Source: Candidatus Methylomirabilota bacterium (GTDB lineage Archaea; Thermoproteota; Bathyarchaeia; 40CM-2-53-6). From it: a stretch of 64,000 bases of DNA. Location of the stretch: contig DATKOK010000147.1 in NCBI GenBank assembly GCA_035524675.1, positions 351 through 64,350 on the forward strand, written 5' to 3'. The position numbers and the translations under genes were made by a program. Of the stretch, positions 1-64,000 are shown in pieces (position 1 is the stretch's first letter; each line of letters starts with the position of its first letter). A model generated the notes under the pieces. It made no database searches and had not been told where the DNA came from. It was given only the letters and a program-made list of their open reading frames with translations.

Positions 1-100
1 CCAAGAACAGGGCCCCTATGAGCTTCCTTTTCCCGCAAATGAACTCCGTTCTATCTTCTCTGATTTCCAACACATCTGCTTGAAGTTCTCCGGGATTCAA
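1..100 (-). CDS. Partial ORF of unknown function (5' part only, runs off the window)
   Basis: Open minus-strand frame from TTG at 100..98 to the window edge (LNPGELQADVLEIREDRTEFICGKRKLIGALFL...). The TTG overlaps the upstream TGA stop as TTGA. No recognisable motif. Confidence 0.25.
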   Translation of the reverse strand, partial: MNPGELQADVLEIREDRTEFICGKRKLIGALFL

Positions 101-1242
101 CTGAACCATCGGTTCATTCTTTCCATCAAGAATCGATTCTTTTCTTCGAATCCTTCGGTTGAGGGGGGTGCGATTTCCCAGGTGGGTGCAGGTTGACCAT
201 AGAAGTTAGCGCGAACAGGGGCCGCCATGCCAATTCCGGTCTCCATGAAACACACGCCTTCTCCGGTGAACCTTTCGGTCTCAGGTAAGCCCTTGATTCG
301 GCTGATTATGTTCTTGGCTACGACTGTGCCTTGTTCTTCCGCGAGTATTCCTGCTCGAGGCAACAGGGCTCCTTTCGGCGTCTTCGGCCCAGCGCAATCG
401 CCTATCGCAAAAACATCAGACGCGGTTGTGCTCAAGGTTGAAGGGTCAACCTTTACCCATCCTGACTGGTCGACGAGACCACAGTCTCTGAGGATTTGCG
501 GGACCACGTGGATAGGAATTGCTAACACCAGATCGTGAGGATATTCTCCGGTCTCGGTGAAGGTGCTGTTCTTGCGAATCTCACGGACTTTTTCTCCAGG
601 ATGGTAATCTATTTCCCGGTTCGTGAGCAAGTCAGTCAGATTCTTTCCAGCCTCTGGACCGAGTATCGTCAGGGGGTGTGGCTCTGGTGTAATCATCTGG
701 AGCTTGACATTCTTTCTGACCCCTCTGTTTCGGAGGACACCATCAATGATGAAAGTGGCCTCGTACGGCGCAGGGGGACACTTGAAAGGCAAGCCGCAAA
801 CTAGAATGGTTATGGTTCCGCTCTTAAATGAGCGCAGTAGATCCCTGATCTCAGAGCAGCCACTTTCAATGTACAGGTTCTTCGCATACCTATTGAGCCC
901 CGGTGTTGAATCAGTTGAATATTCTGCGCCTAACGCGACGATTAGGTAGTCATAGGATGTTTCTAGGGATCTAAGCCGCACTTTCTTCTTACTAGTATCG
1001 ATCCCGACTACTTCAGTCTCGATGAACTCTATCCCGCGGTTGTTTAGAGCTGTTCGATTTCCAGCGTTTTCACCAACACGCCTCGCGCCACTCAGTACCC
1101 AAAGTTTGGTTAACCCCATGAAGAATAACCGTTGTTTATCAATCAAAGTTACCTTATGCTCAGCTCCCAGACCTCGCCGAAGAGTGTCCGCAGCAGCGAG
1201 ACCACCAAAACCCCCACCCAAGATGAGTATGCGCTTCCCCAT
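97..1242 (-). CDS. FAD-dependent pyridine nucleotide-disulfide oxidoreductase, sulfide:quinone reductase / flavocytochrome-c sulfide dehydrogenase-like
   Basis: 381-aa ORF. N-terminal Rossmann motif ILILGGGFGGLAAA, internal FKCPPAPYE redox-Cys motif, C-terminal FAIGDCAG FAD motif. Confidence 0.7.
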   Translation of the reverse strand: MGKRILILGGGFGGLAAADTLRRGLGAEHKVTLIDKQRLFFMGLTKLWVLSGARRVGENAGNRTALNNRGIEFIETEVVGIDTSKKKVRLRSLETSYDYLIVALGAEYSTDSTPGLNRYAKNLYIESGCSEIRDLLRSFKSGTITILVCGLPFKCPPAPYEATFIIDGVLRNRGVRKNVKLQMITPEPHPLTILGPEAGKNLTDLLTNREIDYHPGEKVREIRKNSTFTETGEYPHDLVLAIPIHVVPQILRDCGLVDQSGWVKVDPSTLSTTASDVFAIGDCAGPKTPKGALLPRAGILAEEQGTVVAKNIISRIKGLPETERFTGEGVCFMETGIGMAAPVRANFYGQPAPTWEIAPPSTEGFEEKNRFLMERMNRWFS

Positions 1243-1556
1243 GGCCTGTCAGTAGTTAGTTGAGTTGACAAGGATTTAGATACATTGCTGAGTGCAGAGC
1301 AAGACACCTGCCCCAACATCCGCCTTAGAACAGTCAGTTTCAGTCTGCAGATTACGACCTTAGCGTAAATGCCTGTTTAATGCGAAGTTGTGACTTTGGA
1401 TGTACGGATGAAAGGTATCGTCTTATCACCGTGAATTGGGCGGTCGTCGCTCGTTTGAGTTTTTCTGGGGAGTCATTCCTTCGAGCACGCGTGCTGCGTC
1501 TAAAATGTCACAAGTATCTATGACCATACGGCTGGGTCCCCTCAGCACCCGCGTAA

Positions 1557-1640
1557 TGGAACGTTCCGGAACGCCGTGGAACGTTCCAGCGCTCAGAAAC
1601 GTTCCAAAACGGAACAATCGTTCCATGGAACGGAACGGCA
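1557..1640. repeat. Dense array of about 10 GGAAC/GTTCC half-sites, including two copies of the palindrome TGGAACGTTCC spaced 20 bp apart
   Basis: Read directly: tggaacgttccggaacgccgtggaacgttccagcgctcagaaacgttccaaaacggaacaatcgttccatggaacggaacgg. Lies in the 700-bp gap between two minus-strand genes. Confidence 0.8.
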
Positions 1641-1754
1641 CAATCTGAACCCTCGACGCTGACACTAAACCCGATACCGGTCATAACCTACGCAGGACCA
1701 CACCAGCCCCTTCCTCCGTCATGATTCAGTACGGAAGCGTAAACGTCAAGAAAT

Positions 1755-1778
1755 GCGTAAATTTACGTAAATTTACGT
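1755..1778. repeat. Overlapping AT-rich palindromes CGTAAATTTACG x2 (ACGTAAATTTACGT is a perfect 14-mer)
   Basis: Read directly: gcgtaaatttacgtaaatttacgt. Further ACGT-core palindromes occur nearby (aaaacgtttt at about 1833, caacgttg at about 1894). Confidence 0.8.
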
Positions 1779-1948
1779 CAAAATAAAACGATTGAATTAC
1801 AGCATCGCGATTCCAGATGTTAAGGACTACACAAAACGTTTTGCGGACATCGATCTTTTTGATTAACCTCCGTTCATGAAATTTCGATGAGGTCAACGTT
1901 GCGACGTATGATAACGGTTAGTAATGATGAACCCGGCTCTCCTAATAG

Positions 1949-2683
1949 TTAACCTGTGTTCGCGAATTGAGCGTCCTTCAATTCAATCAGTCCCGAATTC
2001 ACCTTGATGTACTGTTCGTAATGATTGGGTTTAGGCGGCCATCCTTCTGTCATGTATTGAATGAATTCTTCTCGTGTTTTTGCTTTCAGTGCTGGGTTTG
2101 TTCGACGCTCGAGCCCGATTGTGGATGAGTTATCGCCTGACACAAAGTGGGCTTTCCCAACATGACCAGGCATTAGTTCCACCCGATCGTCAAGCCTAAG
2201 CAGCTTGTTGAAGATCGAGTCATACAGCTGGCTCGGATCACCTCTACCAAGATCAGTACGACCCACATCTCTGACTAGGAGCGTGTCACCAGTCAAGACC
2301 ACTCTATCCTCGACGAGAAGGCAGACATGCTCAGGTGCATGGCCAGGAGTATGAAGAACCTGAATCTTCAAACCCGCTATCTCATATTCCCTCTCTACTA
2401 GAGGAAGAAACGGGAACTTGACAGGACTTGTTCCGTACATGTAGATTGGGCAAGCCTTGAGTTTCTGTAATTCGCGACTGCCAGAAACATGATCCGCGTG
2501 CACATGTGTGTCGAGAACACCCACGAGTTTGCCACCTTCCTGCCCAACCTTCTTCAGGAAACGTTCAACATCATTCAATGGATCTACAAGCATGAACTCC
2601 TGCCCGGAACCGACCAGGTATGAACAGCATCCAGAATCTCCGGCAACCATTTGCAACAGCAAGTAGTGCACCAACTGACGCAT
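1949..2683 (-). CDS. Metallo-beta-lactamase-fold hydrolase (glyoxalase II / persulfide dioxygenase-like)
   Basis: 244-aa ORF with the HxHxDH motif (THVHADHVSG) and LHTPGHAPEH, typical of the MBL superfamily. Confidence 0.75.
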   Translation of the reverse strand: MRQLVHYLLLQMVAGDSGCCSYLVGSGQEFMLVDPLNDVERFLKKVGQEGGKLVGVLDTHVHADHVSGSRELQKLKACPIYMYGTSPVKFPFLPLVEREYEIAGLKIQVLHTPGHAPEHVCLLVEDRVVLTGDTLLVRDVGRTDLGRGDPSQLYDSIFNKLLRLDDRVELMPGHVGKAHFVSGDNSSTIGLERRTNPALKAKTREEFIQYMTEGWPPKPNHYEQYIKVNSGLIELKDAQFANTG

Positions 2684-2721
2684 CTGGGATGGCGCGATAT
2701 TTGAGATTGCACCGCGTTATC

Positions 2722-2890
2722 CTAAGGATCTGTTCGAGTGTTCCTTGAGATCTCGTTGCCGTCGGGATCCTTCAGAATCTCCATTTAGCCCCAGCTCGTG
2801 CTTGTGAATTCCAGTGAGAACTCTGCTCCATTCTTCCTTAGCACAGCGTATGCTTCTTCCATATTTGCGGAGTCGCTGGGATGATTCTCC
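2722..2890 (-). pseudogene. Degraded C-terminal fragment of a second VOC/glyoxalase-domain gene
   Basis: Minus-strand translation gives ...DSANMEEAYAVLRKNGAEFSLEFTSTSWG-stop(TAA, 2787..2785)-MEILKDPDGNEISRNTRTDP-stop. The pattern xWG..x..DPDGNxI is the usual VOC C-terminal signature. The frame is broken upstream and has no credible start. Confidence 0.45.
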
Positions 2891-2959
2891 CGGTTTTCTC
2901 GTCTAGGTTCACTACGCGAACTTCTGTATATCGCATCTAACGTGGCACGAGGGTTTGCT

Positions 2960-3337
2960 TCAACGCTTACTTGTGTCGACTATGCAGAAGAGATTGCCAT
3001 CGGGATCCTCGAGGACGATGAAGTCGTCGTCCGGATCGTACGTCTGAGGATGGCGTTCAGCTCCAAGATCGAGCAACCTCTTCACTTCGCCCTCTGGCTC
3101 GTTAGTGTAGAGGTCAAAATGGAGCCAGTTCCTGCCAACTAGCCTCTCCGAGACTGAAACCTGATTCAAAGATACGTTCGTGTTCCTTCCGACCGGGTCT
3201 CGAAGAATGGCCCATCCCTCGTTGGCTGGCGCGGTTGAGACGTAGTGGAGCGCTTCCTGCCAAAACGCCAACATCTCGTCGAAGTTGATGCAATCAATGA
3301 CAACGGAGCCAATCTTCAATCCCGACTTCGCGTCCAT
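2960..3337 (-). CDS. VOC family (glyoxalase/bleomycin-resistance/dioxygenase fold) protein
   Basis: 125-aa ORF. VIDCINFDEMLAFWQEAL and LEDPDGNLFCIV are typical VOC N- and C-terminal motifs. Confidence 0.75.
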   Translation of the reverse strand: MDAKSGLKIGSVVIDCINFDEMLAFWQEALHYVSTAPANEGWAILRDPVGRNTNVSLNQVSVSERLVGRNWLHFDLYTNEPEGEVKRLLDLGAERHPQTYDPDDDFIVLEDPDGNLFCIVDTSKR

Positions 3338-3449
3338 CTCAGGTCACAAGATGCTAGATAGAAAATCTCTTTGAATAAAACATCTATCCGTCTGAGACGG
3401 CTTCGTGAGTGGCGAGGTGGCGCAAGCAAGAATGTGATTTATCATAAAT

Positions 3450-3610
3450 TGGTGCGGCCGCCGGGATTCGGACCCGGGTAACCTCGTTGTGAGGCAACAT
3501 TGAGGCTTGGGAAGCCCCCGTCATAGACCAGGTTGTCCTTCACGCGGGAAACTGGACCACGGCCTAGTGGAGGATATCTCTCGCACTCTGATGCCAGCCT
3601 TATCGACCGC
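3450..3610 (-). tRNA. tRNA-Gly(CCC)-like gene, 161 nt, with about 83 nt of extra sequence in three blocks (putative introns in the acceptor stem, D-loop and variable region); CCA encoded
   Basis: The minus strand ends CCGGG-TCCGAAT-CCCGG-CGGCCGC-A-CCA (T arm, 3' acceptor, CCA). Upstream, GGCCG-TG-GTCCAG...CCTGGTCTATGAC-G-GGGGC-TTCCCAA-GCCTC matches the archaeal tRNA-Gly 5' half, D arm and a CCC anticodon stem-loop. The first acceptor bases GCG(G) lie about 44 nt further upstream at 3610. Confidence 0.6.
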
Positions 3611-3711
3611 AATGAGGATTGCATGAACTCTGAATAAAAGTGTCACGACTTTTGAAATCATTCGTCTACGAATGCTGGGTAGGTTGTGCGCGTTGGCCAG
3701 TTGTCCCGATG

Positions 3712-3716
3712 AAAAA
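3712..3716 (-). terminator. T5 tract downstream of the aEF-2 stop (archaeal oligo-T terminator candidate)
   Basis: Minus strand after the stop reads cacccacccccccATTTTTc, about 16 nt downstream of the stop. Confidence 0.35.
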
Positions 3717-3731
3717 TGGGGGGGGTGGGTG

Positions 3732-5852
<2,121 letters not shown>

Positions 5853-5855
5853 ATT

Positions 5856-5882
5856 TTCCGGACGTAGGTTTACCTACGGCTT
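5856..5882 (-). other. 27-nt in-frame cassette interrupting aEF-2 (AAG CCG TAG GTA AAC CTA CGT CCG GAA), containing a UAG and a 6-bp hairpin
   Basis: Removing it joins ...EQIR to NMGIIAHVDHGKTT collinearly. The hairpin CGUAGG-UAAA-CCUACG embeds the stop codon. Identical CCG codons flank the UAG-to-hairpin segment. Confidence 0.7.
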
Positions 5883-5945
5883 ACGGATTTGCTCCTTGTT
5901 CGCAATGATCTTCTGGATTTCAGCTGTGCTCTTGTAACGTGGCAT
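5883..5945 (-). CDS. fusA: aEF-2 N-terminal segment (MPRYKSTAEIQKIIANKEQIR), same frame as the main body
   Basis: An ATG at 5945 preceded by gagtgaaa opens a 21-codon stretch. It matches the conserved aEF-2 N-terminus in sequence (MPRYK...) and in spacing to the RN(I/M)GIIAH strand. Confidence 0.7.
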
Positions 5946-5992
5946 TTTCACTCAACTTTCCGCGAAATTGTGATGGCATCATAACTAGATCT

Positions 5993-6000
5993 CATTAAAG
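5993..6000 (-). promoter_or_regulatory. TATA-like box (cTTTAATga) about 50 nt upstream of the aEF-2 ATG at 5945
   Basis: AT-rich hexamer on the minus strand at the expected distance. It supports transcription starting upstream of the N-terminal segment. Confidence 0.3.
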
Positions 6001-6097
6001 TATTGCTGTTGAAGATCTTTGGGCAACAGGAATGCGAAGAAAGGAGAAAAAGGCAGGTATCTATCTAGCTTGCCTGCAGCTTCTGATCAGGTGTCGT

Positions 6098-7135
6098 ATG
6101 GAGTTGGGATTCAACCTTGCCCCCTTAGCGGTTAAACAACGTCTTACGCTGAACGATCTTTGGGGGAGAGTTCTTGCCGTTGACGCGAACAACATGCTTT
6201 ACCAGTTCTTGGCTCTGATTAGAATGCGTGACGGTAAGCCATTTACCGACGCTTCAGGGCATGTAACGTCACATTTGATAGGCCTCATCTTCAGGACAAC
6301 TCGATTACTCGCTGAACACAATATTCGACCGGTCTTCGTGTTCGATGGAAAACCACCAGCGCAGAAAATGTCGACTCTCAAAGAGCGGAATTTGACTCGA
6401 GCCAAGGCCCGAAGAGAATATGAACTCGCCGTCGGACGCGGTGACTATGCTGCTGCATGGTCAAAGGCCGTGCGCATGGACTCCTTGACTCAGGAGATGA
6501 CTGGAGATGCTAAGAGGGTACTATCGCTACTTGGCATACCCGTTGTGCAGGCGCCTCAAGAGGGTGAGGCGCAAGCGGCACACATGGCTCGACGTGAGGA
6601 TGTTTGGGCCGCCAACAGTCGCGATTATGATGCAGTACTATTCGGTGCGCCTCGATTAATCCGCTACCTGACGATAACGGGTCAAGAGTATTTGCCGAGT
6701 AGCGGAAATTCGAGGCCACTTATACCCGAACTAATAGACCTTCGGAAGATGCTAGCTGTATTGCAGATTACGCAGGAGCAACTTGTTGACTTGGCTGTAC
6801 TGGTTGGAACCGATTTCAATGCGGGTGTTCGAGGAGTCGGACCTAAGACTGCGTTGAAGTTGATTCAGAAACACAAAGCACTGGAGAACTTGCCGACAGG
6901 AATCAAGGGAAAATTACCGCAAAATGTTCAGGAAATTCGCACATTGTTTTTTCATCCACAGGTAACGAACGATTATGATCTGCGCTATTCAGCGGTTGAT
7001 GAAAAGGGGCTCGTTCAATTCCTTTGCGTTGAGCGAGGATTTGCAGTTGATACGGTCAACATTGTCATTGAGAGAATGCGCATCTTCAATGCTAGAGAGG
7101 CTTCGAACTTGAGCTCTTGGCTTAGTCCTAGATGA
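6098..7135 (+). CDS. fen: Flap endonuclease 1 (FEN-1)
   Basis: VLAVDANNMLYQFL, HLIGLIFRTTRLL and PVFVFDGKPP are XPG-N/I motifs. Start moved to ATG 6098 (MELGFNL...) to match FEN-1 N-termini. Confidence 0.9.
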   Translation: MELGFNLAPLAVKQRLTLNDLWGRVLAVDANNMLYQFLALIRMRDGKPFTDASGHVTSHLIGLIFRTTRLLAEHNIRPVFVFDGKPPAQKMSTLKERNLTRAKARREYELAVGRGDYAAAWSKAVRMDSLTQEMTGDAKRVLSLLGIPVVQAPQEGEAQAAHMARREDVWAANSRDYDAVLFGAPRLIRYLTITGQEYLPSSGNSRPLIPELIDLRKMLAVLQITQEQLVDLAVLVGTDFNAGVRGVGPKTALKLIQKHKALENLPTGIKGKLPQNVQEIRTLFFHPQVTNDYDLRYSAVDEKGLVQFLCVERGFAVDTVNIVIERMRIFNAREASNLSSWLSPR

Positions 7136-7139
7136 GATT

Positions 7140-8753
7140 ATGTCCCAGACTCATTTCTCCGAGTTCGCGAATGCATGTCGACGGATTGAAGCAACTAGTA
7201 AGAGGAAGGAGAAAGTTGAAGTCCTGGCAAACTTCTTGCGCTCCCTGCATCCTCATGAAGTGATTCCGGCTGTAACCTTCTTCACAGGACATGCTTTTCC
7301 AGGAGCGGACGAACGAGTGCTCGATATTGGTGGCCAGACTATCTGGAAGATGGATCGAAAGAGCAACCAATCAACGTTAGTTAGCCGACCAGCGACTCTA
7401 TTAGATGTTTACGAAACCTTCGATAGGGTCGCCAACGCCACTGGTTCAGGCTCCCGCCAGAGGAAGGAGACTCTTGTGGAAACACTCTTGGGACGTCTTG
7501 GAGCTTCCGACACCGAATACTTGCTGAGAATAATTTTTGGCGAGATGCGCATTGGTGCGGTAGAGGGTGTAATGCTCGATGCTATCGCGGCTGCTAGCGG
7601 CATTCAGCTAGATGATGTTAGGCGAGCGTACATGTTGCTGGGTGATCTCGGGCGTGTCGCAAAGTTATCGATGACTGAGGGCCATGCGGGGGTCCATGCG
7701 GTCCGTGTAGAAATATTCGTGCCGATAAGGCCAATGCTGGCTGAGATGGCGCAGGACGTTGAGGAAGTTTTCAGGGAGCACGGAGGAATCACAGCTCTCG
7801 AATACAAGTATGATGGGGCAAGAGTTCAACTCCATAGAAAAGGGGGAACCGTCAGAATTTTCAGTCGCAGACTCACAGACGTGACTGATAGCCTGCCGGA
7901 CGTTGTTAGGGTAGCTAAGGAAGAGATTGATGCTCGGGCGAGAGAGTTCCTCGTGGAAGGCGAAGTCGTGGCCGTGGGAGAAGGCGGAAAGCCATATCCG
8001 TTCCAGGACTTGATGAGGCGTTTCAAGCGCGTGCATGAGGTTAAAACGATGACGACGCAGATACCGCTTAGACTTCATTTGTTCGACATCGTGCATCTGG
8101 ACGGTAGGATGCTCATAGATGCGCCTAATGAAGAACGGTGGGAGATTCTCCAGAATCTCGTCCGGCCAGACTTACTAGCCACTCGAACCGTGAGTTCGAA
8201 AATAGGTGATGCTAAGGAGTTGTTGCAACAAGCGATTCTCGCGGGACATGAGGGAATAATGGCCAAGGATTTGAAGAGCAGTTACACGCCTGGCGTGCGC
8301 GGGAAGAAATGGTTCAAGATTAAACCCGTCGAGACGCTTGATGTCGTGATCGTAGCTGCAGACTGGGGATCTGGAAGGAGGGAGGGATGGTTGAGCAATT
8401 ACCATCTTTCAGTGCGAGACGCGCAAACAGGGGACTATTTGCTGGTGGGGAAGACGTTCAAGGGCCTGACTGATGAAGAGTTTTCGATGATCACTGAAAA
8501 GCTATTGTCATTAAGAATTCGGTCCACCGAGTACACTGTCTATGTTAAGCCTTCGATTGTTGTTGAAGTGGCGTTCAACGAGATTCAACGAAGTCCACAC
8601 TATCGGTCAAGGCTCGCTCTTCGTTTCGCTCGTATTACTCGTTTTCGAGAGGACAAACGCCCGGAGGATGCTGATACACTGAGTAAACTGAACGCTCTTT
8701 ACGAAAATCAGTTTAGGTTCAAGGCAAAGGCAGACTTCGAGGCTAACAGATGA
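7140..8753 (+). CDS. lig: ATP-dependent DNA ligase
   Basis: Adenylation motif I EYKYDGARVQLH, plus EGIMAKD and KWFKIKP motifs. 537 aa. Confidence 0.95.
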   Translation: MSQTHFSEFANACRRIEATSKRKEKVEVLANFLRSLHPHEVIPAVTFFTGHAFPGADERVLDIGGQTIWKMDRKSNQSTLVSRPATLLDVYETFDRVANATGSGSRQRKETLVETLLGRLGASDTEYLLRIIFGEMRIGAVEGVMLDAIAAASGIQLDDVRRAYMLLGDLGRVAKLSMTEGHAGVHAVRVEIFVPIRPMLAEMAQDVEEVFREHGGITALEYKYDGARVQLHRKGGTVRIFSRRLTDVTDSLPDVVRVAKEEIDARAREFLVEGEVVAVGEGGKPYPFQDLMRRFKRVHEVKTMTTQIPLRLHLFDIVHLDGRMLIDAPNEERWEILQNLVRPDLLATRTVSSKIGDAKELLQQAILAGHEGIMAKDLKSSYTPGVRGKKWFKIKPVETLDVVIVAADWGSGRREGWLSNYHLSVRDAQTGDYLLVGKTFKGLTDEEFSMITEKLLSLRIRSTEYTVYVKPSIVVEVAFNEIQRSPHYRSRLALRFARITRFREDKRPEDADTLSKLNALYENQFRFKAKADFEANR

Positions 8754-9451
8754 AGGTGGCTTCGTTATTCAGCGGAGGTAAGGACAGTGCTTTTGCCACT
8801 TGGTGGGCTCAAATGCAAGGTTGGGACGTAGCAGAATTAGTCACAGTTCTTCCTGAATCGACCGAGTCATGGATGTTTCATTATCCTGCAACAGAATGGA
8901 CCCGGCTGCAGGCCGATGCTATGGAGATTCCGCTGACCGTGATCAGAACCAAGGGGACTAAGGAGAAGGAGTTGGATGATCTTGCTGAGGGTCTTCGAGC
9001 AATAACAAAGAAGGCTGGATTAGAAGGCATTGTTTCTGGAGCTGTGGCAAGCGAATATCAGCGAACTCGATTGGATAATGTGTCCGAGGAGCTCGGTTTG
9101 AGAAGTTTTGCTCCATTATGGCATAAGAATCAGCAGCAGCTTGTGGAGGAACAGATCGAGTCGGGATTTGAGATCATGATGACTGCGTGTAATGCTCTGG
9201 GACTGAGTAAGGAATGGTTAGGGCGAAGGCTTGATATAACTAATTTTCCGGAACTCCTCCGGCTTAGTAAGAAGTACGGTTTCAGTATAGCATTCGAAGG
9301 TGGCGAGGCTGAAACATTCGTCCTGAATGGCCCGATGTTCAATGGCAAGATTAGAGTGGACCAGTCGATTCCGCATTGGAAGAACGAGTCAGGTTACTTG
9401 GAACTAGGACGATTGAGTCTAATACGCGAGGCAGTCACCTTACCAGCCTAG
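8750..9451 (+). CDS. PP-loop ATP pyrophosphatase, diphthine-ammonia ligase (Dph6/MJ0570)-like
   Basis: N-terminal SLFSGGKDS PP-loop, SGAVASEYQRTR and PLW motifs of the Diphthami_syn_2 family. 4-nt overlap with lig. Confidence 0.75.
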   Translation: MKVASLFSGGKDSAFATWWAQMQGWDVAELVTVLPESTESWMFHYPATEWTRLQADAMEIPLTVIRTKGTKEKELDDLAEGLRAITKKAGLEGIVSGAVASEYQRTRLDNVSEELGLRSFAPLWHKNQQQLVEEQIESGFEIMMTACNALGLSKEWLGRRLDITNFPELLRLSKKYGFSIAFEGGEAETFVLNGPMFNGKIRVDQSIPHWKNESGYLELGRLSLIREAVTLPA

Positions 9452-10742
9452 CTGCTATTTCTTGAGTTTTCGCGCATATCGCCGTCAAGTCTATTGAAGC
9501 TAGAGTTCTCTTTTCCATTAACACGCGTCCATCGACGATAGTTGTATCCACGTTCCCTGACGAAGCTGAGTATACGAGATCTGAGATCACTGTTTCCTTG
9601 CTATGTAGTGGCCTCATGTTTGGAGCGTTGGCGTCGAGTAGAACAATATCTGCCCTCTTGCCCGTTTCGATACTCCCTATCTCACGGTCTACGCCTAGGG
9701 CCCTTGCGCCTCCAATAGTCGCCAGGTCGAGCGTCTGTTGAGCTTGCAGTACGGTTGGGTCCCATCGATGGGCCTTGTGAACTAACGCGCATATTTTCAT
9801 CGTCTCGAACATGTCGAGGCTATTATTGCTAGCTGCCCCGTCTGTGCCTAATGCCACTGGAATTCCCGAGTCGAACATCTCCGGCAACGGAGCTACGCCA
9901 CCGCTGGCGAGTTTCATATTTGAAACAGGACAATGAGCGACCTTCACCTCGGATTTTGCCAACAACTTCACCTCAGATTTTGTCAGCCATACACAATGGG
10001 CGGCAAGCATGTTCTTAGAGAGCGCTCCAATCTTGTCCAGGTACTCCACGACGCGCATCCCATGCTGCTTCTGGGAATCAGCCTGTTCACGACGAGTTTC
10101 GGCCACGTGAATGTGAATCGGTGTGTTATTCCTTTCAGCAAATTCCTTTGTCCATTGAAGCAGTTCGGCTGAGCAGGTGTAAGGCGCATGAGGACCAATG
10201 ACGAATCTTATTCTTGGGTTGCCAAGTTGAGTCACATAATCGTAGAATTTCTGAACGTTAGCCCGTTCCAACTTTGATTTTTCCGCATCGAAGAGATCTA
10301 TTAGTCCATAGGCTAAGAAGCCGCGTAGTCCAGACTCAGCCACGCCCCTCGCAACGGCCTCCATGTGGAAGTACATGTCGACGAAGCTCGTAGTTCCTGA
10401 CTTGATCATCTCTGCAGCGCCCAGAAGTGCGCCAAAGTAGCAGTCGTCATCGGTAAGTTTCGCTTCAAGCGGCCAGATCTTGTTCGCAAGCCAATCTTGG
10501 AGTCGCATGTCATCTGCGTAACCGCGAAACAGGGTCATGGAGAGATGTGTGTGCGCATTTATCAGTCCAGGGAGAGCAATCTTCCCAGAGCCGTCGATCA
10601 CTTTGTGAACGTTCCGAGCGTTTACGTTCCCCACTTGGCTGATGGCACCATCTTCAAGAAGGATCGAACCGTTATGCAGGACCTCCCTACTCGCGTTCTG
10701 GGTTACGATCCATTCACAATTCTTGATCAGTACCGAAGGCAA
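9435..10742 (-). CDS. mtaD: Amidohydrolase, 5-methylthioadenosine/S-adenosylhomocysteine deaminase-like
   Basis: LPGLINAHTHLSMTLFRGYADDMRLQDWL, HVAET and GTDGAASNN motifs. Divergent from ahcY. Confidence 0.8.
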   Translation of the reverse strand: MPSVLIKNCEWIVTQNASREVLHNGSILLEDGAISQVGNVNARNVHKVIDGSGKIALPGLINAHTHLSMTLFRGYADDMRLQDWLANKIWPLEAKLTDDDCYFGALLGAAEMIKSGTTSFVDMYFHMEAVARGVAESGLRGFLAYGLIDLFDAEKSKLERANVQKFYDYVTQLGNPRIRFVIGPHAPYTCSAELLQWTKEFAERNNTPIHIHVAETRREQADSQKQHGMRVVEYLDKIGALSKNMLAAHCVWLTKSEVKLLAKSEVKVAHCPVSNMKLASGGVAPLPEMFDSGIPVALGTDGAASNNSLDMFETMKICALVHKAHRWDPTVLQAQQTLDLATIGGARALGVDREIGSIETGKRADIVLLDANAPNMRPLHSKETVISDLVYSASSGNVDTTIVDGRVLMEKRTLASIDLTAICAKTQEIAARLVR

Positions 10743-10854
10743 GAGTCTATCGTATCATGCATCTCCGAGTGAGGTTAAAAGTCGATTCCTCTCCGATTAT
10801 CATAATTGTTTAATCCGCATACTCTCTTTGGATGCGAAGAATCTGGGATTGAGA

Positions 10855-12096
10855 ATGAGTCGAGTCAAAGATCCATCTCTGGCGCCGCAAGGACAATTGA
10901 AGATTGATTGGGCGAGGAGTCACATGCCCGTCCTCGCAAAGATTCGCTCAAGATTCGAGAAGGAACAGCCATTCAAGGATTTGACAATTGGCATGTGTAT
11001 GCATCTGGAGATGAAGACAGCTGTATTAGGCCAAGCTCTTCAAGCTGGGGGAGCGATAATTGCAATAACGGGCAGCAATCCGCTATCCACGCAGGATGAT
11101 GTTGCAGCCGCATTAGCCTCGTCTGGACCAAAAGTGTACGCGTGGAAGGGTGTCACTGAAGCTGAGCATCAGAGGAACCTAACCAGTGTTCTTGCGCACA
11201 GGCCTGATATTCTGATCGATGACGGCGGCGAGCTGTCAGTGACCGTGCACACTACTATGACTGACCTGAAGAGCAAGATCCTTGGCGCATGCGAAGAGAC
11301 GACGACCGGCGTTCATCGTTATCGGGCTATGGAAAACGATAGAGTACTCGCATACCCGGTCCTGGCGGTCAATGACGCATTTACGAAGTACCTGTTTGAC
11401 AGTCAGCATGGAACTGGACAATCTGCACTCGAAGGTATCATGAGAGCCACGAACATGCTTATTGCGGGAAAGACTGTTGTAGTCTGTGGTTTTGGCTGGG
11501 TTGGACGTGGAATCGCGCTCAGATCAAAGGGACTCGGCGCGAACGTCGTAGTTACTGAAGTGGATCCAGTCAGAGCTCTCGAGGCAGCAATGGAGGGATA
11601 TCGCGTAATGAGCATGAACTCCGCATCTGAGGTTGGTGACATATTCGTAACTGCCACTGGGTGCAAAGGTATCATACGTCGAGAGCATTTCGAGAACATG
11701 AAGGACGGGGCCATCTTGGCAAATTCGGGACATTATGATGTTGAGATTGATGTAAAGTCTCTTCGGGGAATGGCAAATTCTGTAAAGCTTGTACGTCAGA
11801 ACGTGGAAGAGTTCACGTTAAGCGGCGGAAAGCACCTCCATCTCTTAGCAGAGGGGAGACTCGTCAATTTGGCGGCCGCAGACGGACACCCGGCAGAGGT
11901 TATGGATATGAGTTTCGCTAATCAAGCCCTCGCTGCTGAATACTTGGTAAGAAAGAAAGGACGCCTTGAACGGAAGGTCTACAGGATGCCGCTGGAAATT
12001 GATCGTGAGGTTGCATCACTCTGGCTTGAATCGCATCGGATTGCGATCGATTCGCTAGATGATGATCAGCAGCGTTATCTTGCCTCATGGCGCTAA
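10855..12096 (+). CDS. ahcY: S-adenosyl-L-homocysteine hydrolase
   Basis: MSRVKDPSLAPQGQLKIDWA..., ETTTGV, and NAD site VVCGFGWVGRG. Start moved to ATG 10855; the upstream part of the ORF overlaps mtaD and has no homology pattern. Confidence 0.93.
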   Translation: MSRVKDPSLAPQGQLKIDWARSHMPVLAKIRSRFEKEQPFKDLTIGMCMHLEMKTAVLGQALQAGGAIIAITGSNPLSTQDDVAAALASSGPKVYAWKGVTEAEHQRNLTSVLAHRPDILIDDGGELSVTVHTTMTDLKSKILGACEETTTGVHRYRAMENDRVLAYPVLAVNDAFTKYLFDSQHGTGQSALEGIMRATNMLIAGKTVVVCGFGWVGRGIALRSKGLGANVVVTEVDPVRALEAAMEGYRVMSMNSASEVGDIFVTATGCKGIIRREHFENMKDGAILANSGHYDVEIDVKSLRGMANSVKLVRQNVEEFTLSGGKHLHLLAEGRLVNLAAADGHPAEVMDMSFANQALAAEYLVRKKGRLERKVYRMPLEIDREVASLWLESHRIAIDSLDDDQQRYLASWR

Positions 12097-12126
12097 TCGT
12101 CGACGAAAGGGTTGCTACAATGATCC

Positions 12127-12936
12127 TTATAGTCCCAGGTTTTTCGTTGGCCAGTTGATTTCAGGCATTTGGATTGGGACAGTCACCGTAGGTAGGGGAA
12201 CCCGGAAGTACACGTAAACGGCCAGGGCTAGACCTAGCATTGTACCTATAATAGTGACGTAATCGGCGATATGCATCTTCAACGTAACTATCGAGGTCCG
12301 ATGCTCTGTGGCACCAAAGGCCCGTGATTCTAGGGCTTCCGCAAGTTCCACGCTCCTTCGTATAGCGGAGATGATTAGCGGGATTAGGATTGGAATGTAA
12401 TTTCGTACTCTTTTCATAAAGTTGCCTTTGTCGAGTTCAAGCCCTCTCGAGCGCTGAGCATCAACAACAGTCTGAGCTTCATCGGCCATTGTCGGGACTA
12501 GTCTCACGGCAGTGGTGAACGTGAATGAAATAGAGTAAGGGACATGAATTTGGTCCAACGCGAGACCTAGGTCGTCAGCTGAAGTTGTCATGAAGAAGAA
12601 CGAAAACGCGGACATGACTGCGAAGAGACGCAGGGCGAAGGCGACCGCGAGTATGAAGGGCACGCGGAATATGAAGTTCATAACGAAGATGAGGATGCCA
12701 ACTGGCACACCTGCTTTCATGGATCTAAGCCACCGTCGACCGGTTTTGGAGATCAATATGAGGGGGATTTGGAATAGGAAAATGGTAGCTATGGCGAAGA
12801 TGTTCGTGAACATGAGAGCGCTTGTGAAGAGCCCTATGGTTAGGACGAATTTTGATCGTGGGTCCAACTTGTGAATAGGGCTATCTATCTTGGTGAATTT
12901 GAATCCTTCAACGAATCGGAGAGACATTGTTATCAC
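12127..12936 (-). CDS. ecfT: ECF transporter transmembrane (T) component, EcfT/CbiQ family
   Basis: 269-aa polytopic membrane ORF with the ARSRG-type coupling helix (AQRSRGLELD), directly downstream of two ECF ATPase genes. Confidence 0.8.
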   Translation of the reverse strand: MITMSLRFVEGFKFTKIDSPIHKLDPRSKFVLTIGLFTSALMFTNIFAIATIFLFQIPLILISKTGRRWLRSMKAGVPVGILIFVMNFIFRVPFILAVAFALRLFAVMSAFSFFFMTTSADDLGLALDQIHVPYSISFTFTTAVRLVPTMADEAQTVVDAQRSRGLELDKGNFMKRVRNYIPILIPLIISAIRRSVELAEALESRAFGATEHRTSIVTLKMHIADYVTIIGTMLGLALAVYVYFRVPLPTVTVPIQMPEINWPTKNLGL

Positions 12937-12937
12937 C

Positions 12938-13777
12938 CTAATTTTTCGGCGTCTGGATTTGCATTTTTAGTCTAGGAATGAGAAAATCTCGGGCCTCGTA
13001 AGCATCTATAATGTCTGGTGGCTTTCCCGATATTGGTAGCTGGTGGATTAATTCAGCTATTTGCGGTCTTACAAGAGACGCCCTTGCAAGTGTTTCATCA
13101 CTTGTTAGAATCTTGGATGCCGAGTCGTCGGCAATTATCGTGCCCTTTGAAAGGAGAACTATGCGAGGTTTGCATTCGGCTACGAACTCAACGTCGTGGG
13201 TGACGATTACGACGGTCTTACCCTGCGAAATCAACTGCACAATGAAGTTTCTCAGACGATCCTTCTGAAGGTAGTCCTGCCCAATTGTCGGCTCGTCCAT
13301 AATGATGTGCTTCGGATCCCATACCAGAATCGCCGCTAGCGCTACGCGCTTCCGCTCGCCGCCGCTCAAGATGAAAGGGGAGGAATCACGGTACTTCTCA
13401 AGGTCAAGAGCGTTGGATATGTTTGTGACTCTTCGTTTGATGACTTCCTCGTCGAAGCCGAAATTTCGCAATGAGAAGCTGAGTTCTTCGGAAACTGTCT
13501 CTGCGAACAATTGGTGGTCGGGGTTCTGGAAGATTAACCCGACATCGCGGGATAATTGGGCCACTGACTTTTCTGTTGTGTTTACGCCGTCTATGCAAAC
13601 GGCTCCTTCACGTGGCTTCAGTAGTCCGTTGAACATCTTGACGAGAGTTGTCTTGCCAGCACCATTTTCACCCATGATTGCAACGAATTCACCGTTTTGA
13701 ATTTGGAGATTCACGTTGGTTAGAACGTCTGATGATGTGCCGGTATATCGATAGCTCACGTTATTGACAGAGATCAT
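12938..13777 (-). CDS. ecfA: ECF transporter ATPase component
   Basis: Walker A GENGAGKTT, signature LSGGERKR, Walker B IIMDEPT. Confidence 0.85.
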   Translation of the reverse strand: MISVNNVSYRYTGTSSDVLTNVNLQIQNGEFVAIMGENGAGKTTLVKMFNGLLKPREGAVCIDGVNTTEKSVAQLSRDVGLIFQNPDHQLFAETVSEELSFSLRNFGFDEEVIKRRVTNISNALDLEKYRDSSPFILSGGERKRVALAAILVWDPKHIIMDEPTIGQDYLQKDRLRNFIVQLISQGKTVVIVTHDVEFVAECKPRIVLLSKGTIIADDSASKILTSDETLARASLVRPQIAELIHQLPISGKPPDIIDAYEARDFLIPRLKMQIQTPKN

Positions 13778-14616
13778 TGTTGGAAGACCTTTCTCAACTC
13801 CGCTGACGCCTGTTCGACTGTTATGGGATTTGTCACTAGTGGGAATCCTTCGCGTCTTAACATGTGGAATAGCGTCGTGACTTTTGGTAAGCCGATCCCG
13901 ATTAGACGTGCCTTGTCGCCATATACTTCGGAGGGGGATCCGTCGAGGACAACTTTTCCTCCATCCATTACTATGACGCGGTTAGCATAACGGGATACTA
14001 TGTCCAGTCGGTGCTCGACTAATATTGTGGTTAGTCTGTATTCTCGGTTCAGTTGCGCTATTACTCCTACGATGTCTTCGGCGGATTTGGGGTCGAGGAA
14101 GGATGTTGGTTCGTCGAGGACAATTATGTTAGGTTTCATTGCCAGCACGCCAGCAATGGCTGCACGTTGTTGTTGGCCGCCTGAGAGTTCATATGGTGCT
14201 TTATTTCGCAAATTTTCGATTCCCGTGGATTTCATTGCCCATCTCACTCTGGCCACTGCCTCCTCTTTCGGGACTCCTAGATTTTCTAGACCGAATGCTA
14301 CGTCACGCTCGACTGAGAGTGAGAAAAGTTGATTCTCAGGATTCTGGAAAACGAATCCGATGTGTTTTGAAAGTTCAGCGGTTGACTTGTCGGATACGTT
14401 TACCTCATCTACAATGAGGTCTCCCTGAAATTCACCAGAATAGAAATTTGGAATGAGTCCGTTCAAGCATCTGCAAAAAGTCGTTTTGCCGCATCCGCTT
14501 GGTCCGGTGAGTATTACAAATTCGCCCTTCTCAATTGAAAGTGAGACATTCTGCATCGACGGCGCGTTGGCTCCTGCGTACGTGAAAGTCAGGTTACGAG
14601 CCGATATTGCTGGCAT
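13774..14616 (-). CDS. ecfA: ECF transporter ATPase component (second copy)
   Basis: Walker A GPSGCGKTT, signature LSGGQQQR, Walker B IVLDEPT. 4-nt overlap with the next gene. Confidence 0.85.
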   Translation of the reverse strand: MPAISARNLTFTYAGANAPSMQNVSLSIEKGEFVILTGPSGCGKTTFCRCLNGLIPNFYSGEFQGDLIVDEVNVSDKSTAELSKHIGFVFQNPENQLFSLSVERDVAFGLENLGVPKEEAVARVRWAMKSTGIENLRNKAPYELSGGQQQRAAIAGVLAMKPNIIVLDEPTSFLDPKSAEDIVGVIAQLNREYRLTTILVEHRLDIVSRYANRVIVMDGGKVVLDGSPSEVYGDKARLIGIGLPKVTTLFHMLRREGFPLVTNPITVEQASAELRKVFQQ

Positions 14617-14639
14617 CGATAATTGGCCCCGCTAATAGG

Positions 14640-15695
14640 TTACCTGACGACCTGTGGTTGGGGTGAATCGACGGCGCTAATCTTGTTCTGGTTTTCGGAT
14701 TTTGCTTTATGATCCAGAATTTCGCGTATAATTCGAATTGAGCGTTTCAATGCATCGCTTGGTTCTCCTTTTACGTTCGCTCCTGCTGCTGTGGCATGGC
14801 CTCCGCCCATACCACCCATCTGTCGGCCTATTTCGCTTGCTACGTCAGTCCCAAGATGCAAGCCCGATTCTTGAACGAATTCTCGAGTGCACCGAAAACT
14901 TACGGTTAGGTCCTCGTTTCGCTTTCCAGCCACGATCGCTACGTGTGCTCCCAAAGCGATGAGTCCTCGTGCAGCGGAAGCATGGTAAGAACCGACAAAC
15001 GATGTTGCGATTAACCAACGGTTAATTCTCTCAAATCTTAGCCTCTGGGCTGTCTTGACTCGGGCGATGCGTTCGGATTCATCCATAACTTGTCTAATTA
15101 AGCCAACCGCTACTTCCGGATCGGCCCCCATTCTGATTAGATTGTAGGCAGCTGCATACGTTTTCCGGGTGCCAATCGCTAGATGACCGGTTTCGACCAG
15201 TATGCCAATTAGAAGTGCCTGTGCGACTCGCCTGTTCGGTTTAATGTGCATCTTAGTAAGCATTGCAAGGATAATCTCGCAGGTTGATGTGGCATTTTCA
15301 TCACATATGATCAGCGTCGTCGATCTTGAATTTTCACTATGCGGCGCATGATGATCTATCATCACGATGGGCTGTGTGGCGTTCTGAACAGCTTCGCGGA
15401 GTTCACCCAATTGCTGTAAGGTATTCGTGTCGACGGTTACGATAAGCCTGAAATCCTCAAGATTGGGGGACTCAACGATCGATAATGGGACGACGCTGGA
15501 AAGTATCTGTTTGGAGAGTTTGCTAACGCCTCCGGGTGAAGCGAAGGATGATCGTATCTTGTGGTTGATGCTTTTGGCAAGGATTGAGAAAGCGTAGGCA
15601 GAGCAAACAGCGTCAGGATCGGAGTTCTGGTGTCCTAAGATTAGTAAGGTATCGGCTTGATGAAGCAACTTGACTAGCTTCGAGAATCCTCGCAA
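14640..15695 (-). CDS. DHH/DHHA1 family phosphoesterase (NrnA-like)
   Basis: LILGHQNSDPDAVCSA, DHH motif (MIDHHAP) and GGGHATAAG (DHHA1). Confidence 0.8.
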   Translation of the reverse strand: MRGFSKLVKLLHQADTLLILGHQNSDPDAVCSAYAFSILAKSINHKIRSSFASPGGVSKLSKQILSSVVPLSIVESPNLEDFRLIVTVDTNTLQQLGELREAVQNATQPIVMIDHHAPHSENSRSTTLIICDENATSTCEIILAMLTKMHIKPNRRVAQALLIGILVETGHLAIGTRKTYAAAYNLIRMGADPEVAVGLIRQVMDESERIARVKTAQRLRFERINRWLIATSFVGSYHASAARGLIALGAHVAIVAGKRNEDLTVSFRCTREFVQESGLHLGTDVASEIGRQMGGMGGGHATAAGANVKGEPSDALKRSIRIIREILDHKAKSENQNKISAVDSPQPQVVR

Positions 15696-15976
15696 AGCCT
15701 CAACTCTCTCACTTTCGCTTCGGCGGCCGAGAAGGCGGCTTCAGTTGCCTTATCGACCAAAGGTTGTAGATTCTCGTTACCAATTAAGAGTTCGACACCG
15801 ACTTCAACCGCTATGACCAATGGCTTGTCTCCAATGGCTTCCACGGTAACATCCAAGTCGCTTACTCGTTTTACAGGGATCTTAGAGAATAGGACTTGTC
15901 TTGCTGCTTCTTCTGCAGCTACACAGATCTCTTCCGTTTCATCTTCGGTTGGTTTCCGTCTTAACTCAATGTCCAT
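15674..15976 (-). CDS. Small conserved acidic protein of unknown function, co-transcribed with prefoldin beta
   Basis: 100-aa ORF overlapping the downstream DHH gene start by 22 nt. No motif I can name with certainty. Confidence 0.5.
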   Translation of the reverse strand: MDIELRRKPTEDETEEICVAAEEAARQVLFSKIPVKRVSDLDVTVEAIGDKPLVIAVEVGVELLIGNENLQPLVDKATEAAFSAAEAKVRELRLCEDSRS

Positions 15977-16014
15977 TGGGTCTCCCTTGCTTAGATGATG
16001 GTGATGAAGGAGGC

Positions 16015-16383
16015 CTACTGAGGAGGTTGCTTCGGTGCTTTCAATCTCTCCTGTAACTTCTCCTGAATCTCCTTTAACCGTTCTCTCGTCCTGTCTTCTT
16101 GCTTCCCCAAGACGGTAACACGTGTGGCCATCAATTCTTTTCTTTCCTTGAGTTCTGTAAGCAAGGTCTGCCTGTTTGACTTGACGAGTATGCTCCCGAC
16201 GCTCTTGTATACTGGGGTATCGTCCGTTGATTTCTCGAGTTCAGCAAGCGCCTTATCCGTTTCGCTGAGCTCTAGCTCCACTTGCTGTTTTTGGGTCGCA
16301 ACCGATTGCAGAGTTTGCTGAAGTTGCTGCAGTCGAAGGAGCTGCTCTTGAAGTTGTGGAGGTAATTCGACTTCTTCACCCAA
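16015..16383 (-). CDS. pfdB: Prefoldin beta subunit
   Basis: 122-aa coiled-coil/beta-hairpin/coiled-coil pattern (QLQEQLLRLQQLQQ...PVYKSVGSILVK...LKEIQEKLQ). Confidence 0.85.
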   Translation of the reverse strand: MGEEVELPPQLQEQLLRLQQLQQTLQSVATQKQQVELELSETDKALAELEKSTDDTPVYKSVGSILVKSNRQTLLTELKERKELMATRVTVLGKQEDRTRERLKEIQEKLQERLKAPKQPPQ

Positions 16384-16590
16384 TCTAGACGCCTCGGGAC
16401 TTGAGAATCTGCGTAGCCTTAAGAAGGCAGCTAATTAAGAGTTGTTGAGTTCTGAAGAGGGGCGTCGATCTGGAAACGCAACTTGCCAAGTTTAGCTGAC
16501 CTAGCTTCCAGTCGTAGGGTGGTTCAAGTATCCGATTGGACCTCGTACCTTAATCTACTACCTAAGCAACATCATTGGAGAGGCTTCGGA

Positions 16591-17694
16591 ATGCCTGAGT
16601 TCGTGAAGAAGGGCATCGAGTTTGATGATGAAGCGCGTGTCGGAGCTGGTTACCTAACCTACGCAAATGCAAAAGTGCCGCTTCCAAACAAGTTTGCGAC
16701 TACAACAGAACTCAACGCGACTCGACTCGTCGGATTGAAGCAGGATTTTCCTACAGAGATCATCGTTGCGGGTAAACTGATCTACCCTGAAACCCTAAAG
16801 CGCATTTTGAAAGAGGAAGATGCTCTGAAGGAGTTTGCTCGTCGCCTTGCTCGCGAGACCTCTAGCCACGAAGATGCGTTGAGCATGCTATTCTTTATCC
16901 TGAAGGGAGAGGCAGCGGTAGCGGAGTCAAGTGACCTTAAGACCGTTCTTGATCTCCAGTACTTTGCAGATTTGGATATTATCACTGTGCAGCAGAGCCC
17001 TGGCCTGCCGATGGATGATTTCTTATCTCACATTAGGTTCGCTGAGAGGTGGCTTGATAATCGAGGTATAGACAAGCCTCTGATGCCTGTGTTAGCTCCA
17101 TCGGATGACGATTTTGAGAAGACATTGAAGGCAGTTGTGAAACGGAAACCCAAGTTGCTAGGGTTTGACATGAGAGGCGGGTTCTACTATCAAGCGCTAC
17201 GATCCTTGGAAGTTGTCAAGGATAAAGATCCGGAGATCTGGCTGCACGTATTTCAGGTCCCTCCAAAGGTCAGGTTCGCCAGAAGCCTGTTAAGATGTTC
17301 GGAGGGAATGGTATTGCCATTCTTCGGTGTAGATAGCTACAACAGGTGGGTTGTGCCCCCGCCCCCTGTGCCTTTAACGAAAGACAAGATCAACATGTTC
17401 GATTCCACGAATTGGGGAGTGTTCAAGCGCAAGGAATGGGACAAGGAATATGGTGCAAAGCTGAGTTGCACTTGTCCGATGTGTAACAAGCATCAGCTAC
17501 CAACCTTCTTTTCTGGTGAAGTGCTAACAGTATTGGGAAGGAGCAAAGTTCATGACCATTATGCTCAACGGGAGCAGCTCTATGAGCTCGCAAAACGCGT
17601 AAAGTCAGGTAAGGTTAAGGGCTTCATCTCCAGAAAGCGGTATCCGAACGCATTCCTTAAGCAAGTATCAGATTCCGAACCGTCTAAAGCTTGA
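16591..17694 (+). CDS. Divergent TGT-fold (tRNA-guanine transglycosylase / DpdA-like) protein, function unknown
   Basis: C-terminal CTCPMCNKH...(about 25 aa)...VHDH fits the TGT zinc motif CxCxxC...H. FFGVDSYNR sits where TGT has G(V/I)DMFDC. Start taken as ATG 16591 after ggagagg. Confidence 0.45.
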   Translation: MPEFVKKGIEFDDEARVGAGYLTYANAKVPLPNKFATTTELNATRLVGLKQDFPTEIIVAGKLIYPETLKRILKEEDALKEFARRLARETSSHEDALSMLFFILKGEAAVAESSDLKTVLDLQYFADLDIITVQQSPGLPMDDFLSHIRFAERWLDNRGIDKPLMPVLAPSDDDFEKTLKAVVKRKPKLLGFDMRGGFYYQALRSLEVVKDKDPEIWLHVFQVPPKVRFARSLLRCSEGMVLPFFGVDSYNRWVVPPPPVPLTKDKINMFDSTNWGVFKRKEWDKEYGAKLSCTCPMCNKHQLPTFFSGEVLTVLGRSKVHDHYAQREQLYELAKRVKSGKVKGFISRKRYPNAFLKQVSDSEPSKA

Positions 17695-18271
17695 CTTCCG
17701 CCATTCGCGTCATTAGCGTTTTCAAATCAATTTCAGATTGGGTTCGCCATCCGAGAGATATTACGCCAGCGTCATCTTCTTCGAGGTAGCCCGTCCTCAG
17801 GAAAATGTCCACTAGGGTTATCGATTTCCATCTACCGAATTTGTTGGCTAGGAGTTTCTCGAGATCTTCTCGAGGAGCTTTTCCCTGCTTTGAGAGAAGG
17901 AACGCGACCACAGCAGCTAGTGCAGCAAGGTTGTCGATCCGCCATCCGATCATCTTTGCCTCTTTTAGGCCGAGTGTTCCTTTGAGTGTTATGTAATACC
18001 TACTCTCGTCAGTCGGTACTTCGTTCTGCGTAGCGTATGCAGGAGTGTGCTCCTTGACCTTTTTTATTTCAAGGTCAAGTTCGGAGAGGAGTTGATTGAG
18101 CTGCTCAAGGACTTGTTCATAGTTCTTACCTATTTTCTCCTTGAACTCCCATTCCTTCGCCCCAGGCATCTTTCCTCTGCGAAAGAGCAGTAGATGCATT
18201 GCTCGCTTCAGCTTGTCAGAGTAGAATGTTTGAGTTTGGGGTTGTGTTTGTGTTGTCTCTTTGCTTTCCAC
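17684..18271 (-). CDS. Tandem winged-helix (KITE) protein, Nse3/MAGE- or ScpB-like
   Basis: 195 aa. AMHLLLFRRGKMPGAKEWEFKEKIG and LAALAAVVAFLLSKQGKAPREDLEKLL...FLRTGYLEE follow the two-WH MAGE/KITE pattern. Last gene of the SMC-like operon. Confidence 0.55.
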   Translation of the reverse strand: MESKETTQTQPQTQTFYSDKLKRAMHLLLFRRGKMPGAKEWEFKEKIGKNYEQVLEQLNQLLSELDLEIKKVKEHTPAYATQNEVPTDESRYYITLKGTLGLKEAKMIGWRIDNLAALAAVVAFLLSKQGKAPREDLEKLLANKFGRWKSITLVDIFLRTGYLEEDDAGVISLGWRTQSEIDLKTLMTRMAEVKL

Positions 18272-18274
18272 TGC

Positions 18275-19060
18275 TCAACTACTCCTCGGGACGGGGATCG
18301 GGAAGGAAATGCTGTTCGCCGTTGCTTTCCCGGTTGGCTCGTCGACCGGGATAAGTGATAGTTTGCCGTCATCCGTCTTTAGTTTAGCGAAGCCATAGGT
18401 GATGAGGAAGCTGATGAGGTAAGCTCTGTGCACAGTCTCTTGATATGTAGGCCTGCGAACAAACGTCCAATAATCTGTAACCTTCGAGCTCTCACAGGCG
18501 ATGCGAAGTTCTTCATGCAGGCGGTTGATTTGCGTGTTGAATTCTTCTCCGTGTACGCCCAGTCCTGTGAGCATTTCATTGTTAATTGGTGAAGGTGGCT
18601 TTCCTTCATTGGATTGTTTCTTCTTCCATCTCTCAGCAATTGGCAGGAGAGTGTCCCAGTAGTTGAGTGCATTGGTTACGGTTTCTTCTGTTAACTGTTC
18701 TAATTCTGCTAGGGGGTGCCAGCTCTGAAGGAGGACTTCGACAAGCCGCTTTTCACTCATTCGTTCCAGTTTTCGAACTATGAATTCGGGGTCAGCATAG
18801 AGGGCGCTAGATTGGAACTTCAGTTGTGTATTCTGGAGCCGTACAACTTCGGATAGGCGGTTAAGCGTGTGCGCGTCCATGCAATGGTCTTGAAATGTTT
18901 CCCATAGAGGAAAGAATTGTCGAAGAGTCTCTACGCCCAGTTTCACGTCAAGGAAGAACGGGTTGAATTTCCTTTCAGCTATGGCGTCACAAGTGTCGAC
19001 GAGTTCCTTTAACTCGCGTCTCCCTGCGGCTAGGGTGGGTTTCTTTGGGCTTTCACTCAC
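18275..19060 (-). CDS. Kleisin-like protein (ScpA/Nse4-like)
   Basis: 261 aa. N-terminal KFNPFFLDV resembles ScpA F-x-GP-LDLL. C-terminal VHRAYLISFLITYGFAKLKTDDGKLSLIP resembles the kleisin C-terminal winged helix (FLAxLEL...). 8-nt overlap with the SMC-like gene. Confidence 0.5.
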   Translation of the reverse strand: MSESPKKPTLAAGRRELKELVDTCDAIAERKFNPFFLDVKLGVETLRQFFPLWETFQDHCMDAHTLNRLSEVVRLQNTQLKFQSSALYADPEFIVRKLERMSEKRLVEVLLQSWHPLAELEQLTEETVTNALNYWDTLLPIAERWKKKQSNEGKPPSPINNEMLTGLGVHGEEFNTQINRLHEELRIACESSKVTDYWTFVRRPTYQETVHRAYLISFLITYGFAKLKTDDGKLSLIPVDEPTGKATANSISFPIPVPRSS

Positions 19061-20978
19061 CTGGAGTCAACTCGCTTACTACTGAGGCGCCTTCGACGTT
19101 TTGGACCACTATTACGTGGCTGTTGTCTGAGACGTTGACCTGTCCAGGTGTAATTGCGACATATTGGCCTTCCTTCATTGCCTTCGAGCTTGAGATGATC
19201 AGTTGGGTTACGAGTTCCCTATTCTTTGGATCCATGTGCACGTCAAACTCATCTATGGCTCGAAACGGGGAGGTTATGTGTTGCTGGAGGGCGAGGAGGA
19301 ACCCCATCATGGCGATGCTTCTTTCTCCGCCGCTCTGTGTGAATGCGTCCAGAGGAGTTGGTTTATTCCCTTTGAAACCAACGAGGATTTCGATGCCGCA
19401 CTTTTCTATATCTCGCGAGGATATTAGCCTTATAGCGCCTGTTGCGCCGACGCTAGTTAGAATCTCGTTATACCTGCCTGTTGATCCTTCAAGGAAACTG
19501 GTTAGGACGTCGCGCCAACGTGCGAGACGTTTGTCGAGTTCAGATAGCACTTCTTGGCGGCTAGTGGCGACCTGGTCAGCCTTCTGGCGCAGTTCCTCGT
19601 ATACCTTGGCGTAGGAAGAGTACACTTTCTCCACATCTTCACTGATGCTTGAAAGTGGGCGTATCTGCTCCTCTACAGCCCCCACTTCCAGCATTACGTC
19701 AACGATCTTCCTGAGGACTTCGGGGGCTGGTCCTGATTGTTCGGCCTGCGCAAGCATGGGGTCTACCTCTTCTCGTGCGAGCCTAACTTGCGCCTGCAGG
19801 TCCGCTACTTCTTCGGAAAGAAGTTTCTTCTTGAATCCTGAGACTTCATATTCGACGTTTGTGTCGATGAGGCGGGTAAGTGCGTCTTCCAGGCGACCGC
19901 TCGCATCTCCCATTTTGTCGCTGAGGGAACCCATTTTCTCTTTGGCTTTTGCCAGATTCTTCTGTGATTGCTCGACAGTCGCTGTCCACGACTGGCGTAG
20001 TTTGTCGAGACTCTCAGACTGCGTGGTACTTGCGTTTGCTGGGTCCGGAGGTAGAAAGTCTCGGAGTAGGTTCGTTGCCCATTCTAAATTGACTTCATTG
20101 GTCGTGGCTTCCTTTACAACTTCAATCCTCTTTCCTTCCAGTTCGATTCTTCCCAGGTTGAGCTCGTCGAACTTGGCCTGGCGTTTTTTCTTCATTTCTG
20201 CGAGTTCTTGTATCTTGCTTTCGATTGATTGTAGTGTACGCGATTTTGAATCGATACGATCCTGTAAATGTGACAGGGCTTCCTTCCGCTTCTGAATTCG
20301 AGCCCAGAGTAACTCGCGTTTCAATGTGTCTAGCTTCGTTTCCAGTTGTCTCTTCTGCAGAAACCTATCGTATTCCCGTTTCCAGTAATCATGTGTCTCC
20401 TTTGTTGATTCGAGTACTTGAGCCAAGGATTGCTCTTCGCTTGCAACGCTTTCTAATCGACGCTTTGCATCTAGAACATCTTCTCTGTAGGATTGGAACC
20501 CAACTGCTTCTTCGAGCATCTTGAGTTTATCTTGAGCACTGACAGCCGCAAATCTTCCCACCATGAACTGATGCATGATGACCAGGATATTGTCAGGGTT
20601 CAGCCCCAGAGTGCCGAAGACATCCGTTACGGAAGATTTTGGAACTGATTTGTTTTGTAGAAGATAGTAATACGTTCCGTTATGCTTCAGTACTCGCGTG
20701 AGCGCAACCGTGTCGGTGTGAAAGTGAGTGAATGGACGTTTCTCACCGGAATTGTCTAGGATCAATGTTATCCTCGCTTCTTCTGTTCCCCACTTTATGA
20801 GATCGCTTAACCTCTTGGATCTCTCAGTGTATGCTTGACCTAACACAACTGATATGGCCAACAGAATGGATGATTTTCCTGCGCCGTTGGGTCCGCAAAT
20901 GAGGTTCAGCCCAGGCTCCAGGGGAATGTATGCGTTCTCGTATGACATGAAATTTGTGAGAACTACACCCTTTATCAT
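19053..20978 (-). CDS. Short (641 aa) hingeless SMC-family ATPase with Smc5/Smc6-type head motifs
   Basis: N-terminus VVLTNFMSYENAYIPLEPGLNLICGPNGAGKSSILLAISVVLG (Walker A), about 350 aa of coiled coil, and C-terminus QSGGERSIAMMGFLLALQQHITSPFRAIDEFDVHMDPKNRE...QYVAITP (signature, Walker B, D-loop). Confidence 0.8.
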   Translation of the reverse strand: MIKGVVLTNFMSYENAYIPLEPGLNLICGPNGAGKSSILLAISVVLGQAYTERSKRLSDLIKWGTEEARITLILDNSGEKRPFTHFHTDTVALTRVLKHNGTYYYLLQNKSVPKSSVTDVFGTLGLNPDNILVIMHQFMVGRFAAVSAQDKLKMLEEAVGFQSYREDVLDAKRRLESVASEEQSLAQVLESTKETHDYWKREYDRFLQKRQLETKLDTLKRELLWARIQKRKEALSHLQDRIDSKSRTLQSIESKIQELAEMKKKRQAKFDELNLGRIELEGKRIEVVKEATTNEVNLEWATNLLRDFLPPDPANASTTQSESLDKLRQSWTATVEQSQKNLAKAKEKMGSLSDKMGDASGRLEDALTRLIDTNVEYEVSGFKKKLLSEEVADLQAQVRLAREEVDPMLAQAEQSGPAPEVLRKIVDVMLEVGAVEEQIRPLSSISEDVEKVYSSYAKVYEELRQKADQVATSRQEVLSELDKRLARWRDVLTSFLEGSTGRYNEILTSVGATGAIRLISSRDIEKCGIEILVGFKGNKPTPLDAFTQSGGERSIAMMGFLLALQQHITSPFRAIDEFDVHMDPKNRELVTQLIISSSKAMKEGQYVAITPGQVNVSDNSHVIVVQNVEGASVVSELTPGE

Positions 20979-21124
20979 TGAACCCGAGCTGCCGTTTTGG
21001 ACCTAACAATTTCTCGATGCGTAAAAATGTTCAGGGACCGCCGAGGTCTGCACCATCTAACGGCCCATTTTGATTCTGTATATGCATGGTCTATGAACGC
21101 GTAGACATAATCATCATTGTGTAA

Positions 21125-21133
21125 GTTTATATA
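21125..21133 (+). promoter_or_regulatory. TATA box (TTTATATAA) for gar1-tfb
   Basis: Strong TATA element about 48 nt upstream of the gar1 TTG start, with gggagtgaag between them. Confidence 0.4.
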
Positions 21134-21176
21134 AGGATCAGAGCTCACGCATGCTTGCGGGAGTGAAGAACAGAGT

Positions 21177-21407
21177 TTGCAAAGGCTCGGCAAAATCCTC
21201 CACTTATCGAAAAGCCGAAGCCTCATTTTGAGATGTGAGACATCCCGCTTCGTGAAAATGGGAAGTACGGCCTGTGATAGTAAACTCAAGGAAATTGGAA
21301 GAATCCATGACATCTTTGGTCCAGTATCTTCACCATACCTGTCAGTTAGACCAACAGTCTCTTCACCCGCCAGATACGTAGGTCGAGTCGCGTACTCTCT
21401 CGATTAA
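21177..21407 (+). CDS. gar1: H/ACA RNP component Gar1
   Basis: (M)QRLGKILHLSKSRSLILR...EIGRIHDIFGPVSSPYLSVRP matches archaeal Gar1 (MKRLGKVLH...DVFGPV..PY). TTG start. Usual position upstream of tfb. Confidence 0.85.
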   Translation: MQRLGKILHLSKSRSLILRCETSRFVKMGSTACDSKLKEIGRIHDIFGPVSSPYLSVRPTVSSPARYVGRVAYSLD

Positions 21408-21420
21408 GGCAGATGAAATA

Positions 21421-22377
21421 GTGTCCGAAGATTTAGACTCTGAAGCAAGCGAAGCACTTCAATCGCAAAGCAAGATTCGCGTCTGCCCCGAGTGCGGCGG
21501 ACCCAAGCTAATGAGGGACTACGAGGCGGCGGAAATTGTATGCATGGCATGCGGATTCGTGATCGATGAGAAACTGGCCGACGCTAGACCAGAATGGCGA
21601 GCGTTCGATGATGAGCAGAAATCCAAGCGGACACGCGTTGGAGCGCCCTTGACTTATACTATACACGACAAAGGTCTATCGACGGTAATAGATTGGCGTG
21701 ATCGGCGTGCTTTAGGAAAACGAGCCACTGCAACTCAGAGACTAGATCTGTATAAGCTTAGAAAGTGGCAGAGTCGCGTCAGAGTTTCAGATGCGACTGA
21801 AAGAAACCTAGCAGTCGCCTTGGCTGAACTAAGTAAGTTGGCCTCCGCCCTCAACCTGCCGAAGAACATCCTGGAAACCGCGTCGGTGATTTACCGTCGC
21901 GCGATAAAGAAGCGGCTGATTCGCGGAAGATCTATTCATAATGTTACGGCAGCCGCGATTTACATGAGCTGTCGACAGTGCGGTGTTCCAAGAACATTGG
22001 ATGAGATCGCTGGATCTTCGAGCCTCAACAAGAAGGATATCGGCAGGAGCTACCGCTTTATGGTCAGGGAGTTAGAGGCGTTCGTCCCTCCTTCCACTAG
22101 CCGGAACTACGCTGCACGTTTTAGCAATAAATTGGTGATCTCGGGTAAGGCTGAAGCTATTGCAATAAAGATCTTAGAGATTGCAAAGCAGATGAAATTG
22201 ACAAGCGGAAGAGGTCCAACAGGCATCGCCGCGGCAGCAACCTACATCGCTACCGTCCTGACGAATGAGAGGAAGACTCAGAGAGAGATTGCAGAGATTG
22301 CGAACGTGACTGAAGTTACCATCAGAAATAGGTACAAAGAGCTTCTGGAACGACTCTTCATCGAAGTACCCGTCTAG
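21421..22377 (+). CDS. tfb: Transcription initiation factor IIB (TFB)
   Basis: Zn ribbon CPECGG...CMACG followed by two cyclin-fold repeats. GTG start, TAG stop. Confidence 0.95.
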   Translation: MSEDLDSEASEALQSQSKIRVCPECGGPKLMRDYEAAEIVCMACGFVIDEKLADARPEWRAFDDEQKSKRTRVGAPLTYTIHDKGLSTVIDWRDRRALGKRATATQRLDLYKLRKWQSRVRVSDATERNLAVALAELSKLASALNLPKNILETASVIYRRAIKKRLIRGRSIHNVTAAAIYMSCRQCGVPRTLDEIAGSSSLNKKDIGRSYRFMVRELEAFVPPSTSRNYAARFSNKLVISGKAEAIAIKILEIAKQMKLTSGRGPTGIAAAATYIATVLTNERKTQREIAEIANVTEVTIRNRYKELLERLFIEVPV

Positions 22378-22396
22378 ATTTCTCCGGTCGGATCAG

Positions 22397-25300
22397 CTAG
22401 GCCCTTTCAAGTCCGACTTCCATGGATTCACCAAAGAGGCTGTATTGGGCGCGATGAGCTGCGGATGGAATTTCTGCATTAACTATTTTCTTCGCTAACG
22501 TCTCGGCTGAGATGTATTCAGAAAATTCCTTGAATACGAGGGATATCCTTTTGTCCGCCTTGAAATAGACTATTATATGTTCTGAGATTTCAAAACCTGC
22601 TTGTTTCCGTTGGTTCTGTATTCGCCGCACGATATCCCTTGCGAGGCCTTCGTTTCGCAGCTCATCTGTGATTTCTGTATTCAACGCGAATGTGATCGTG
22701 CCTTCCTCGACAACGGCTAGTCCTTCTTTAGGTGCGGACGTAACTTCAACTTCGGCGGGTGTGATGATGATTGTCTGATCGGCAGTTTCAAACTCGATGT
22801 TCTGACCCTTGTGGATTCGGCTCGCAAGTGAATCCTGGTCCATGGATTCTATCTTAGATTTTACGTCAGGGTACGCTTGTCCGTACTTGGCTCCTAGGAG
22901 TTCTGGACGTAGTTTCAATTTATGTTCGATGATTTGTTCTTTGGATGCACTGAACTCAAGTTCTTTCACGTTCACTTCGTCCTTTATGACCTCTCTCATG
23001 GTTTCTAAGCGTTTGAGACTTGTTTCATCTGCAATTACGATGGCTTTTGAGAGGGGTTGGCGGAGCTTGATCCCTGCATCATTCCGCGCTGAGTGACCGA
23101 GGCTGCAAGTCTGTGCTGCTAGGTCCATTGAAGATGTAATTTCATTATCGATAAGTGATTTATCGACGGTTGGCCATCTGCAGTGATGTATGCTCACGAC
23201 TGAATTTGGGTCCGGAGACCTGACTAGATTCTGGTAGATTTCTTCAGAAACGAACGGCGTAAACGGTGCGAGAAGCTTGGTTAACGTAACTAGTGATGTG
23301 TAGAGGGTTGTGTAAGCAGCATTCTTGTCAGAGTCAGCTTCACTCTTCCAGAACCGGCGCCGTGACCGTCGTAGGTACCATCTTGAGAGTTGGTCAACGA
23401 ACAGTTCAAGGCGGAGTGCTGCGCCCGCTGGGTCGTATGACTCGAGGAGGCTTGTTACGTCCTGGACGAGCAGTTGGAGCTTTGAGAGTAGCCATTTGTC
23501 TAGAAGAGAATAATCGAATTGTGTAGAATCTGGCTTCCAATTATCGAGGTTAGCGTAGGTAGTGAAGAATCCGTAAATGTTCCAGAGCGGGATCATGAAT
23601 CTGCGTTTTATGTCCTCGGCTTGTCTGTAGCCGAACCTCATGTCTGTCTCTGGTCGAGTTGTGCAGTACATCCATCGCATGAGGTCTGCGCCCATTTTCT
23701 CAACCGCGTCGTCGAACCAAATGGCGTTCCCAGCTGATTTGTGCATCTCGGTTCCGTCTTCTGCCAGAACGGATCCGTGACCGAAGCACGCGCGGGTTGG
23801 TGAGGAGTCTTCCAAGACCGTGCTCATTGCCAAGAGCGAATAGAACCAGTTTCTGAACTGGCCTGGCAAGGATTCACATATGAGGTCGGCCGGGAACCAA
23901 GCCTCCCAATACCTTCGATCTGTGGAGTAGCTTAGTGTGGAGTACGCTACGATCCCAGCGTCGAGCCAAGGGTTTCCCACGTCCTGAATCCGCTGAACTT
24001 GTGTTCCGCAGTGCGGACATCGTATTGTGACTGCATCTATCCAAGGTCTGTGGGGCGAGTGGCCCTCGAAGGTCGCCCATCCAGAGACTGCTCGCGATTT
24101 GAGTTCCTCCTTACTGCCTATGATCTCGAACTTGCCGCACTTTTTGCACTCCCAAATTGGAAGTGCCAGACCCCAGTATCTCTTCTTCGAGATCATCCAG
24201 TCGCTCATGTTCCTAAGCCAATCTTGTTCCCTAGACATGCCGTAAGGTGGAGTCCACTGAATCTTCGAGGTAACCTCCATTATTCGATATCGAAGGTTTT
24301 CTCGCTTTTCCTCTTGGGTCAGTTCTTCAGAGGGTTTGTCCAGTTTCTTACCCATTGAGATGAACCATTCGTCAACGAGTCTGAACACGAGTTCGCTGCC
24401 GCATCTCCAACATACCGGATAACGATGGGAGTATTGCTCGACTTTGAACAATAGCCCCTTCTTCTCTAATGCCTTGATGATTCTTTGCGCTGACTCGTAG
24501 ACGTGCACTCCGGTGAATTCTCCATAGCCCTCGTTGAAAATGCCATATTCGTTGATTGGAGATAGTGTAGTTAGGTCAAATTGCTTACCTAATTCGAAGT
24601 CTTCCTTTCCTGCTCCGGGCGCAATGTGTACTAATCCAGTTCCCTCTGCTTCGCTGACCTCTGTCCACGGTATGACTTTATGTTTCGTTGCAGTGGAGGA
24701 TTTCTCAACAGCTTCCAACTCGTCAAATGGGCCCTTGTATTCGACTCCTAAGAGATCGTTTCCTGAAAGTTCCTGCAGAGTTTCGCAGGTTCCAACTTTG
24801 GCCAAGGTTGCCTTAGCGAGGTACAAAACTTCATTCTGTTTTCGTATCTTGACATAGGCTATCTGCGGGTTGACCGCTACTGCGACGTTTGATGTTAGAG
24901 TCCATGGTGTTGTCGTCCAAACTAGGAGAGCTTCGTTTGGTCTGTTTTTGAGGTTGAATTTTACTGTGACTGCCGGATGCACAAGTTCCTTGTATCCTTC
25001 TGTCGCAATCTCATGTTCTGAAAGTGCGGTCGAGCATCGCGGGCACCACGGCATTATATCCGTGCCCTTGTATATCCATCCGCTTTCATGACACTTCTTC
25101 AGGAACGCCCATATGGAATAGTTATTTTCATCGGACATCGTGTAATATGATCCGCCCAGGCGGTTGTCGCCGAGTTGGCCGACGATCTGCTCTGCGGTCC
25201 CGACAATCTTCTCTCCAGTTGTACCGGTATATTCGAATGTTGTCTCCGGCTTATCCAACTTCTCAGCGAGATCCTGCAGCTTATCTGGATCATCCCAGTC

Positions 25301-25726
25301 CATCCAATACCCAAGTCTAATCGACTGTCGGGTTTGGACACTTGAGAACTTGAGGGCCCTCTGTTTGCACCGTTTGACGAACTCGGCAATTCCGAAGGCC
25401 TCGATGTCACGTTTAGATTTGAATCCGAGCTCCTTTTCCACTTCGACTTCAATCCATAATCCTTGGCAGTCAAATCCGTTCTGGAAGCGCAAGTTGTATC
25501 CTTTCATGGAATTGAATCGTTGGAAGAGGTCCTTGTACGTGCGTCCCCATGCATGGTGTACTCCCATTGGATTGTTCGCGGTAAGTGGACCGTCTATGAA
25601 CGACCAGTGATCAGCGCTCTTATTCATCGTCTTTAGAATTTTGAAAGAGTTGGTTGAGTTCCAGAGCGCGAGTATTCTGTGCTCCAACTCAGGGAAGCTG
25701 ACATCGAGTTTGACTTTATTGTACAC
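22397..25726 (-). CDS. ileS: Isoleucyl-tRNA synthetase
   Basis: 1109 aa. HIGH-type PMGVHHAWGR, KMSKS-type EMHKSAGN, editing and Zn-binding regions. Confidence 0.95.
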   Translation of the reverse strand: MYNKVKLDVSFPELEHRILALWNSTNSFKILKTMNKSADHWSFIDGPLTANNPMGVHHAWGRTYKDLFQRFNSMKGYNLRFQNGFDCQGLWIEVEVEKELGFKSKRDIEAFGIAEFVKRCKQRALKFSSVQTRQSIRLGYWMDWDDPDKLQDLAEKLDKPETTFEYTGTTGEKIVGTAEQIVGQLGDNRLGGSYYTMSDENNYSIWAFLKKCHESGWIYKGTDIMPWCPRCSTALSEHEIATEGYKELVHPAVTVKFNLKNRPNEALLVWTTTPWTLTSNVAVAVNPQIAYVKIRKQNEVLYLAKATLAKVGTCETLQELSGNDLLGVEYKGPFDELEAVEKSSTATKHKVIPWTEVSEAEGTGLVHIAPGAGKEDFELGKQFDLTTLSPINEYGIFNEGYGEFTGVHVYESAQRIIKALEKKGLLFKVEQYSHRYPVCWRCGSELVFRLVDEWFISMGKKLDKPSEELTQEEKRENLRYRIMEVTSKIQWTPPYGMSREQDWLRNMSDWMISKKRYWGLALPIWECKKCGKFEIIGSKEELKSRAVSGWATFEGHSPHRPWIDAVTIRCPHCGTQVQRIQDVGNPWLDAGIVAYSTLSYSTDRRYWEAWFPADLICESLPGQFRNWFYSLLAMSTVLEDSSPTRACFGHGSVLAEDGTEMHKSAGNAIWFDDAVEKMGADLMRWMYCTTRPETDMRFGYRQAEDIKRRFMIPLWNIYGFFTTYANLDNWKPDSTQFDYSLLDKWLLSKLQLLVQDVTSLLESYDPAGAALRLELFVDQLSRWYLRRSRRRFWKSEADSDKNAAYTTLYTSLVTLTKLLAPFTPFVSEEIYQNLVRSPDPNSVVSIHHCRWPTVDKSLIDNEITSSMDLAAQTCSLGHSARNDAGIKLRQPLSKAIVIADETSLKRLETMREVIKDEVNVKELEFSASKEQIIEHKLKLRPELLGAKYGQAYPDVKSKIESMDQDSLASRIHKGQNIEFETADQTIIITPAEVEVTSAPKEGLAVVEEGTITFALNTEITDELRNEGLARDIVRRIQNQRKQAGFEISEHIIVYFKADKRISLVFKEFSEYISAETLAKKIVNAEIPSAAHRAQYSLFGESMEVGLERA

Positions 25727-25962
25727 CGGTATCTAACCTCATATGCGAAAGGTGTTGAGTGCATTCTGAAAGATAGTTTAAACCAATTGCTCGCTTTTCA
25801 AGGAAAGGACAGAATTGGGTACATGTGACCAGATTCAAGAAGGTGTTCTTCGAATGGTTGCTAGACGATTTGTCGGTCACCTTTCATGATCGGCACCTTC
25901 GTGAGTTCAGCTTCTCTTATCCGTATTTTAATCTACCTCAATGAGTCGTGACGTTTTTGTAA

Positions 25963-26979
25963 GTGTCTCACTCAAGAGATGCGAACACGTTGTACTATCT
26001 GGGAATCGAATCGACTGCACACACTTTCGGTGCGAGTGTCGTTGATGAATCAGGGAAGATCTATTCGAACGCTCAAGACGTTTACAAGTCCCTGGCGGGA
26101 AGCGGAATACACCCTCGAGAAGCTGCAGAGCATCATAGCGAAGTTGCAGCCAGCGTACTCCGTGAAGCATTACTGGAAGCTCATGTGTCTGCAAAAGAAT
26201 TGGATGGCGTGGCAATCGCTTTGGGCCCCGGTTTGGGCCCTTGCCTCAGGGTTGGAGCGACAGTAGCCAGATCATTGTCATCGTATCTCAAAATTCCGTT
26301 GATTCCAGTTAACCACGCAATCGGCCATATAGAAATTGGTATTCTCACCACCGGAGCTACAGACCCACTTGTGGTCCTGGTGTCAGGTGGGCACACCGCT
26401 ATCGCAGCGTTTTCAGGAGGACGATGGAGGATCTTCGGTGAGACTGAGGATATTACGATTGGGAATCTATTCGACATGTTCGCACGCGAGATCAATCTTC
26501 CATCCCCAGCTGGACAACAGATCGAGAAGCTGACGCAAAACGCCTCGAAGTTCATTCCTCTTCCTTATGTCGTAAAGGGAAACGATGTATCCTACTCCGG
26601 CTTGCTCACGGCGTCCTTGGCAAAACTCCGCTCCGGAGAGCGACTCGAAGATGTATGCTACTCGATGCAAGAAGTTTCCTGCTCTATGCTAGCCGAGGCC
26701 GTTGAAAGATCCCTGGCGTACACTGGTAAGAAAGAGATTCTCCTCACCGGTGGGGTGGCAGCGAACAAGTCGTTACAAGATAAGCTCGAGAAGGTTGCGG
26801 CAATCCACGACGCTGTCTGCCACACGGTAACTTCCCCCTATACGGGGGACAACGGAGCTCAGATCGCATGGACCGGAGTTCTATCTCGGAAAGAGGGAGT
26901 GGTCACGAAGGTAGAAGATTCACAAGTAAGACCTAGGTGGAGGCTCGAAGACGTTGACATTCCATGGCGTAGAAACTAA
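25963..26979 (+). CDS. kae1: tRNA N6-adenosine threonylcarbamoyltransferase Kae1 (KEOPS)
   Basis: LGIESTAHTFGASVVD, NHAIGHIE, GGVAANK. Confidence 0.92.
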   Translation: MSHSRDANTLYYLGIESTAHTFGASVVDESGKIYSNAQDVYKSLAGSGIHPREAAEHHSEVAASVLREALLEAHVSAKELDGVAIALGPGLGPCLRVGATVARSLSSYLKIPLIPVNHAIGHIEIGILTTGATDPLVVLVSGGHTAIAAFSGGRWRIFGETEDITIGNLFDMFAREINLPSPAGQQIEKLTQNASKFIPLPYVVKGNDVSYSGLLTASLAKLRSGERLEDVCYSMQEVSCSMLAEAVERSLAYTGKKEILLTGGVAANKSLQDKLEKVAAIHDAVCHTVTSPYTGDNGAQIAWTGVLSRKEGVVTKVEDSQVRPRWRLEDVDIPWRRN

Positions 26980-27613
26980 GCCTCCCACCCTCATATATAC
27001 GGGTGCGGAAGCTGAGATCTACATACAAGAATGGTTCGGCGAATTAGCAATTCGTAAGCAGAGGATACCGAAATCGTACAGGGTCTCACTGCTGGACGAT
27101 AACATTCGACACCTAAGAACCTCACATGAGGCAACAATGCTCCGTGAGGTTCGGAAACTAGGGGTGGCCGTTCCCACCGTTCAGCACATCGACCAAGAAT
27201 CAACATCCTTGATCATGGATTATATTAGTGGAAGAACCTTGAAAGAGGAATTACACATTGTATCGAAATCTGAACGTAGAACTCGTTGCAGGGCGTTAGG
27301 CGAACTTCTCGCAGTAATGCACCTGGGAGGCGTCGTGCATGGTGACGTCACACTTTCAAATGTCATCTCTCAAAATGGAAAGTTATTCATGATCGACTTT
27401 GGACTCGGCAATTTCTCTAAAGAAGACGAAGCGATGGGAATAGACCTCCTACTCCTAAAGCGATCGATACGTAGCACCCATTACATGTTTCATACTGAGC
27501 TATTCAGATCCTTCGTGGAGGGGTACAGAGACGTTCGGGGACGCAAGTCTGACGAAATCCTGGAAAAGATGCGAGAAGTTGAGCGAAGAGGAAGGTACTT
27601 TGAAAGAGGTTAA
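26954..27613 (+). CDS. bud32: KEOPS kinase/ATPase Bud32
   Basis: GAEAEIY, HGDVTLSNVI and MIDFGL (RIO-like kinase motifs). Overlaps the kae1 3' end. Non-ATG start. Confidence 0.85.
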   Translation: MTFHGVETKPPTLIYTGAEAEIYIQEWFGELAIRKQRIPKSYRVSLLDDNIRHLRTSHEATMLREVRKLGVAVPTVQHIDQESTSLIMDYISGRTLKEELHIVSKSERRTRCRALGELLAVMHLGGVVHGDVTLSNVISQNGKLFMIDFGLGNFSKEDEAMGIDLLLLKRSIRSTHYMFHTELFRSFVEGYRDVRGRKSDEILEKMREVERRGRYFERG

Positions 27614-28181
27614 ACGGACTATTCAATTTGTAACAAAGAACAAAGGCAAATTCGATGAAGCGGCTCGCATCGCTCTCGATTACGGGATCAGACTGGCACA
27701 AGTGAGGCTAGATAAGTATGAAATACAAGCGGACGATCTGAGAAAGATCGCAACTGTGTCTGCAGAGCAAGCACTCTGGAAGGTCGGAGCGTCGGCAATA
27801 TTGGCCGAAGACGCCGGCCTCTTCATCGAGTCCCTAGACGGTTTTCCAGGGCCCTACTCATCATATGTTTACCGAACTCTGGGAGTGGGAGGGATATTGA
27901 AGTTGTTGGAGAATATCAGAAAGAGGGAGGCTTATTTTGCTTGCGTAGTAGCGTATTGTTGCAGAGATTACACTAAATGCTTTGAGGGTGTCGTGAACGG
28001 AAAGATCAGTCTCAAGGCACGGGGCAGGCAGGGTTTTGGATTCGACCCTATCTTCATTCCAAGTCAGGGAGATCGTAGAACATTCGCGGAGATGGGTATT
28101 GACCAAAAGAATCGTTTCTCACATAGAGCATTGGCATTCTCAAAATTCTGTAGATGGTCAAATTCGCAGTTTGCAAAATGA
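27579..28181 (+). CDS. Non-canonical purine NTP pyrophosphatase (HAM1/RdgB/ITPase family)
   Basis: IQFVTKNKGKFDEA, EDAGLFIESLDGFPGPYS, GFGFDPIF. Confidence 0.85.
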   Translation: MSEEEGTLKEVKRTIQFVTKNKGKFDEAARIALDYGIRLAQVRLDKYEIQADDLRKIATVSAEQALWKVGASAILAEDAGLFIESLDGFPGPYSSYVYRTLGVGGILKLLENIRKREAYFACVVAYCCRDYTKCFEGVVNGKISLKARGRQGFGFDPIFIPSQGDRRTFAEMGIDQKNRFSHRALAFSKFCRWSNSQFAK

Positions 28182-28238
28182 CTAAGTTAATTAGCCGAAT
28201 CAAAAGACTAGCATGAAAGTCGATGATATGCTTGGAGC

Positions 28239-28691
28239 GTGAATACGACGGCAAGACTCTACACGAGTAAACGAGGAAGATCAGGATCCACCCGCCCTAT
28301 CAGTAAGAAAACTCCATCATGGTGCAAGTATACGAATGACGAAGTTGAAGAGCTTGTGTTGAAGCTCGCTAGAGAGGGGAATTCTCCAAGCATTATAGGC
28401 GTCCTGTTGAGGGACCGATATGCAGTGCCGCTTGCAAGATCTATTACAGGGAAGACTGTGAAGCAGATCCTTGCAGGACAAAGCACTGCGCTCCCTGAGG
28501 ATTTGGCTGCGCTTGTCAAGAAGGCTGACGACCTGCGAAGACATTTGGAGAAGAACAGGAAAGACTATGTTAACAAGAGGTCGCTGGCGATGGTGGAGTC
28601 CAAAATCCATCGGCTTGTCAAATATTATAGAGCTAGGCGACAATTGCGGCCTGAATGGGAATACAAGCACCTCGTAGCGTCAGTGGCCTAA
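28239..28691 (+). CDS. rps15: 30S ribosomal protein S15 (uS15)
   Basis: KRGRSGSTRP...PSW...GVLLRDRYAVP...LVKKADDLRRHLEKNRKD. Confidence 0.9.
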   Translation: MNTTARLYTSKRGRSGSTRPISKKTPSWCKYTNDEVEELVLKLAREGNSPSIIGVLLRDRYAVPLARSITGKTVKQILAGQSTALPEDLAALVKKADDLRRHLEKNRKDYVNKRSLAMVESKIHRLVKYYRARRQLRPEWEYKHLVASVA

Positions 28692-28694
28692 TGA

Positions 28695-30155
28695 ATGTCC
28701 ACAGACGCTGATCGCGTTCAGTTCCTAGCCCGGGCTAAAGAGATCGCTGGTGTTCTCGACGACTCTCTCAAAGCCGGTTCATTTTTTGTAGCGATCTCCC
28801 ATCATGATGCTGATGGTATATCCTCAGCGAGCATAATGGGCTCAGCATTGGCGAGAGCAAAAGCACGCTTTACTGTCAGAATCGTGGAGGAGCTTCGCGA
28901 CGACGTTCTTGATGGCATATCCCAATTGCATCCTGACGTACTCATCTTCTCAGACATTGGCAGTGGATATCTGGATCTTATCAAGGCAAGAGGCTTGGCT
29001 AAGACAACGATCATTCTTGACCACCATCCGCCCAACGCAGAATCCCCGGAATCAATACTTCAACTGAATCCGCATGACTACAGGATCGACGGTGCACGTT
29101 TGATCAGCGCTGCAGGTGTCTGCTACTTGGTCGTGCGTGAGATTTCTGAACATAACAAGGATCTCAGTTCTCTTGGTATCGTTGGCGCGTTAGGTGACAT
29201 GCAGGATAAGAACGATAAACGGGCTCTGATTGGTATGAACGAAGTTCTTGTCGAAGACGCAGTCGCGACCGGAACAGTTCGCGTTGTCCAAGATCTTGTC
29301 CTATACGGGAGGGAAACGCGCCCAATTCACAGAGCCCTGGCCTTCACAACGACCCCCTACTTGCCAAACCTGAGCGGAAGAGAGGACAATTGTCTGACTC
29401 TCTTCTCGAACAGCGGGATTCCAGTGAAAGAAGGAGACCGATTTCGAACGATTGCTGATCTTTCGCAAGATGAGAAGACGAAACTTCTTGACGCCATCAT
29501 TAACCACCTTGTCTCAATCAATTTTCAGACGAGCGTAGTCAAGGATTTGATTGGAACAGTGTACACTCTGATCAACGAGCCGCCTCTGAGCCCAACTCGT
29601 GACGCAAGAGAGTATTCAGCAATGCTAAACGCGTGCGGTCGAACTGACAATCCTTCAGTGGGTATCAGCGTTGGGTTAGGGGACAGAAAGACAGCATTAC
29701 AAGAGGCCAACGAAGTTGTCGCCAATTACAGGAAGACTCTTGCAGGCTATATGGAGTGGCTGACCAACACGCCGAACGCGGTTCAGAAATTAAAAACCAT
29801 CTGGGTAATCCGAGGCGAGAACCAGATACAGGATAGTATGACTGGCGCCTTTTCGTCAATAATCTCTTCCGCAGGCAACCTGTCTCAGGATAATGCGATT
29901 ATTGTCCTGACGAAGTCCAAAGAGGGGGGAATCAAACTCTCCGCGAGAGCTCCCTCGAAACTTCTGAAGGCAGGAGTCAATCTCGGGACGGCTCTTGCTA
30001 CTGTGTCAAAGAAATACTCCGGCTTCGGGGGAGGACATAACGTAGCAGCTGGCGCACATATTCGAGTCGAAGACCCAGCTGAATTCCTTCAAGACCTAGA
30101 TGCCACATTACAAGCGCAGATGAATTCCAATGTTAACGGCAAAGATACTGCTTGA
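28695..30155 (+). CDS. DHH-family RecJ/Cdc45-like nuclease (GAN-type)
   Basis: ISHHDADGISSASIM, ILDHHPP and GGGHNVAAGA. Typical position directly downstream of rps15. Confidence 0.8.
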   Translation: MSTDADRVQFLARAKEIAGVLDDSLKAGSFFVAISHHDADGISSASIMGSALARAKARFTVRIVEELRDDVLDGISQLHPDVLIFSDIGSGYLDLIKARGLAKTTIILDHHPPNAESPESILQLNPHDYRIDGARLISAAGVCYLVVREISEHNKDLSSLGIVGALGDMQDKNDKRALIGMNEVLVEDAVATGTVRVVQDLVLYGRETRPIHRALAFTTTPYLPNLSGREDNCLTLFSNSGIPVKEGDRFRTIADLSQDEKTKLLDAIINHLVSINFQTSVVKDLIGTVYTLINEPPLSPTRDAREYSAMLNACGRTDNPSVGISVGLGDRKTALQEANEVVANYRKTLAGYMEWLTNTPNAVQKLKTIWVIRGENQIQDSMTGAFSSIISSAGNLSQDNAIIVLTKSKEGGIKLSARAPSKLLKAGVNLGTALATVSKKYSGFGGGHNVAAGAHIRVEDPAEFLQDLDATLQAQMNSNVNGKDTA

Positions 30156-30417
30156 GTATCCCTCAGCATCTTTCGCGAGGAGTGTTATGGCTGCTCTGAA
30201 TCCTGACAATCAATTCAGCAAAGCTGGGCTTCGAGTCACAACTGACGTAAGAGGCAAAACGCTTCGAATCACAATAAGCCGATGTCTAACCATAGAAACC
30301 ATGCGCTCAACAACGGAGGACATATTTCGTTGCACGAAAGCCGCACAAGAGTCAATGTCCCTCGCTGAAGGAAAGTGTGACAGTAGTAGAGTTCTGAAAG
30401 ATAAACGATTTAAATAA
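30130..30417 (+). CDS. Pcc1-like small protein (second Pcc1 paralogue in this window)
   Basis: 95 aa. AKILLEYPSASFARSVMAALNPDN...LRVTTDVRGKTLRITISRCLTIETMRSTTEDIFRC aligns position by position with the Pcc1 at 45460..45735. Confidence 0.55.
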   Translation: MLTAKILLEYPSASFARSVMAALNPDNQFSKAGLRVTTDVRGKTLRITISRCLTIETMRSTTEDIFRCTKAAQESMSLAEGKCDSSRVLKDKRFK

Positions 30418-30464
30418 CGCACAGATGGTAGCTTGCTGAACTCCGTGGTACTGGTGGAAAATTA

Positions 30465-31109
30465 GTGTCAAAAGCAACGAAAAAAGTCAGAGACAAATGG
30501 CGAACAAAAGAATGGTATGATGTTTATAGTCCACCATATTTCGGAGAAAGAATCGTAGCAGGGATTCCATGCGAGACTCCTGCAGCTCTCTTGGGGCGTG
30601 TCGTCGAAACAACCCTGTACGATATTACAGATGACTTTGCGCATCAATCAATCAAGTTGTACTTCCTAGTTGTGAACACAAAAGACCATAAAGCTGAGAC
30701 TATTCTGAAATCCCACGAATATGCAACGGATTACCTGAGAAGTCTGGTTCGCCGGGGTAGCACTAGGATGGATGGTATATTCAACGCCACGACGAAAGAC
30801 CAATTTTCAATGCGCATCTCAGTTGTGGCTTTCACCCGTGATCGAATCAAAGCTTCACAGGAGCATGGTGTGCGCCATTTAATGAGACAGATCGTGGACG
30901 AGAAGGCCTCAGCCCTAACTTACGAACAACTCTCACAGGAGATCGTGTTGGGCAAGTTAGGATCGGACATCTACAACTTGGCGAAGAAAATTGCGCCTTT
31001 GCGTCACGTAGGGGTGCGCAAATCGAAGGTCGTGTCTATTCCCCCTGGAATAATCGCCACGCCTGCCCAAGTCATTGAGCAGACTAAGGTGGCGCCGCCT
31101 ACCGCGTAG
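30465..31109 (+). CDS. rps3ae: 30S ribosomal protein S3Ae (eS1)
   Basis: KKVRDKWRTKEWYDVYSPPYFG. GTG start. Confidence 0.9.
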   Translation: MSKATKKVRDKWRTKEWYDVYSPPYFGERIVAGIPCETPAALLGRVVETTLYDITDDFAHQSIKLYFLVVNTKDHKAETILKSHEYATDYLRSLVRRGSTRMDGIFNATTKDQFSMRISVVAFTRDRIKASQEHGVRHLMRQIVDEKASALTYEQLSQEIVLGKLGSDIYNLAKKIAPLRHVGVRKSKVVSIPPGIIATPAQVIEQTKVAPPTA

Positions 31110-31377
31110 TTCTCCTGTACATCTTCCGGATTTCTTCATGTATCTCCTCAAGGTCACGGCCAAGTTCATCTAATTTCGACTTTCTAGGGTTCTCGTTCCC
31201 CGAGGCGAGTGTCTGCATCTCAACCACCTCTCGCTTCACCTTCCGCAATTGCTCTTGCAGATCTGCCGTTCTCTCGAGAGAGTGTAGGACTCCTGCGAGA
31301 GCGCCAGTCAATGCACCGGCCGCGACGCCTACAATGAAGGAGATTAGATCAAATGCCATGGCCACACCGACCCCCAT
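31099..31377 (-). CDS. Small membrane-anchored coiled-coil protein, unknown function
   Basis: 92 aa. Gly/Ala-rich N-terminal TM helix followed by a charged helix. Confidence 0.45.
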   Translation of the reverse strand: MGVGVAMAFDLISFIVGVAAGALTGALAGVLHSLERTADLQEQLRKVKREVVEMQTLASGNENPRKSKLDELGRDLEEIHEEIRKMYRRTTR

Positions 31378-31455
31378 CTATCTACTAATTCAACTGAATG
31401 TAGCCTACCGTTCGTGTAGGTTATGCTCTAATTTAAAGCGCTGCCGTTCTATTGG

Positions 31456-32751
31456 GTGGTGACTCAAATGAAAGCAGTGATTCTGGCGGCTGGAGAAGGA
31501 TCTCGAATTTGGCCGCTTGCTGAAACGAGACCAAAACACTTGTTGCCAATCGCAGGCAAGCCTCTTCTAGGGCACATGCTTACTGCGCTCTGCCAGAATG
31601 GCATTTCCGAAGTCACTCTCGTTGTAGGCTTCCAGGAAGATATTATCCGGCAAACTCTTGCTACAGGGAAAGAGTACGGCGTGCAATTGGATTACGTTAA
31701 ACAGCCGAAATGGACTGGAACTGCTACAGCCCTCGGCCAAGCGTCCAAGTCGTTAGGGGAGGACCGGTTTGTTGCAATCTATGGGGACTTGATGATTGAT
31801 TCTAGTGCAGTTAAGGTTCTCATGGCGAAGGCAGCTGGTTCTCATTATGTCATGGGTGTGGTCAGGCTGCCCGATGTCTCTCAATTCGGTGCAGTTGAGT
31901 TACAGGGCGACTTTGTCAGAAACATACTTGAGAAACCGACCTCCCGACGGTCGAACCCAGGTTGGATTAATTCAGGAATGTACGTATTGGACAGGGGCAT
32001 ATTCAGTGCAATAGGCAAAACAGGCCGTTCACGGAGAGCTGAATTTGAGCTAACTACGTCGCTTCAATTGCTCATCAAGAACGGCTATGAGATCAACGCC
32101 GCGATAATACCGGAGCAGAACTGGCTGGACGTCGGTAGGCCTTGGGACTTACTAGCAGCAAACCAGCGAGCCCTTAGGACCTTGCAGTCTCTTACACTTG
32201 GGACTGTTGAGACAGGAGTCACTGTCAAAGGAAATGTCTTCGTTGACGAAGGGGCAGTAATCAAGTCTGGTTCCTACCTCGAAGGGCCGTTGTATTGCGG
32301 AAGAGGAAGCAAGGTAGGTCCGCACGCGAGAATTCGACCATTCACGAGCCTTGAGGTAGATACGGTAGTTGGGAAAGGTTGTGACATTAAGAACAGTATT
32401 CTCATGAAGGGAAGTAAAGTACCACACCTGTCGTATGTCGGTGATAGCATAGTCGGGGAGCACTGCAACTTGGGAGCTGGGACGATGACTGCTAATGTAC
32501 GGTTCGATAAGAGGTCGGTACGGATGAGCATAAAGAACAAGTTGGTTGATAGCGGAATGGCGAAATTGGGTGTAATAATGGGAGATCATGTCGAGATAGG
32601 CATCAATGCAACTTTGATGCCAGGAGTGAGGATCGGTTCAGGATCTTGGATTGGACCCGGAGTAATCCTTTCCGAAGACGTGCCGTCGGGAAAAGTAGTG
32701 CTCGCAAAGCAAAGTCATATCGTAAGAAGACGATCTGTCGCACCTAGCTAG
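31456..32751 (+). CDS. Bifunctional sugar-1-phosphate nucleotidyltransferase/acetyltransferase (GlmU/ST0452-like)
   Basis: KAVILAAGEGSRIWPLAETRPKHLLPIAGKPLL NTP-transferase motif plus C-terminal left-handed beta-helix hexapeptide repeats. Confidence 0.85.
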   Translation: MVTQMKAVILAAGEGSRIWPLAETRPKHLLPIAGKPLLGHMLTALCQNGISEVTLVVGFQEDIIRQTLATGKEYGVQLDYVKQPKWTGTATALGQASKSLGEDRFVAIYGDLMIDSSAVKVLMAKAAGSHYVMGVVRLPDVSQFGAVELQGDFVRNILEKPTSRRSNPGWINSGMYVLDRGIFSAIGKTGRSRRAEFELTTSLQLLIKNGYEINAAIIPEQNWLDVGRPWDLLAANQRALRTLQSLTLGTVETGVTVKGNVFVDEGAVIKSGSYLEGPLYCGRGSKVGPHARIRPFTSLEVDTVVGKGCDIKNSILMKGSKVPHLSYVGDSIVGEHCNLGAGTMTANVRFDKRSVRMSIKNKLVDSGMAKLGVIMGDHVEIGINATLMPGVRIGSGSWIGPGVILSEDVPSGKVVLAKQSHIVRRRSVAPS

Positions 32752-32754
32752 CTG

Positions 32755-33966
32755 CTATGAATGCCGCTTTGCACTCGTGATCGTGATCACGTCGCCATCT
32801 TTGAGCACATAGTCGTCGGCAACGCGCATCTTTGATCGTATTTCGGTAGCGTAAAGAAATCCTTCAGCAAGATCTGAATGTATTAGTCCAGCAAACTCTC
32901 GAGCTGTCGTGCCATACGGAACTAAGTAAGCATCTGGGAGCACGCGCTCCTTGTGGTCGGTGAGCTTCTCTGGATCTTCAACAGGGTAAACGGTGATCAT
33001 CTGTAGCAATTTGAAGAAAGCAAAATTGAGTGTCTCTTGAACTCCAGTGGACCCTAACGGTATCAGTATCTTCTCTTTGATTCGGGTCAGGGCGTTTGTC
33101 TGATCTGCGGTTAACTCTCCTTTTTCTGCAATGGAGAAATTACTATTACCTGGGACATACGCTATTCGATTCTTTTCACCAGCTCTTCGAAGGGCCAGCT
33201 CAGCCTCAGCACAGCAGGGTACAGTCATGTATCCGGTAGATTCGAGTGACTTGAGATTTTGCTCTGCTGGTGGGATGTCTATTTTGTTGGCTGCAATCAG
33301 CATCGGTTTTGCAAGTTTCCTCAACTCAGAGATGAGTTCGAGCAATTGCTCATCTGACCACGATCCTGGTTTTTCGAAGTTGAGGCCGATTTTCTGATGC
33401 GCTTTGACAATGTGGTGTTTCCGGATTCCGAGTCCGCTAAGCTTTTCCTCTATGATGTTCGTCAGGTCTTCTTTTGTTCCTTCAACTCTCCTAACTGCCC
33501 TATCCCATTCTTTCTTGAAGATTTGGAGCATCCACATGTCCAGCTCATGTTCTAGGAACTTGACATCTTCTATGGGATTGTGTGTCCCTGGGTCGCACGG
33601 CCGTCCTTCGGCATCAGTCGACCCTGACGCGTCGATAACATGTATTAGGGCGTCTGCTTGGCGGATTGCGTCGAGAAACTGGTTTCCTAAACCTCGCCCC
33701 TGCCAAGCTCCTGGTACTAAGCCTGCGCAATCAACGAGCTCTACAGGGATTAGGCGAATGCCGTTAACACATGACGAATTGCCGGGGGTGTCCGTTACCC
33801 CGAATTCCCGGCATACGCAGTTCGTTCTGACATATCCCATTCCCACATTTGGTTTAATCGTAGTGAATGGATAATTTGCAATCTGTACATGTGCAAGTGT
33901 GGCGGCGCTGAAAAACGTGCTTTTTCCGACGTTCGGTTTTCCGACCACACCGACGATTCGTTGCAA
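32755..33966 (-). CDS. Obg/YchF-family GTPase with C-terminal TGS domain
   Basis: G1 GKPNVGKSTFF, ANYPFTTIKPN, DCAGLVPGA, C-terminal VLKDGDVITI. TTG start. Confidence 0.8.
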   Translation of the reverse strand: MQRIVGVVGKPNVGKSTFFSAATLAHVQIANYPFTTIKPNVGMGYVRTNCVCREFGVTDTPGNSSCVNGIRLIPVELVDCAGLVPGAWQGRGLGNQFLDAIRQADALIHVIDASGSTDAEGRPCDPGTHNPIEDVKFLEHELDMWMLQIFKKEWDRAVRRVEGTKEDLTNIIEEKLSGLGIRKHHIVKAHQKIGLNFEKPGSWSDEQLLELISELRKLAKPMLIAANKIDIPPAEQNLKSLESTGYMTVPCCAEAELALRRAGEKNRIAYVPGNSNFSIAEKGELTADQTNALTRIKEKILIPLGSTGVQETLNFAFFKLLQMITVYPVEDPEKLTDHKERVLPDAYLVPYGTTAREFAGLIHSDLAEGFLYATEIRSKMRVADDYVLKDGDVITITSAKRHS

Positions 33967-33975
33967 TTTTTGTTC

Positions 33976-34665
33976 CTATATGCCTGATGGTGTGATGCCT
34001 GTGATTCGAATGCCCGCTTCTTTGACTTTGTAACGAATATTGATTCCGATCAGCAGGGCTGTGAGTTGTTCAACTATTCTTGAGTTCTCCAATCGTCCGC
34101 CATCGATGGCCCTGACTCCCGGCACCTTGTTAACCAGTTCCATCACGACCTTTCTTGTGTCTTGTGAATCGCTGCAGACAATGACGTCACAATCGACTTT
34201 GTGGGTTAGGTCCTGAAGTGCTTCAGCCACAACGTTATGGAAGGCAGATGCTATCCGAGTTTTGGGGGGTAGGAGTCTGACTGCTTGTTGAGCGGCCGAG
34301 CCTTCCCAAACGCCCAGTGCCGTCGAGGCGCCTCCTCCAACGGCGGTTGAGAGAGGTACTACGACGTCAATGAAGATGTCCTCGGGCGTAATGTTTTCCG
34401 CGACAGATTTGATCATGTCAACATGGGCGGCAAAAGGAACAGACATTAAGATTATGTCGGCTGCTGCTGCGGCCTTCGCGTTCTCCATGCCGGTAACTTT
34501 GCAGTCTTCTCCCAAAATCGTGCAAGCTCGCTTAGCGGCATCTTCAGCCTTCTGCTGGACTCTCGATCCGATTATGACCTTTTCGCCCGCGCGTGCTAGT
34601 CGCAATACTATTCCAAATCCCTGGTCGCCTGTACCTCCGATCACAGCTATTGTGCGCTCTACCAC
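33976..34665 (-). CDS. npdG: NADPH-dependent F420 reductase (NpdG/Fno family)
   Basis: IAVIGGTGDQGFGIVLRLARAGEKVIIGSR Rossmann motif and family length of 229 aa. Confidence 0.75.
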   Translation of the reverse strand: MVERTIAVIGGTGDQGFGIVLRLARAGEKVIIGSRVQQKAEDAAKRACTILGEDCKVTGMENAKAAAAADIILMSVPFAAHVDMIKSVAENITPEDIFIDVVVPLSTAVGGGASTALGVWEGSAAQQAVRLLPPKTRIASAFHNVVAEALQDLTHKVDCDVIVCSDSQDTRKVVMELVNKVPGVRAIDGGRLENSRIVEQLTALLIGINIRYKVKEAGIRITGITPSGI

Positions 34666-34746
34666 CGCAATTCACTCAAGTGCTATCTGGAAGTTCCTCA
34701 ATTTTAAGTTCAAACTTCGAAATTCGTTTTTCGAATTAATCCAATG

Positions 34747-36090
34747 TTAGGTCGGAAAGTCCTGAATGAATCCGCTACGCATTAGGAATTTGGTTTCGTC
34801 TCGGGCGCGCTTTATGATGGCGCGCGCATTAGTGTATATGTGTTCTTTTGACGGTTTGAATCTCGCAATTCCTTGTTCTATAGCTTTCTCAGCCACGGCT
34901 GTTGCCTCGCGCGGAAAGACTTCCCAATCATCCATGGTGGGGATTATGTTCTTAGCAGTTAGTCCTTTGTCTTCAGCAACCCGTGCTAGTTCATTAGCTG
35001 CGGCTAGACACATTTGGTCAGTTATGGTCTTGGCACGGACATCGATTGTACCCCTGAAGATTCCGGGGAATCCGAGTGAGTTATTGAGTTGATTAGGGAA
35101 GTCAGATCTTCCTGTTGCCACGACCACGGCTCCCGCTTCTTCAGCCTCCCACGGCCAGATTTCAGGGATCGGATTGGCGCATGCGAAGACAATTGCGTCA
35201 TTGCTCATCCTTCGCACCATTTCCGTTGAAATTACGCCTGGGCCGGGTTTCGATAAAGCGATGCAGGCGTCGGCTCCGCTGAAAGTGGATTCAAGACCTC
35301 CTTCTATTCCTTCGGAATTAGTGGTCCTGCATAGGTCCCATTTTTTTGGAGATGTCTTTTCCAGGTCGGTGCGATTTGTGTGTAGAGTTCCTTGACTATC
35401 TGAGAGTATCAGATTTCCTGGCTTCGCACCAGCCAGAATAAGCAATCGTGCCAATGCTACGTTGGCCGCACCAGCTCCAATCATAGAAATCTTGACTTCA
35501 TGAATCTTTTTACCAACTTGTTTGAGCGCGTTTATGAAGCCAGCTAACACGACTGTTGCAGTTCCCTGTTGATCATCATGCCAGACTGGAATATCGAGTT
35601 GGGATTGCAGTGCATCTAAGATCTCAAAGCACTTGGGTTGCGCGATGTCCTCTAGATTGATTCCTCCGAATGAAGGCTGAATCCATTTCACTGCAGAAAT
35701 AACCTCCTGCGTATCCTTCGTGCCCAAACATATAGGAAACGCATCGACCCCCCCTAGGTACTTGTAGAGAAGCGCTTTCCCTTCCATAACCGGGAGACCG
35801 GCTTCAGGACCGATGTCTCCTAGGCCTAATACGCGAGTGCCGTCGGTTACAATAGCAATAGTGTTCCACTTGTTAGTGTTCTCGAAAACCGCCTCGGGCC
35901 TGTTCCTTATCGAGTTGCATGCCTCCGCCACACCTGGTGTGTACCAAACCGCAAAATCTTCGAATGATCTTATCGGACATCTAGGGACTATCTCGATTTT
36001 TCCTTTGTAGTATGGATGGTACTTTAGCGCGAGCTGGGCAGGAAGAAATGCCTTCTTCAACGATTCATTGATCGAATTCATTTTCCGCAT
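34747..36090 (-). CDS. NAD(P)-dependent malic enzyme
   Basis: YYKGKIEIVPRCPI, WYTPGVAEAC, LGLGDIGP, GAGAANVA. Confidence 0.9.
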   Translation of the reverse strand: MRKMNSINESLKKAFLPAQLALKYHPYYKGKIEIVPRCPIRSFEDFAVWYTPGVAEACNSIRNRPEAVFENTNKWNTIAIVTDGTRVLGLGDIGPEAGLPVMEGKALLYKYLGGVDAFPICLGTKDTQEVISAVKWIQPSFGGINLEDIAQPKCFEILDALQSQLDIPVWHDDQQGTATVVLAGFINALKQVGKKIHEVKISMIGAGAANVALARLLILAGAKPGNLILSDSQGTLHTNRTDLEKTSPKKWDLCRTTNSEGIEGGLESTFSGADACIALSKPGPGVISTEMVRRMSNDAIVFACANPIPEIWPWEAEEAGAVVVATGRSDFPNQLNNSLGFPGIFRGTIDVRAKTITDQMCLAAANELARVAEDKGLTAKNIIPTMDDWEVFPREATAVAEKAIEQGIARFKPSKEHIYTNARAIIKRARDETKFLMRSGFIQDFPT

Positions 36091-36208
36091 GTGAGTAACG
36101 AATGCAAGTCACTTAAATAGTGGCCTTGCTTTCAGAATGCGCGAGCTGAAGCATTTCATCCGACTTAAGCTTAAGCTTGCAACGAAAGTGAAACAGTCGC
36201 GATAACAA

Positions 36209-36634
36209 ATGGGCATGTACAAGTACGCAAATCAGACGTGGAATACTAGAGAGAAGAATGAATTCGAGAAATATCTCCGCCAACTCATGATCAAATGGAG
36301 AAGGGAGCCTACTGTTCACAGAATTGAATCTCCCACAAGATTGGACCGTGCGCGAGCGTTAGGTTACAAAGCTAAGCAGGGGTACGTCGTTGTTCGCGTC
36401 CGTATACGTAAGGGTGGCGCTAGGAAGCCGCGCCCGAGGTCTGGAAGGCGTCCACGGGCACTCGGTGTTGTACGCTTCACACGTGCCATTAGCCTCAAGC
36501 ATATTGCTGAGATGCGAGCGCAGAAGAAGTTCCCGAATCTACATGTGATGAACACTTACTATGTCTGGGAAGATGGAACCCACCGCTGGTTCGAAACCAT
36601 ACTCTGCGATCAGACCCTAGGCAAGTTTCGTTAA
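36209..36634 (+). CDS. rpl15e: 50S ribosomal protein L15e (eL15), short form
   Basis: MGMYKY...LMIKWRREPTVHRIESPTRLDRARALGYKAKQGYVVVRVRIRKGG. Ends right after ...WFETIL, with no room downstream for the usual C-terminal tail. Confidence 0.88.
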   Translation: MGMYKYANQTWNTREKNEFEKYLRQLMIKWRREPTVHRIESPTRLDRARALGYKAKQGYVVVRVRIRKGGARKPRPRSGRRPRALGVVRFTRAISLKHIAEMRAQKKFPNLHVMNTYYVWEDGTHRWFETILCDQTLGKFR

Positions 36635-36640
36635 TTGTAA

Positions 36641-37453
36641 GTGGAAACTCAGAGTTTGATCAAGCCGCTGGTTGTCATCAAACTGGGCGGAGCGGCACTC
36701 ACTGACAAGAAGAGGATTTACACTCCAAGGATGACTGTTATTAGGTCAGTAGCTCGACAATTGGCCGGAATTAGATCTCGATTTTCCCTTGTTATTGTTC
36801 ACGGGGCGGGGAGTTATGGGCATATACCAGTTAGCCAGTTCAAACTCTCGCACGGGTTCCGGAATGATCAGCAACTAACGGGCTTAAGCGAGACGAAGTC
36901 TCGACTTTTGGAGTGGGAGTTGATTCTGACCGATATTTTCGTGCAGTTCAATATTCCGGTAATCCCGATTACGGCGAGTGATTATGTGATCGCGCGACGC
37001 GGCAGGATCGATACGTGTAACATGACCCCCATTAAGGAATGGATGCGGCTGGGATGTGTTCCGTCAACGGGAGGCGATATCGTCGCTGATGTGTCGTCTG
37101 GTTTCTCTATTGTGTCTGGGGATCAGCTGGCGGTCCACATTGCAATGTCGCTACATGCCTCTAAGTTGATCTTTGGGACTGATGTTGACGGTATCTTTGA
37201 ATCCGATCCGATCGGGAATAAAGCGGCGCGATTGTTGCGTGTCGTGCAAGTAAGAAAGGCCAAGCAAATTTCTGCCGGCGTAGCCACTGGCATTACTGAT
37301 GTTACGGGTGGAATGAAGGGAAAGATTGAGGAGGCTTCTAGGGCGGCAGAAGCGGGAATTTCAGTCATCTTCGTGAATTTGGTTAAAGGAAATCGGTTGC
37401 ACGATATAGTGTTGGGCCGCAGATCTGTTATTTGCACAGAACTTGTCGACTGA
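36641..37453 (+). CDS. Isopentenyl phosphate kinase (amino-acid-kinase fold)
   Basis: VVIKLGGAALTDKK and IVHGAGSYGH. GTG start. Confidence 0.8.
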   Translation: METQSLIKPLVVIKLGGAALTDKKRIYTPRMTVIRSVARQLAGIRSRFSLVIVHGAGSYGHIPVSQFKLSHGFRNDQQLTGLSETKSRLLEWELILTDIFVQFNIPVIPITASDYVIARRGRIDTCNMTPIKEWMRLGCVPSTGGDIVADVSSGFSIVSGDQLAVHIAMSLHASKLIFGTDVDGIFESDPIGNKAARLLRVVQVRKAKQISAGVATGITDVTGGMKGKIEEASRAAEAGISVIFVNLVKGNRLHDIVLGRRSVICTELVD

Positions 37454-37819
37454 TCATAGGAGCGGGAGATTTCCCGTGATTTTGTCTACGAGCTCAACGG
37501 GAGCTGGCCCGATTCCTACGCATGTAGCGGTTCCGGGTAAGATCTGTGTTAATCCACTATCGTGAATGATTGCTGAGGGCAGTCCAAGCTCTTTCGCCTC
37601 CTCGTTCAGCTTGTTGAGATCACTCTCACTTGTCACCTTGACTGCTACTTTGCACTGGCCTTCATCAAACCATCTTTGCCACCAATCCGGATGAGCCCGT
37701 TTTGTCTCTTCGGCGGCGGTGATGACGGCATGACCCACCTGTACTGCTATCTTGCCTTTGCCCATGTCAAGGTCTCTCCTTACGGCGACCACGAGCTTAT
37801 ACCTGAATTCTCGCGTCAA
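37454..37819 (-). CDS. pth2: Peptidyl-tRNA hydrolase Pth2
   Basis: YKLVVAVRRDLDMGKGKIAVQVGHA...GLPSAIIHDSGLTQILPGTATCVGIGP. Start set at TTG 37819, because the longer ORF overlaps the conserved divergent gene. Confidence 0.85.
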   Translation of the reverse strand: MTREFRYKLVVAVRRDLDMGKGKIAVQVGHAVITAAEETKRAHPDWWQRWFDEGQCKVAVKVTSESDLNKLNEEAKELGLPSAIIHDSGLTQILPGTATCVGIGPAPVELVDKITGNLPLL

Positions 37820-37870
37820 CGATACCGAACCTATTTTGCTTGCCAGATAGCAATAGGCATCTGATATAGG

Positions 37871-38302
37871 TTGAGACAGGAACCGATTCAATCTGTCGAG
37901 CTTAGCACAATTGCTCACGCGACAGAAGACCCTAGCAAAGTCGACAAGGCGCTGCAAACCTTGTTGCTGGGCATTCACCAACAATTCACTCGTCAATACC
38001 TGGAAGGTCATTATGGGAATCCGATCGTAAAGATTGAGGCAAAGCTCACGGATGAGAGCGCGGGACACTTTGCCCACTTGTTGGGCAGTAAGCTATCCAA
38101 GAGTGAACGACTCGTACTTCTGAGAGATCTTCACTTGCATTCAGATGATGATGGTAACCTTTTCGTCCGAGTGGACAAGCAGAAATTGCTCCAAGAAGTA
38201 TTTCGGATTGCCGAGGATGATCCGATTCGAGTTAAGATCAAGTTCAATCGTCTGATAGGTGATTGTAAAAAATCTATGATGGTATTTTTGGAGTCGGACT
38301 GA
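37871..38302 (+). CDS. Predicted RNA-binding protein of the exosome/RNase P superoperon (COG1325/DUF54-like)
   Basis: VELSTIAHATEDPSKVDKAL... pattern and conserved position upstream of rpp30. TTG start. Confidence 0.6.
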   Translation: MRQEPIQSVELSTIAHATEDPSKVDKALQTLLLGIHQQFTRQYLEGHYGNPIVKIEAKLTDESAGHFAHLLGSKLSKSERLVLLRDLHLHSDDDGNLFVRVDKQKLLQEVFRIAEDDPIRVKIKFNRLIGDCKKSMMVFLESD

Positions 38303-38307
38303 CTGAT

Positions 38308-39018
38308 TTGGTCAAATTCTTGGATTTACATATTGTTCCTAAGATTGAGGATGAGTCATCATGTAGACGCATGGCAGAATTGTTAGCGTTGAGTGGATAC
38401 CAGGCAATTGGGCTTACCGTTCCCACTGGGCTCTTGAGAGACAAGCTGAAAGACTTACGCGAGTGCTTCCAGGACTCGGGCATCGAAGTGCTCCTCAGGG
38501 CAGATTTGACTTGTTCGAGGCGGGAAGAACTCTTGAAATTGCTTCGACGTTTCCGGCCTGCATTTGACATAATTGGAGTACGATGCACGAATCATAATCT
38601 GGCACTTGTTGCAGCGAGAGATCGCCGAGTAGACTTGATTTTCTTTGATTCTGCTAGGCGAAATGTTTGGCTAGATGATTCTATTGCAAATGTCGCTAAC
38701 GCTGCCTTTGAACTTAATCTGAGCATATTGCTCGAGCGGGGGGACCGGCTTACCATTACAAGACTCATGAAAGACGTCAATATCGCCTTGCGACATGACA
38801 TGCAGATGGTACTTTCGAGCGGAGGCGCCTCCCCGTTCGCTATCCGGGCGCCGGTTCAACTGATGGCTATTGCGGAAGTTCTCGGATTGACCAAACAGGA
38901 AGCAATTGATAGCGTGTCGACGATCCCTTCTCGAATCGCTACTAGGAACGTAGGACGCAGGTCGGGAACCTACGTAGAGGAAGGCGTCAGAACGATAGCG
39001 GAGTTCACTGAAGCATGA
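38308..39018 (+). CDS. rnp3: RNase P protein component 3 (Rpp30)
   Basis: FLDLHIVP N-terminus, TIM-barrel-like length of 236 aa, followed by pop5 with a 4-nt overlap. Confidence 0.75.
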   Translation: MVKFLDLHIVPKIEDESSCRRMAELLALSGYQAIGLTVPTGLLRDKLKDLRECFQDSGIEVLLRADLTCSRREELLKLLRRFRPAFDIIGVRCTNHNLALVAARDRRVDLIFFDSARRNVWLDDSIANVANAAFELNLSILLERGDRLTITRLMKDVNIALRHDMQMVLSSGGASPFAIRAPVQLMAIAEVLGLTKQEAIDSVSTIPSRIATRNVGRRSGTYVEEGVRTIAEFTEA

Positions 39019-39314
39019 GCAGACGATACTTACAAATCACGATACGGTCAAAATCAAGCGTGACGGAGGAGCAATTCTCTCAGGCACTGAACGCCTCAAT
39101 CATAAGATACTTCGGAGAAATCGGTTTGAGCCGTATTGCACCCAAATTAATTCGGTTTGATTCACGCAAATCTAATGCTGTAGTCGCTTTCGCGAAGGAT
39201 CATACGGTTGAGATGCAGGCAGCTCTCGCATTCATCAGCCAAGTAGGTGAATCCGAAACAGTGATGTTACCGTTGAAAACTTCTGGAACTATCAAAGGGC
39301 TAGGTAAATCATAA
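39015..39314 (+). CDS. rnp2: RNase P protein component 2 (Pop5/Rpp14)
   Basis: RRYLQITIRS...FSQALNASIIRYFGEIGLSR...LIRFD pattern. Confidence 0.75.
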   Translation: MSRRYLQITIRSKSSVTEEQFSQALNASIIRYFGEIGLSRIAPKLIRFDSRKSNAVVAFAKDHTVEMQAALAFISQVGESETVMLPLKTSGTIKGLGKS

Positions 39315-39344
39315 CAATGTTTTTGATTGTGCGCTCTATCTAAT

Positions 39345-39423
39345 GTGTGGGGATGAAGAAGCCAGTCCCAGTCGGATTTCATTGCTGAAGAGATGACGAC
39401 CTCAGCGACGGGCTGACCCACAT
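39345..39423 (+). ncRNA. Box C/D sRNA candidate
   Basis: 5' stem TGTGGG (39346-51) pairs with 3' stem CCCACA (39417-22). C box ATGAAGA (39353-59), D' CTGA (39385-88), C' ATGACGA (39393-99), D CTGA (39413-16). Terminal k-turn geometry (3-nt loop GAU, then GA opposite GA) is satisfied. Spacers are 25 nt and 13 nt. Confidence 0.5.
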
Positions 39424-39559
39424 TCAAAGAACCTGACCAGTTGGTAAGTGACCCAGTCAATAAATCGTGAGAATAAGCACTCAGAGAAGGCAGGTAAGGT
39501 TTTATTAGAGAAACTTACTGAATGGGACGAATTTCGCGTCAGAGGAATCTGAATTGTCA

Positions 39560-40300
39560 ATGTTTTCTGTTCCAGGAGCTTACGATCGTGCCATAACTGT
39601 TTTCTCTCCAGATGGGAGACTGTTTCAGGTCGAATACGCGTCAGAGACCGTGAAAAGAGGAGCGACAGTCTTAGGAATTGCATGCCCTGATGGAGTAGTC
39701 CTTGCCGCGGAAGAGAGGGCGACCTCGAAACTCCAGGATCCTTCATTCATGTGGAAGATTTTCCAGATAGACGATCACGTTGGTGCAGCAGTGGCGGGTT
39801 TGAGTTGCGATGCGCATATTCTCGTCGACCAGGCTAGAGTTTATGCACAATCCAACCGGCTGCTATACGATGAACCGATTGACGTAGAGATCCTAACCCG
39901 TAGGATTGGAGAGATAAAGCAACTCTACACCCAGCATGCTGGCGTTCGTCCGTTCGGTATCTCGATGCTGTTTGGAGGGCTCGACAGAAAGGGAAGTAGA
40001 TTATTCTGGACTGATCCGAGCGGGGCATTTCTTGCATACAAGGCTTGGGCTATTGGAGCTGGTGGAGACGCTGCAAATGAGATTCTAGAAGCAGAGTACA
40101 AAGACAACATGACCATCGATGACGCAGTCCTCCTAGCGCTAAAGTGCATGAACAAGGTCTTGGAGGAGAAACTGGACGCACAGAAGATTCGCATCGCCAC
40201 AGTCCCAGCAGCCTCAAAGAAATTCGCGAAACTAACGCAGGAAGAAGTCGAGAAATACTTGAAGCGACTTGACTCTTCCAAAAAGGCCGTTAGTCGATGA
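39560..40300 (+). CDS. psmA: Proteasome alpha subunit
   Basis: YDRAITVFSPDGRLFQVEYA. ATG 39560 (TTG 39554 is also possible). Confidence 0.95.
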   Translation: MFSVPGAYDRAITVFSPDGRLFQVEYASETVKRGATVLGIACPDGVVLAAEERATSKLQDPSFMWKIFQIDDHVGAAVAGLSCDAHILVDQARVYAQSNRLLYDEPIDVEILTRRIGEIKQLYTQHAGVRPFGISMLFGGLDRKGSRLFWTDPSGAFLAYKAWAIGAGGDAANEILEAEYKDNMTIDDAVLLALKCMNKVLEEKLDAQKIRIATVPAASKKFAKLTQEEVEKYLKRLDSSKKAVSR

Positions 40301-40986
40301 GTGACTCATTTTCGACTGCGAGAATTTCAAGAAGCGGCGAGAAATTCGAGATACTTGTAAAACCAGAGCCTGCCCTAGAGTATAAGATGGGCAAGCAATT
40401 GTCAGTATCTCAATTACTTGCAATAGACGAGATTTATAGTGACGCAGGTAAGGGAACCCATGCCTCGACGGAGAAACTCCAGAAAGCATTCGGAACGATC
40501 GATGCCCTCAAGATTGCCGAGGAGATTATGAAACATGGTGAACTCCAGCTCACTACGGACCAGAGACGCCAACTGGTCGAAGACAAGCGAAAACAGATAG
40601 TGGCTTTCATCAGCAGAAACTGCATAGATCCGCGAACGGCAACTCCACACCCACCACTAAGAATAGAACAAGCACTAGCTCAGGTCAAATTTTCTATCGA
40701 CCCGTTCAAAAGTGCTGACGAGCAAGCAAAGGAGATCATTGAGCAACTTAGACCCATCCTACCAATCAAGATGGAGCACATGCGTGTGGCAGTGAAAGTA
40801 ATGGCGGAATTCGCCGCGAAGGGATACGGAGCAGTCAAGGGATATGGTACAATCACTCGCGAGGAATGGCAAGCAGACGGCTCGCTAGTCGCAGTGGTCG
40901 AAATGCCAGCCGGGCTGTACGGGCCATTTCTTGAGAGATTAGGAAAGATAACTCAGGGCACAATTGAGGCGAAAGTGCTAAAGTGA
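40297..40986 (+). CDS. sdo1: SBDS/Sdo1 ribosome maturation protein
   Basis: ARISRSGEKFEILVKPEPALEYKMGK and conserved position between psmA and rrp4. Confidence 0.88.
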   Translation: MSDSFSTARISRSGEKFEILVKPEPALEYKMGKQLSVSQLLAIDEIYSDAGKGTHASTEKLQKAFGTIDALKIAEEIMKHGELQLTTDQRRQLVEDKRKQIVAFISRNCIDPRTATPHPPLRIEQALAQVKFSIDPFKSADEQAKEIIEQLRPILPIKMEHMRVAVKVMAEFAAKGYGAVKGYGTITREEWQADGSLVAVVEMPAGLYGPFLERLGKITQGTIEAKVLK

Positions 40987-41067
40987 CCAGTGCAAGACAG
41001 ATCCTTGGATTGCCGGCTTCAGCGTAGCAGTGGGCGTCAAACTCTGTTGCCATCCCAAGACGTGAAG

Positions 41068-41928
41068 CTAGGGCGCTGATTGCGTCGAGTTCGTCACGAT
41101 AACCGTTGTATTATAAGCAGCAGGCGCAGACGAGATCTGGGTGATAGTTGTCTCTGCCACTGTTGTAGTTGTAGTTTGGGTTATCGTGCTGTTAGCCACC
41201 GTGCCAGTCACAAGGACAGTGACTGATTGGTTATTGAGTCGAGTAAGGGTTATCGTCGTGTTGTTCTGCCCGGGCAAGGCGTAGGATACAGTAGTGCTGT
41301 TAGAAGGGTTTAGTGTTGCATTTTCGGTAGTTGTCTCGGTTTGAGATGTGAAGTTTCCACTCGATGATGAGGGGTGTTCGTACTTCGTAACGGTAGTAGA
41401 GTTCATACCGACATTAGTGCTCGTTACATTCTGGCTCAACCCGACAATTAGTCCTGACCCGATCGACCGATTCATGGTCATGGTTCCTGAAAGCGCCAGG
41501 TACGCAATCGATGATAACCTGCTCGGGGGGGCGTCAACAGTCACCGTACTATTGTTCTGGATTAAGCCATGAAGAACAAGCTCCCCGGCACTAGATCTGC
41601 CATAGAGCGCAAACTCGCCCAACCGGTTGGATGAACCGCTACCGTCGGAGACCGTATAATTAACGGAAACAATTTGAAGTCGCCCCGTCAAGTTGCCTAA
41701 TACCGATCCGCCTTCTCCATCACCACGTATCCCCCCGATCAAATCCAGAGTTGCCGCACCTAGCGAACCGAGAGTAGCATTTAGTGAAGTGGCCTGACCA
41801 GTTAAATGAAAAATGACAGTCCCAACCTGACTCTGAATCTGCTCAGCAATCGCAGGGGATAACGAAAGTGCAGAGACTGCAAGGAGGACCATGACAATTA
41901 CATATCGATCTGACCGTTTTCTTGCCAT
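41068..41928 (-). CDS. Secreted or membrane-anchored Ser/Thr-rich protein with very dense N-glycosylation sequons
   Basis: MARKRSDRYVIVMVLLAVSALSLSPAIA signal/anchor, followed by about 16 N-x-S/T sequons. Start taken at the internal ATG 41928. Confidence 0.6.
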   Translation of the reverse strand: MARKRSDRYVIVMVLLAVSALSLSPAIAEQIQSQVGTVIFHLTGQATSLNATLGSLGAATLDLIGGIRGDGEGGSVLGNLTGRLQIVSVNYTVSDGSGSSNRLGEFALYGRSSAGELVLHGLIQNNSTVTVDAPPSRLSSIAYLALSGTMTMNRSIGSGLIVGLSQNVTSTNVGMNSTTVTKYEHPSSSSGNFTSQTETTTENATLNPSNSTTVSYALPGQNNTTITLTRLNNQSVTVLVTGTVANSTITQTTTTTVAETTITQISSAPAAYNTTVIVTNSTQSAP

Positions 41929-42247
41929 GTACTTTCTGGACCGCAGATTCAAGTATTCTAGTATATCAACGTTCGCACAACGAGACATTCGCGTTCCGAG
42001 GTTATGTCAGCAAGTAAGGAACCGTCCATATGTTCTTTCGGACCCCGATTCTAAGTACTAAAGACACGTCGATATTCCATTCCGACTATGGTTCAGCCTG
42101 GTCCATTTGCGCCCTCACGTTCTAGGCCACGCAATGTCATAGTTATCGCGCCGAGTTGACGCGCAACTTGGACAGAGGCTAAAGAGTCGTCTTTCTTGGA
42201 GCATCAAAGTATAATTAGCAGCCTTCTTTGTTCTGACCAACTTCGAG

Positions 42248-42982
42248 TTGGACCAGTTGACGATGCACGCTGAACAGAAGCAGTTAGTGACTCCAGGAGA
42301 TCTTCTCGGTGAGGGACCATACTTTGCTGGAGAGAATACTTACCGAGACGGGACGAAGATTTACGCCGCTAGGATTGGGTTAGCGGATATAGTTGGGAAT
42401 AAGCTAATCGTCGTCCCAATCAAAGGCGCTTACATACCTAGGATCGATGACATCGTTTTGGGTAGGATCACTGATATTGGAATGTCAGGATGGCAAGTCG
42501 ATATTTGCGCACCATACCCTGCGATGCTCCCAGTCTCTGAAACACCGATGCAGCGAGGCCGTGATATTGGAAGGCGTGATCTCTCACATATCTATGGAGT
42601 CGGTGACTTGACATTGGCTCAAGTGATCGCGTTTGACCGCACACGCGACCCCCTCCTGACGACGAAAGGAAGAGGATTGGGCAAGATTACGTCAGGCCGC
42701 GTTGCAAGGATTACACCCGCAAAGATCCCGCGTATAATTGGCAAGAAGGGATCGATGATAACAATGTTGAAGAAGGAGACTAATACCGATATCGTCCCTG
42801 GGCAAAACGGAGTGATCCTTGCTACAGGGAAAAACCCTGACCAGGAAAGGATTGCTGTTGAAGCTCTCTACATGATCGAACGAGAAGCCCATTCAAGTGG
42901 ATTAACCGATCGCGTAAGAGCTTTCATACTAAATGAAATGAAGGGAAAAGAAGTTGGACAACAAACAAGTTCGCTTACTTGA
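42248..42982 (+). CDS. rrp4: Exosome RNA-binding subunit Rrp4 (S1 + KH)
   Basis: [11 protein letters not shown]...[15 protein letters not shown]...[10 protein letters not shown]. Confidence 0.9.
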
Positions 42983-43718
42983 TGATAACGGCTTACGAGT
43001 GGACGGTCGGAGAATTGACGAGCTTCGACCGATCAAAATTGAAGTCGGCACATTGGACAAAGCCGACGGGTCAGCATATGTCGAGCACGGAAGAAACAAG
43101 ATCCTCGCTGCGGTGTATGGTCCACGGGAAGCTCATCCCAAGCACATAGCGCTCGCTGATCGAGCTGTAATAAGATGTCGATATCACATGGCACCTTTCT
43201 CAACGGATGAACGGAAATCTCCCGCCCCATCGAGGCGCGAATTAGAACTGTCGAAGGTAATTAGGGAGGCTCTGGAACCCGCCGTCATGTCCGAATACTT
43301 CCCCCGATCAACTATAGATATCTTCATCGAGGTTCTCCAAGCAGATGCGGGGACAAGATGTGCTGGAATAACCGCTGCAGCATTAGCACTTGCAGACGCT
43401 GGGATCCCGATGCGTGAGTTGGTTGCGGGATGCGCGGCTGGTAAGGTGGATGGAAAAGTTGTACTCGACCTTTCGGATATTGAAGATAAACAAGGCGAAG
43501 CTGATCTGCCGGTAGCACTAATGCCGAAATCCAATGTAGTAAGCCTTTTGCAAATGGACGGATCACTAACAGAAGAGGAATTCAAGCAAGCCCTTGACAT
43601 GAGTATTGATGCATGCAGAAGAATACACGAAATGCAGCGAGAAGCTCTCAGACATAGATATCATGTTGTTAAAGACGAAGCCGACAAGGAAGAGGAAGCG
43701 ACGGAGGTCAACGCCTGA
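42954..43718 (+). CDS. rrp41: Exosome catalytic subunit Rrp41 (RNase PH)
   Basis: [42 protein letters not shown]. Confidence 0.92.
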
Positions 43719-44533
43719 TGTCCGCGACTCGTCAACTCTCACCTGTCGCAAAACTAGAGCAGAAAACTGTAGTCGACCTCATTGGAAAGGGGAAACGAGT
43801 AGACGATCGAGGACCCGGGGACTATCGCCCTACCACGATCACACTCGGCGTAGTCGAGAAAGCTAACGGCTCAGCCCAGGTTTACCTCGGCAAGACCAAA
43901 GTCTTAGCCGGCGTGAAGATACAGCCTGGTACCCCATTCCCGGATACACCAGACGAGGGCATCCTGACAGTAAACGCAGAATTTGTACCACTGGCTTCCC
44001 CAACTTTCGAAGCTGGGCCACCTGACGAAAACTCAATTGAATTAGCTCGCGTTGTCGATAGGGGAATTCGAGAGTCAAAAGCCATTGACTTGAAGCAACT
44101 CTGTATCGAGCCTGGTAAGAAGGTCTTCATGATCTTTGTCGATGTCTATGTCTTGGATCACGACGGCAACCTAATCGATGCTGCGGCGATGGCGGCACTC
44201 GGAGCTCTGGTAAACGCAAAAATGCACGCGTTCAAAGTTGAGAAAGGTGAACCCGTGTATTTGGAGGAAATAATCCCGGTTCCGATGCAAAATTACCCAG
44301 TCTCCATCACATCCGTAAAGGTGGACGGTGCTACAGTCCTTGATCCATGTCTAGAGGAGGAACAAGTAATGAGTTGCCGACTAACTGTGACTACAGGCAA
44401 GGATGATAATATTTGTGCAATGCAGAAAGGTGGACTCGGTTTCCTCTCGCCTGACGAAATAAAGCAGATCGTTTCGACATCAATAAGCAAAGCTAGAGAC
44501 CTTCGTGCGAAGATGCTTTCAAACGTGAAATAG
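43718..44533 (+). CDS. rrp42: Exosome subunit Rrp42 (RNase PH-like)
   Basis: KRVDDRGPGDYRP, ANGSAQVYLGKTKVLAGV, DHDGNLIDAA. Confidence 0.9.
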   Translation: MSATRQLSPVAKLEQKTVVDLIGKGKRVDDRGPGDYRPTTITLGVVEKANGSAQVYLGKTKVLAGVKIQPGTPFPDTPDEGILTVNAEFVPLASPTFEAGPPDENSIELARVVDRGIRESKAIDLKQLCIEPGKKVFMIFVDVYVLDHDGNLIDAAAMAALGALVNAKMHAFKVEKGEPVYLEEIIPVPMQNYPVSITSVKVDGATVLDPCLEEEQVMSCRLTVTTGKDDNICAMQKGGLGFLSPDEIKQIVSTSISKARDLRAKMLSNVK

Positions 44534-44534
44534 C

Positions 44535-44948
44535 ATGGGCAGAACCTACAAGATGGGCCCTTCGGGAAGCTTCGGAGCAAGATATGGAACCGTCGTAAGA
44601 AAACGATACTCAACCATCATCACCGGCATGAGAACCCCGCACGAATGTCCTCAATGTCACTTGATCGCCGTAAAGCGCATGTCCGTTGGCATATGGCTCT
44701 GCAAAAGTTGCGGGCTCAAGTTTGCAGGGGGCGCGTACTCTCCGCGAACAAAGCTGGGTGAGATCGCAGAGCGAGCTTCGAGGGCCGGAGTAGCTTCTAG
44801 CCAACTCGCTGAACTCAAAGCTGAGAAAGCTCGAAAAGCCGAAGTCGAGGCAAAAGCCAAGGCCCCAGCAAAACGAAGACGTCGCAAAGCCGCGACCAAA
44901 ACCGAGCCTAAAGATGCTGCAGAAGCTACTGAGGAAAAGCCTGCGTGA
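44535..44948 (+). CDS. rpl37ae: 50S ribosomal protein L37Ae (eL43) with a C-terminal extension of about 50 aa rich in K/A/E
   Basis: GARYGTVVRKRY...CPQC...WLCKSCGLKFAGGAY core, then AELKAEKARKAEVEAKAKAPAKRRRRKAATKTEPKDAAEATEEKPA. Confidence 0.9.
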   Translation: MGRTYKMGPSGSFGARYGTVVRKRYSTIITGMRTPHECPQCHLIAVKRMSVGIWLCKSCGLKFAGGAYSPRTKLGEIAERASRAGVASSQLAELKAEKARKAEVEAKAKAPAKRRRRKAATKTEPKDAAEATEEKPA

Positions 44949-45472
44949 TAGGCTTAACGACGGGACGAGAAACTAATCAGCGACTGAACAGCCTAATCAA
45001 GGAGCTCGGCAGTTCCATTCCAAATTCGAGGATAACGCGGCGAGGAAAATCAGGCAAAGAAGAACTGGCCAGAAGACTGCTTCAAGACGGATTCGCGCAT
45101 GCCCTTATCGTATACAGATGGCACGGAGGGCCAGGTCGCCTGGACTTCTTCAATGTGAAAGCATCAGGTATGGAGCACGTTCCTCCGTCTGCACTATTGA
45201 AATCGGTGATCCTACGCAGAGATTTCGGTGACCAGACTCCCCACAAGATTGCTGCCATAACCTGCGAGCATGCGTCCAAAACAACTCGGCACCTGGGCCA
45301 AGTTCTGTCTAGTGTCCTCGAACTCCCCCTCGTGGAATCACAATTAGATTTGCCATGTTGCCTGCACCTTCGTGATAACGGAAAAATGACAGAAGTTGTT
45401 GTCAGGTCACCACTCAATACGCGCGACATAGGCCCGAAGCTTGCAATATCAAAGCTGATATGGAGTGTGTAA
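44945..45472 (+). CDS. Brix-domain ribosome biogenesis protein (Imp4-like)
   Basis: 175 aa with the LIKELGSSIPNS...RRGK...ALIVYRWHGGPGRLDFFNV pattern. Conserved position after rpl37ae. Confidence 0.75.
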   Translation: MIGLTTGRETNQRLNSLIKELGSSIPNSRITRRGKSGKEELARRLLQDGFAHALIVYRWHGGPGRLDFFNVKASGMEHVPPSALLKSVILRRDFGDQTPHKIAAITCEHASKTTRHLGQVLSSVLELPLVESQLDLPCCLHLRDNGKMTEVVVRSPLNTRDIGPKLAISKLIWSV

Positions 45473-45735
45473 GTCTGAGCCCGGCGAGAGCTGAGCTAAG
45501 CATCAGAGTTGGGTCACGACGATTGGCTGAAGCTATTGCAAGTTCATTAGGCCCTGAAATAAATCATCCAGCGGGATCAAAGGCGCGGGTCAGTGTACGC
45601 GTCAAACAAAGGAACTTGGAACTCACGTTTCTGGCTCGGGACTCAACTGCTCTAAGGGCCACTATGAACTCATACTTACGTATGGTTGCTGCATGTTTGA
45701 AGGTGACGGATGCATTAGAAAGCATTTCGGAATAA
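45460..45735 (+). CDS. pcc1: KEOPS subunit Pcc1
   Basis: AELSIRVGSRRLAEAIASSLGPE...LELTFLARDSTALRATMNSYLRMV. Confidence 0.8.
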   Translation: MECVSLSPARAELSIRVGSRRLAEAIASSLGPEINHPAGSKARVSVRVKQRNLELTFLARDSTALRATMNSYLRMVAACLKVTDALESISE

Positions 45736-45747
45736 GGGGAATTCAAT

Positions 45748-46962
45748 TTGCTAAAGGATATCGATGCCGAGATGCAACGGAAGGATATTCAGGGATTGAT
45801 CGTTCTTGGTGATACTACACTTGCAAACCCAGACCTAGCGTACGTTGTCGGAAGAAACCTTGCTAGAGGCGGAATCTACTTCAAACGACCCCACTGCAAA
45901 CCGCTGCTGCTGACGAGCCTACTTGATGTAGAGAATGCAAAAGAGGGGAGGGTAAGAAGTGTGAACACTTTTACAGACTATGGTTTCGAGCAGTTGCTGC
46001 TAGAGCACGGACAAGCCGAGGCATATCCCAGACTAATTCATGCGGTACTGACGCAATTGGGGGTGGAAGGCAAGGTCACAATCGCAGGGCGGAACGACCT
46101 TGCGTGGGGCACACATCTCGTCGACCGATTGCGAACATTAGGAGTTGACGTCTCTGGCGAGTCTTCGCCAACTGTCTTGGAGGTCGCGAGAGCAACAAAA
46201 AGTGCAGATGAGCTTCATGAGATACGTGCCGTCGGGAACAAGACTTCGAGAATAGTACACAAGGTGCTGGATAAACTGGGGTCAATGAAGCGCAAGCGCG
46301 GACGCTTGTTTCTGGGCGGAGAAGTAGCAACCGTTGGAAATGTGAAAAGATTCATCTCAATGCAACTTGCAATTGAAGGGCTTGCGACACCTGAAGGAAC
46401 GATTTTTGCGATAGGTCCTTCATCAGCTGATCCGCATAATAGCGGAGTTCCGAGTGCGGAGATCAAAGAGCACAAGCTGATAGTCTTCGATATTTTCCCG
46501 CAAAGTGAGTCAGGTTACTGGTTCGATTTGACCCGTACATTCGTGATAGGGAGCGCAGATAAACAGGCTCGGGCGCTCTTTGATGCAGTTCGAGACGCCC
46601 AAGAGTCAGCTCTCGCAACCCTCAGGAATGGCCTACGTGGTCAATCGGCAATGTCAGAAGCTTGTGACATGATTGAGAGACATGGGTTCAGAACCGTCAG
46701 AGACATCTACGATGGGAAAGCCAAGAAAATTTCATCCGGATTTATTCACTCGCTTGGACACGGCGTTGGTCTCACAATAGGCGAACGCCCTTATCTGTCA
46801 CTGCAGAACCCAGACCCTCTGAAGACTGGTAACGTAGTTACTGTGGAGCCCGGAGTATATCTTCCGAAATTCGGTGGTGTACGAATTGAAGACACAGTTC
46901 ACATAACTCGTGACGGGTGTGAGAAGCTTTCGAACACCCGAAAGGAATTTGAACTTAGCTAA
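45748..46962 (+). CDS. M24-family Xaa-Pro peptidase
   Basis: [15 protein letters not shown] and [19 protein letters not shown] metal-ligand motifs. TTG start. Confidence 0.85.
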
Positions 46963-46975
46963 CCTAATCGATGCT

Positions 46976-47464
46976 ATGGATACTATTGTGGTCAATGTCC
47001 AAGTCCCTGAAGGGCACAATGCGATCCTCGGTCAAAGCCACTTCATCAAATCCGCCGAAGATCTTTTTGAGGCTCTTGTCAACGCAGTACCGAACATTAA
47101 ATTCGGTCTAGCCTTCTGTGAATCTAGCGGCCCATGTCTCGTCCGCGTTGAAGGTAATGACGAGGACCTGCAGCAACTCGCCTCGCAAACTGCGCTCGCA
47201 TTATCGGCGGGTCACACGTTTATTGTGTTCATGAAGAACGCTTTCCCTATCAACGTACTCGACAAGGTGAAAGCTGTTCCGGAAGTATGCAACATATTCC
47301 TCGCAACCGCTAATCCGTTCCAAGTGATTCTGGCTCAAACAGACCAAGGACGGGGAATACTGGGGGTTATTGATGGTTATGCATCAAAAGGTGTAGAAAC
47401 TGACAAGGACGTAGAGGAGCGCAGAGCATTTCTGAGAAAAATTGGCTACAAGCGCTCAAGCTGA
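46976..47464 (+). CDS. Adenosine-specific-kinase-family (PF04008-like) protein
   Basis: GQSHFIKSAEDLFEALV...FGLAFCESSGPCLVR...GHTFIVFMKNAFPINVL pattern. Start at ATG 46976. Confidence 0.6.
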   Translation: MDTIVVNVQVPEGHNAILGQSHFIKSAEDLFEALVNAVPNIKFGLAFCESSGPCLVRVEGNDEDLQQLASQTALALSAGHTFIVFMKNAFPINVLDKVKAVPEVCNIFLATANPFQVILAQTDQGRGILGVIDGYASKGVETDKDVEERRAFLRKIGYKRSS

Positions 47465-48895
47465 TTTTTCAGCTGCAGGTTTTAGATGCCACCTCACTCC
47501 TTCGGCTGAATCTTCGACGATAACGCCCAGATCACGAAGCGAGTCGCGGATTCTATCAGACGTTCCCCAATCTCCCTTTCTCCTAGCTTCGTCGCGGGTC
47601 GAGAGTACCATGTTGAGAAGTCTCTCAAATACGCGTTCGAATGCCGTTCCCTTTGATTGGAGGATCCCGAAGACATTTCCAAAGTAGGCGAACAGGTTCA
47701 GAACCTCAACGAGTGCTTCTTGATTCAATCTATCATTTGCGTAAGGTTCGATGCCCTTAGTGAATCCTATTATGGCCGCGAGCGCGCGGGGAGTGTTGAA
47801 ATCATCATCCATTGCTTTGTCGAACTCTTCTTTGGCTTGAGCTACAATCTTACGAGTTTCATCTGACTCGGGCGCAGCTCCTGGTCTCGCCGTTGCTTGT
47901 AAGCTCCTGAATTGATCGAACACGGCGCGAAGCCGTTCTAAGACCTGCTCTGTTTGCGCGACGTGGCTTTCGTCATATTCAAGCTGACTGCGATAGTGAC
48001 TCGCGGCAAAATACAGTCTAAGGGCTTCCGGGTCGTGTTTCAGAAGAGCATCTTTTATGGTTATGAAATTACCCACGGATTTTCCCATACGTGTTCCGCT
48101 CACTGTCAGAAGCCCGCTATGGATCCAGTACTTCACCAGAGGTTGCTTACCAGTCGCAGCTTCGGCTTGAGCTATCTCAGCTTCGTGATGTGGAAATATC
48201 AGATCGAGACCGCCGCCGTGAACGTCATATGAGGGGCCCAGGTAGGTTGTGGTTATCGCAGTATCCTCAATATGCCAACCAGGACGGCCTCTACCCCATG
48301 GGCTATCCCATGCTGGTTCTCCCGGTTTCTCGCTCTTCCATAAGGCGAAGTCCACGACGTTTTTCTTTCTCGGGTCCGGATCAATACGGTGCGTTGTAAG
48401 CTGGTTGATGTCCTGACGGGACAAGTCCCCATAGTTAGGGAATTTCGAGACGTCAAAGAATACGTCTCCGTCAACCTGATATGCGAATCGCTTATCGACG
48501 AGGGTTAAAATCTGTGAAATAATCTCCGGAATGTGCTCAGATGCTTTTGCGTACAAGTTCACGCTGTCGATGCCTAGTGAATGCATATCTTGAAGGAAAT
48601 CTCTCCTGAATCTATCGGCAAGTATCAAAGGATCCTGGCCGAGTTCGTTCGCTCTGTTTATGATTTTATCGTCGATGTCAGTTATGTTCATCAGGTAGAA
48701 AACGCTGTAGCCCTTCGCTCGCAGATATCTTGCTATAATGTCGTACGCCAGATATGTTCTAGCATGTCCGATATGGCTGTGATCGTAGACCGTCGGACCA
48801 CAGACAAACATGTACACTCTGTTGTCATGTAAGGGACTGAACTCTTCGAGACTGCGCGAGTGGGTATTGTAAACTTTCAAGCGATTCAACCTCAA
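47456..48895 (-). CDS. cysS: Cysteinyl-tRNA synthetase
   Basis: FVCGPTVYDHSHIGHARTY (HIGH) and KMGKSVGN (KMSKS). Confidence 0.95.
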   Translation of the reverse strand: MRLNRLKVYNTHSRSLEEFSPLHDNRVYMFVCGPTVYDHSHIGHARTYLAYDIIARYLRAKGYSVFYLMNITDIDDKIINRANELGQDPLILADRFRRDFLQDMHSLGIDSVNLYAKASEHIPEIISQILTLVDKRFAYQVDGDVFFDVSKFPNYGDLSRQDINQLTTHRIDPDPRKKNVVDFALWKSEKPGEPAWDSPWGRGRPGWHIEDTAITTTYLGPSYDVHGGGLDLIFPHHEAEIAQAEAATGKQPLVKYWIHSGLLTVSGTRMGKSVGNFITIKDALLKHDPEALRLYFAASHYRSQLEYDESHVAQTEQVLERLRAVFDQFRSLQATARPGAAPESDETRKIVAQAKEEFDKAMDDDFNTPRALAAIIGFTKGIEPYANDRLNQEALVEVLNLFAYFGNVFGILQSKGTAFERVFERLLNMVLSTRDEARRKGDWGTSDRIRDSLRDLGVIVEDSAEGVRWHLKPAAEKSA

Positions 48896-49120
48896 CTATT
48901 CTCCTCGAGTGTGGCGTAGAACGATAAGTCTCGAGTGAACGTTAGGAAGAGAAAATTAGCAAACGCGGACACCCATGATTCCTGCCGCCGTTTTCTCAAT
49001 CTCTGTGTTAGCCTAATTAATATTCTCTTAGAGAGACGTTTGACGAAAGATTCTCCCTGATGGAACCAGATCTTATACCCTTAGACATATATTGAACGGC
49101 GGGTCCAACCGTCGAAACGG

Positions 49121-50407
49121 ATGAATTCCAGAATGGCGCAAGCGGTCCTTAAGTCAGAGAAGAGAGGAGAACAACCGATTGTGCAGCCTGAAGTCAACAT
49201 TGGAACATTGGGGCATGTTGACAATGGCAAGAGCACCCTCGTGCAGGCTCTTACCGGGGTTTGGACCGCGCGCCACTCTGAAGAATTACGTCGGGGGATT
49301 ACAATACGAATCGGATATGCTGACGCCTTCATCTACAAATGCCCAAAGTGTAGAGGGCCGAACAACTACGCTGTATCTCCGAAATGCCCGAACTGTGGGG
49401 GAGAAGCTAAACTCAAGCGTGGTATAAGCTTCGTTGATTGTCCTGGACATCATAGCCTTATGGTGACAATGCTCTCCGGCTCGGCGCTGATGGACGGCGC
49501 ATTGTTCGTTTTGGCGAGCAACGCCAAGTGTCCTCAAGCTCAGGATCGAGAACACTTGTTGGCCGCTGGTAGTGTGGGGATTAAGAAGCTTGTGATTGTT
49601 CAGAATAAGATTGATGTTGTAAGTAAAGAAAGGGCGATGGAAAACTACAAAGAAATTCAGTCATTTGTGAAGGGTACGATTGCCGAAGGAGCACCTGTTG
49701 TGCCGATTTCAGCACAGCATGGTACGAACGTAGATGTGCTCTTGCGAGAAATAGAGGATCGTATACCGACACCCAAGCGTGATATGGATGCACCTCCGCG
49801 GATGTTCGTTCTCCGTTCATTCGAGGTCAATAAGCCTGGTACCGAGATTGATGATCTTCTAGGAGGTGTAGTCGGAGGATCAGTCGTCCAAGGGGTGTTC
49901 AGGATAGGCGACCAGATTGAAATCAGGCCCGGAATCCCTATACAGGAAGCTGGGGGGCGAACAAGGTATGACCGGCTCGTTACAACCGTTAGGAGTCTCA
50001 GTGTGAGTAAGGGGCAAGTCAATGAGGCTAAGAGCGGAGGGCTCGTTGGTATCGGGACCGATTTAGATCCTGCATTAACCAAATCTGACGCGCTTGTTGG
50101 AAGCGTCGTAGGGAAGGTAGACACGCTTCCACCCTCACTCGGAAAGTTGCTCCTTGACGTCAATCTATTCGAGACCGTTGTGGGCACAGAACTATCAGTT
50201 CCGGTGGATAAGATTAAGACGAATGAAGCTCTCGTGCTGAATGTGGGCACTACCGTGACTTCTGGCATAGTCTCCTCCGCACGCGAGGATATTGTGGAAG
50301 TGAATCTTAGGAAGCCAGTATGTGCTGAGCCAAAGTCCAAGGTAGCGATCAGCAGACGAATTACAGACAGTTGGCGGCTGATAGGATTTGGAACACTGAG
50401 GACGTAG
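49121..50407 (+). CDS. eif2g: Translation initiation factor 2 gamma subunit
   Basis: NIGTLGHVDNGKSTLVQALTG, Zn knuckle CPKC...CPNCG, DCPGH, NKID. Confidence 0.95.
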   Translation: MNSRMAQAVLKSEKRGEQPIVQPEVNIGTLGHVDNGKSTLVQALTGVWTARHSEELRRGITIRIGYADAFIYKCPKCRGPNNYAVSPKCPNCGGEAKLKRGISFVDCPGHHSLMVTMLSGSALMDGALFVLASNAKCPQAQDREHLLAAGSVGIKKLVIVQNKIDVVSKERAMENYKEIQSFVKGTIAEGAPVVPISAQHGTNVDVLLREIEDRIPTPKRDMDAPPRMFVLRSFEVNKPGTEIDDLLGGVVGGSVVQGVFRIGDQIEIRPGIPIQEAGGRTRYDRLVTTVRSLSVSKGQVNEAKSGGLVGIGTDLDPALTKSDALVGSVVGKVDTLPPSLGKLLLDVNLFETVVGTELSVPVDKIKTNEALVLNVGTTVTSGIVSSAREDIVEVNLRKPVCAEPKSKVAISRRITDSWRLIGFGTLRT

Positions 50408-50409
50408 GC

Positions 50410-50817
50410 ATGCCCGTAAAAGTGATTCTTGATTCAAACTTCCTGATGGCTCCGTTTCAATTCCATGTTGACGTGTTCGAGGAGCTGGAATACCTGCTCC
50501 AGAAGAAGATAGATTTCATCGTGCCGTCAGCGGTCAAGCTGGAGTTAACTACTATCTCCTCAAGGGGGGGTGAGGGCGCGGCTGAAGCTTCATTGGCGCT
50601 CCAACTCGCCTCACGTTGTCGCGTGGTGGACGTAAACCTTCAGCCGAACGAGACAGTTGATGACGCTATCCTGAAGGCTGCTCAGAAATTGACCGCAGTT
50701 GTTGCCACAAACGACATCGAACTGAGGAAGAGGCTAAGAGATATTAACGTCCCAGTTGTGTACCTGCGCGATAAATCGAAGCTAGAGGTCGAAGGAATAG
50801 AACCTGCCTACTTCTAG
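50410..50817 (+). CDS. PIN-domain nuclease (Fcf1/Utp24-like, COG1412)
   Basis: VILDSNFLMAPFQF...VATNDIELRKRL. Conserved position between eif2g and rpoE. Confidence 0.75.
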   Translation: MPVKVILDSNFLMAPFQFHVDVFEELEYLLQKKIDFIVPSAVKLELTTISSRGGEGAAEASLALQLASRCRVVDVNLQPNETVDDAILKAAQKLTAVVATNDIELRKRLRDINVPVVYLRDKSKLEVEGIEPAYF

Positions 50818-50845
50818 AGGACGCGAGCCAAGAGAGAGATAAGGA

Positions 50846-51421
50846 ATGTTCAGATTAGTAACCGTTGAAGACATAGTCCGAATTCCACCGCAAAGCTTTG
50901 GCCACCCGATAGACAAAGCCGCGAAAGAACAGATCAAACTGAAGTATGAAAACATCGTGGACGAAGAACTCGGTTACGTCATACTGGTCGTAGACGTAGA
51001 TGTAGATCCTGTCGGTAAGATTCTGCCAGGAGATGGCTCAACCTATCATAAAGTGAACTTCAAGCTCTTAACGTTCTACCCCGAAATGCATGAAGTTGTT
51101 GAAGGCGAAGTCGTTGAGGTAACCGATTTCGGAGCGTTCGTAAGAATCGGACCGGAAGATGCCTTGCTGCACGTGTCACAGATCATGGACGACTATATCT
51201 CATTTGACGAAAAGCACGGAGCACTTGTTGGCAAGGAATCTCAAAGAAAACTTGCCAAAGGCGATATGGTAAGAGGTAGAATTATCGCGGTAAGTTTCCC
51301 ACGAGGAGGCGCCGGAGGCAAAATCGGCATTACGATGCGGCAACCTTTCCTAGGCCGGATCGACTGGATCGAAGCCGACGTAAAGAAGACCAAAGTGGTC
51401 CATGAGGAAAAGTCTGCATGA
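50846..51421 (+). CDS. rpoE: DNA-directed RNA polymerase subunit E' (Rpo7)
   Basis: MFRLVTVEDIVRIPP... plus S1 domain GEVVEVTDFGAFVRIGP. Confidence 0.9.
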   Translation: MFRLVTVEDIVRIPPQSFGHPIDKAAKEQIKLKYENIVDEELGYVILVVDVDVDPVGKILPGDGSTYHKVNFKLLTFYPEMHEVVEGEVVEVTDFGAFVRIGPEDALLHVSQIMDDYISFDEKHGALVGKESQRKLAKGDMVRGRIIAVSFPRGGAGGKIGITMRQPFLGRIDWIEADVKKTKVVHEEKSA

Positions 51422-51603
51422 CCGAGAAAGCGTGTAAGAACTGTCGATATGTTAGCAGCGGGTCGATTTGCCCTAACTGCAAGTCGAACAACCTCAGTGA
51501 TGACTGGTCTGGTCTAGTCGTGATTCTCGACCCTGCAACGTCTGAAGTCGCAAAGAAGATGGGTATCAAAGCGGCGGGAAAATACGCTCTACGCGTTCGA
51601 TGA
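51418..51603 (+). CDS. spt4: Transcription elongation factor Spt4 (RpoE'')
   Basis: KACKNCRYV...CPNC...DDWSGLVVILDP. Confidence 0.88.
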   Translation: MTEKACKNCRYVSSGSICPNCKSNNLSDDWSGLVVILDPATSEVAKKMGIKAAGKYALRVR

Positions 51604-51609
51604 GAATGG

Positions 51610-52143
51610 ATGCCCAAGCCGAAAACGCTACGTCTACCTGATTCGCTAAGGCAACAATTCAAGCAGCCTTTTGGTCAACTCGTTTCTGGATCAATATCCG
51701 ATTGTAATCGTATTATTGAAGAAGTGATTCAAAAGGAGGCTCCTCCTAAAGTCGTGTTAGTAGGCGATACCGTATCTCGACATGCAATCAGCGCGGGCCT
51801 TCATGCCGACGTTGTTATTGTTGACAATAAGGAAATGCGGCAATCATCTACTCCAGTTTCTCTAGGATCAAGAAAAATGTTCAAGCTAGTCAATTCTCAA
51901 GGGACCATCGCGTCAAAATCGTGGGACGTTCTCCTTCGAGCCCTAGAGGTTGGAAACACTGCGGTTGTCGTTGAGGGGGAGGAAGATTTGTTGGTGCTTG
52001 TGGCAGTGTCCGTTGCGCCTATTCGGTCTCTCGTTGTGTATGGACAGCCAAAGAGGGGAGTCGTGCTTGTTCGAGTGACAGCTGAGAGGAAGCGCGAAAT
52101 ATCTCGGTTGATCGCGCTGATGGAAGAGGTTACTTCGGTTTAA
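51610..52143 (+). CDS. DUF359-family GTP-dependent dephospho-CoA kinase
   Basis: VVLVGDTVS...VVIVDNKEMR...VVVEGEEDLLVL pattern. Conserved neighbour of spt4. Confidence 0.7.
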   Translation: MPKPKTLRLPDSLRQQFKQPFGQLVSGSISDCNRIIEEVIQKEAPPKVVLVGDTVSRHAISAGLHADVVIVDNKEMRQSSTPVSLGSRKMFKLVNSQGTIASKSWDVLLRALEVGNTAVVVEGEEDLLVLVAVSVAPIRSLVVYGQPKRGVVLVRVTAERKREISRLIALMEEVTSV

Positions 52144-52318
52144 TGAAGTCGGTAAAGCTGCAAGAGCCGCATGTCCATCGTTCAACCGGTAGCTTGTGAA
52201 ACGCCATTATGCTTCCGCATCGAGGGCATTTGCGGTTCTTCAGTTTAGCTGTCCCTTTCTGATCGTCGATTTCGTACAATTCGCCTAACCTAGATTTTGC
52301 TTCTTTCTTTGTGCTCAT
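52130..52318 (-). CDS. rps27ae: 30S ribosomal protein S27ae (eS31)
   Basis: CPRCGSIMAFH...WTCGSC zinc ribbon, 62 aa. Confidence 0.88.
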   Translation of the reverse strand: MSTKKEAKSRLGELYEIDDQKGTAKLKNRKCPRCGSIMAFHKLPVERWTCGSCSFTDFIKPK

Positions 52319-52758
52319 TTCTTAGCTTCCTCCTTTGCAGGTTCAGGTTTCACTTCAGGTTTCGGCTTCTCATCCTTACTCGGTGTCTTTGGTTCTGCCT
52401 TCGCTTGCTTGGGCTTTTCTGCTGCCTTGGGTTTTTCCTCGGTCTTCTTTGATTGTTCTTTAACCTTCTTTCGTTCGTCACCGGGCAAATTGCGGATTTG
52501 TATGTGTTTAGGAACTAGTTTCTTCGCTGCGATCGGATCATCATATACCTGAACTTCGCAGACTGAGTATTGAGTTCCAGTCTTTGTGTCTATTTCTACT
52601 ACAAACACGTTATCAGCTTTCGTGCCGTACTTTGCAGCCACAGCATCTCTCAAAGATGTCCGTGACGGCGAACCCGCATTCTCATGCTCCACATCGAGAG
52701 AGAGTTCCTTCCGTCCCAAGAGCGCATTGTACGTATCTTGCCTTACCTTAAACTCCAT
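52315..52758 (-). CDS. rps24e: 30S ribosomal protein S24e (eS24) with a K/P/E-rich C-terminal tail
   Basis: NALLGRKELSLDVEHENAGSPSRTSLRDAVAAKYG core, then KKVKEQSKKTEEKPKAAEKPKQAKAEPKTPSKDEKPKPEVKPEPAKEEAKK. Confidence 0.88.
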   Translation of the reverse strand: MEFKVRQDTYNALLGRKELSLDVEHENAGSPSRTSLRDAVAAKYGTKADNVFVVEIDTKTGTQYSVCEVQVYDDPIAAKKLVPKHIQIRNLPGDERKKVKEQSKKTEEKPKAAEKPKQAKAEPKTPSKDEKPKPEVKPEPAKEEAKK

Positions 52759-52763
52759 CTCAA

Positions 52764-53237
52764 CTACTTTCCTTTCTTAGTCTTCTTGATCTCTTTTGGC
52801 TTCTTCGAGGTTTTCTCAACCGGTTTGGCAGGCGCTACGGGCGTTGGAGGCGCGACGGGTTGTTCTATGGTTTTCGGCTTCGTGGTAGCTGCGCCTTCCT
52901 TTCTCAGGGTAACATTGATCTGATAAGTTTCTTCAGTAACGGTTCTCCCTCTGATGAGCTTACGCTTTCTCTCACCAGATTTATGCGGTCTGAAACCGGG
53001 ACCCGAGGATAGTACGATATACTTCTTTGCCCCCCCGTGGACATCGGCCCTCATAGGGACTCCGTTCTTATCACAACCGCCTGATATGACCGCATTTCCG
53101 TCTATGCCTATCGCGGTTCCGTCAACAACATCACCCAACGATCGCCCAATCAATGCCTGAGCGCGTGCTCCCTCTAGCTCGCTGACGACACACTTCCCAG
53201 TACCGGGGTCCGATACTATGAGTTTGAATTTCGCCAT
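52764..53237 (-). CDS. rps6e: 30S ribosomal protein S6e (eS6) with a K/P-rich C-terminal tail
   Basis: MAKFKLIVSDPGTGK...GGCDKNGVPMRADVHGGAKK core, then ...TTKPKTIEQPVAPPTPVAPAKPVEKTSKKPKEIKKTKKGK. Confidence 0.88.
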   Translation of the reverse strand: MAKFKLIVSDPGTGKCVVSELEGARAQALIGRSLGDVVDGTAIGIDGNAVISGGCDKNGVPMRADVHGGAKKYIVLSSGPGFRPHKSGERKRKLIRGRTVTEETYQINVTLRKEGAATTKPKTIEQPVAPPTPVAPAKPVEKTSKKPKEIKKTKKGK

Positions 53238-53306
53238 TACACGACCCTTTTTCGAATCGGATCGATACTAGCGACTGAACGCCTTTAATTAACGTTGTCA
53301 GGTTGC

Positions 53307-53684
53307 TTACCGCTGCCTCTTTGAATGAACCCGAAAGTGCGCTTTCAATTCCGCGATGCTCATGAACCCAAGTTCCTTTTGATCAGTTTCGCCTGTTTCC
53401 AGCCAAATGTGTCTCGGCTTCCTGCCCTCTATTGCAGCAAGAAACTGCTCCATAGTCAAAGCATCTACAGAATTTGGAGTCTTTCCAATGCGGACCTCAT
53501 TAACCAATCGGATTCGCTCCCCAGTGCTTAAAGCCCTATTAATGGAAAAGTAGTTTAAACCGCCTTCAGCAGGATGAGATATTCCGACGGTCGTCGCGTC
53601 TTTCAGCTCTATCAAAATTACAGAATATTGATGTATCTCGCTGAGGATATGGAGAACGTCACTCGCAGACATCATAGCAGCCAT
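53307..53684 (-). CDS. Hypothetical protein (125 aa)
   Basis: Clean ORF filling the gap between rps6e and rpl7ae. No motif I can identify. Confidence 0.5.
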   Translation of the reverse strand: MAAMMSASDVLHILSEIHQYSVILIELKDATTVGISHPAEGGLNYFSINRALSTGERIRLVNEVRIGKTPNSVDALTMEQFLAAIEGRKPRHIWLETGETDQKELGFMSIAELKAHFRVHSKRQR

Positions 53685-53836
53685 TATCCAGCCTAGCGAC
53701 GACCTGATCGAAATACGTAAGAGTCCTTATCAAGTTTGGTAAAGAGTTGCAAAGACGAACAACCGCGGAGCAGAAATGTTCATAAACGGCATATCGTTGC
53801 ATACGCTGACAATTGGCAAATGTGCAAGTGAAGCGA

Positions 53837-54229
53837 ATGCCAAAATCATTCTACGTTAAGTTCGAAGTTCCGAAGGAGTTGGCAGACAAAGCCTACCAAC
53901 TAGTGCAAATTGCGAAGGATTCGGGTAAAATAAGAAAGGGCACGAATGAAAGCACAAAGGCGATTGAGCGCGCCGTGGCGAAGCTCGTTCTGATCGCAGA
54001 AGATGTCGATCCACCGCAGGTTGTCGCTCATCTTCCTATCTTATGTGAAGAGCGGAAGATTTCCTACTTATTCGTGCCGAGCAAACTTGATCTGGGGCGC
54101 TCAGCAGGAATCGATGTGGGATGCGCTGCGATCTCTGTGCTTGAGGGCGGCGAAGGATCAAAGACGCTGAAGGAAATTATCGACGCGACGGAGCAGTTCA
54201 GAAAGGGCGGGGCTAAGGTTCAGCAATGA
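53837..54229 (+). CDS. rpl7ae: 50S ribosomal protein L7Ae (k-turn binding)
   Basis: [21 protein letters not shown]...[33 protein letters not shown] 53837 preferred over TTG 53813. Confidence 0.92.
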
Positions 54230-54450
54230 GTGCTCCGAAGGAGCGCGCAGAAGAAGCGATAACGCCCGCCGAGGTTACGCAGATTATTGGTAGAACCGGT
54301 GTAACAGGTGAAGTCATTCAGGTACGTGTGAGAATCCTCGAAGGGAGAGACAAAGGCCGCGTCATAACCAGGAATATCAAAGGTCCCATCAGAACCGGAG
54401 ATATTCTGATGCTTCGTGAGACCGAACGCGAAGCTAAGAAGATCCGATAG
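54226..54450 (+). CDS. rps28e: 30S ribosomal protein S28e
   Basis: [57 protein letters not shown]. Confidence 0.92.
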
Positions 54451-54463
54451 GGAGCCTCGACGG

Positions 54464-54658
54464 TTGCCTAGAACCTACTCATGTTCGTTCTGCGGGAAAG
54501 ATTTCCCACAGGCCACGGGCATCATGTTTGTACGGAACGACGGATCAATTATGTATTTCTGCTCGTCAAAGTGCAGGAAAAGTCTGATGGTTTATCGAAG
54601 GGATCCTAGAAAACTCAAATGGACCTTGTATTATGGGAAGAAGGAACGAGGAAAGTAG
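54464..54658 (+). CDS. rpl24e: 50S ribosomal protein L24e
   Basis: [39 protein letters not shown] 54464 preceded by tagggag. Confidence 0.88.
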
Positions 54659-54663
54659 CGTAG

Positions 54664-55128
54664 TTGCAGGCTGAGAAGCAGCAAACATTCGTCTTCCTAA
54701 AGCCAGAAAGTGTGGTTAGGGGACTAATAGGCGAAATCGTGGCTCGCTTCGAGCGCAAGGGATTAACTCTAGCCGCGGCTAGGCTGATCAAAATGTCGGA
54801 AGAGCAAGCTCGTCAGTTGTATTCAATTCACAGTAACAAGCCGTTCTTCCAGGAACTCGTCTCCCATGTGACATCAAGCCCCGTCTTCCTCATGGTGTGG
54901 GAGGGTCCAAATGTTGTAACTGTCGCAAGAACCCTGGTTGGGGCTACGAACCCACTGAATGCTGCTCCTGGAACTATTCGCGGAGACTTCGCGCTCAACG
55001 TAACGCCGAACGCCATCCATGCATCTGATTCAATCGAAAATGCGAAACGAGAACTGTCAATCTTCTTCTCCCCAGCCGATATCTGGAGTTACAACAGACC
55101 TACTGAGCAGCAATTTCTGTTAAAGTAG
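54664..55128 (+). CDS. ndk: Nucleoside diphosphate kinase
   Basis: TFVFLKPESVVRGLIGEIVARFERKGL, GATNP..A.PGTIRGDF, NAIHASD. Confidence 0.93.
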   Translation: MQAEKQQTFVFLKPESVVRGLIGEIVARFERKGLTLAAARLIKMSEEQARQLYSIHSNKPFFQELVSHVTSSPVFLMVWEGPNVVTVARTLVGATNPLNAAPGTIRGDFALNVTPNAIHASDSIENAKRELSIFFSPADIWSYNRPTEQQFLLK

Positions 55129-55129
55129 A

Positions 55130-56917
55130 TCAGAAACCCCAGACTGGGTTTGTTTTCCGCTTTATTTGAATCAACTCGTTAATTGTTTCCCGATCGGCCT
55201 CAGTGAGTTCTCCTGGAAACTTCGTGAGAAATGTCTTCAAATGGCGTTCTGGAACGTCCGCATAGATGACGTCACCTTCGTCAATATTCCGTCCCACTAC
55301 TCCGTCCTCGATTGATACTGCGACCTGCATACTAACTGTGGCTTCCGGCACGTCTTTTCCCTGATCCTGAATACCTTGAAGCTCGCCCAGCTTCTTTCCG
55401 GACTGTGTGATCAGAGGAATCTTTGGTCTAAATCGACCTGTAGTTATTTCTACACCAACGATTGCGGGTTTGCTCCTCCTGAATAAGAATCCTGCAAGAA
55501 CTTTAGCTTTGCATGGTCGAACAAGCAGATCAAGTTCAGCCTTCACACCCGCCGCACGTTGTTCTTCACTCCAATGGATGTAGTCTTCTAGCATGTGGTA
55601 GATTATGTCGGACTTGAAGATCGGTATACCCGCCACTTTTGCTTCTTCCTCTGCATCGGGCAGAATCTTCACATTGAAGGCGAGGATTGCTGCAAGCAAT
55701 CTATCCTCGGGACCTAACGCTTCGACTTCCACTACATCCCTCTTGGTTACGTCGCCAATGTCTGCCAGTCGTATCTGAATTCCATGTCTGTTTAATGTTT
55801 CTGTGACGGCCTCAAGCGAACCAAGCGTATCTGTCCTAAGGACTATCCCAGATTTCTCGGTCTTAATTCGGAGTTTCTCAACTTCGTCTTCAATCATCCT
55901 TGCATACTCCTTCGTATTCTTTCCTTTCGGGGCTGCATACAAGGGCGATCCAGCAAGCGCGGCTTCAAGTCCCGGAGCTGCAATCTTGACACCTGATGCG
56001 GCAGCAACCCTTCGTACGCTCGTGAACCGGTCACGAGGATCTCTTATCTCATCCAGCGGCTTCGGAACAAGTATGGCACGCACTTCGGTAACGATCGGAT
56101 GCTCACGCCCACCAATTACTATTGTGTCATCGACCTTCAAGGAGCCGTCGTAAATTATCGCGTTAATCGTGGTTCCAAGTCCAGGTTCATCTTTAACTTC
56201 AAGCACTGTACCCCGCGCGGGGCCAGATGTGACTTGAAGTTCGTCAGAAAGGTAAGCTTGAGTCAATCCGGTTAGAATTGCCAAAAGTTCAGGGATCCCT
56301 TCTCCAGTTTTAGCGCTTAATGGAACGATGGCGAGGTTCTCTTTGAATTGAGTAATCCGGTCGAATCTCTCTGCTTTGAACCCAAGTCTGGAGAGAGTGC
56401 CCATGATGGTGTAAACTCTATTGTCGAGTTCAGTCTGTACCTCAGGAAATTGCGACTTGAGAGTTGTTGCGAAGGGAACCGCTAACTGTGACTTCCATCC
56501 AGGGATGGCATCAATTTTATTTGCGGCAATTATGAAGGGGGTCTTCCTGCTCTTGAGTATATTTATCGACTCAACTGTTTGAGGTTCGACGCCCTTCGTT
56601 ACGTCAATCACCAAAATGGCAATATCGGCGGCTGATCCGCCACGTCTTCGGAGATTCGAGAAAGTTTCGTGTCCTGGTGTATCAATAAACAAAAGTCCGG
56701 GAACTTTCAATTCGAAATGGAACTGTTCGAGCAGCGGGCCACAAATCTCCTCGACGGTTGCGCGAGGCAGAAGACTGGCCCCGATGAGTTGTGTTATTAA
56801 CCCTGGCTCTCGCTTGGCGACGGAAGTGCCTCTGAGTTTGTCTAGGAGAGTCGTTTTGCCGTGGTCAACATGACCTAGTACTACCACTATAGGTTGTCTA
56901 ATGGTCAAGTTGTCCAC
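55130..56917 (-). CDS. infB: Translation initiation factor aIF5B (IF-2 homologue)
   Basis: RQPIVVVLGHVDHGKTTLLDKLRGT, DTPGHETF, NKID. 595 aa. Confidence 0.95.
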   Translation of the reverse strand: MDNLTIRQPIVVVLGHVDHGKTTLLDKLRGTSVAKREPGLITQLIGASLLPRATVEEICGPLLEQFHFELKVPGLLFIDTPGHETFSNLRRRGGSAADIAILVIDVTKGVEPQTVESINILKSRKTPFIIAANKIDAIPGWKSQLAVPFATTLKSQFPEVQTELDNRVYTIMGTLSRLGFKAERFDRITQFKENLAIVPLSAKTGEGIPELLAILTGLTQAYLSDELQVTSGPARGTVLEVKDEPGLGTTINAIIYDGSLKVDDTIVIGGREHPIVTEVRAILVPKPLDEIRDPRDRFTSVRRVAAASGVKIAAPGLEAALAGSPLYAAPKGKNTKEYARMIEDEVEKLRIKTEKSGIVLRTDTLGSLEAVTETLNRHGIQIRLADIGDVTKRDVVEVEALGPEDRLLAAILAFNVKILPDAEEEAKVAGIPIFKSDIIYHMLEDYIHWSEEQRAAGVKAELDLLVRPCKAKVLAGFLFRRSKPAIVGVEITTGRFRPKIPLITQSGKKLGELQGIQDQGKDVPEATVSMQVAVSIEDGVVGRNIDEGDVIYADVPERHLKTFLTKFPGELTEADRETINELIQIKRKTNPVWGF

Positions 56918-57014
56918 CGGCTTTTGTTCTAACTCAGGACATCCGCCATTAAAGCTTCACTGGAGTTGAGCTTTTTACGTTCATGGTTTATTCGTACGGT
57001 GCGGCTCGTAACTA

Positions 57015-59873
57015 ATGAATAGCCAGGAATCGAACGCGTTCGAAATGCTTGCTAAGCCGGTGAGGGACGCCCTTCAAGCACGAGGATTTGCGTCACCAAC
57101 GGACCCACAGCTAAAAGCGATTCCTGAAATAATCGCCGGCAAGAACGTTCTCTTAATCTCGCCAACAGCTTCTGGTAAGACAGAGGCAGCAGTTCTGCCA
57201 GTATTTAGCATGTATATGACGAACCGCGGCGATGATCGCGGCATCAAGATTCTCTACGTTACACCTCTTCGCGCGCTTAACCGCGACATGCTAGAACGAT
57301 TTGAATGGTGGGCGGAACGATTGGATCTTAAGATTGCTGTTCGACATGGCGACACTGAAGTTAGAGAAAGAGCAACTCAGGCGAAGAATCCACCAGATAT
57401 GCTCATACTGACTCCTGAGACGTTACAGGCAATCCTAACGGGGCGAATAATGAAGCAACACCTTCGCGCCGTGAAGTACGTGATAGTCGACGAAGTTCAC
57501 GAATTGGCTGAAGATAAGCGAGGAAGCCAATTGGCAATCGCACTGGAACGATTGAGGTGGGCTGCGATGCATGACTTCCAAATGATTGGTCTCTCAGCAA
57601 CTATAGGATCGCCTGACAAGGTTGCCAAATTTCTTGTCGGAACAAGTCGCGAGTTCACAATCATCCATGTTCCCGTGGGCAGACAGGTACGAATTGAAGT
57701 AGTTCGCCCTGAACCTGAAGCAAGAGACTTGGATCTTTCCATGCAGCTCTACACTCATCCAGATGTAGCGGCTCGCCTAAGGCTAATGCGGGATCTCATA
57801 GAAACTCATCGCTCGGTATTACTGTTCACAAACACCCGCGCAGTTGCTGAAATCCTCACTAGCAGACTGAAAGTATGGGATGTTGATTTTCCTATCTCAA
57901 TTCATCATGGTTCCCTGGCGAGGCCCTCTCGCATAAGTGCTGAGCGGGGACTGAAGGACGGGCAACTGAAGGGGCTCATAGCCACGTCCTCTTTGGAGCT
58001 AGGCATTGACGTTGGAAATGTGGATTTCGTTATTCAGTATATGAGCCCGCGACAAGTTTCGCGCCTCATCCAGCGTATCGGTCGAAGCGGGCACCGAATC
58101 GGCAGATTGGCAGATGGGATTATTATAGCAATGGACTCTGATGATACATTAGAATCGTTGGTCATTGCGAGACGGGCATTAGAGGAAACACTCGAACAAG
58201 TCTCGGTTCCGGAAAAGCCACTCGACGTGTTGGCGCATCAAATCGTCGGCCTCTTGATCCAGAAAGGTCGCTGGTACATAAATGAAATCTTGGAGATCGT
58301 CACAAAGGCCTTTCCTTATCGGAATCTCACAGAACAGGACGTTGCTGCTATACTGAATTACATGCACTCGCGTTTCCCTAGACTGGCTTGGTATTCTGAA
58401 GAGGACACACTGGCTCTTCGACCGAGAAATCTGAAAGCCCTCTACTCATATTACTTCGGAAAACTTTCGATGATTCCTGATGAGAGACAATATCTGATAA
58501 TAGACCAATCAAATGATGAAGCTGTCGGCGTCTTGGACGAGGCCTTCGTAGCAGAATACGCCGAGCCAGGCCGCAAATTCATCGTGCGAGGAAGCCCTTG
58601 GCGGATGGTCAGCATAAGAGCGGACAAGATCTACGTGCGACCCATCAGAGATCCGACAGGTTCTATTCCGAGTTGGGTGGGCGAGGAGATACCTGTACCA
58701 TTCGAGGTAGCACAGGAGGTTGGGGCGATAAGGAGGAAAGTTGAAACTGCGTTGGGGTCAGGAATAACTGAAGTGTCGCTCCTCGATGAACTCTCCCAAT
58801 TATATCCCGCATCGACTCGGACGATCCAAAATTCATTGTCCGAGACATTAGATCAAGCGCGACAGGGGCTCGTTCTCCCAACGGACAAGCGAATTGTACT
58901 AGAAGATTGGGAAGACTTCGTAATCGTCAACGCGCATTTTGGGCTCCTGGTCAACCGCACTCTCGCACGATTAATAGGACATGTGCTCTCCGAAGACATT
59001 GGTACAACGATCGGAGTCCAACAAGATGCGTACCGAATCGTAATCCAAACAACAGGGGCCGCAAACGCTTTCAAAGTAGCCCAGGTGCTGCAACAATTAT
59101 CTGGAATGGAGTTAGAGAGCGTAATACGCGAAGCGTCCAAAAAGAGTGGAATGTTCAAGAGACGCCTTGTCCATGTCGCAAAGAGATTCGGCGCGATAAC
59201 TCGATACGCAGAATTTCAGAGTGTTAAGCTTCGCCAAGTAATGAAGAGCTTTGAAGGAACGGTGATCATGGAGGAAGCGTTCAAGGAGACTTTGGAAAAG
59301 GATTTGGATCTGAAGAATACGAAACTGATCTTGAACCAACTGGGGCGTGATATTGAAGTATCGTTCTCTCCATCCGCGAGAGATCCTACACCTATCGCCA
59401 GGATCGGTATCGAAAGAATCAGTCGAAAGACTGATCTCATTCCTCCTGACAAAATGAAACGCATCCTAATCGAATCAACTAAAGTAAGAATACTAAACGA
59501 ATCTAGACTACTTGCATGTCCTTCCTGCCTAAACTATGCCAGAATTGTCTCAGTCAAGGACATGCCTGAGACCTTCGAATGTCCAAAGTGCAAGAACCCA
59601 TTAGGCATGAGCGCTGACACTCCCGACTCAATAGAGAAGATCCGTAAGAAACGTACCCTCTCGGAGTCTGAGAAACGAACCGTTGACGCTCTGAAAGCGT
59701 CGAGTCTGCTGATCAGGAAAAACGGTAAGATCGTTGCCTATATCCTGGCTGGAAGAAGGCTCAGTGTAGCCGATGCTCGAGCTGTGCTGAGACGAACACA
59801 CCGTGTATCAGACCGACTATTTGAGCAGATCATGGAGCAGGAGAAGAAGGCACTCAGGCGTCGATTCTGGTAG
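57015..59873 (+). CDS. Lhr-like large DExH-box ATP-dependent helicase with a C-terminal zinc ribbon
   Basis: LISPTASGKTEAAVLP (motif I), VDEVHE (motif II), LSAT, HHGSL, QRIGRSGH (motif VI). C-terminal CPSC...CPKC. Confidence 0.85.
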   Translation: MNSQESNAFEMLAKPVRDALQARGFASPTDPQLKAIPEIIAGKNVLLISPTASGKTEAAVLPVFSMYMTNRGDDRGIKILYVTPLRALNRDMLERFEWWAERLDLKIAVRHGDTEVRERATQAKNPPDMLILTPETLQAILTGRIMKQHLRAVKYVIVDEVHELAEDKRGSQLAIALERLRWAAMHDFQMIGLSATIGSPDKVAKFLVGTSREFTIIHVPVGRQVRIEVVRPEPEARDLDLSMQLYTHPDVAARLRLMRDLIETHRSVLLFTNTRAVAEILTSRLKVWDVDFPISIHHGSLARPSRISAERGLKDGQLKGLIATSSLELGIDVGNVDFVIQYMSPRQVSRLIQRIGRSGHRIGRLADGIIIAMDSDDTLESLVIARRALEETLEQVSVPEKPLDVLAHQIVGLLIQKGRWYINEILEIVTKAFPYRNLTEQDVAAILNYMHSRFPRLAWYSEEDTLALRPRNLKALYSYYFGKLSMIPDERQYLIIDQSNDEAVGVLDEAFVAEYAEPGRKFIVRGSPWRMVSIRADKIYVRPIRDPTGSIPSWVGEEIPVPFEVAQEVGAIRRKVETALGSGITEVSLLDELSQLYPASTRTIQNSLSETLDQARQGLVLPTDKRIVLEDWEDFVIVNAHFGLLVNRTLARLIGHVLSEDIGTTIGVQQDAYRIVIQTTGAANAFKVAQVLQQLSGMELESVIREASKKSGMFKRRLVHVAKRFGAITRYAEFQSVKLRQVMKSFEGTVIMEEAFKETLEKDLDLKNTKLILNQLGRDIEVSFSPSARDPTPIARIGIERISRKTDLIPPDKMKRILIESTKVRILNESRLLACPSCLNYARIVSVKDMPETFECPKCKNPLGMSADTPDSIEKIRKKRTLSESEKRTVDALKASSLLIRKNGKIVAYILAGRRLSVADARAVLRRTHRVSDRLFEQIMEQEKKALRRRFW

Positions 59874-60078
59874 TGTTACCCGCGGATCCGTAATGACGAT
59901 AAGCCCGATTCTGCAATCATTGATCGGGCGATGAAGAAAGCTGGTATTGGAGTAATATGTGATCGAAGAAACCAGATCTGAGCCCAAAAACGCTCTACGA
60001 TAAGAGGATTTTGTGAGAGATCTTAAATACCGACCCCTGTTTGATTGGTTCACCGAAATTTGGAGGAAAATGTAAGAA

Positions 60079-61794
60079 ATGTCAAATGAAAGTAAACCTA
60101 AAGGCAAAACTAGCACATACATCGCCGCCGTCGTCCTAATAATCATAATTTTGGCGGGCGTCGGTTACTACTATTACAACACAACGACAATGGCTCCAAC
60201 AACCACAACGTCAATGGAGAGTACTATGGTTCCAACAACAACTGCTGCACCCCTCTACAAGGACACCATTGTTGTAGGCACAACCGACTCGGTACAAACC
60301 ACAATCGATCCAGCAGATGCGTACGACTACTTCGGCATCAACATAATAGAGAACGTTGGCGCTCCGCTCGTTGACTATAGGCCTGGAACAACACAAATCG
60401 TTCCAGCTCTTGCAACCGACTGGTCCGTCAGCCCTGATGGGCTAACTTGGACCTTCAACCTGAGACAAGGAGTAACTTTCCCTGATGGAACTGCTTTCAA
60501 TGCTAACGTAGTGAAGTATACAATGGATCGAGAGTTCGCCATTGATGAACCAGAGGGACCATTCGCCGGCATTGGAGCGGACACAATCGTCAACAAGACT
60601 GTTGTCACTGGAACATATCAAGTCCAATTCGTGTTGAACGAACCGTTCTCAGCTTTCTTAGCCCAAGTAGCGTTCACCCCATTTTACCCCGTCAATCCCA
60701 ACGTGGCACCCACGCCAATGACTAAATGTGGTGACACATGTGGAATCGTAAACTATACAGGTACAGTAGCTACTGAGAACCCAACTGGCTTAGGTCCATA
60801 CCTTATCAGTAACTGGCAACGAACGGCAGGAAAAGACGTCGAAATCGACCTAACTGCAAACCCCCACTACTGGAACGCCTCGGGCGGTCTACCTTTGACC
60901 AAGAATATTATCATAAAGTTCTACACCGACTCGACTTCGCTCAACCTTGCGATGCAGAGCGGAGCAATCGATATTGCATACCGTCAACTCGCGCCCGCCG
61001 ATATTCAAGCCTTCGAGTCAAATACTAACGTCAAAGTCTGGAAAGGACCGGGTCAGTTCATTCAGTATCTGTGCTTCAACGAGGCATCGGCTCCGTTCAA
61101 CAACGTTGCTGTGAGACAAGCAGTTGCAGCAGCAATTGACAGGTCACTCATTACGAATACCGTGTTCTTGGGACAAGCAGATCCACTCTACAGTATGATC
61201 CCTGCTGGAATGTCCTACCATAATGATGCGTTCAAGTACTATGGTGATGGCAACATAACTGCAGCTCAAGCATATCTTCAGAGCGCGGGCTACAGCACTT
61301 CGAATCCATTGAAGTTCACTCTGACCTATCCAACGGGACACTATTCATCAACAGACGGGATAGCCTCAGCGCTCAAACAGGCACTGGAGAAGACTGGTAT
61401 GATCCAAGTAACACTCGCCAACGAGCCATGGCCTAACTACAAAGCCAGCACATCAGCTGACCAGCATCAAGCCTACATCTACGGATGGTACCCCGACTAC
61501 GTAGACCCATATGATTACACCTATCCTTTCCTACCGCCTGATGGAATCGGATTTCTGCACACTCACTACGTAAGTCCCACGATGAACCAGCTTCTACACC
61601 AAGCAGCGTCCGCGACCGACACAACTACGCTAGGAAACACATACGCGCAAGTCCAACAGTTACTCGTCACTGACGTACCTATAGTGCCGCTCTTCCAGGG
61701 AACAACGATCTGTGTAAGTAACCTGAAAGTTGGCGGAATTGTTCTAGACCCAACAACAATCTTCAGGTACTACCTGCTCTGGGAAAGCCCGTAA
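60079..61794 (+). CDS. ABC transporter substrate-binding protein, family 5 (peptide/nickel, DppA/OppA-like)
   Basis: N-terminal TM anchor, Thr-rich linker (TTTMAPTTTTS...TTTAAP), then SBP-5 pattern (VVGTTDSVQTTIDPADAY..., WNASGGLP). Confidence 0.85.
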   Translation: MSNESKPKGKTSTYIAAVVLIIIILAGVGYYYYNTTTMAPTTTTSMESTMVPTTTAAPLYKDTIVVGTTDSVQTTIDPADAYDYFGINIIENVGAPLVDYRPGTTQIVPALATDWSVSPDGLTWTFNLRQGVTFPDGTAFNANVVKYTMDREFAIDEPEGPFAGIGADTIVNKTVVTGTYQVQFVLNEPFSAFLAQVAFTPFYPVNPNVAPTPMTKCGDTCGIVNYTGTVATENPTGLGPYLISNWQRTAGKDVEIDLTANPHYWNASGGLPLTKNIIIKFYTDSTSLNLAMQSGAIDIAYRQLAPADIQAFESNTNVKVWKGPGQFIQYLCFNEASAPFNNVAVRQAVAAAIDRSLITNTVFLGQADPLYSMIPAGMSYHNDAFKYYGDGNITAAQAYLQSAGYSTSNPLKFTLTYPTGHYSSTDGIASALKQALEKTGMIQVTLANEPWPNYKASTSADQHQAYIYGWYPDYVDPYDYTYPFLPPDGIGFLHTHYVSPTMNQLLHQAASATDTTTLGNTYAQVQQLLVTDVPIVPLFQGTTICVSNLKVGGIVLDPTTIFRYYLLWESP

Positions 61795-61812
61795 GTAAAT
61801 TACAATGAGGAG

Positions 61813-61856
61813 GTTACCCGGGTAACTTTAAAACCCGGCCTCTCTCTCCCCTTTTT
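61813..61856 (+). terminator. Perfect 14-bp palindrome GTTACCCGGGTAAC followed by a C-rich tract and T5, between the SBP and permease genes
   Basis: Read directly: ggttacccgggtaactttaaaacccggcctctctctcccctttttGTG. A candidate partial terminator/attenuator that would set the SBP:permease ratio. Confidence 0.35.
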
Positions 61857-62888
61857 GTGGGCTTAAGAGATTACGTCGTGACTAGGATACTTCTCACGAT
61901 TCCAATGATTATGATTCTTCTGACAATCGTTTTCATAGTTATGCGAGTGTTGCCCGGAAATCCCGTCCTGTTAAAATTCGAAAAAAATACGGATCCTGCC
62001 CTGCTCGCCCAGTATACGCATGCGCTTGGCTTAGACAAGCCACTCTACGTCCAGTATTTTGATTACCTGTGGGGATTGCTGCACGGTGACCTTGGATTGT
62101 CAATGGCCGGAGCGTTCGAACCGGTTGGGCCCCAGATACTGTCCAGATTTCCAGCTACACTCGAATTGACCAGCTACTCGTTCATCGTTGCCGTAATTGT
62201 AGGAGTACTCCTTGGAGCGCTGGGAGCACGAAAGACTGGAGCCACTGACGATTCTGTGAAAGTGTTCGGGATCCTCATCTATGCATTCCCAGTTTTCTTT
62301 TTGGGAATGATACTCCAATTGATCTTCGGGGTATGGTTTCGCATATTGCCCGTATCTGGACGGCTAGATCCGGGAGTGATACCAACATACCTATCGTTTG
62401 GCGGACATTCACTCCAAACAGGCATCTTAACCCTTGACAGTCTACTCTCTGGGAATCTCCCTGAATTCGTTGATGCGGTAAGACACCTCATACTTCCCGC
62501 TACTGCTCTTGGATTGGTCATCTCAGGAATCTTCGTACGAATGACGAGAGCGAATATGATGGAAACAATGCGAGCGGACTTTGTAACCGCTGCAAGAGCT
62601 AGAGGCCTCAAAGAGAGGACCGTTGTGTACTCTTACGCTCTAAGGAATGCCTTACTGCCCATAGTCACAATTATGGGACTGCAATTCGCCCTTTTGCTTA
62701 GTGGCGCTATCTTAACCGAAACAGAGTTCAGTATTCTCGGACTAGGCTCGTATCTCGTTGACAGAATTAACTTCAGAGACTACACAGCAGTTCAGGGCAC
62801 CGTTGTTTTCCTCGCTCTAGTGATCTCATCAGTCAGTCTCATAGTAGATATTCTATATGCATATCTTGATCCAAGGGTTCGGCTATGA
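61857..62888 (+). CDS. ABC transporter permease (DppB/OppB-like)
   Basis: YVVTRILLTIPMIMILLTIVFIVMRVLPGNP N-terminus and an EAA-like loop. GTG start. Confidence 0.88.
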   Translation: MGLRDYVVTRILLTIPMIMILLTIVFIVMRVLPGNPVLLKFEKNTDPALLAQYTHALGLDKPLYVQYFDYLWGLLHGDLGLSMAGAFEPVGPQILSRFPATLELTSYSFIVAVIVGVLLGALGARKTGATDDSVKVFGILIYAFPVFFLGMILQLIFGVWFRILPVSGRLDPGVIPTYLSFGGHSLQTGILTLDSLLSGNLPEFVDAVRHLILPATALGLVISGIFVRMTRANMMETMRADFVTAARARGLKERTVVYSYALRNALLPIVTIMGLQFALLLSGAILTETEFSILGLGSYLVDRINFRDYTAVQGTVVFLALVISSVSLIVDILYAYLDPRVRL

Positions 62889-63769
62889 CAATTACTCAGC
62901 GGACGAGGGTCGAGCCACAGTCACAACTAGCCAAACTAATGTCTCCCATCTTCGGCAAAGGATATGGAAGGGGGCTAATGCTAGTAGGCCTATGCATCAC
63001 GATTTTCCTTACTGTAATGAGTATTCTCGCCCCATTTATCGCTCCACATGATCCGACAACGATCGGTCTTGGACCACCCAACTCGGCCCCAAGCGCAGTT
63101 TTCCCATTGGGAACAGATCAGTATGGAAGGGACATGCTGAGTAGGATCATTTGGGGAGGGCGATTCATACTCCTTGTCGCAGTCGCTGCCGTCGCAATCT
63201 GTCTTCTGATTGGTTTGCCCATAGGTCTCGTGTCTGCGTATGCCGGGGGGAACGTAGACAGGACGGTCGCCTTGGTCATGGACAGTATCTATGCATTTCC
63301 AAGCCTTGTCCTAGCGATAATGATCATCAGCGTATTCGGCGTGACCATAATCAATGAGGCGTTGGCCATCGCAGTTGTTTACATCCCAAGCTATTTCAGA
63401 GTAGTGAGAAGCCAAGTTCTATCGATCAAGGAGATGCCCTACGTCGACGCAGCAAAGTCGGCTGGTGCAGGCACCCCTTCAGTTCTTCTAAGGTACATCT
63501 GGCCGAACGTCACCGCGTCGGTTGTGGTGGTTGCCACAGTAAACTTTGCTGACTCAATTCTAACTACGGCTGGATTAGACTTCATAGGACTCGGCCTTCC
63601 TGTGACATTGCCTGACTGGGGAATAGACCTGACCTACGGTCGCCAAGCTTTACCGCTCGGCGTCTGGTGGACAATCGTCTTCTCCGGAGGAATGATCCTC
63701 CTGGCCGCTTTAGGCTTCTCGCTAATCAGCGAGGGCTATGCAGAAAGAGTGAATCCAAAGCTCAGGTGA
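62885..63769 (+). CDS. ABC transporter permease (DppC/OppC-like)
   Basis: PHDP...PLGTDQYGRDMLSRIIWG motif. 4-nt overlap with the upstream permease. Confidence 0.88.
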   Translation: MTITQRTRVEPQSQLAKLMSPIFGKGYGRGLMLVGLCITIFLTVMSILAPFIAPHDPTTIGLGPPNSAPSAVFPLGTDQYGRDMLSRIIWGGRFILLVAVAAVAICLLIGLPIGLVSAYAGGNVDRTVALVMDSIYAFPSLVLAIMIISVFGVTIINEALAIAVVYIPSYFRVVRSQVLSIKEMPYVDAAKSAGAGTPSVLLRYIWPNVTASVVVVATVNFADSILTTAGLDFIGLGLPVTLPDWGIDLTYGRQALPLGVWWTIVFSGGMILLAALGFSLISEGYAERVNPKLR

Positions 63770-63773
63770 ATTC

Positions 63774-64000
63774 TTGGACCAGCTGCTTCAAGTCGAATCA
63801 CTAACGGTAGAATATCGAACCGGCGATGCAATTGCGACTGCTGTGCAGGCTGTCTCACTCGATCTCAAACGAGGAGAAACCCTCGGCTTAGTGGGAGAAT
63901 CCGGCTCAGGAAAATCCACATTCGGCTTAGCAGTAATGGGATTGATCAGGCCACCGGGATATGTGACTGATGGGAAGCTGACATTCGATGGCACTGACAT
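63774..64000 (+). CDS. ABC transporter ATPase (DppD/OppD-like), 5' partial
   Basis: Frame open to the window end: (TTG)DQLLQVESLTVEYRTGDAIATAVQAVSLDLKRGETLGLVGESGSGKST (Walker A). Not listed in the supplied track because it has no stop. Confidence 0.85.
   Translation, partial: MDQLLQVESLTVEYRTGDAIATAVQAVSLDLKRGETLGLVGESGSGKSTFGLAVMGLIRPPGYVTDGKLTFDGTD

Follow-up and report, generated by a model that had tools for sequence, protein, structure and literature searches.

Introns of the bulge-helix-bulge (BHB) type are known from archaeal pre-tRNAs and rRNAs, both in the canonical form hBHBh' and in the relaxed forms HBh' and hBH (Marck & Grosjean 2003; PMC4090602; PMC5829648), and TACK archaea possess an RNA-splicing endonuclease, EndA, of the broad-specificity (alpha-beta)2 type (PMC5829648). 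For coding regions a precedent exists in cbf5, where BHB introns of 16-44 bp lie within the coding sequence (PMC2738675). It is the sole archaeal coding-region intron cited in the literature, to which reviews and papers up to 2025 add one 5'-UTR case in Haloferax, and cbf5 in Crenarchaeota has been the sole accepted coding-sequence case for more than 20 years. Here, a 27-nt segment of an archaeal EF-2 gene is described (5881..5855, minus strand, of the window, i.e. of the whole 64-kb stretch of DNA that was analysed), which, judged from comparative sequence analysis, is very probably a BHB intron of the EF-2 pre-mRNA that would be removed by splicing. EF-2 would then be only the second gene family known to contain a coding-region intron in Archaea. 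No earlier report of an EF-2 intron was found in the literature searched, the scope of which lay mostly outside subscription journals.

The interrupted aEF-2 gene and its annotation

The aEF-2 gene starts on the minus strand with ATG 5945, runs through 21 codons, is interrupted by a 27-nt hairpin segment with a UAG and resumes with NMGIIAHVDHGKTT. The minus-strand sequence from 5945 reads ATG ... CGT AAG CCG TAG GTA AAC CTA CGT CCG GAA AAT ATG GGA ATC ATC GCC CAC, and the translation of the interrupted frame is MPRYKSTAEIQKIIANKEQIR-KP*-VNLRPE-NMGIIAHVDHGKTT. The downstream ORF (3732..5852, 706 aa) is EF-2 and ends with the stop codon TAA at 3734..3732. Deletion of 27 nt regains a collinear EF-2, and an AA repeat allows three equivalent placements of the deleted block, namely 5882..5856, 5881..5855 or 5880..5854. 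In silico excision of 5855..5881 gives a protein with the sequence ...QIR N M G IIAHVDHGKTT and a total length of 728 aa, in which all EF-2 Pfam domains are present and which is collinear with EF-2 from related lineages that have no interruption (728-730 aa, e.g. P0053). The initial annotation had placed a hairpin cassette with a stop codon exactly where two conserved segments of aEF-2 meet and had noted that a 27-nt deletion restores collinearity, and each of its statements about the sequence was borne out: the 6-bp hairpin with tetraloop (CGUAGG-UAAA-CCUACG) is the centroid fold, CCG codons are located at 5879..5877 and 5861..5859 and the TAG at 5876..5874, and TAG is a genuine stop elsewhere in the window, where it closes 14 of the 52 Pfam-supported ORFs, among them tfb (21421..22377) and dph6 (8750..9451). 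The positions of all features are listed in Table 1.

Table 1. Features of the aEF-2 locus, its predicted BHB element and its upstream region. A slash marks a predicted splice site or the junction left by it.
Feature	Sequence	Positions	Strand	Remarks
Exon 1 of aEF-2		5882..5945	-	ATG 5945; 21 codons (MPRYKSTAEIQKIIANKEQIR), then A as base 1 of the Asn-22 codon
Exon 2 of aEF-2		3732..5854	-	last two bases of the Asn-22 codon, then MGIIAHVDHGKTT ...
Predicted intron, 27 nt	AGCCGUAGGUAAACCUACGUCCGGAAA	5855..5881	-	excision would give ...CGU A/AU AUG GGA
Outer helix h, 5' strand	CAAA	5888..5891	-	partner UAUG at 5853..5850
Central helix H, exon-side strand	UCCG	5884..5887	-	Ile-20 and Arg-21 codons; pairs with 5860..5857
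Central helix H, intron-side strand	CGGA	5857..5860	-	pairs with UCCG of exon 1
5' bulge	UA/A	5881..5883	-	predicted 5' splice site between 5882 and 5881
3' bulge	AA/A	5854..5856	-	predicted 3' splice site between 5855 and 5854
Inner helix h', 5' strand	GCCGUAGG	5873..5880	-	includes the in-frame UAG 5876..5874; pairs with 5868..5861
Inner helix h', 3' strand	CCUACGUC	5861..5868	-	pairs with 5880..5873
Tetraloop	UAAA	5869..5872	-	loop sequence and length vary among species
TATA-like box	CTTTAATG	5993..6000	-	preceded by an A-rich BRE-like stretch
SD-like element, purine-rich	GAGTGA	5947..5952	-	just upstream of ATG 5945

The TATA-like box precedes the start codon of exon 1 by approximately 50 nt, and in an alignment of 19 intron-bearing relatives the sole conserved upstream block (AAAGTATAAAAG / AATGCTTTAATGA) is found at its position. 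Going by the archaeal promoter consensus, this box may be taken as the promoter of the EF-2 transcript. The GAGTGA stretch would serve as a Shine-Dalgarno-like element, and the relatives carry GGAG or GGAGGAGGA at this position. Across 36 intron-bearing genes (see below) pN/pS for exon 1 was 0.31 at a pS of 0.67, while the identity of the 60 nt upstream of its start codon was 0.32, which equals random sequence. These values show purifying selection on exon 1 while synonymous divergence is saturating, and the earlier argument that an intact exon 1 speaks against simple decay was right; together with the upstream BRE/TATA block and the SD-like stretch they point to exon 1 being live.

The interruption is also real DNA and no assembly artefact. 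In ten protein clusters, drawn from many independent JGI, ENA, NCBI and Logan assemblies, every listed member was miscalled and none had a full-length N-terminus; the gene callers had chosen the start of ORF 3732..5852 or a later one every time. None of the public EF-2 predictions examined for the clade has the correct N-terminus, since 22-35 residues are missing or the N-terminus is spurious, and calls of 693/694 aa would be without the G1 motif because their start comes after GKTT. EF-2 is widely used as a phylogenetic marker, and gene finders need a step that takes BHB introns into account.

Spliced-type sequences were also searched for directly. A degenerate pattern of the spliced junction gave 13 hits in JGI metagenome contigs, all of them distant (~64% identity), naturally uninterrupted EF-2 genes, and no 728-aa member was present in the ten truncated EF-2 clusters. 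A query of the protein catalogue with the 70 N-terminal aa returned no spliced-type protein from the intron clade (P0224, obtained with this query, belongs to the uninterrupted L010/P0053 lineage), and an exact look-up of four in silico spliced proteins gave no match in this catalogue. Metatranscriptomes may simply be missing from the collections searched.

Structure of the element and its conservation in relatives

The comparison set comprised 36 EF-2 genes, namely that of the window and those of 35 species-level genomes from Bathyarchaeia and deep Nitrososphaeria including Ca. Nitrosocaldus, in which the EF-2 gene has a homologue of 42-63 nt. The genomes stem from peat and soil, with sites such as SPRUCE and Microflora Danica, and in the case of Nitrosocaldus from hot springs. 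The check for conservation of the cassette in related genomes, as the initial annotation had advised, was thus positive in 35 other species-representative genomes, or in 37 when L005 and L076 are counted. The only anchor for the structure columns was the exon junction as given by the protein. The inserts are located at the identical codon phase in 36/36 genes and come in 12 different lengths between 27 and 63 nt, 25 of the 36 not being multiples of three. Each of the 36 genes has a helix H with a 3-nt bulge on either strand and an inner helix next to it; the 3-nt 5' bulge occurs in 36/36 and helix H is completely paired in each gene (4/4 positions, 100% of cells) at a fixed offset from the protein-defined junction. 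The second pair of helix H covaries (CG:21, UA:8), with C-G in Bathyarchaeia changing to U-A in Nitrososphaeria. For the inner helix h', 85.7% of cells are paired and compensatory changes were observed in six of the seven pairs. For the whole structure, 90.9% of cells are paired, a share that drops to 25-51% if the 3' partners are shifted by 1-3 columns; double compensatory changes affect 7 of the 11 pairs (48 cells), and the covariation score was reached by none of 500 shuffles. RNAalifold, applied to the full-length segments with no structure supplied, likewise predicted helix H, the 3-nt bulge and helix h', and all of these also occur when 70 nt of the window sequence are folded by themselves (MFE). 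The energy of the hairpin alone is unexceptional (z = -1.0; MFE, 61 nt, where only the hairpin folds). The above-chance signal is the conserved, covarying structure around the hairpin and not the hairpin energy.

In the window, the inner helix h' comprises 8 positions with one C-U mismatch adjoining the first pair, and the outer helix h is paired at three of its four positions (CAAA with UAUG). The outer helix is weak or irregular in most Bathyarchaeia, with only alternating pairs, and better in Nitrososphaeria, with three consecutive pairs (A-U, G-U, A-U), and it is absent from the RNAalifold prediction for the full-length segments. The 3' site of the EF-2 element is therefore probably a relaxed BHB. 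The BHB motif has a twofold symmetry, which supports cleavage after the second nucleotide of either bulge. The cuts in both bulges were predicted accordingly, following the pre-tRNA BHB geometry in PMC4090602, and in silico they restore ...IR-N-x-G-(I/V)-(I/V)-AH in 36/36 genes across the 12 insert lengths. The weak outer helix is compatible with the relaxed motifs that are cut by (alpha-beta)2 EndA (PMC5829648).

Codon usage at the exon-side strand of helix H differs between genes with and without the insert. The Arg-21 codon is CGA or CGT in all 36 intron-bearing genes, whereas AGR or AAG is used in 15 of 40 uninterrupted genes, and AUA for Ile-20 never occurs in intron-bearing genes compared to 8/40 in uninterrupted ones. 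Moreover, every one of the 36 predicted introns has a stop in the frame of exon 1, the other two frames having one in 10/36 and 13/36, and in 31/36 this stop is found at +6 nt, i.e. 6 nt beyond the Arg-21 codon.

A naive scan of the window for BHB motifs (4-bp helix, 3-nt bulges, inner stem of at least 4 bp) returned 1709 hits on one strand and 1358 on the other, compared to ~1600 in shuffled sequence, and missed the EF-2 element because of the C-U mismatch. Its combination with an ORF-fusion filter left 218 uninformative candidates and is silent on further split genes in the window. ARAGORN and Rfam gave nothing in the window, so that no tRNA introns of this organism were available for comparison. 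Among 56 ORFs of the 64-kb window, Pfam annotation revealed no endA, rtcB or cbf5; endA and rtcB are presumably present in this genome.

Proposed splicing of the EF-2 pre-mRNA and alternative readings

Excision at the RNA level as in cbf5, which the initial annotation had listed second, is favoured by the covarying BHB fold and by the restoration of the frame. The transcript would begin behind the conserved TATA box and carry 64 nt of coding sequence as exon 1, followed by the intron and exon 2. The canonical 4-bp helix would arise from pairing of the exon-1 UCCG with the CGGA at the intron's 3' end, flanked by the two 3-nt bulges, the inner hairpin (h') and the weak outer helix (h). EndA, of the broad-specificity (alpha-beta)2 type of TACK archaea, would cut after the second base of each bulge, RtcB ligase would join the exons, and the intron would probably be circularised. 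The expected RNA junction is ...AAAUCCGUA/AUAUGGGA..., which can also be written ...GAGCAAAUCCGUA/AUAUGGGAAUCAUC..., and the mature mRNA would encode the normal 728-aa EF-2 (...KEQIR-NMGIIAHVDHGKTT...) with the junction peptide EQIRNMGIIAHVDHGK, the tryptic peptide being NMGIIAHVDHGK preceded by EQIR. On unspliced RNA, ribosomes would terminate at the in-frame intron stop after 23 codons, and such early termination may prevent the synthesis of aberrant or frame-shifted EF-2.

Based on its common codon phase in Bathyarchaeia and deep-branching Nitrososphaeria, the intron appears to be old, and it seems to have been lost precisely several times. That it is an ancient obligatory intron, predating the split of Bathyarchaeia and Nitrososphaeria and retained in order to couple EF-2 synthesis to EndA/RtcB capacity, with the stop as a safeguard against unspliced RNA in cells whose nascent transcripts can already be translated, is a speculative and rather unlikely extension of this proposal.

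Programmed translational bypassing, the mechanism preferred by the initial annotation, has become highly improbable. Ribosomes would take off at CCG (5879..5877) with the UAG in the A site, slide across the hairpin and land on CCG (5861..5859), giving ...EQIRKPENMGIIAH and the tryptic hop peptide KPENMGIIAHVDHGK. The window superficially resembles T4 gene 60 and the mitochondrial byp elements of Magnusiomyces in its stop after the take-off codon, hairpin, matched codons and similar gap. The window and its closest relative L001 do share this layout of matched CCG codons, a hairpin and a stop that directly follows the take-off codon, and in the family the stop just past the take-off codon recurs in 31/36 genes and the hairpin in all, but the BHB inner helix together with selection for early termination accounts for stop and hairpin equally well. 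A matched landing codon in frame within the insert is restricted to the window, L001, L016 and L039 (4/36), the take-off codons varying by species (ACG, GCG, AUC, GUA, GGG ...) and being partnerless. Furthermore, bypassing predicts neither the two 3-nt bulges nor the covarying helix by which exon 1 pairs with the insert's 3' end, and its product would gain K-P-E four residues before the P-loop strand, which is seen in none of the uninterrupted EF-2 proteins. In contrast to T4 gene 60 and byp, the matched codons of EF-2 are unconserved, and the conserved part is the BHB fold formed with exon sequence. The EF-2 element is probably no member of the bypassing family and its mechanism is probably unlike theirs.

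An N-terminally truncated EF-2 that starts at ATG 5852 (MGIIAH...), with the upstream 21 codons and the hairpin as a relic or short upstream ORF, is just as improbable. ORF 3732..5852 does open with an ATG and this or a later start was taken by all gene callers, but an equivalent of ATG 5852 is present in only 6/36 genes (the window, L001-L004 and L009), and 26/36 intron-bearing genes have none of the start codons ATG, GTG and TTG before the P-loop in the frame of exon 2, so that initiation at Met-5852, although proposed earlier, fails for the family. The shorter calls of 693/694 aa would miss the G1 motif, no SD-like element is evident just upstream of ATG 5852 (CCGGAAAAU), and the purifying selection on exon 1, located directly behind a conserved promoter, is at odds with a relic.

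Readthrough or recoding of the UAG, with translation of the 27 nt as a 9-residue insertion, can practically be dismissed. It had been suggested by the window itself, where the insert is a multiple of three with a single stop, but it fails for the family because 25/36 inserts are not multiples of three and would break the frame. The intron stops are UAG or UGA at varying positions, with several in some inserts (e.g. L042), UAG is an ordinary stop in 14/52 window ORFs, and the amino acid sequence of the inserts is unconserved while their base pairing is conserved. That the interruption is an error of assembly or sequencing, or marks a decaying pseudogene confined to this genome, is equally negligible; nothing speaks for it beyond the interruption of an essential gene, and against it stand the element in 35 other species-representative genomes and many independent JGI, ENA, NCBI and Logan contigs, purifying selection on both exons and the fact that no second EF-2 is found among the window ORFs of at least 130 aa.

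Comparison of the EF-2 element with known systems

The presence of the predicted intron in an essential, universal translation factor of two large and abundant lineages would mean that mRNA splicing by protein enzymes in Archaea is no longer a one-gene curiosity. With the intron 64 nt away from the start codon, the question arises how splicing is coordinated with coupled transcription and translation. With 12 length variants and several precise losses, the element would also offer a clean system for the study of intron gain and loss.

The cbf5 pre-mRNA intron (pseudouridine synthase, Crenarchaeota; Watanabe 2002; Yokobori 2009, PMC2738675) is, like the EF-2 element, a short BHB intron in TACK coding sequence. 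Both are of similar kind in several respects: the sizes are 16-44 bp in cbf5 and 27-63 nt in EF-2, lengths are often not multiples of three, each interrupts its protein beside an essential catalytic motif, the distribution is patchy with secondary losses, and both are routinely missed or miscalled in annotation and confused with frameshifting. Unlike in cbf5, the host gene is a translation GTPase, the lineages are Bathyarchaeia and deep Nitrososphaeria, with mesophiles of soil and peat among them, the intron lies only 64 nt into the ORF and its in-frame stop, 6 nt beyond the Arg-21 codon, is strongly conserved. For cbf5 there is experimental proof of splicing, whereas for EF-2 splicing is inferred. 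The cbf5 family is defined by the cbf5 gene and the codon of the catalytic Asp, whereas the host here is EF-2 by its Pfam domains; the EF-2 element would work like the cbf5 intron and is not homologous to it by position.

With the introns of pre-tRNAs and rRNAs (Marck & Grosjean 2003; PMC4090602; PMC5829648), the EF-2 element has in common the 4-bp helix, the two 3-nt bulges on opposite strands, splice sites predicted after the second bulge nucleotide, an inner helix of free sequence and recognition by structure instead of sequence, with EndA and RtcB as the expected enzymes; of the canonical and relaxed forms known, it is probably a relaxed one on the 3' side, its outer helix being weak. It differs in that the substrate is an mRNA and in that Ile-Arg codons constrain one strand of helix H. 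In Haloferax volcanii, the HVO_1309 mRNA has a BHB intron in its 5' UTR (PMC7714728), which is likewise an EndA substrate within an mRNA and has to be removed for efficient expression. However, it is located in the untranslated leader of a euryarchaeal gene and was validated in vivo and in vitro, whereas the EF-2 intron interrupts coding sequence and its splicing is deduced from comparison. Finally, the unconventional cytoplasmic HAC1/XBP1 splicing of eukaryotes (Ire1 together with Trl1/RtcB) resembles the proposal for EF-2 in the use of a small, structure-defined mRNA intron, a protein endonuclease and a tRNA-type ligase, and in that the unspliced mRNA gives no functional protein. That system relies on Ire1 and twin stem-loops and acts as a regulated stress switch, whereas the EF-2 element is a BHB; should the unlikely coupling of EF-2 synthesis to EndA/RtcB capacity be true, it would be an archaeal counterpart of regulated unconventional splicing of the HAC1/XBP1 type.

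Interrupted aEF-2 gene and predicted BHB fold

The aEF-2 gene of the window is split after 21 codons by 27 nt, and this insert is very probably a bulge-helix-bulge (BHB) intron of the EF-2 pre-mRNA that, judged from sequence, would be spliced by the endonuclease EndA and the ligase RtcB. Read on the minus strand from ATG 5945, the gene goes on with CCA CGT TAC AAG, passes from CAA ATC CGT into AAG CCG TAG and continues through GTA AAC CTA CGT CCG GAA to AAT ATG GGA ATC ATC GCC CAC GTC GAT CAC GGA AAG ACG ACG (translation: MPRYKSTAEIQKIIANKEQIR-KP*-VNLRPE-NMGIIAHVDHGKTT). The ORF downstream of the insert (3732..5852, 706 aa) comprises the full set of EF-2 domains, and its product matches EF-2 proteins catalogued for Bathyarchaeia at 100% identity. 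The initial annotation had described this split gene, and all of its sequence features were located where it had placed them. Its CGUAGG-UAAA-CCUACG hairpin was recovered as the centroid fold of the insert region, with ordinary folding energy (z = -1.0), and TAG is indeed a genuine stop elsewhere, terminating 14 of the 52 Pfam-supported ORFs of the window, tfb and dph6 among them.

The four bases immediately 5′ of the insert are complementary to four bases close to its end, and the MFE fold of a 70-nt segment shows the helix-bulge-helix unaided (see table). In pre-tRNA BHB motifs, the 4-bp helix has its exon-side strand 5′ of the 5′ bulge, with the cut made after bulge base 2 (PMC4090602). Applied to both bulges of the window, this rule excises AGCCGUAGGUAAACCUACGUCCGGAAA (5881..5855, 27 nt), which is the block whose deletion had been noted to restore EF-2 (5882..5856), moved one base inside an AA repeat. 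The predicted joining, ...AUC CGU A + AU AUG GGA..., would give ...I-R-N-M-G-I-I-A-H.

Elements of the predicted BHB fold and the region upstream of EF-2
Feature	Sequence or position	Strand	Remark
Central 4-bp helix, first strand	UCCG, 5887..5884	minus	pairs with CGGA
First bulge	UAA, 3 nt	minus	between UCCG and inner helix
Inner helix and loop	GCCGUAGG-UAAA-CCUACGUC	minus	between first bulge and CGGA
Central 4-bp helix, second strand	CGGA, 5860..5857	minus	3′ of inner helix
Second bulge	AAA, 3 nt	minus	3′ of CGGA
Outer helix	CAAA/UAUG	minus	weak
EF-2/fen1 divergent intergenic region	5946..6097		~150 nt; EF-2 on minus strand

Comparison across species and alternative explanations

Scanning GTDB species, each represented by a single genome, yielded 80 EF-2 loci (L numbers). 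EF-2 is uninterrupted in 40 of them, where the stretch from start codon to P-loop AH measures 78 nt. An insert is present at the identical site in 35 loci and the window, after base 1 of the Asn codon following ...Q-I-R. The inserts of these 36 genes are 27, 28, 29, 30, 31, 32, 36, 37, 42, 44, 45 or 63 nt long; L005 and L076 are two further insert-bearing loci.

Alignment columns were placed at constant offsets from the junction set by the protein, with no structure fitting. A 4-bp helix paired at every position, two bulges of 3 nt and an inner helix adjoining them are present in all 36 sequences, and by a neutral pair count 90.9% of cells are paired, compared with 25-51% after displacing the 3′ partners by 1-3 columns. 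At 7 of 11 pairs there are compensatory double changes (48 cells), and 0 of 500 shuffles matched the covariation score. Central-helix pair 1 is U-A or U-G, pair 2 is C-G in Bathyarchaeia (21 distinct sequences) and U-A in Nitrososphaeria (8), and an inner-helix pair can take as many as five Watson-Crick or wobble forms. RNAalifold, supplied with the full variable-length segments but no structure, also recovered this 4-bp helix together with the 3-nt bulge and the inner helix. The central helix visibly constrains codon choice in exon 1: all 36 intron-bearing genes use CGA or CGT at the junction Arg position, whereas 15/40 uninterrupted genes have AGG, AGA or AAG, and the preceding Ile codon is AUA in 0/36 versus 8/40.

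Programmed translational bypassing had been preferred initially, with matched take-off and landing codons around the stop. Among the 36 inserts, only those of the window, of L001 (its nearest relative), of L016 and of L039 combine such a take-off codon with an in-frame landing codon within the insert, the pre-stop codon of the others being without a matching partner; nor does bypassing predict a covarying helix joining exon 1 to the 3′ end of the insert. For the family bypassing is rejected, and for the window it is very unlikely. A truncated EF-2 initiating at Met-5852 would need an ATG that only six of the 36 genes possess (window, L001-L004, L009), while in 26 the exon-2 frame lacks any ATG, GTG or TTG upstream of the P-loop. 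Exon 1 does not resemble a relic, since codons 2-21 show a pN/pS of 0.31 at a pS of 0.67, with the 60 nt upstream of the start at random identity (0.32), and are preceded by a conserved BRE/TATA block (AAAGTATAAAAG / AATGCTTTAATGA; window 6000..5993) and a conserved purine-rich SD-like stretch. Readthrough, with UAG decoded and the insert translated, is contradicted by insert lengths that are not multiples of three in 25/36 genes. An assembly artefact is countered by ten protein clusters from many independent assemblies, in which every listed member is miscalled and lacks the full-length N-terminus.

The BHB introns contain a stop in the exon-1 frame in 36/36 cases, the other two frames having one in 10/36 and 13/36. 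Its distance past the Arg-21 codon is 6 nt in 31/36 (UAG 27, UGA 4), and it is retained while the surrounding helix sequence turns over. Archaeal ribosomes can load nascent transcripts, and the intron starts merely 64 nt downstream of the start codon. We infer selection for fast termination on unspliced RNA, which would explain why the hairpin embeds the UAG, as remarked in the initial annotation.

Distribution, annotation and genomic neighbourhood

A neighbour-joining tree of EF-2 proteins was used, a quick distance tree on which the number of losses is only indicative. Introns occur in most of the Bathyarchaeia that are relatives of the window, among them soil and peat MAGs, and in deep-branching Nitrososphaeria (Ca. 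Nitrosocaldus L042, archaeon HR04 L039, L040, L041, L049, L050, L052, L057, L071, L080). Uninterrupted lineages (L014, L017, L029-L036, L077 and all Nitrososphaeraceae) are nested among the intron-bearing ones, with L010 beside L011 and L025, and Methylarchaceae L034 and L045 beside intron-bearing L052 and L057. Because site and phase are the same and the central helix is homologous, these sequences argue for a single old gain and several precise losses. Once the intron is lost the junction Arg codon is free to drift, e.g. to AGG in L010.

No public annotation has joined the EF-2 exons. The examined public calls for the intron clade (proteins P0001-P0120, P0076, P0083) all lack the correct N-terminus, being 706/707 aa from an internal Met or 693/694 aa starting past GKTT; P0076 and P0083 have spurious N-termini, and some calls begin with exon 1 plus intron translated out of frame. 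The post-GKTT starts and spurious N-termini result from the lack of an in-frame start upstream of the P-loop in 26/36 genes. A degenerate spliced-junction pattern, run against JGI metagenome contigs, matched nothing but distant genes that are naturally uninterrupted, the spliced-type N-terminus of the intron clade was not found in the protein catalogue, and the exact in-silico spliced proteins of the window, L001, Ca. Nitrosocaldus and HR04 were absent from the catalogue of 15 billion proteins; this probably reflects the make-up of these collections. Additionally, some Bathyarchaeia carry an intein in the EF-2 P-loop (AHVDHGK|C...; L005 (~40-230), L026, L085, P0124, P0174, P0215, P0216). In L005 it follows a 29-nt BHB intron by only 12 codons, and RNA splicing and protein splicing would both be required for this EF-2, within ~40 nt of coding sequence.

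The window has the gene content of an ordinary information-processing region (fen1, DNA ligase, dph6, IleRS, CysRS, TFB, exosome operon, aIF2-gamma, aIF5B, ribosomal proteins). The fen1 ORF is listed as 6032..7135 and its start is probably ATG 6098, since alignment to the XPG_N profile begins only at residue 36; the intergenic region should house both the EF-2 and fen1 promoters. The ribosomal protein L15e ORF (36209..36634, plus) has only 141 aa (Pfam profile positions 1-137 of 191), with no room for the missing C-terminal third because an amino-acid kinase gene begins at 36641; it is either lineage-typical or something odd. Ribosomal protein L37ae (44535..44948, plus; Pfam match at residues 3-83) has a Lys-, Ala- and Glu-rich C-terminal tail of ~50 residues (...AEKARKAEVEAKAKAPAKRRRRKAATKTEPKDAAEATEEKPA). 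The 92 residues preceding the Pfam domain (residues 93-207) of the peptidyl-tRNA hydrolase PTH2 (37454..38077, minus) probably arise because the mechanical ORF list places the GTG start too far upstream. No Pfam match was obtained for five ORFs of 175-403 aa (16483..19060, 41068..41988, 44945..45472), and three of them (16483..17694, plus; 17684..18271 and 18275..19060, minus) adjoin an SMC/Rad50-like ATPase (19053..20978).

Splicing enzymes and known archaeal introns

Neither endA nor rtcB was found within the 64-kb window. The (alpha-beta)2 EndA with a specificity-broadening loop has been described for Thaumarchaeota, Crenarchaeota as well as Aigarchaeota of the TACK superphylum (PMC5829648); by extrapolation Bathyarchaeia may have it too, and this type would tolerate the weak outer helix at the 3′ site. 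ARAGORN detected no tRNA genes, and Rfam no matches at gathering threshold, in the 64 kb, so the EF-2 intron could not be compared with tRNA introns of the organism.

A full-text literature search, which covered mainly papers outside subscription journals so that an earlier mention may exist, returned no report of an EF-2 intron, and a study of archaeal EF-2 evolution that included Bathyarchaeota does not mention the interruption (PMC6143161). A 2020 study named cbf5 as the sole reported archaeal mRNA BHB intron besides its own Haloferax 5′-UTR intron (PMC7714728), and a 2025 structural paper cites the cbf5 work alone for pre-mRNA. The probable EF-2 intron is of high interest to archaeal RNA biology and genome annotation. 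Its nearest known counterpart is the cbf5 pre-mRNA intron of Crenarchaeota, which is BHB-bounded, 16-44 bp long and often not a multiple of three, adjoins a catalytic residue, is patchily distributed and is often mis-annotated (PMC2738675).

Follow-up and report, generated by a model that had tools for sequence, protein, structure and literature searches.

SMC5/6-related SMC proteins are known from archaea, Bathyarchaeota included (Yoshinaga & Inagaki 2021, PMC8665677), and operons combining genes for an SMC5/6-related SMC, an Nse4-related kleisin and an Nse1/3-like kite have been described in TACK and Asgard archaea (van Hooff et al., bioRxiv 10.1101/2024.01.07.573240). A table in the latter work lists adjacent Nse4-related and Nse1/3-related genes in the Bathyarchaeia order 40CM-2-53-6 and a ScpB-like kite in related Bathyarchaeia, and an example operon is given from another Bathyarchaeota MAG (bioRxiv 10.1101/2024.01.07.573240). 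These published descriptions are phylogenomic, and the searchable text and supplements of the two sources (PMC8665677; bioRxiv 10.1101/2024.01.07.573240) contain no mention of short arms or of a missing hinge. The operon class is therefore already published and the locus discussed here is not presented as a discovery; the hingeless, short-arm architecture of its SMC protein has had little attention.

The three-gene operon analysed here, from a Bathyarchaeia genome, encodes an archaeal complex related to Smc5/6, the DNA-maintenance complex of eukaryotes. The locus shares its three families, gene order and lineages with the published archaeal SMC5/6-related group, of which it is a member. The operon and its junctions are composed as follows:

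19053..20978, minus strand: predicted SMC5/6-related SMC ATPase, 641 aa, ATG start, stop codon included, from the ORF call
18275..19060, minus strand: putative Nse4-related kleisin, 261 aa, GTG start, from the ORF call and an Nse4 profile match
17684..18271, minus strand: predicted Nse1/3-like kite, 195 aa, GTG start, modelled with two winged-helix units
19053..19060, minus strand: overlap of SMC stop and kleisin start, GTGAGTGA, 8 nt, read base by base
18272..18274, minus strand: 3-nt spacer separating kleisin stop and kite GTG, read base by base
20979..21176, no strand assigned: divergent intergenic region from the SMC start to gar1, with AT-rich boxes TTATATAAA and CATTTTTAC

At the first junction, the kleisin start GTG and the SMC stop TGA lie within the shared 8 nt GTGAGTGA; at the second, GCA stands between the kleisin TGA and the kite GTG, with a GAGGAG motif about 10 nt upstream of the latter. 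The original prediction of three minus-strand genes that overlap by 8 nt at the first junction and lie 3 nt apart at the second proved exact in its coordinates, and the genes of the SMC, the kleisin and the kite are tightly packed and probably translationally coupled. The operon promoter presumably lies within 20979..21176, between the SMC start and gar1. A 112-aa ORF at 20975..21313 on the minus strand, which overlaps the SMC start, was dropped as a fourth gene, since it lies antisense to gar1 and follows gar1 in its pattern of conservation.

The 641-aa protein matches Pfam SMC_N across residues 1-627 (6.6e-36), and its ATPase motifs are intact:

20868..20894, minus strand: Walker A GPNGAGKSS, residues 29-37, with G29-S36 invariant in 33 family members
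19317..19337, minus strand: ABC signature QSGGERS, residues 548-554, with S549, G550, G551 and E552 invariant in the family alignment
19230..19259, minus strand: Walker B and D-loop AIDEFDVHMD, residues 574-583, with D576-H581 and D583 invariant in the family alignment

In a motif comparison with Smc5- and Smc6-type proteins, DEFDV.MD is Smc6-like, while the following MDP.NRE is Smc5-like. All motifs that had been quoted for this protein, i.e., Walker A, QSGGERS, SPFRAIDEFDVHMDPKNRE and the apex DFLPPDPANASTTQSES, were found in the sequence. The best PDB match of the single sequence in phmmer is yeast Smc5 (1.2e-35), followed by Pfu Smc (7e-29) and, at a distance, Rad50 (near 1e-8); the family profile scores Smc5 at 227 bits, Smc6 at 215, archaeal Smc heads at 172 and Rad50 at 43. 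In a search of 1.84 billion representatives, the top representative matches beyond the archaeal family comprised 27 with a Smc5-/Smc6-type Walker B/D-loop and 2 of the canonical SMC type, the types being assigned by our own motif classification. A neighbour-joining tree of the heads agrees with an Smc5/6 affinity but, being rough and rooted on two canonical SMCs only, is no test of it. Since Smc5 and Smc6 outrank both canonical SMC and Rad50 in the PDB phmmer search as well as with the family profile, the proposal of Smc5/6-like heads is upheld, and these comparisons support a head whose affinity with Smc5/Smc6 appears to exceed that with canonical SMC or Rad50.

For the second product, the ortholog profile matched only Nse4/EID3 in the PDB (1.3e-6 and 1.3e-5), and 30 of 36 orthologs match Pfam Nse4_C (best 1.8e-5), compared with 0 of 36 for Pfam ScpA. 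In the single protein, the corresponding region is the following:

18335..18454, minus strand: Nse4_C-like winged-helix core, kleisin residues 203-242; Pfam Nse4_C E=0.0042, below the gathering threshold for the single sequence

The ortholog profile likewise matches the C-terminal region of Nse4, which backs this placement. The suspected kleisin-like nature of the 261-aa protein is thereby borne out, and profile evidence supports its assignment as a putative Nse4-related kleisin.

The third product was modelled by AF2 as two winged-helix units (approximately residues 12-96 and 102-173; pLDDT 66). Both this model and that of the SMC protein were limited by an input restricted to homologs of 75% identity or more. 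Foldseek placed MAGE-G1/NSE1 first (4e-5), followed by Nse1-Nse3-Nse4 complexes and, in fifth place, JetB, with a TM of about 0.3; ScpB was missing from the top 50 fold matches. By sequence, the kite ortholog profile gave zero matches in the PDB, and Pfam SMC_Nse1 was matched weakly and below threshold in 9 of 36 orthologs. With moderate confidence, the fold model suggests that the 195-aa protein is an Nse1/3-like kite predating the duplication of Nse1 and Nse3. Of the earlier Nse3/MAGE-like assignment, the tandem winged helices and the Nse1/MAGE-G1 fold matches stand, while the label “Nse1/3-like” fits better.

Taken against eukaryotic Smc5/6, the locus shares the QSGGERS signature and the Smc6- and Smc5-like motifs of the head, the Nse4-type C-terminal winged helix of the kleisin and the Nse1/Nse3-type tandem winged-helix kite. 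It differs in having a single SMC gene, where eukaryotes have a Smc5/Smc6 heterodimer joined by hinges, and one 195-aa kite devoid of a RING-like region in place of Nse1 (RING) plus Nse3; furthermore, its SMC arms are hingeless and less than half as long. No genes for Nse2, Nse5 or Nse6 adjoin the operon.

The arms of the SMC protein, which AF2 modelled as a monomer, are divided as follows:

20058..20495, minus strand: N-terminal arm helix, residues 162-307, continuous in the AF2 model
20022..20057, minus strand: apex turn FLPPDPANASTT, residues 308-319, an AF2 loop joining the two long helices, with neither hinge nor CxxC
19452..20021, minus strand: C-terminal arm helices, residues 320-509, modelled as H320-415, H425-442 and H448-509

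The model thus predicts a single helical hairpin of about 145 residues—roughly 20 nm—closed by a 12-residue loop. Block means of pLDDT in the N-terminal arm are 82-93 at residues 171-300, 65 at 161-170 and 77 at 301-310; the heads, at a pLDDT below 50, are poorly modelled because the underlying alignment is shallow. The C-terminal arm carries conserved breaks at residues 416-424 and 443-447, with G416 and R423 conserved in 90% or more of the family, and the apex region differs in sequence and length across the family alignment. Pfam SMC_hinge gave no match in the 641-aa protein and, as C28 and C527 are its sole cysteines, it contains no CxxC. Together with the plain hairpin of the model, this agrees with the original reading of an apex that would have neither a globular hinge nor a CxxC hook. 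The SMC protein is short in all 80 loci of the genome scan, sampled members measuring 566-678 aa. We know of no characterised SMC-kleisin complex with arms of about 145 residues that end in a simple loop instead of a hinge or zinc hook.

Close relatives present other arm tips. A hinge is kept in the Asgard Freyarchaeum protein P0330 as well as in P0284 and P0324, and a mid-arm, Rad50-like CxxC is combined with long arms in P0263, P0264 and P0272; the loci of the long-armed CxxC relatives (L082-L085 and L088) have no adjacent kleisin or kite. With a hinge (Asgard) or else a mid-arm CxxC present in its close relatives, the short hingeless form looks derived.

A survey of related genomes for the triplet, as proposed at the outset, showed that the SMC-kleisin-kite order recurs, with the kleisin at 76 and the kite at 71 of 80 genome loci, where contig ends account for all but two of the missing partners, and at 66 and 58, respectively, of 80 metagenome loci. 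It is kept in Bathyarchaeia, Nitrososphaeria, Hecatellales, Methanomethylicia, Hadesarchaea and others. Given this recurrence at the genome loci, the arrangement is far beyond chance. Two loci have DNA inserted between the SMC and kleisin genes: in L057, an opposite-strand ORF that by eye is KaiC/RecA-like plus a membrane protein, and in L080, an ORF resembling by eye an HflX-type GTPase. These were rejected as extra subunits, their ORF content being unrelated to the complex. The neighbours of the operon encode Gar1, TFB and a conserved 403-aa protein for which database searches detected no family. The gar1-tfb pair lies upstream of the SMC operon in 46-47 of 80 loci, and flanking by gar1-tfb and the conserved gene is seen in nearly half to over half of them. 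The locus appears to be chromosomal and vertically inherited across classes, in a stable housekeeping context and not in a defence island.

An alternative reading is that the genes form an SMC-type defence against plasmids or phages, comparable to Wadjet (JetABC), Lamassu or MADS. PADLOC does match the SMC heads (mad3 103 bits, LmuB 50, JetC 37) and JetB is, as mentioned, the fifth-best fold match of the kite; moreover, Lamassu LmuB is, like RecN, a short-armed SMC-like protein of comparable length whose arms end without a canonical hinge. However, LmuB and RecN show only weak head similarity to the present SMC and have other partners, with no Nse-type kleisin-kite pair, and the PADLOC matches are confined to generic ABC-ATPase head regions. 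That to mad3 covers two head halves only and was discarded as evidence of a MADS gene, being judged generic because no other MADS gene lies nearby. NCBIfam, PHROGs and PADLOC returned zero matches for either kleisin or kite, no nuclease or effector gene of the JetD or LmuA type adjoins the operon, and the housekeeping surroundings and apparent vertical inheritance are unlike those of defence islands. We consider a defence system very improbable; for the role in plasmid or viral DNA restriction that had been suggested, there is nothing in support in a locus with housekeeping context and no adjacent effector.

Slightly less probable still is an ordinary condensin-like archaeal Smc-ScpA-ScpB complex that is merely divergent in sequence. 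The logic of an SMC homodimer, a kleisin and a kite dimer, encoded in an operon, is indeed common to both, and SMC_prok_A is the best NCBIfam match of the heads, though its 192 bits fall far under the cutoff of 729. In contrast to Smc-ScpAB, with its globular hinge, arms of about 50 nm, ScpA and ScpB, none of these components was detected at the locus: Pfam and the AF2 model offer no hinge, the kleisin profile leads to Nse4 only, and ScpB does not appear among the kite fold matches cited above. Canonical SMC was outranked by Smc5 and Smc6 in every search. No canonical SMC paralog was found by tblastn within the window, i.e., the whole 64-kb stretch of DNA that was analysed, a negative that carries little weight for a stretch of this size. 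In the searchable part of the literature, the two operon types are kept apart within the same genomes.

A Rad50-, RecN- or ASRP(ClsN/Sph)-type repair or compartment ATPase without a true kleisin, followed by unrelated winged-helix proteins, is hardly credible: it would accord with the RecN-like length, with an arm tip that, as in the SMC-superfamily ATPases Rad50 and ASRP/ClsN, is not a hinge domain, and with weak NCBIfam matches to Rad50, RecN and ASRP models, but Rad50 reaches 35-43 bits against 127-227 for Smc5 in single-sequence and family-profile searches of the PDB, the NCBIfam scores stay at 46.8 bits for ASRP (cutoff 300) and at most 62 for Rad50 models (cutoffs of at least 700), the CxxC zinc-hook dimerisation of Rad50 and ASRP/ClsN, which work without kleisin or kite, has no counterpart in an SMC lacking CxxC, no Mre11 gene is a neighbour, and the downstream genes are co-conserved with the SMC gene and include the Nse4 profile match.

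We hold it very likely that the locus is an operon for an archaeal SMC5/6-related complex of one SMC, one Nse4-type kleisin and one Nse1/3-type kite. Its mode of action can be sketched on the pattern of Smc5/6-Nse1/3/4 and of further SMC complexes of the kite type. Since there is one SMC gene, a homodimer is to be expected, in which two SMC copies would engage their heads around two ATP molecules. One kleisin would bridge them by placing its N-terminal helices at one SMC's neck and its C-terminal winged helix at the other's cap, and a kite dimer would be seated on the middle of the kleisin. Kleisin, kites and engaged heads may then form an ATP-dependent clamp around double-stranded DNA that would serve chromosome maintenance or repair. 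As the arms are short and end in a simple loop, the two SMCs would probably be held together mainly by heads, kleisin and kites or by an unrecognised arm-tip contact.

The locus offers a clean and complete archaeal counterpart of Smc5/6 and bears on the origin of eukaryotic SMC complexes, a point already made in the literature. Current SMC models—segment capture and hinge gating—presuppose two arms that are joined at a hinge. A conserved SMC-kleisin-kite machine, encoded on the chromosome and with loop-tipped arms of about 20 nm, would be a minimal and tractable system for finding out which activities need a hinge, and its subunits of 641, 261 and 195 aa are small and lend themselves well to reconstitution and cryo-EM. 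Tentatively, and with somewhat less than even confidence, we propose that the widespread SMC5/6-related SMC of TACK archaea is naturally hinge-less and half-length while still working with a kleisin and a kite, its relatives forming a natural series. If this is true, at least one SMC machine with kleisin and kite would not need hinge-mediated dimerisation or a closed inter-arm compartment, and three distinct ways of ending the arm would have been explored within the archaeal lineage nearest to Smc5/6.

Genes for the SMC, the kleisin and the kite are consecutive on the minus strand, at exactly the coordinates of the original prediction, and are listed here together with the genes flanking the operon.

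16483..17694, plus strand: 403-aa gene, family unassigned, converging on the kite gene with an 11-nt overlap at the kite 3' end
17684..18271, minus strand: kite, 195 aa, GTG start
18275..19060, minus strand: kleisin, 261 aa, GTG start
19053..20978, minus strand: SMC ATPase, 641 aa, ATG start
21177..21407, plus strand: Gar1 (Pfam), divergent, upstream of the operon
21421..22377, plus strand: TFB (Pfam), divergent, upstream of the operon

Both junctions, read directly from the sequence, are as had been described: the SMC TGA and the kleisin GTG overlap by 8 nt (GTGAGTGA), while GCA separates the kleisin TGA from the kite GTG, leaving a 3-nt gap. A GAGGAG motif is located about 10 nt upstream of this GTG. 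All motifs quoted in the original prediction are present in the sequence. A 112-aa ORF (20975..21313, minus strand), whose overlap with the SMC start codon is 4 nt, was rejected as a fourth operon gene; it is probably spurious, since it lies antisense to gar1 and its apparent conservation tracks that of gar1.

The neighbourhood of the operon is stable, chromosomal and of housekeeping character, with neither a mobile element nor a defence island. Based on Pfam, a class I aminoacyl-tRNA synthetase is encoded beyond Gar1 and TFB, and a prefoldin subunit (Prefoldin_2) as well as a DUF3194 protein and a DHH phosphoesterase are encoded further downstream. The 403-aa ORF contains a CTCPMC...H cysteine/histidine motif and has no match in Pfam, NCBIfam, PADLOC, PHROGs or the PDB.

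Conservation of the triplet, which the original prediction had left to be checked, was found in a scan that took one genome from each GTDB species, in which 239 relatives were detected and the best 80 loci kept, spanning Bathyarchaeia, Nitrososphaeria, Hecatellales, Geothermarchaeales, Methanomethylicia, Culexmicrobium and Hadesarchaea. Among these 80 loci, the kleisin gene lies directly downstream of the SMC gene in 76 and the kite gene follows it in 71; seven loci with missing partners stop at a contig edge, and in L066 and L077 alone the downstream sequence is long enough and partners still go undetected. In a scan of metagenome contigs, kleisin was present in 66/80 loci and kite in 58/80. 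The gar1-tfb pair adjoins the operon in 46-47 and the 403-aa gene in 39 of the best 80 genome loci; close homologs come from Bathyarchaeia MAGs.

Several loci deviate individually. In L057 (positions 6133-8883, Hecatellales MAG) and L080 (6817-8232, Methanomethylicia MAG), 1.4-2.8 kb separate the SMC and kleisin genes, comprising an opposite-strand ORF that by eye resembles KaiC/RecA, together with a membrane protein, in the former and a same-strand ORF resembling an HflX-type GTPase by eye in the latter; rather than additional subunits, these appear to be unrelated insertions. In-frame stop codons inside the tblastn-defined SMC regions of L062 (2038-3741) and L071 (2529-4439) may represent frameshifts, pseudogenes or assembly errors. 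Five contigs carry the archaeal operon under bacterial or haloarchaeal MAG titles (L007, L009, L034, L038 and L059; Acidoferrum, Acidiferrales, "bacterium", Dormiibacterota and Halobacteriales) and are probably mis-binned; archaeal gar1-tfb neighbours also occur in the first four, while L059 has only the 403-aa neighbour, located upstream in a different arrangement.

A role as a defence system of the Wadjet, Lamassu or MADS type was weighed, as PADLOC matches mad3 of MADS to both head halves of the SMC (19053..20978, minus strand; 5.6e-30). Because no other MADS component is nearby, this match is judged to reflect generic SMC-head similarity, the only kind of match PADLOC gives for the SMC. 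Kleisin and kite are without matches in PADLOC and PHROGs, no effector gene lies next to the operon, and the locus shows vertical conservation within a neighbourhood of housekeeping type. Defence is, thus, an unlikely function, and nothing supports the suggested restriction of plasmid or viral DNA.

The heads of the SMC point to the SMC5/6 type. Pfam SMC_N covers residues 1-627 (6.6e-36), and against the PDB the single sequence matches yeast Smc5 best (1.2e-35), followed by a Pyrococcus Smc head construct (7e-29), human Smc5, and Smc6 (1.8e-25), with Rad50 near 1e-8. With a profile of 33 orthologs, the lead of Smc5 (227 bits) and Smc6 (215) over Pfu Smc heads (172), Smc2 (159) and Rad50 (43) is larger. 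When 1.84 billion cluster representatives were searched exhaustively, the archaeal family ranked first; the long matches that follow it were sorted by Walker B/D-loop motif, and by this classification of our own 22 are Smc5-type (DEINQGMDP.NER), five Smc6-type (DEFD[IV][FY]MD) and only two canonical SMC (DE[IV]DA.LD). The Smc5/Smc6-like character first noticed by eye is, hence, upheld, and the archaeal motif, SPFRAIDEFDVHMDPKNRE, unites features of both eukaryotic paralogs. Since Walker A, the Q-loop region, signature, Walker B, D-loop and H-loop histidine show no or almost no variation across the 33-ortholog alignment, the window SMC is expected to be an active ATPase.

The partner proteins are consistent with this assignment to different degrees. 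Scanned singly, the kleisin matches Pfam Nse4_C only, and under threshold (E=0.0042, residues 203-242). A profile of the window protein and its orthologs from 35 related loci has yeast Nse4 (1.3e-6) and human EID3/NSE4B (1.3e-5) as its sole significant PDB matches, both over the C-terminal winged-helix region. Nse4_C is matched by 30 of the 36 sequences scanned singly (best 1.8e-5), and ScpA or Rad21 models by none, in line with the predicted kleisin-like nature. The N-terminal half contains a conserved NPF..DV motif and has no detectable relatives; it may bind the SMC neck.

For the kite, a profile of the orthologs found nothing in the PDB, and Pfam SMC_Nse1 was matched under threshold in nine and MAGE in two of 36 orthologs. 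The AF2 model (mean pLDDT 66) contains two successive winged-helix units:

Unit 1: H12-29, H40-46, H51-63, E67-74, E89-96
Unit 2: H102-129, H134-145, H147-160, E163-165, E170-173

In a Foldseek search of the PDB, the top match of this model is a chain of the MAGE-G1/NSE1 complex (4e-5, probability 1.00), followed by chains of three Nse1-Nse3-Nse4 or Smc5/6 entries and by JetB of JetABC, with ScpB and MukE absent from the top 50; TM-scores stay at about 0.3, a low value that two domains modelled in arbitrary mutual orientation would be expected to give. The protein is without a RING domain. Of the proposed Nse3/MAGE-like two-winged-helix protein, the fold is, therefore, retained, while its type is better given as Nse1/3, with moderate support.

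The SMC is hingeless in the sense of lacking a canonical hinge domain, as judged from the model, the family alignment and the uniformly short size. No Pfam SMC_hinge match was obtained even at E up to 1, and C28 and C527 are the only cysteines, so that a CxxC is absent as well, both as originally predicted. In the AF2 model, for which input homologs were limited to at least 75% identity, the heads are consequently poor, whereas the arms are confident, with block-mean pLDDT of 82-94 everywhere but the tip. Helix 162-307, a 12-residue loop (308-319, FLPPDPANASTT) and helix 320-415, continued with short breaks at 416-424 and 443-447 by helix reaching 509, are predicted to form one antiparallel hairpin, each strand of which is about 145 residues long (some 20 nm by our own estimate), with no globular domain at its tip. 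In the family alignment, conservation stays below 60% in every column within residues ~230-375, and differences in length cluster at 307-333; SMCs of this size are encoded at all 80 genome loci kept (566-678 aa in 42 sampled members). The SMC was modelled as a monomer, and tip-to-tip contact between arms is possible.

Three findings exclude a divergent Smc-ScpAB complex: kleisin matches confined to Nse4, the lack of a hinge, and the order in which the SMC matches rank. Likewise excluded is a Rad50, RecN or ASRP-type protein, given the scores (NCBIfam ASRP 47 bits at a cutoff of 300; arcadin-4 and Rad50 models far under theirs), the missing hook and the co-conserved Nse4-like partner.

Arm tips differ among relatives of this SMC5/6-type protein. 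The nearest 50%-identity clusters include a few long proteins; P0263, P0264 and P0272 (1016-1047 aa, Bathyarchaeota MAGs) and the partial P0313 (Hermodarchaeota) share its SMC5/6-type head motifs, have no Pfam hinge, and carry a mid-arm CxxC motif, C(D/N)KCGS..L...QW, near residue 530, at the position of the Rad50/ClsN zinc hook. At five loci encoding such long forms (L082:2348-5467, L083:2144-5170, L084:1506-4589, L085:4876-7983 and L088:4971-8093), tblastn detected no kleisin or kite within 5 kb; in L088, the adjacent ORFs resemble ribosomal-protein genes by eye. P0330 (WXG40904.1, Candidatus Freyarchaeum deiterrae, 835 aa) has a Pfam SMC_hinge (4.6e-11), and P0284 and P0324 have hinge-like middles not called by Pfam; all three possess SMC5/6-type Walker B motifs. 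In a rough neighbour-joining tree of head regions only (two outgroup sequences, 100 bootstraps), indicative at best, short and CxxC forms cluster in 98/100 bootstraps, the CxxC forms lying within that cluster; P0330, P0284 and P0324 take a position basal to the short forms, P0284 and P0324 as sisters of this group, and eukaryotic Smc5 and Smc6 types cluster in 75/100. This branching suggests that the short clade lost its hinge at its base, the hinge-less form being derived.

Overall, the original observation is confirmed and its interpretation supported. The class is already known: an archaeal SMC clade from Crenarchaeota, Verstraetearchaeota, Thaumarchaeota and Bathyarchaeota lies at the base of SMC5+6 (Yoshinaga and Inagaki, PMC8665677), and van Hooff et al. 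(bioRxiv 10.1101/2024.01.07.573240, version of May 2025) report Nse4 branching with TACK and Asgard kleisins, an Nse1/3-like type among archaeal kites, and two operons in many archaea, a condensin/cohesin-related one next to an SMC5/6-related one in the same genome. In their Supplementary Table 3, Bathyarchaeia of order 40CM-2-53-6 are entered with neighbouring genes of the Nse4-related and Nse1/3-related kinds and with a ScpB-like kite, and an example operon is given for a Bathyarchaeota MAG. The finding as stated is, therefore, not new. In a word search of both publications, including the supplements of the latter, neither the lack of a hinge nor the shortness of the arms was found to be mentioned for these archaeal SMCs, and a further literature search turned up no additional paper on this topic. 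The residual interest resides in the hinge-less architecture with half-length arms and in how varied the arm tips of close relatives are.
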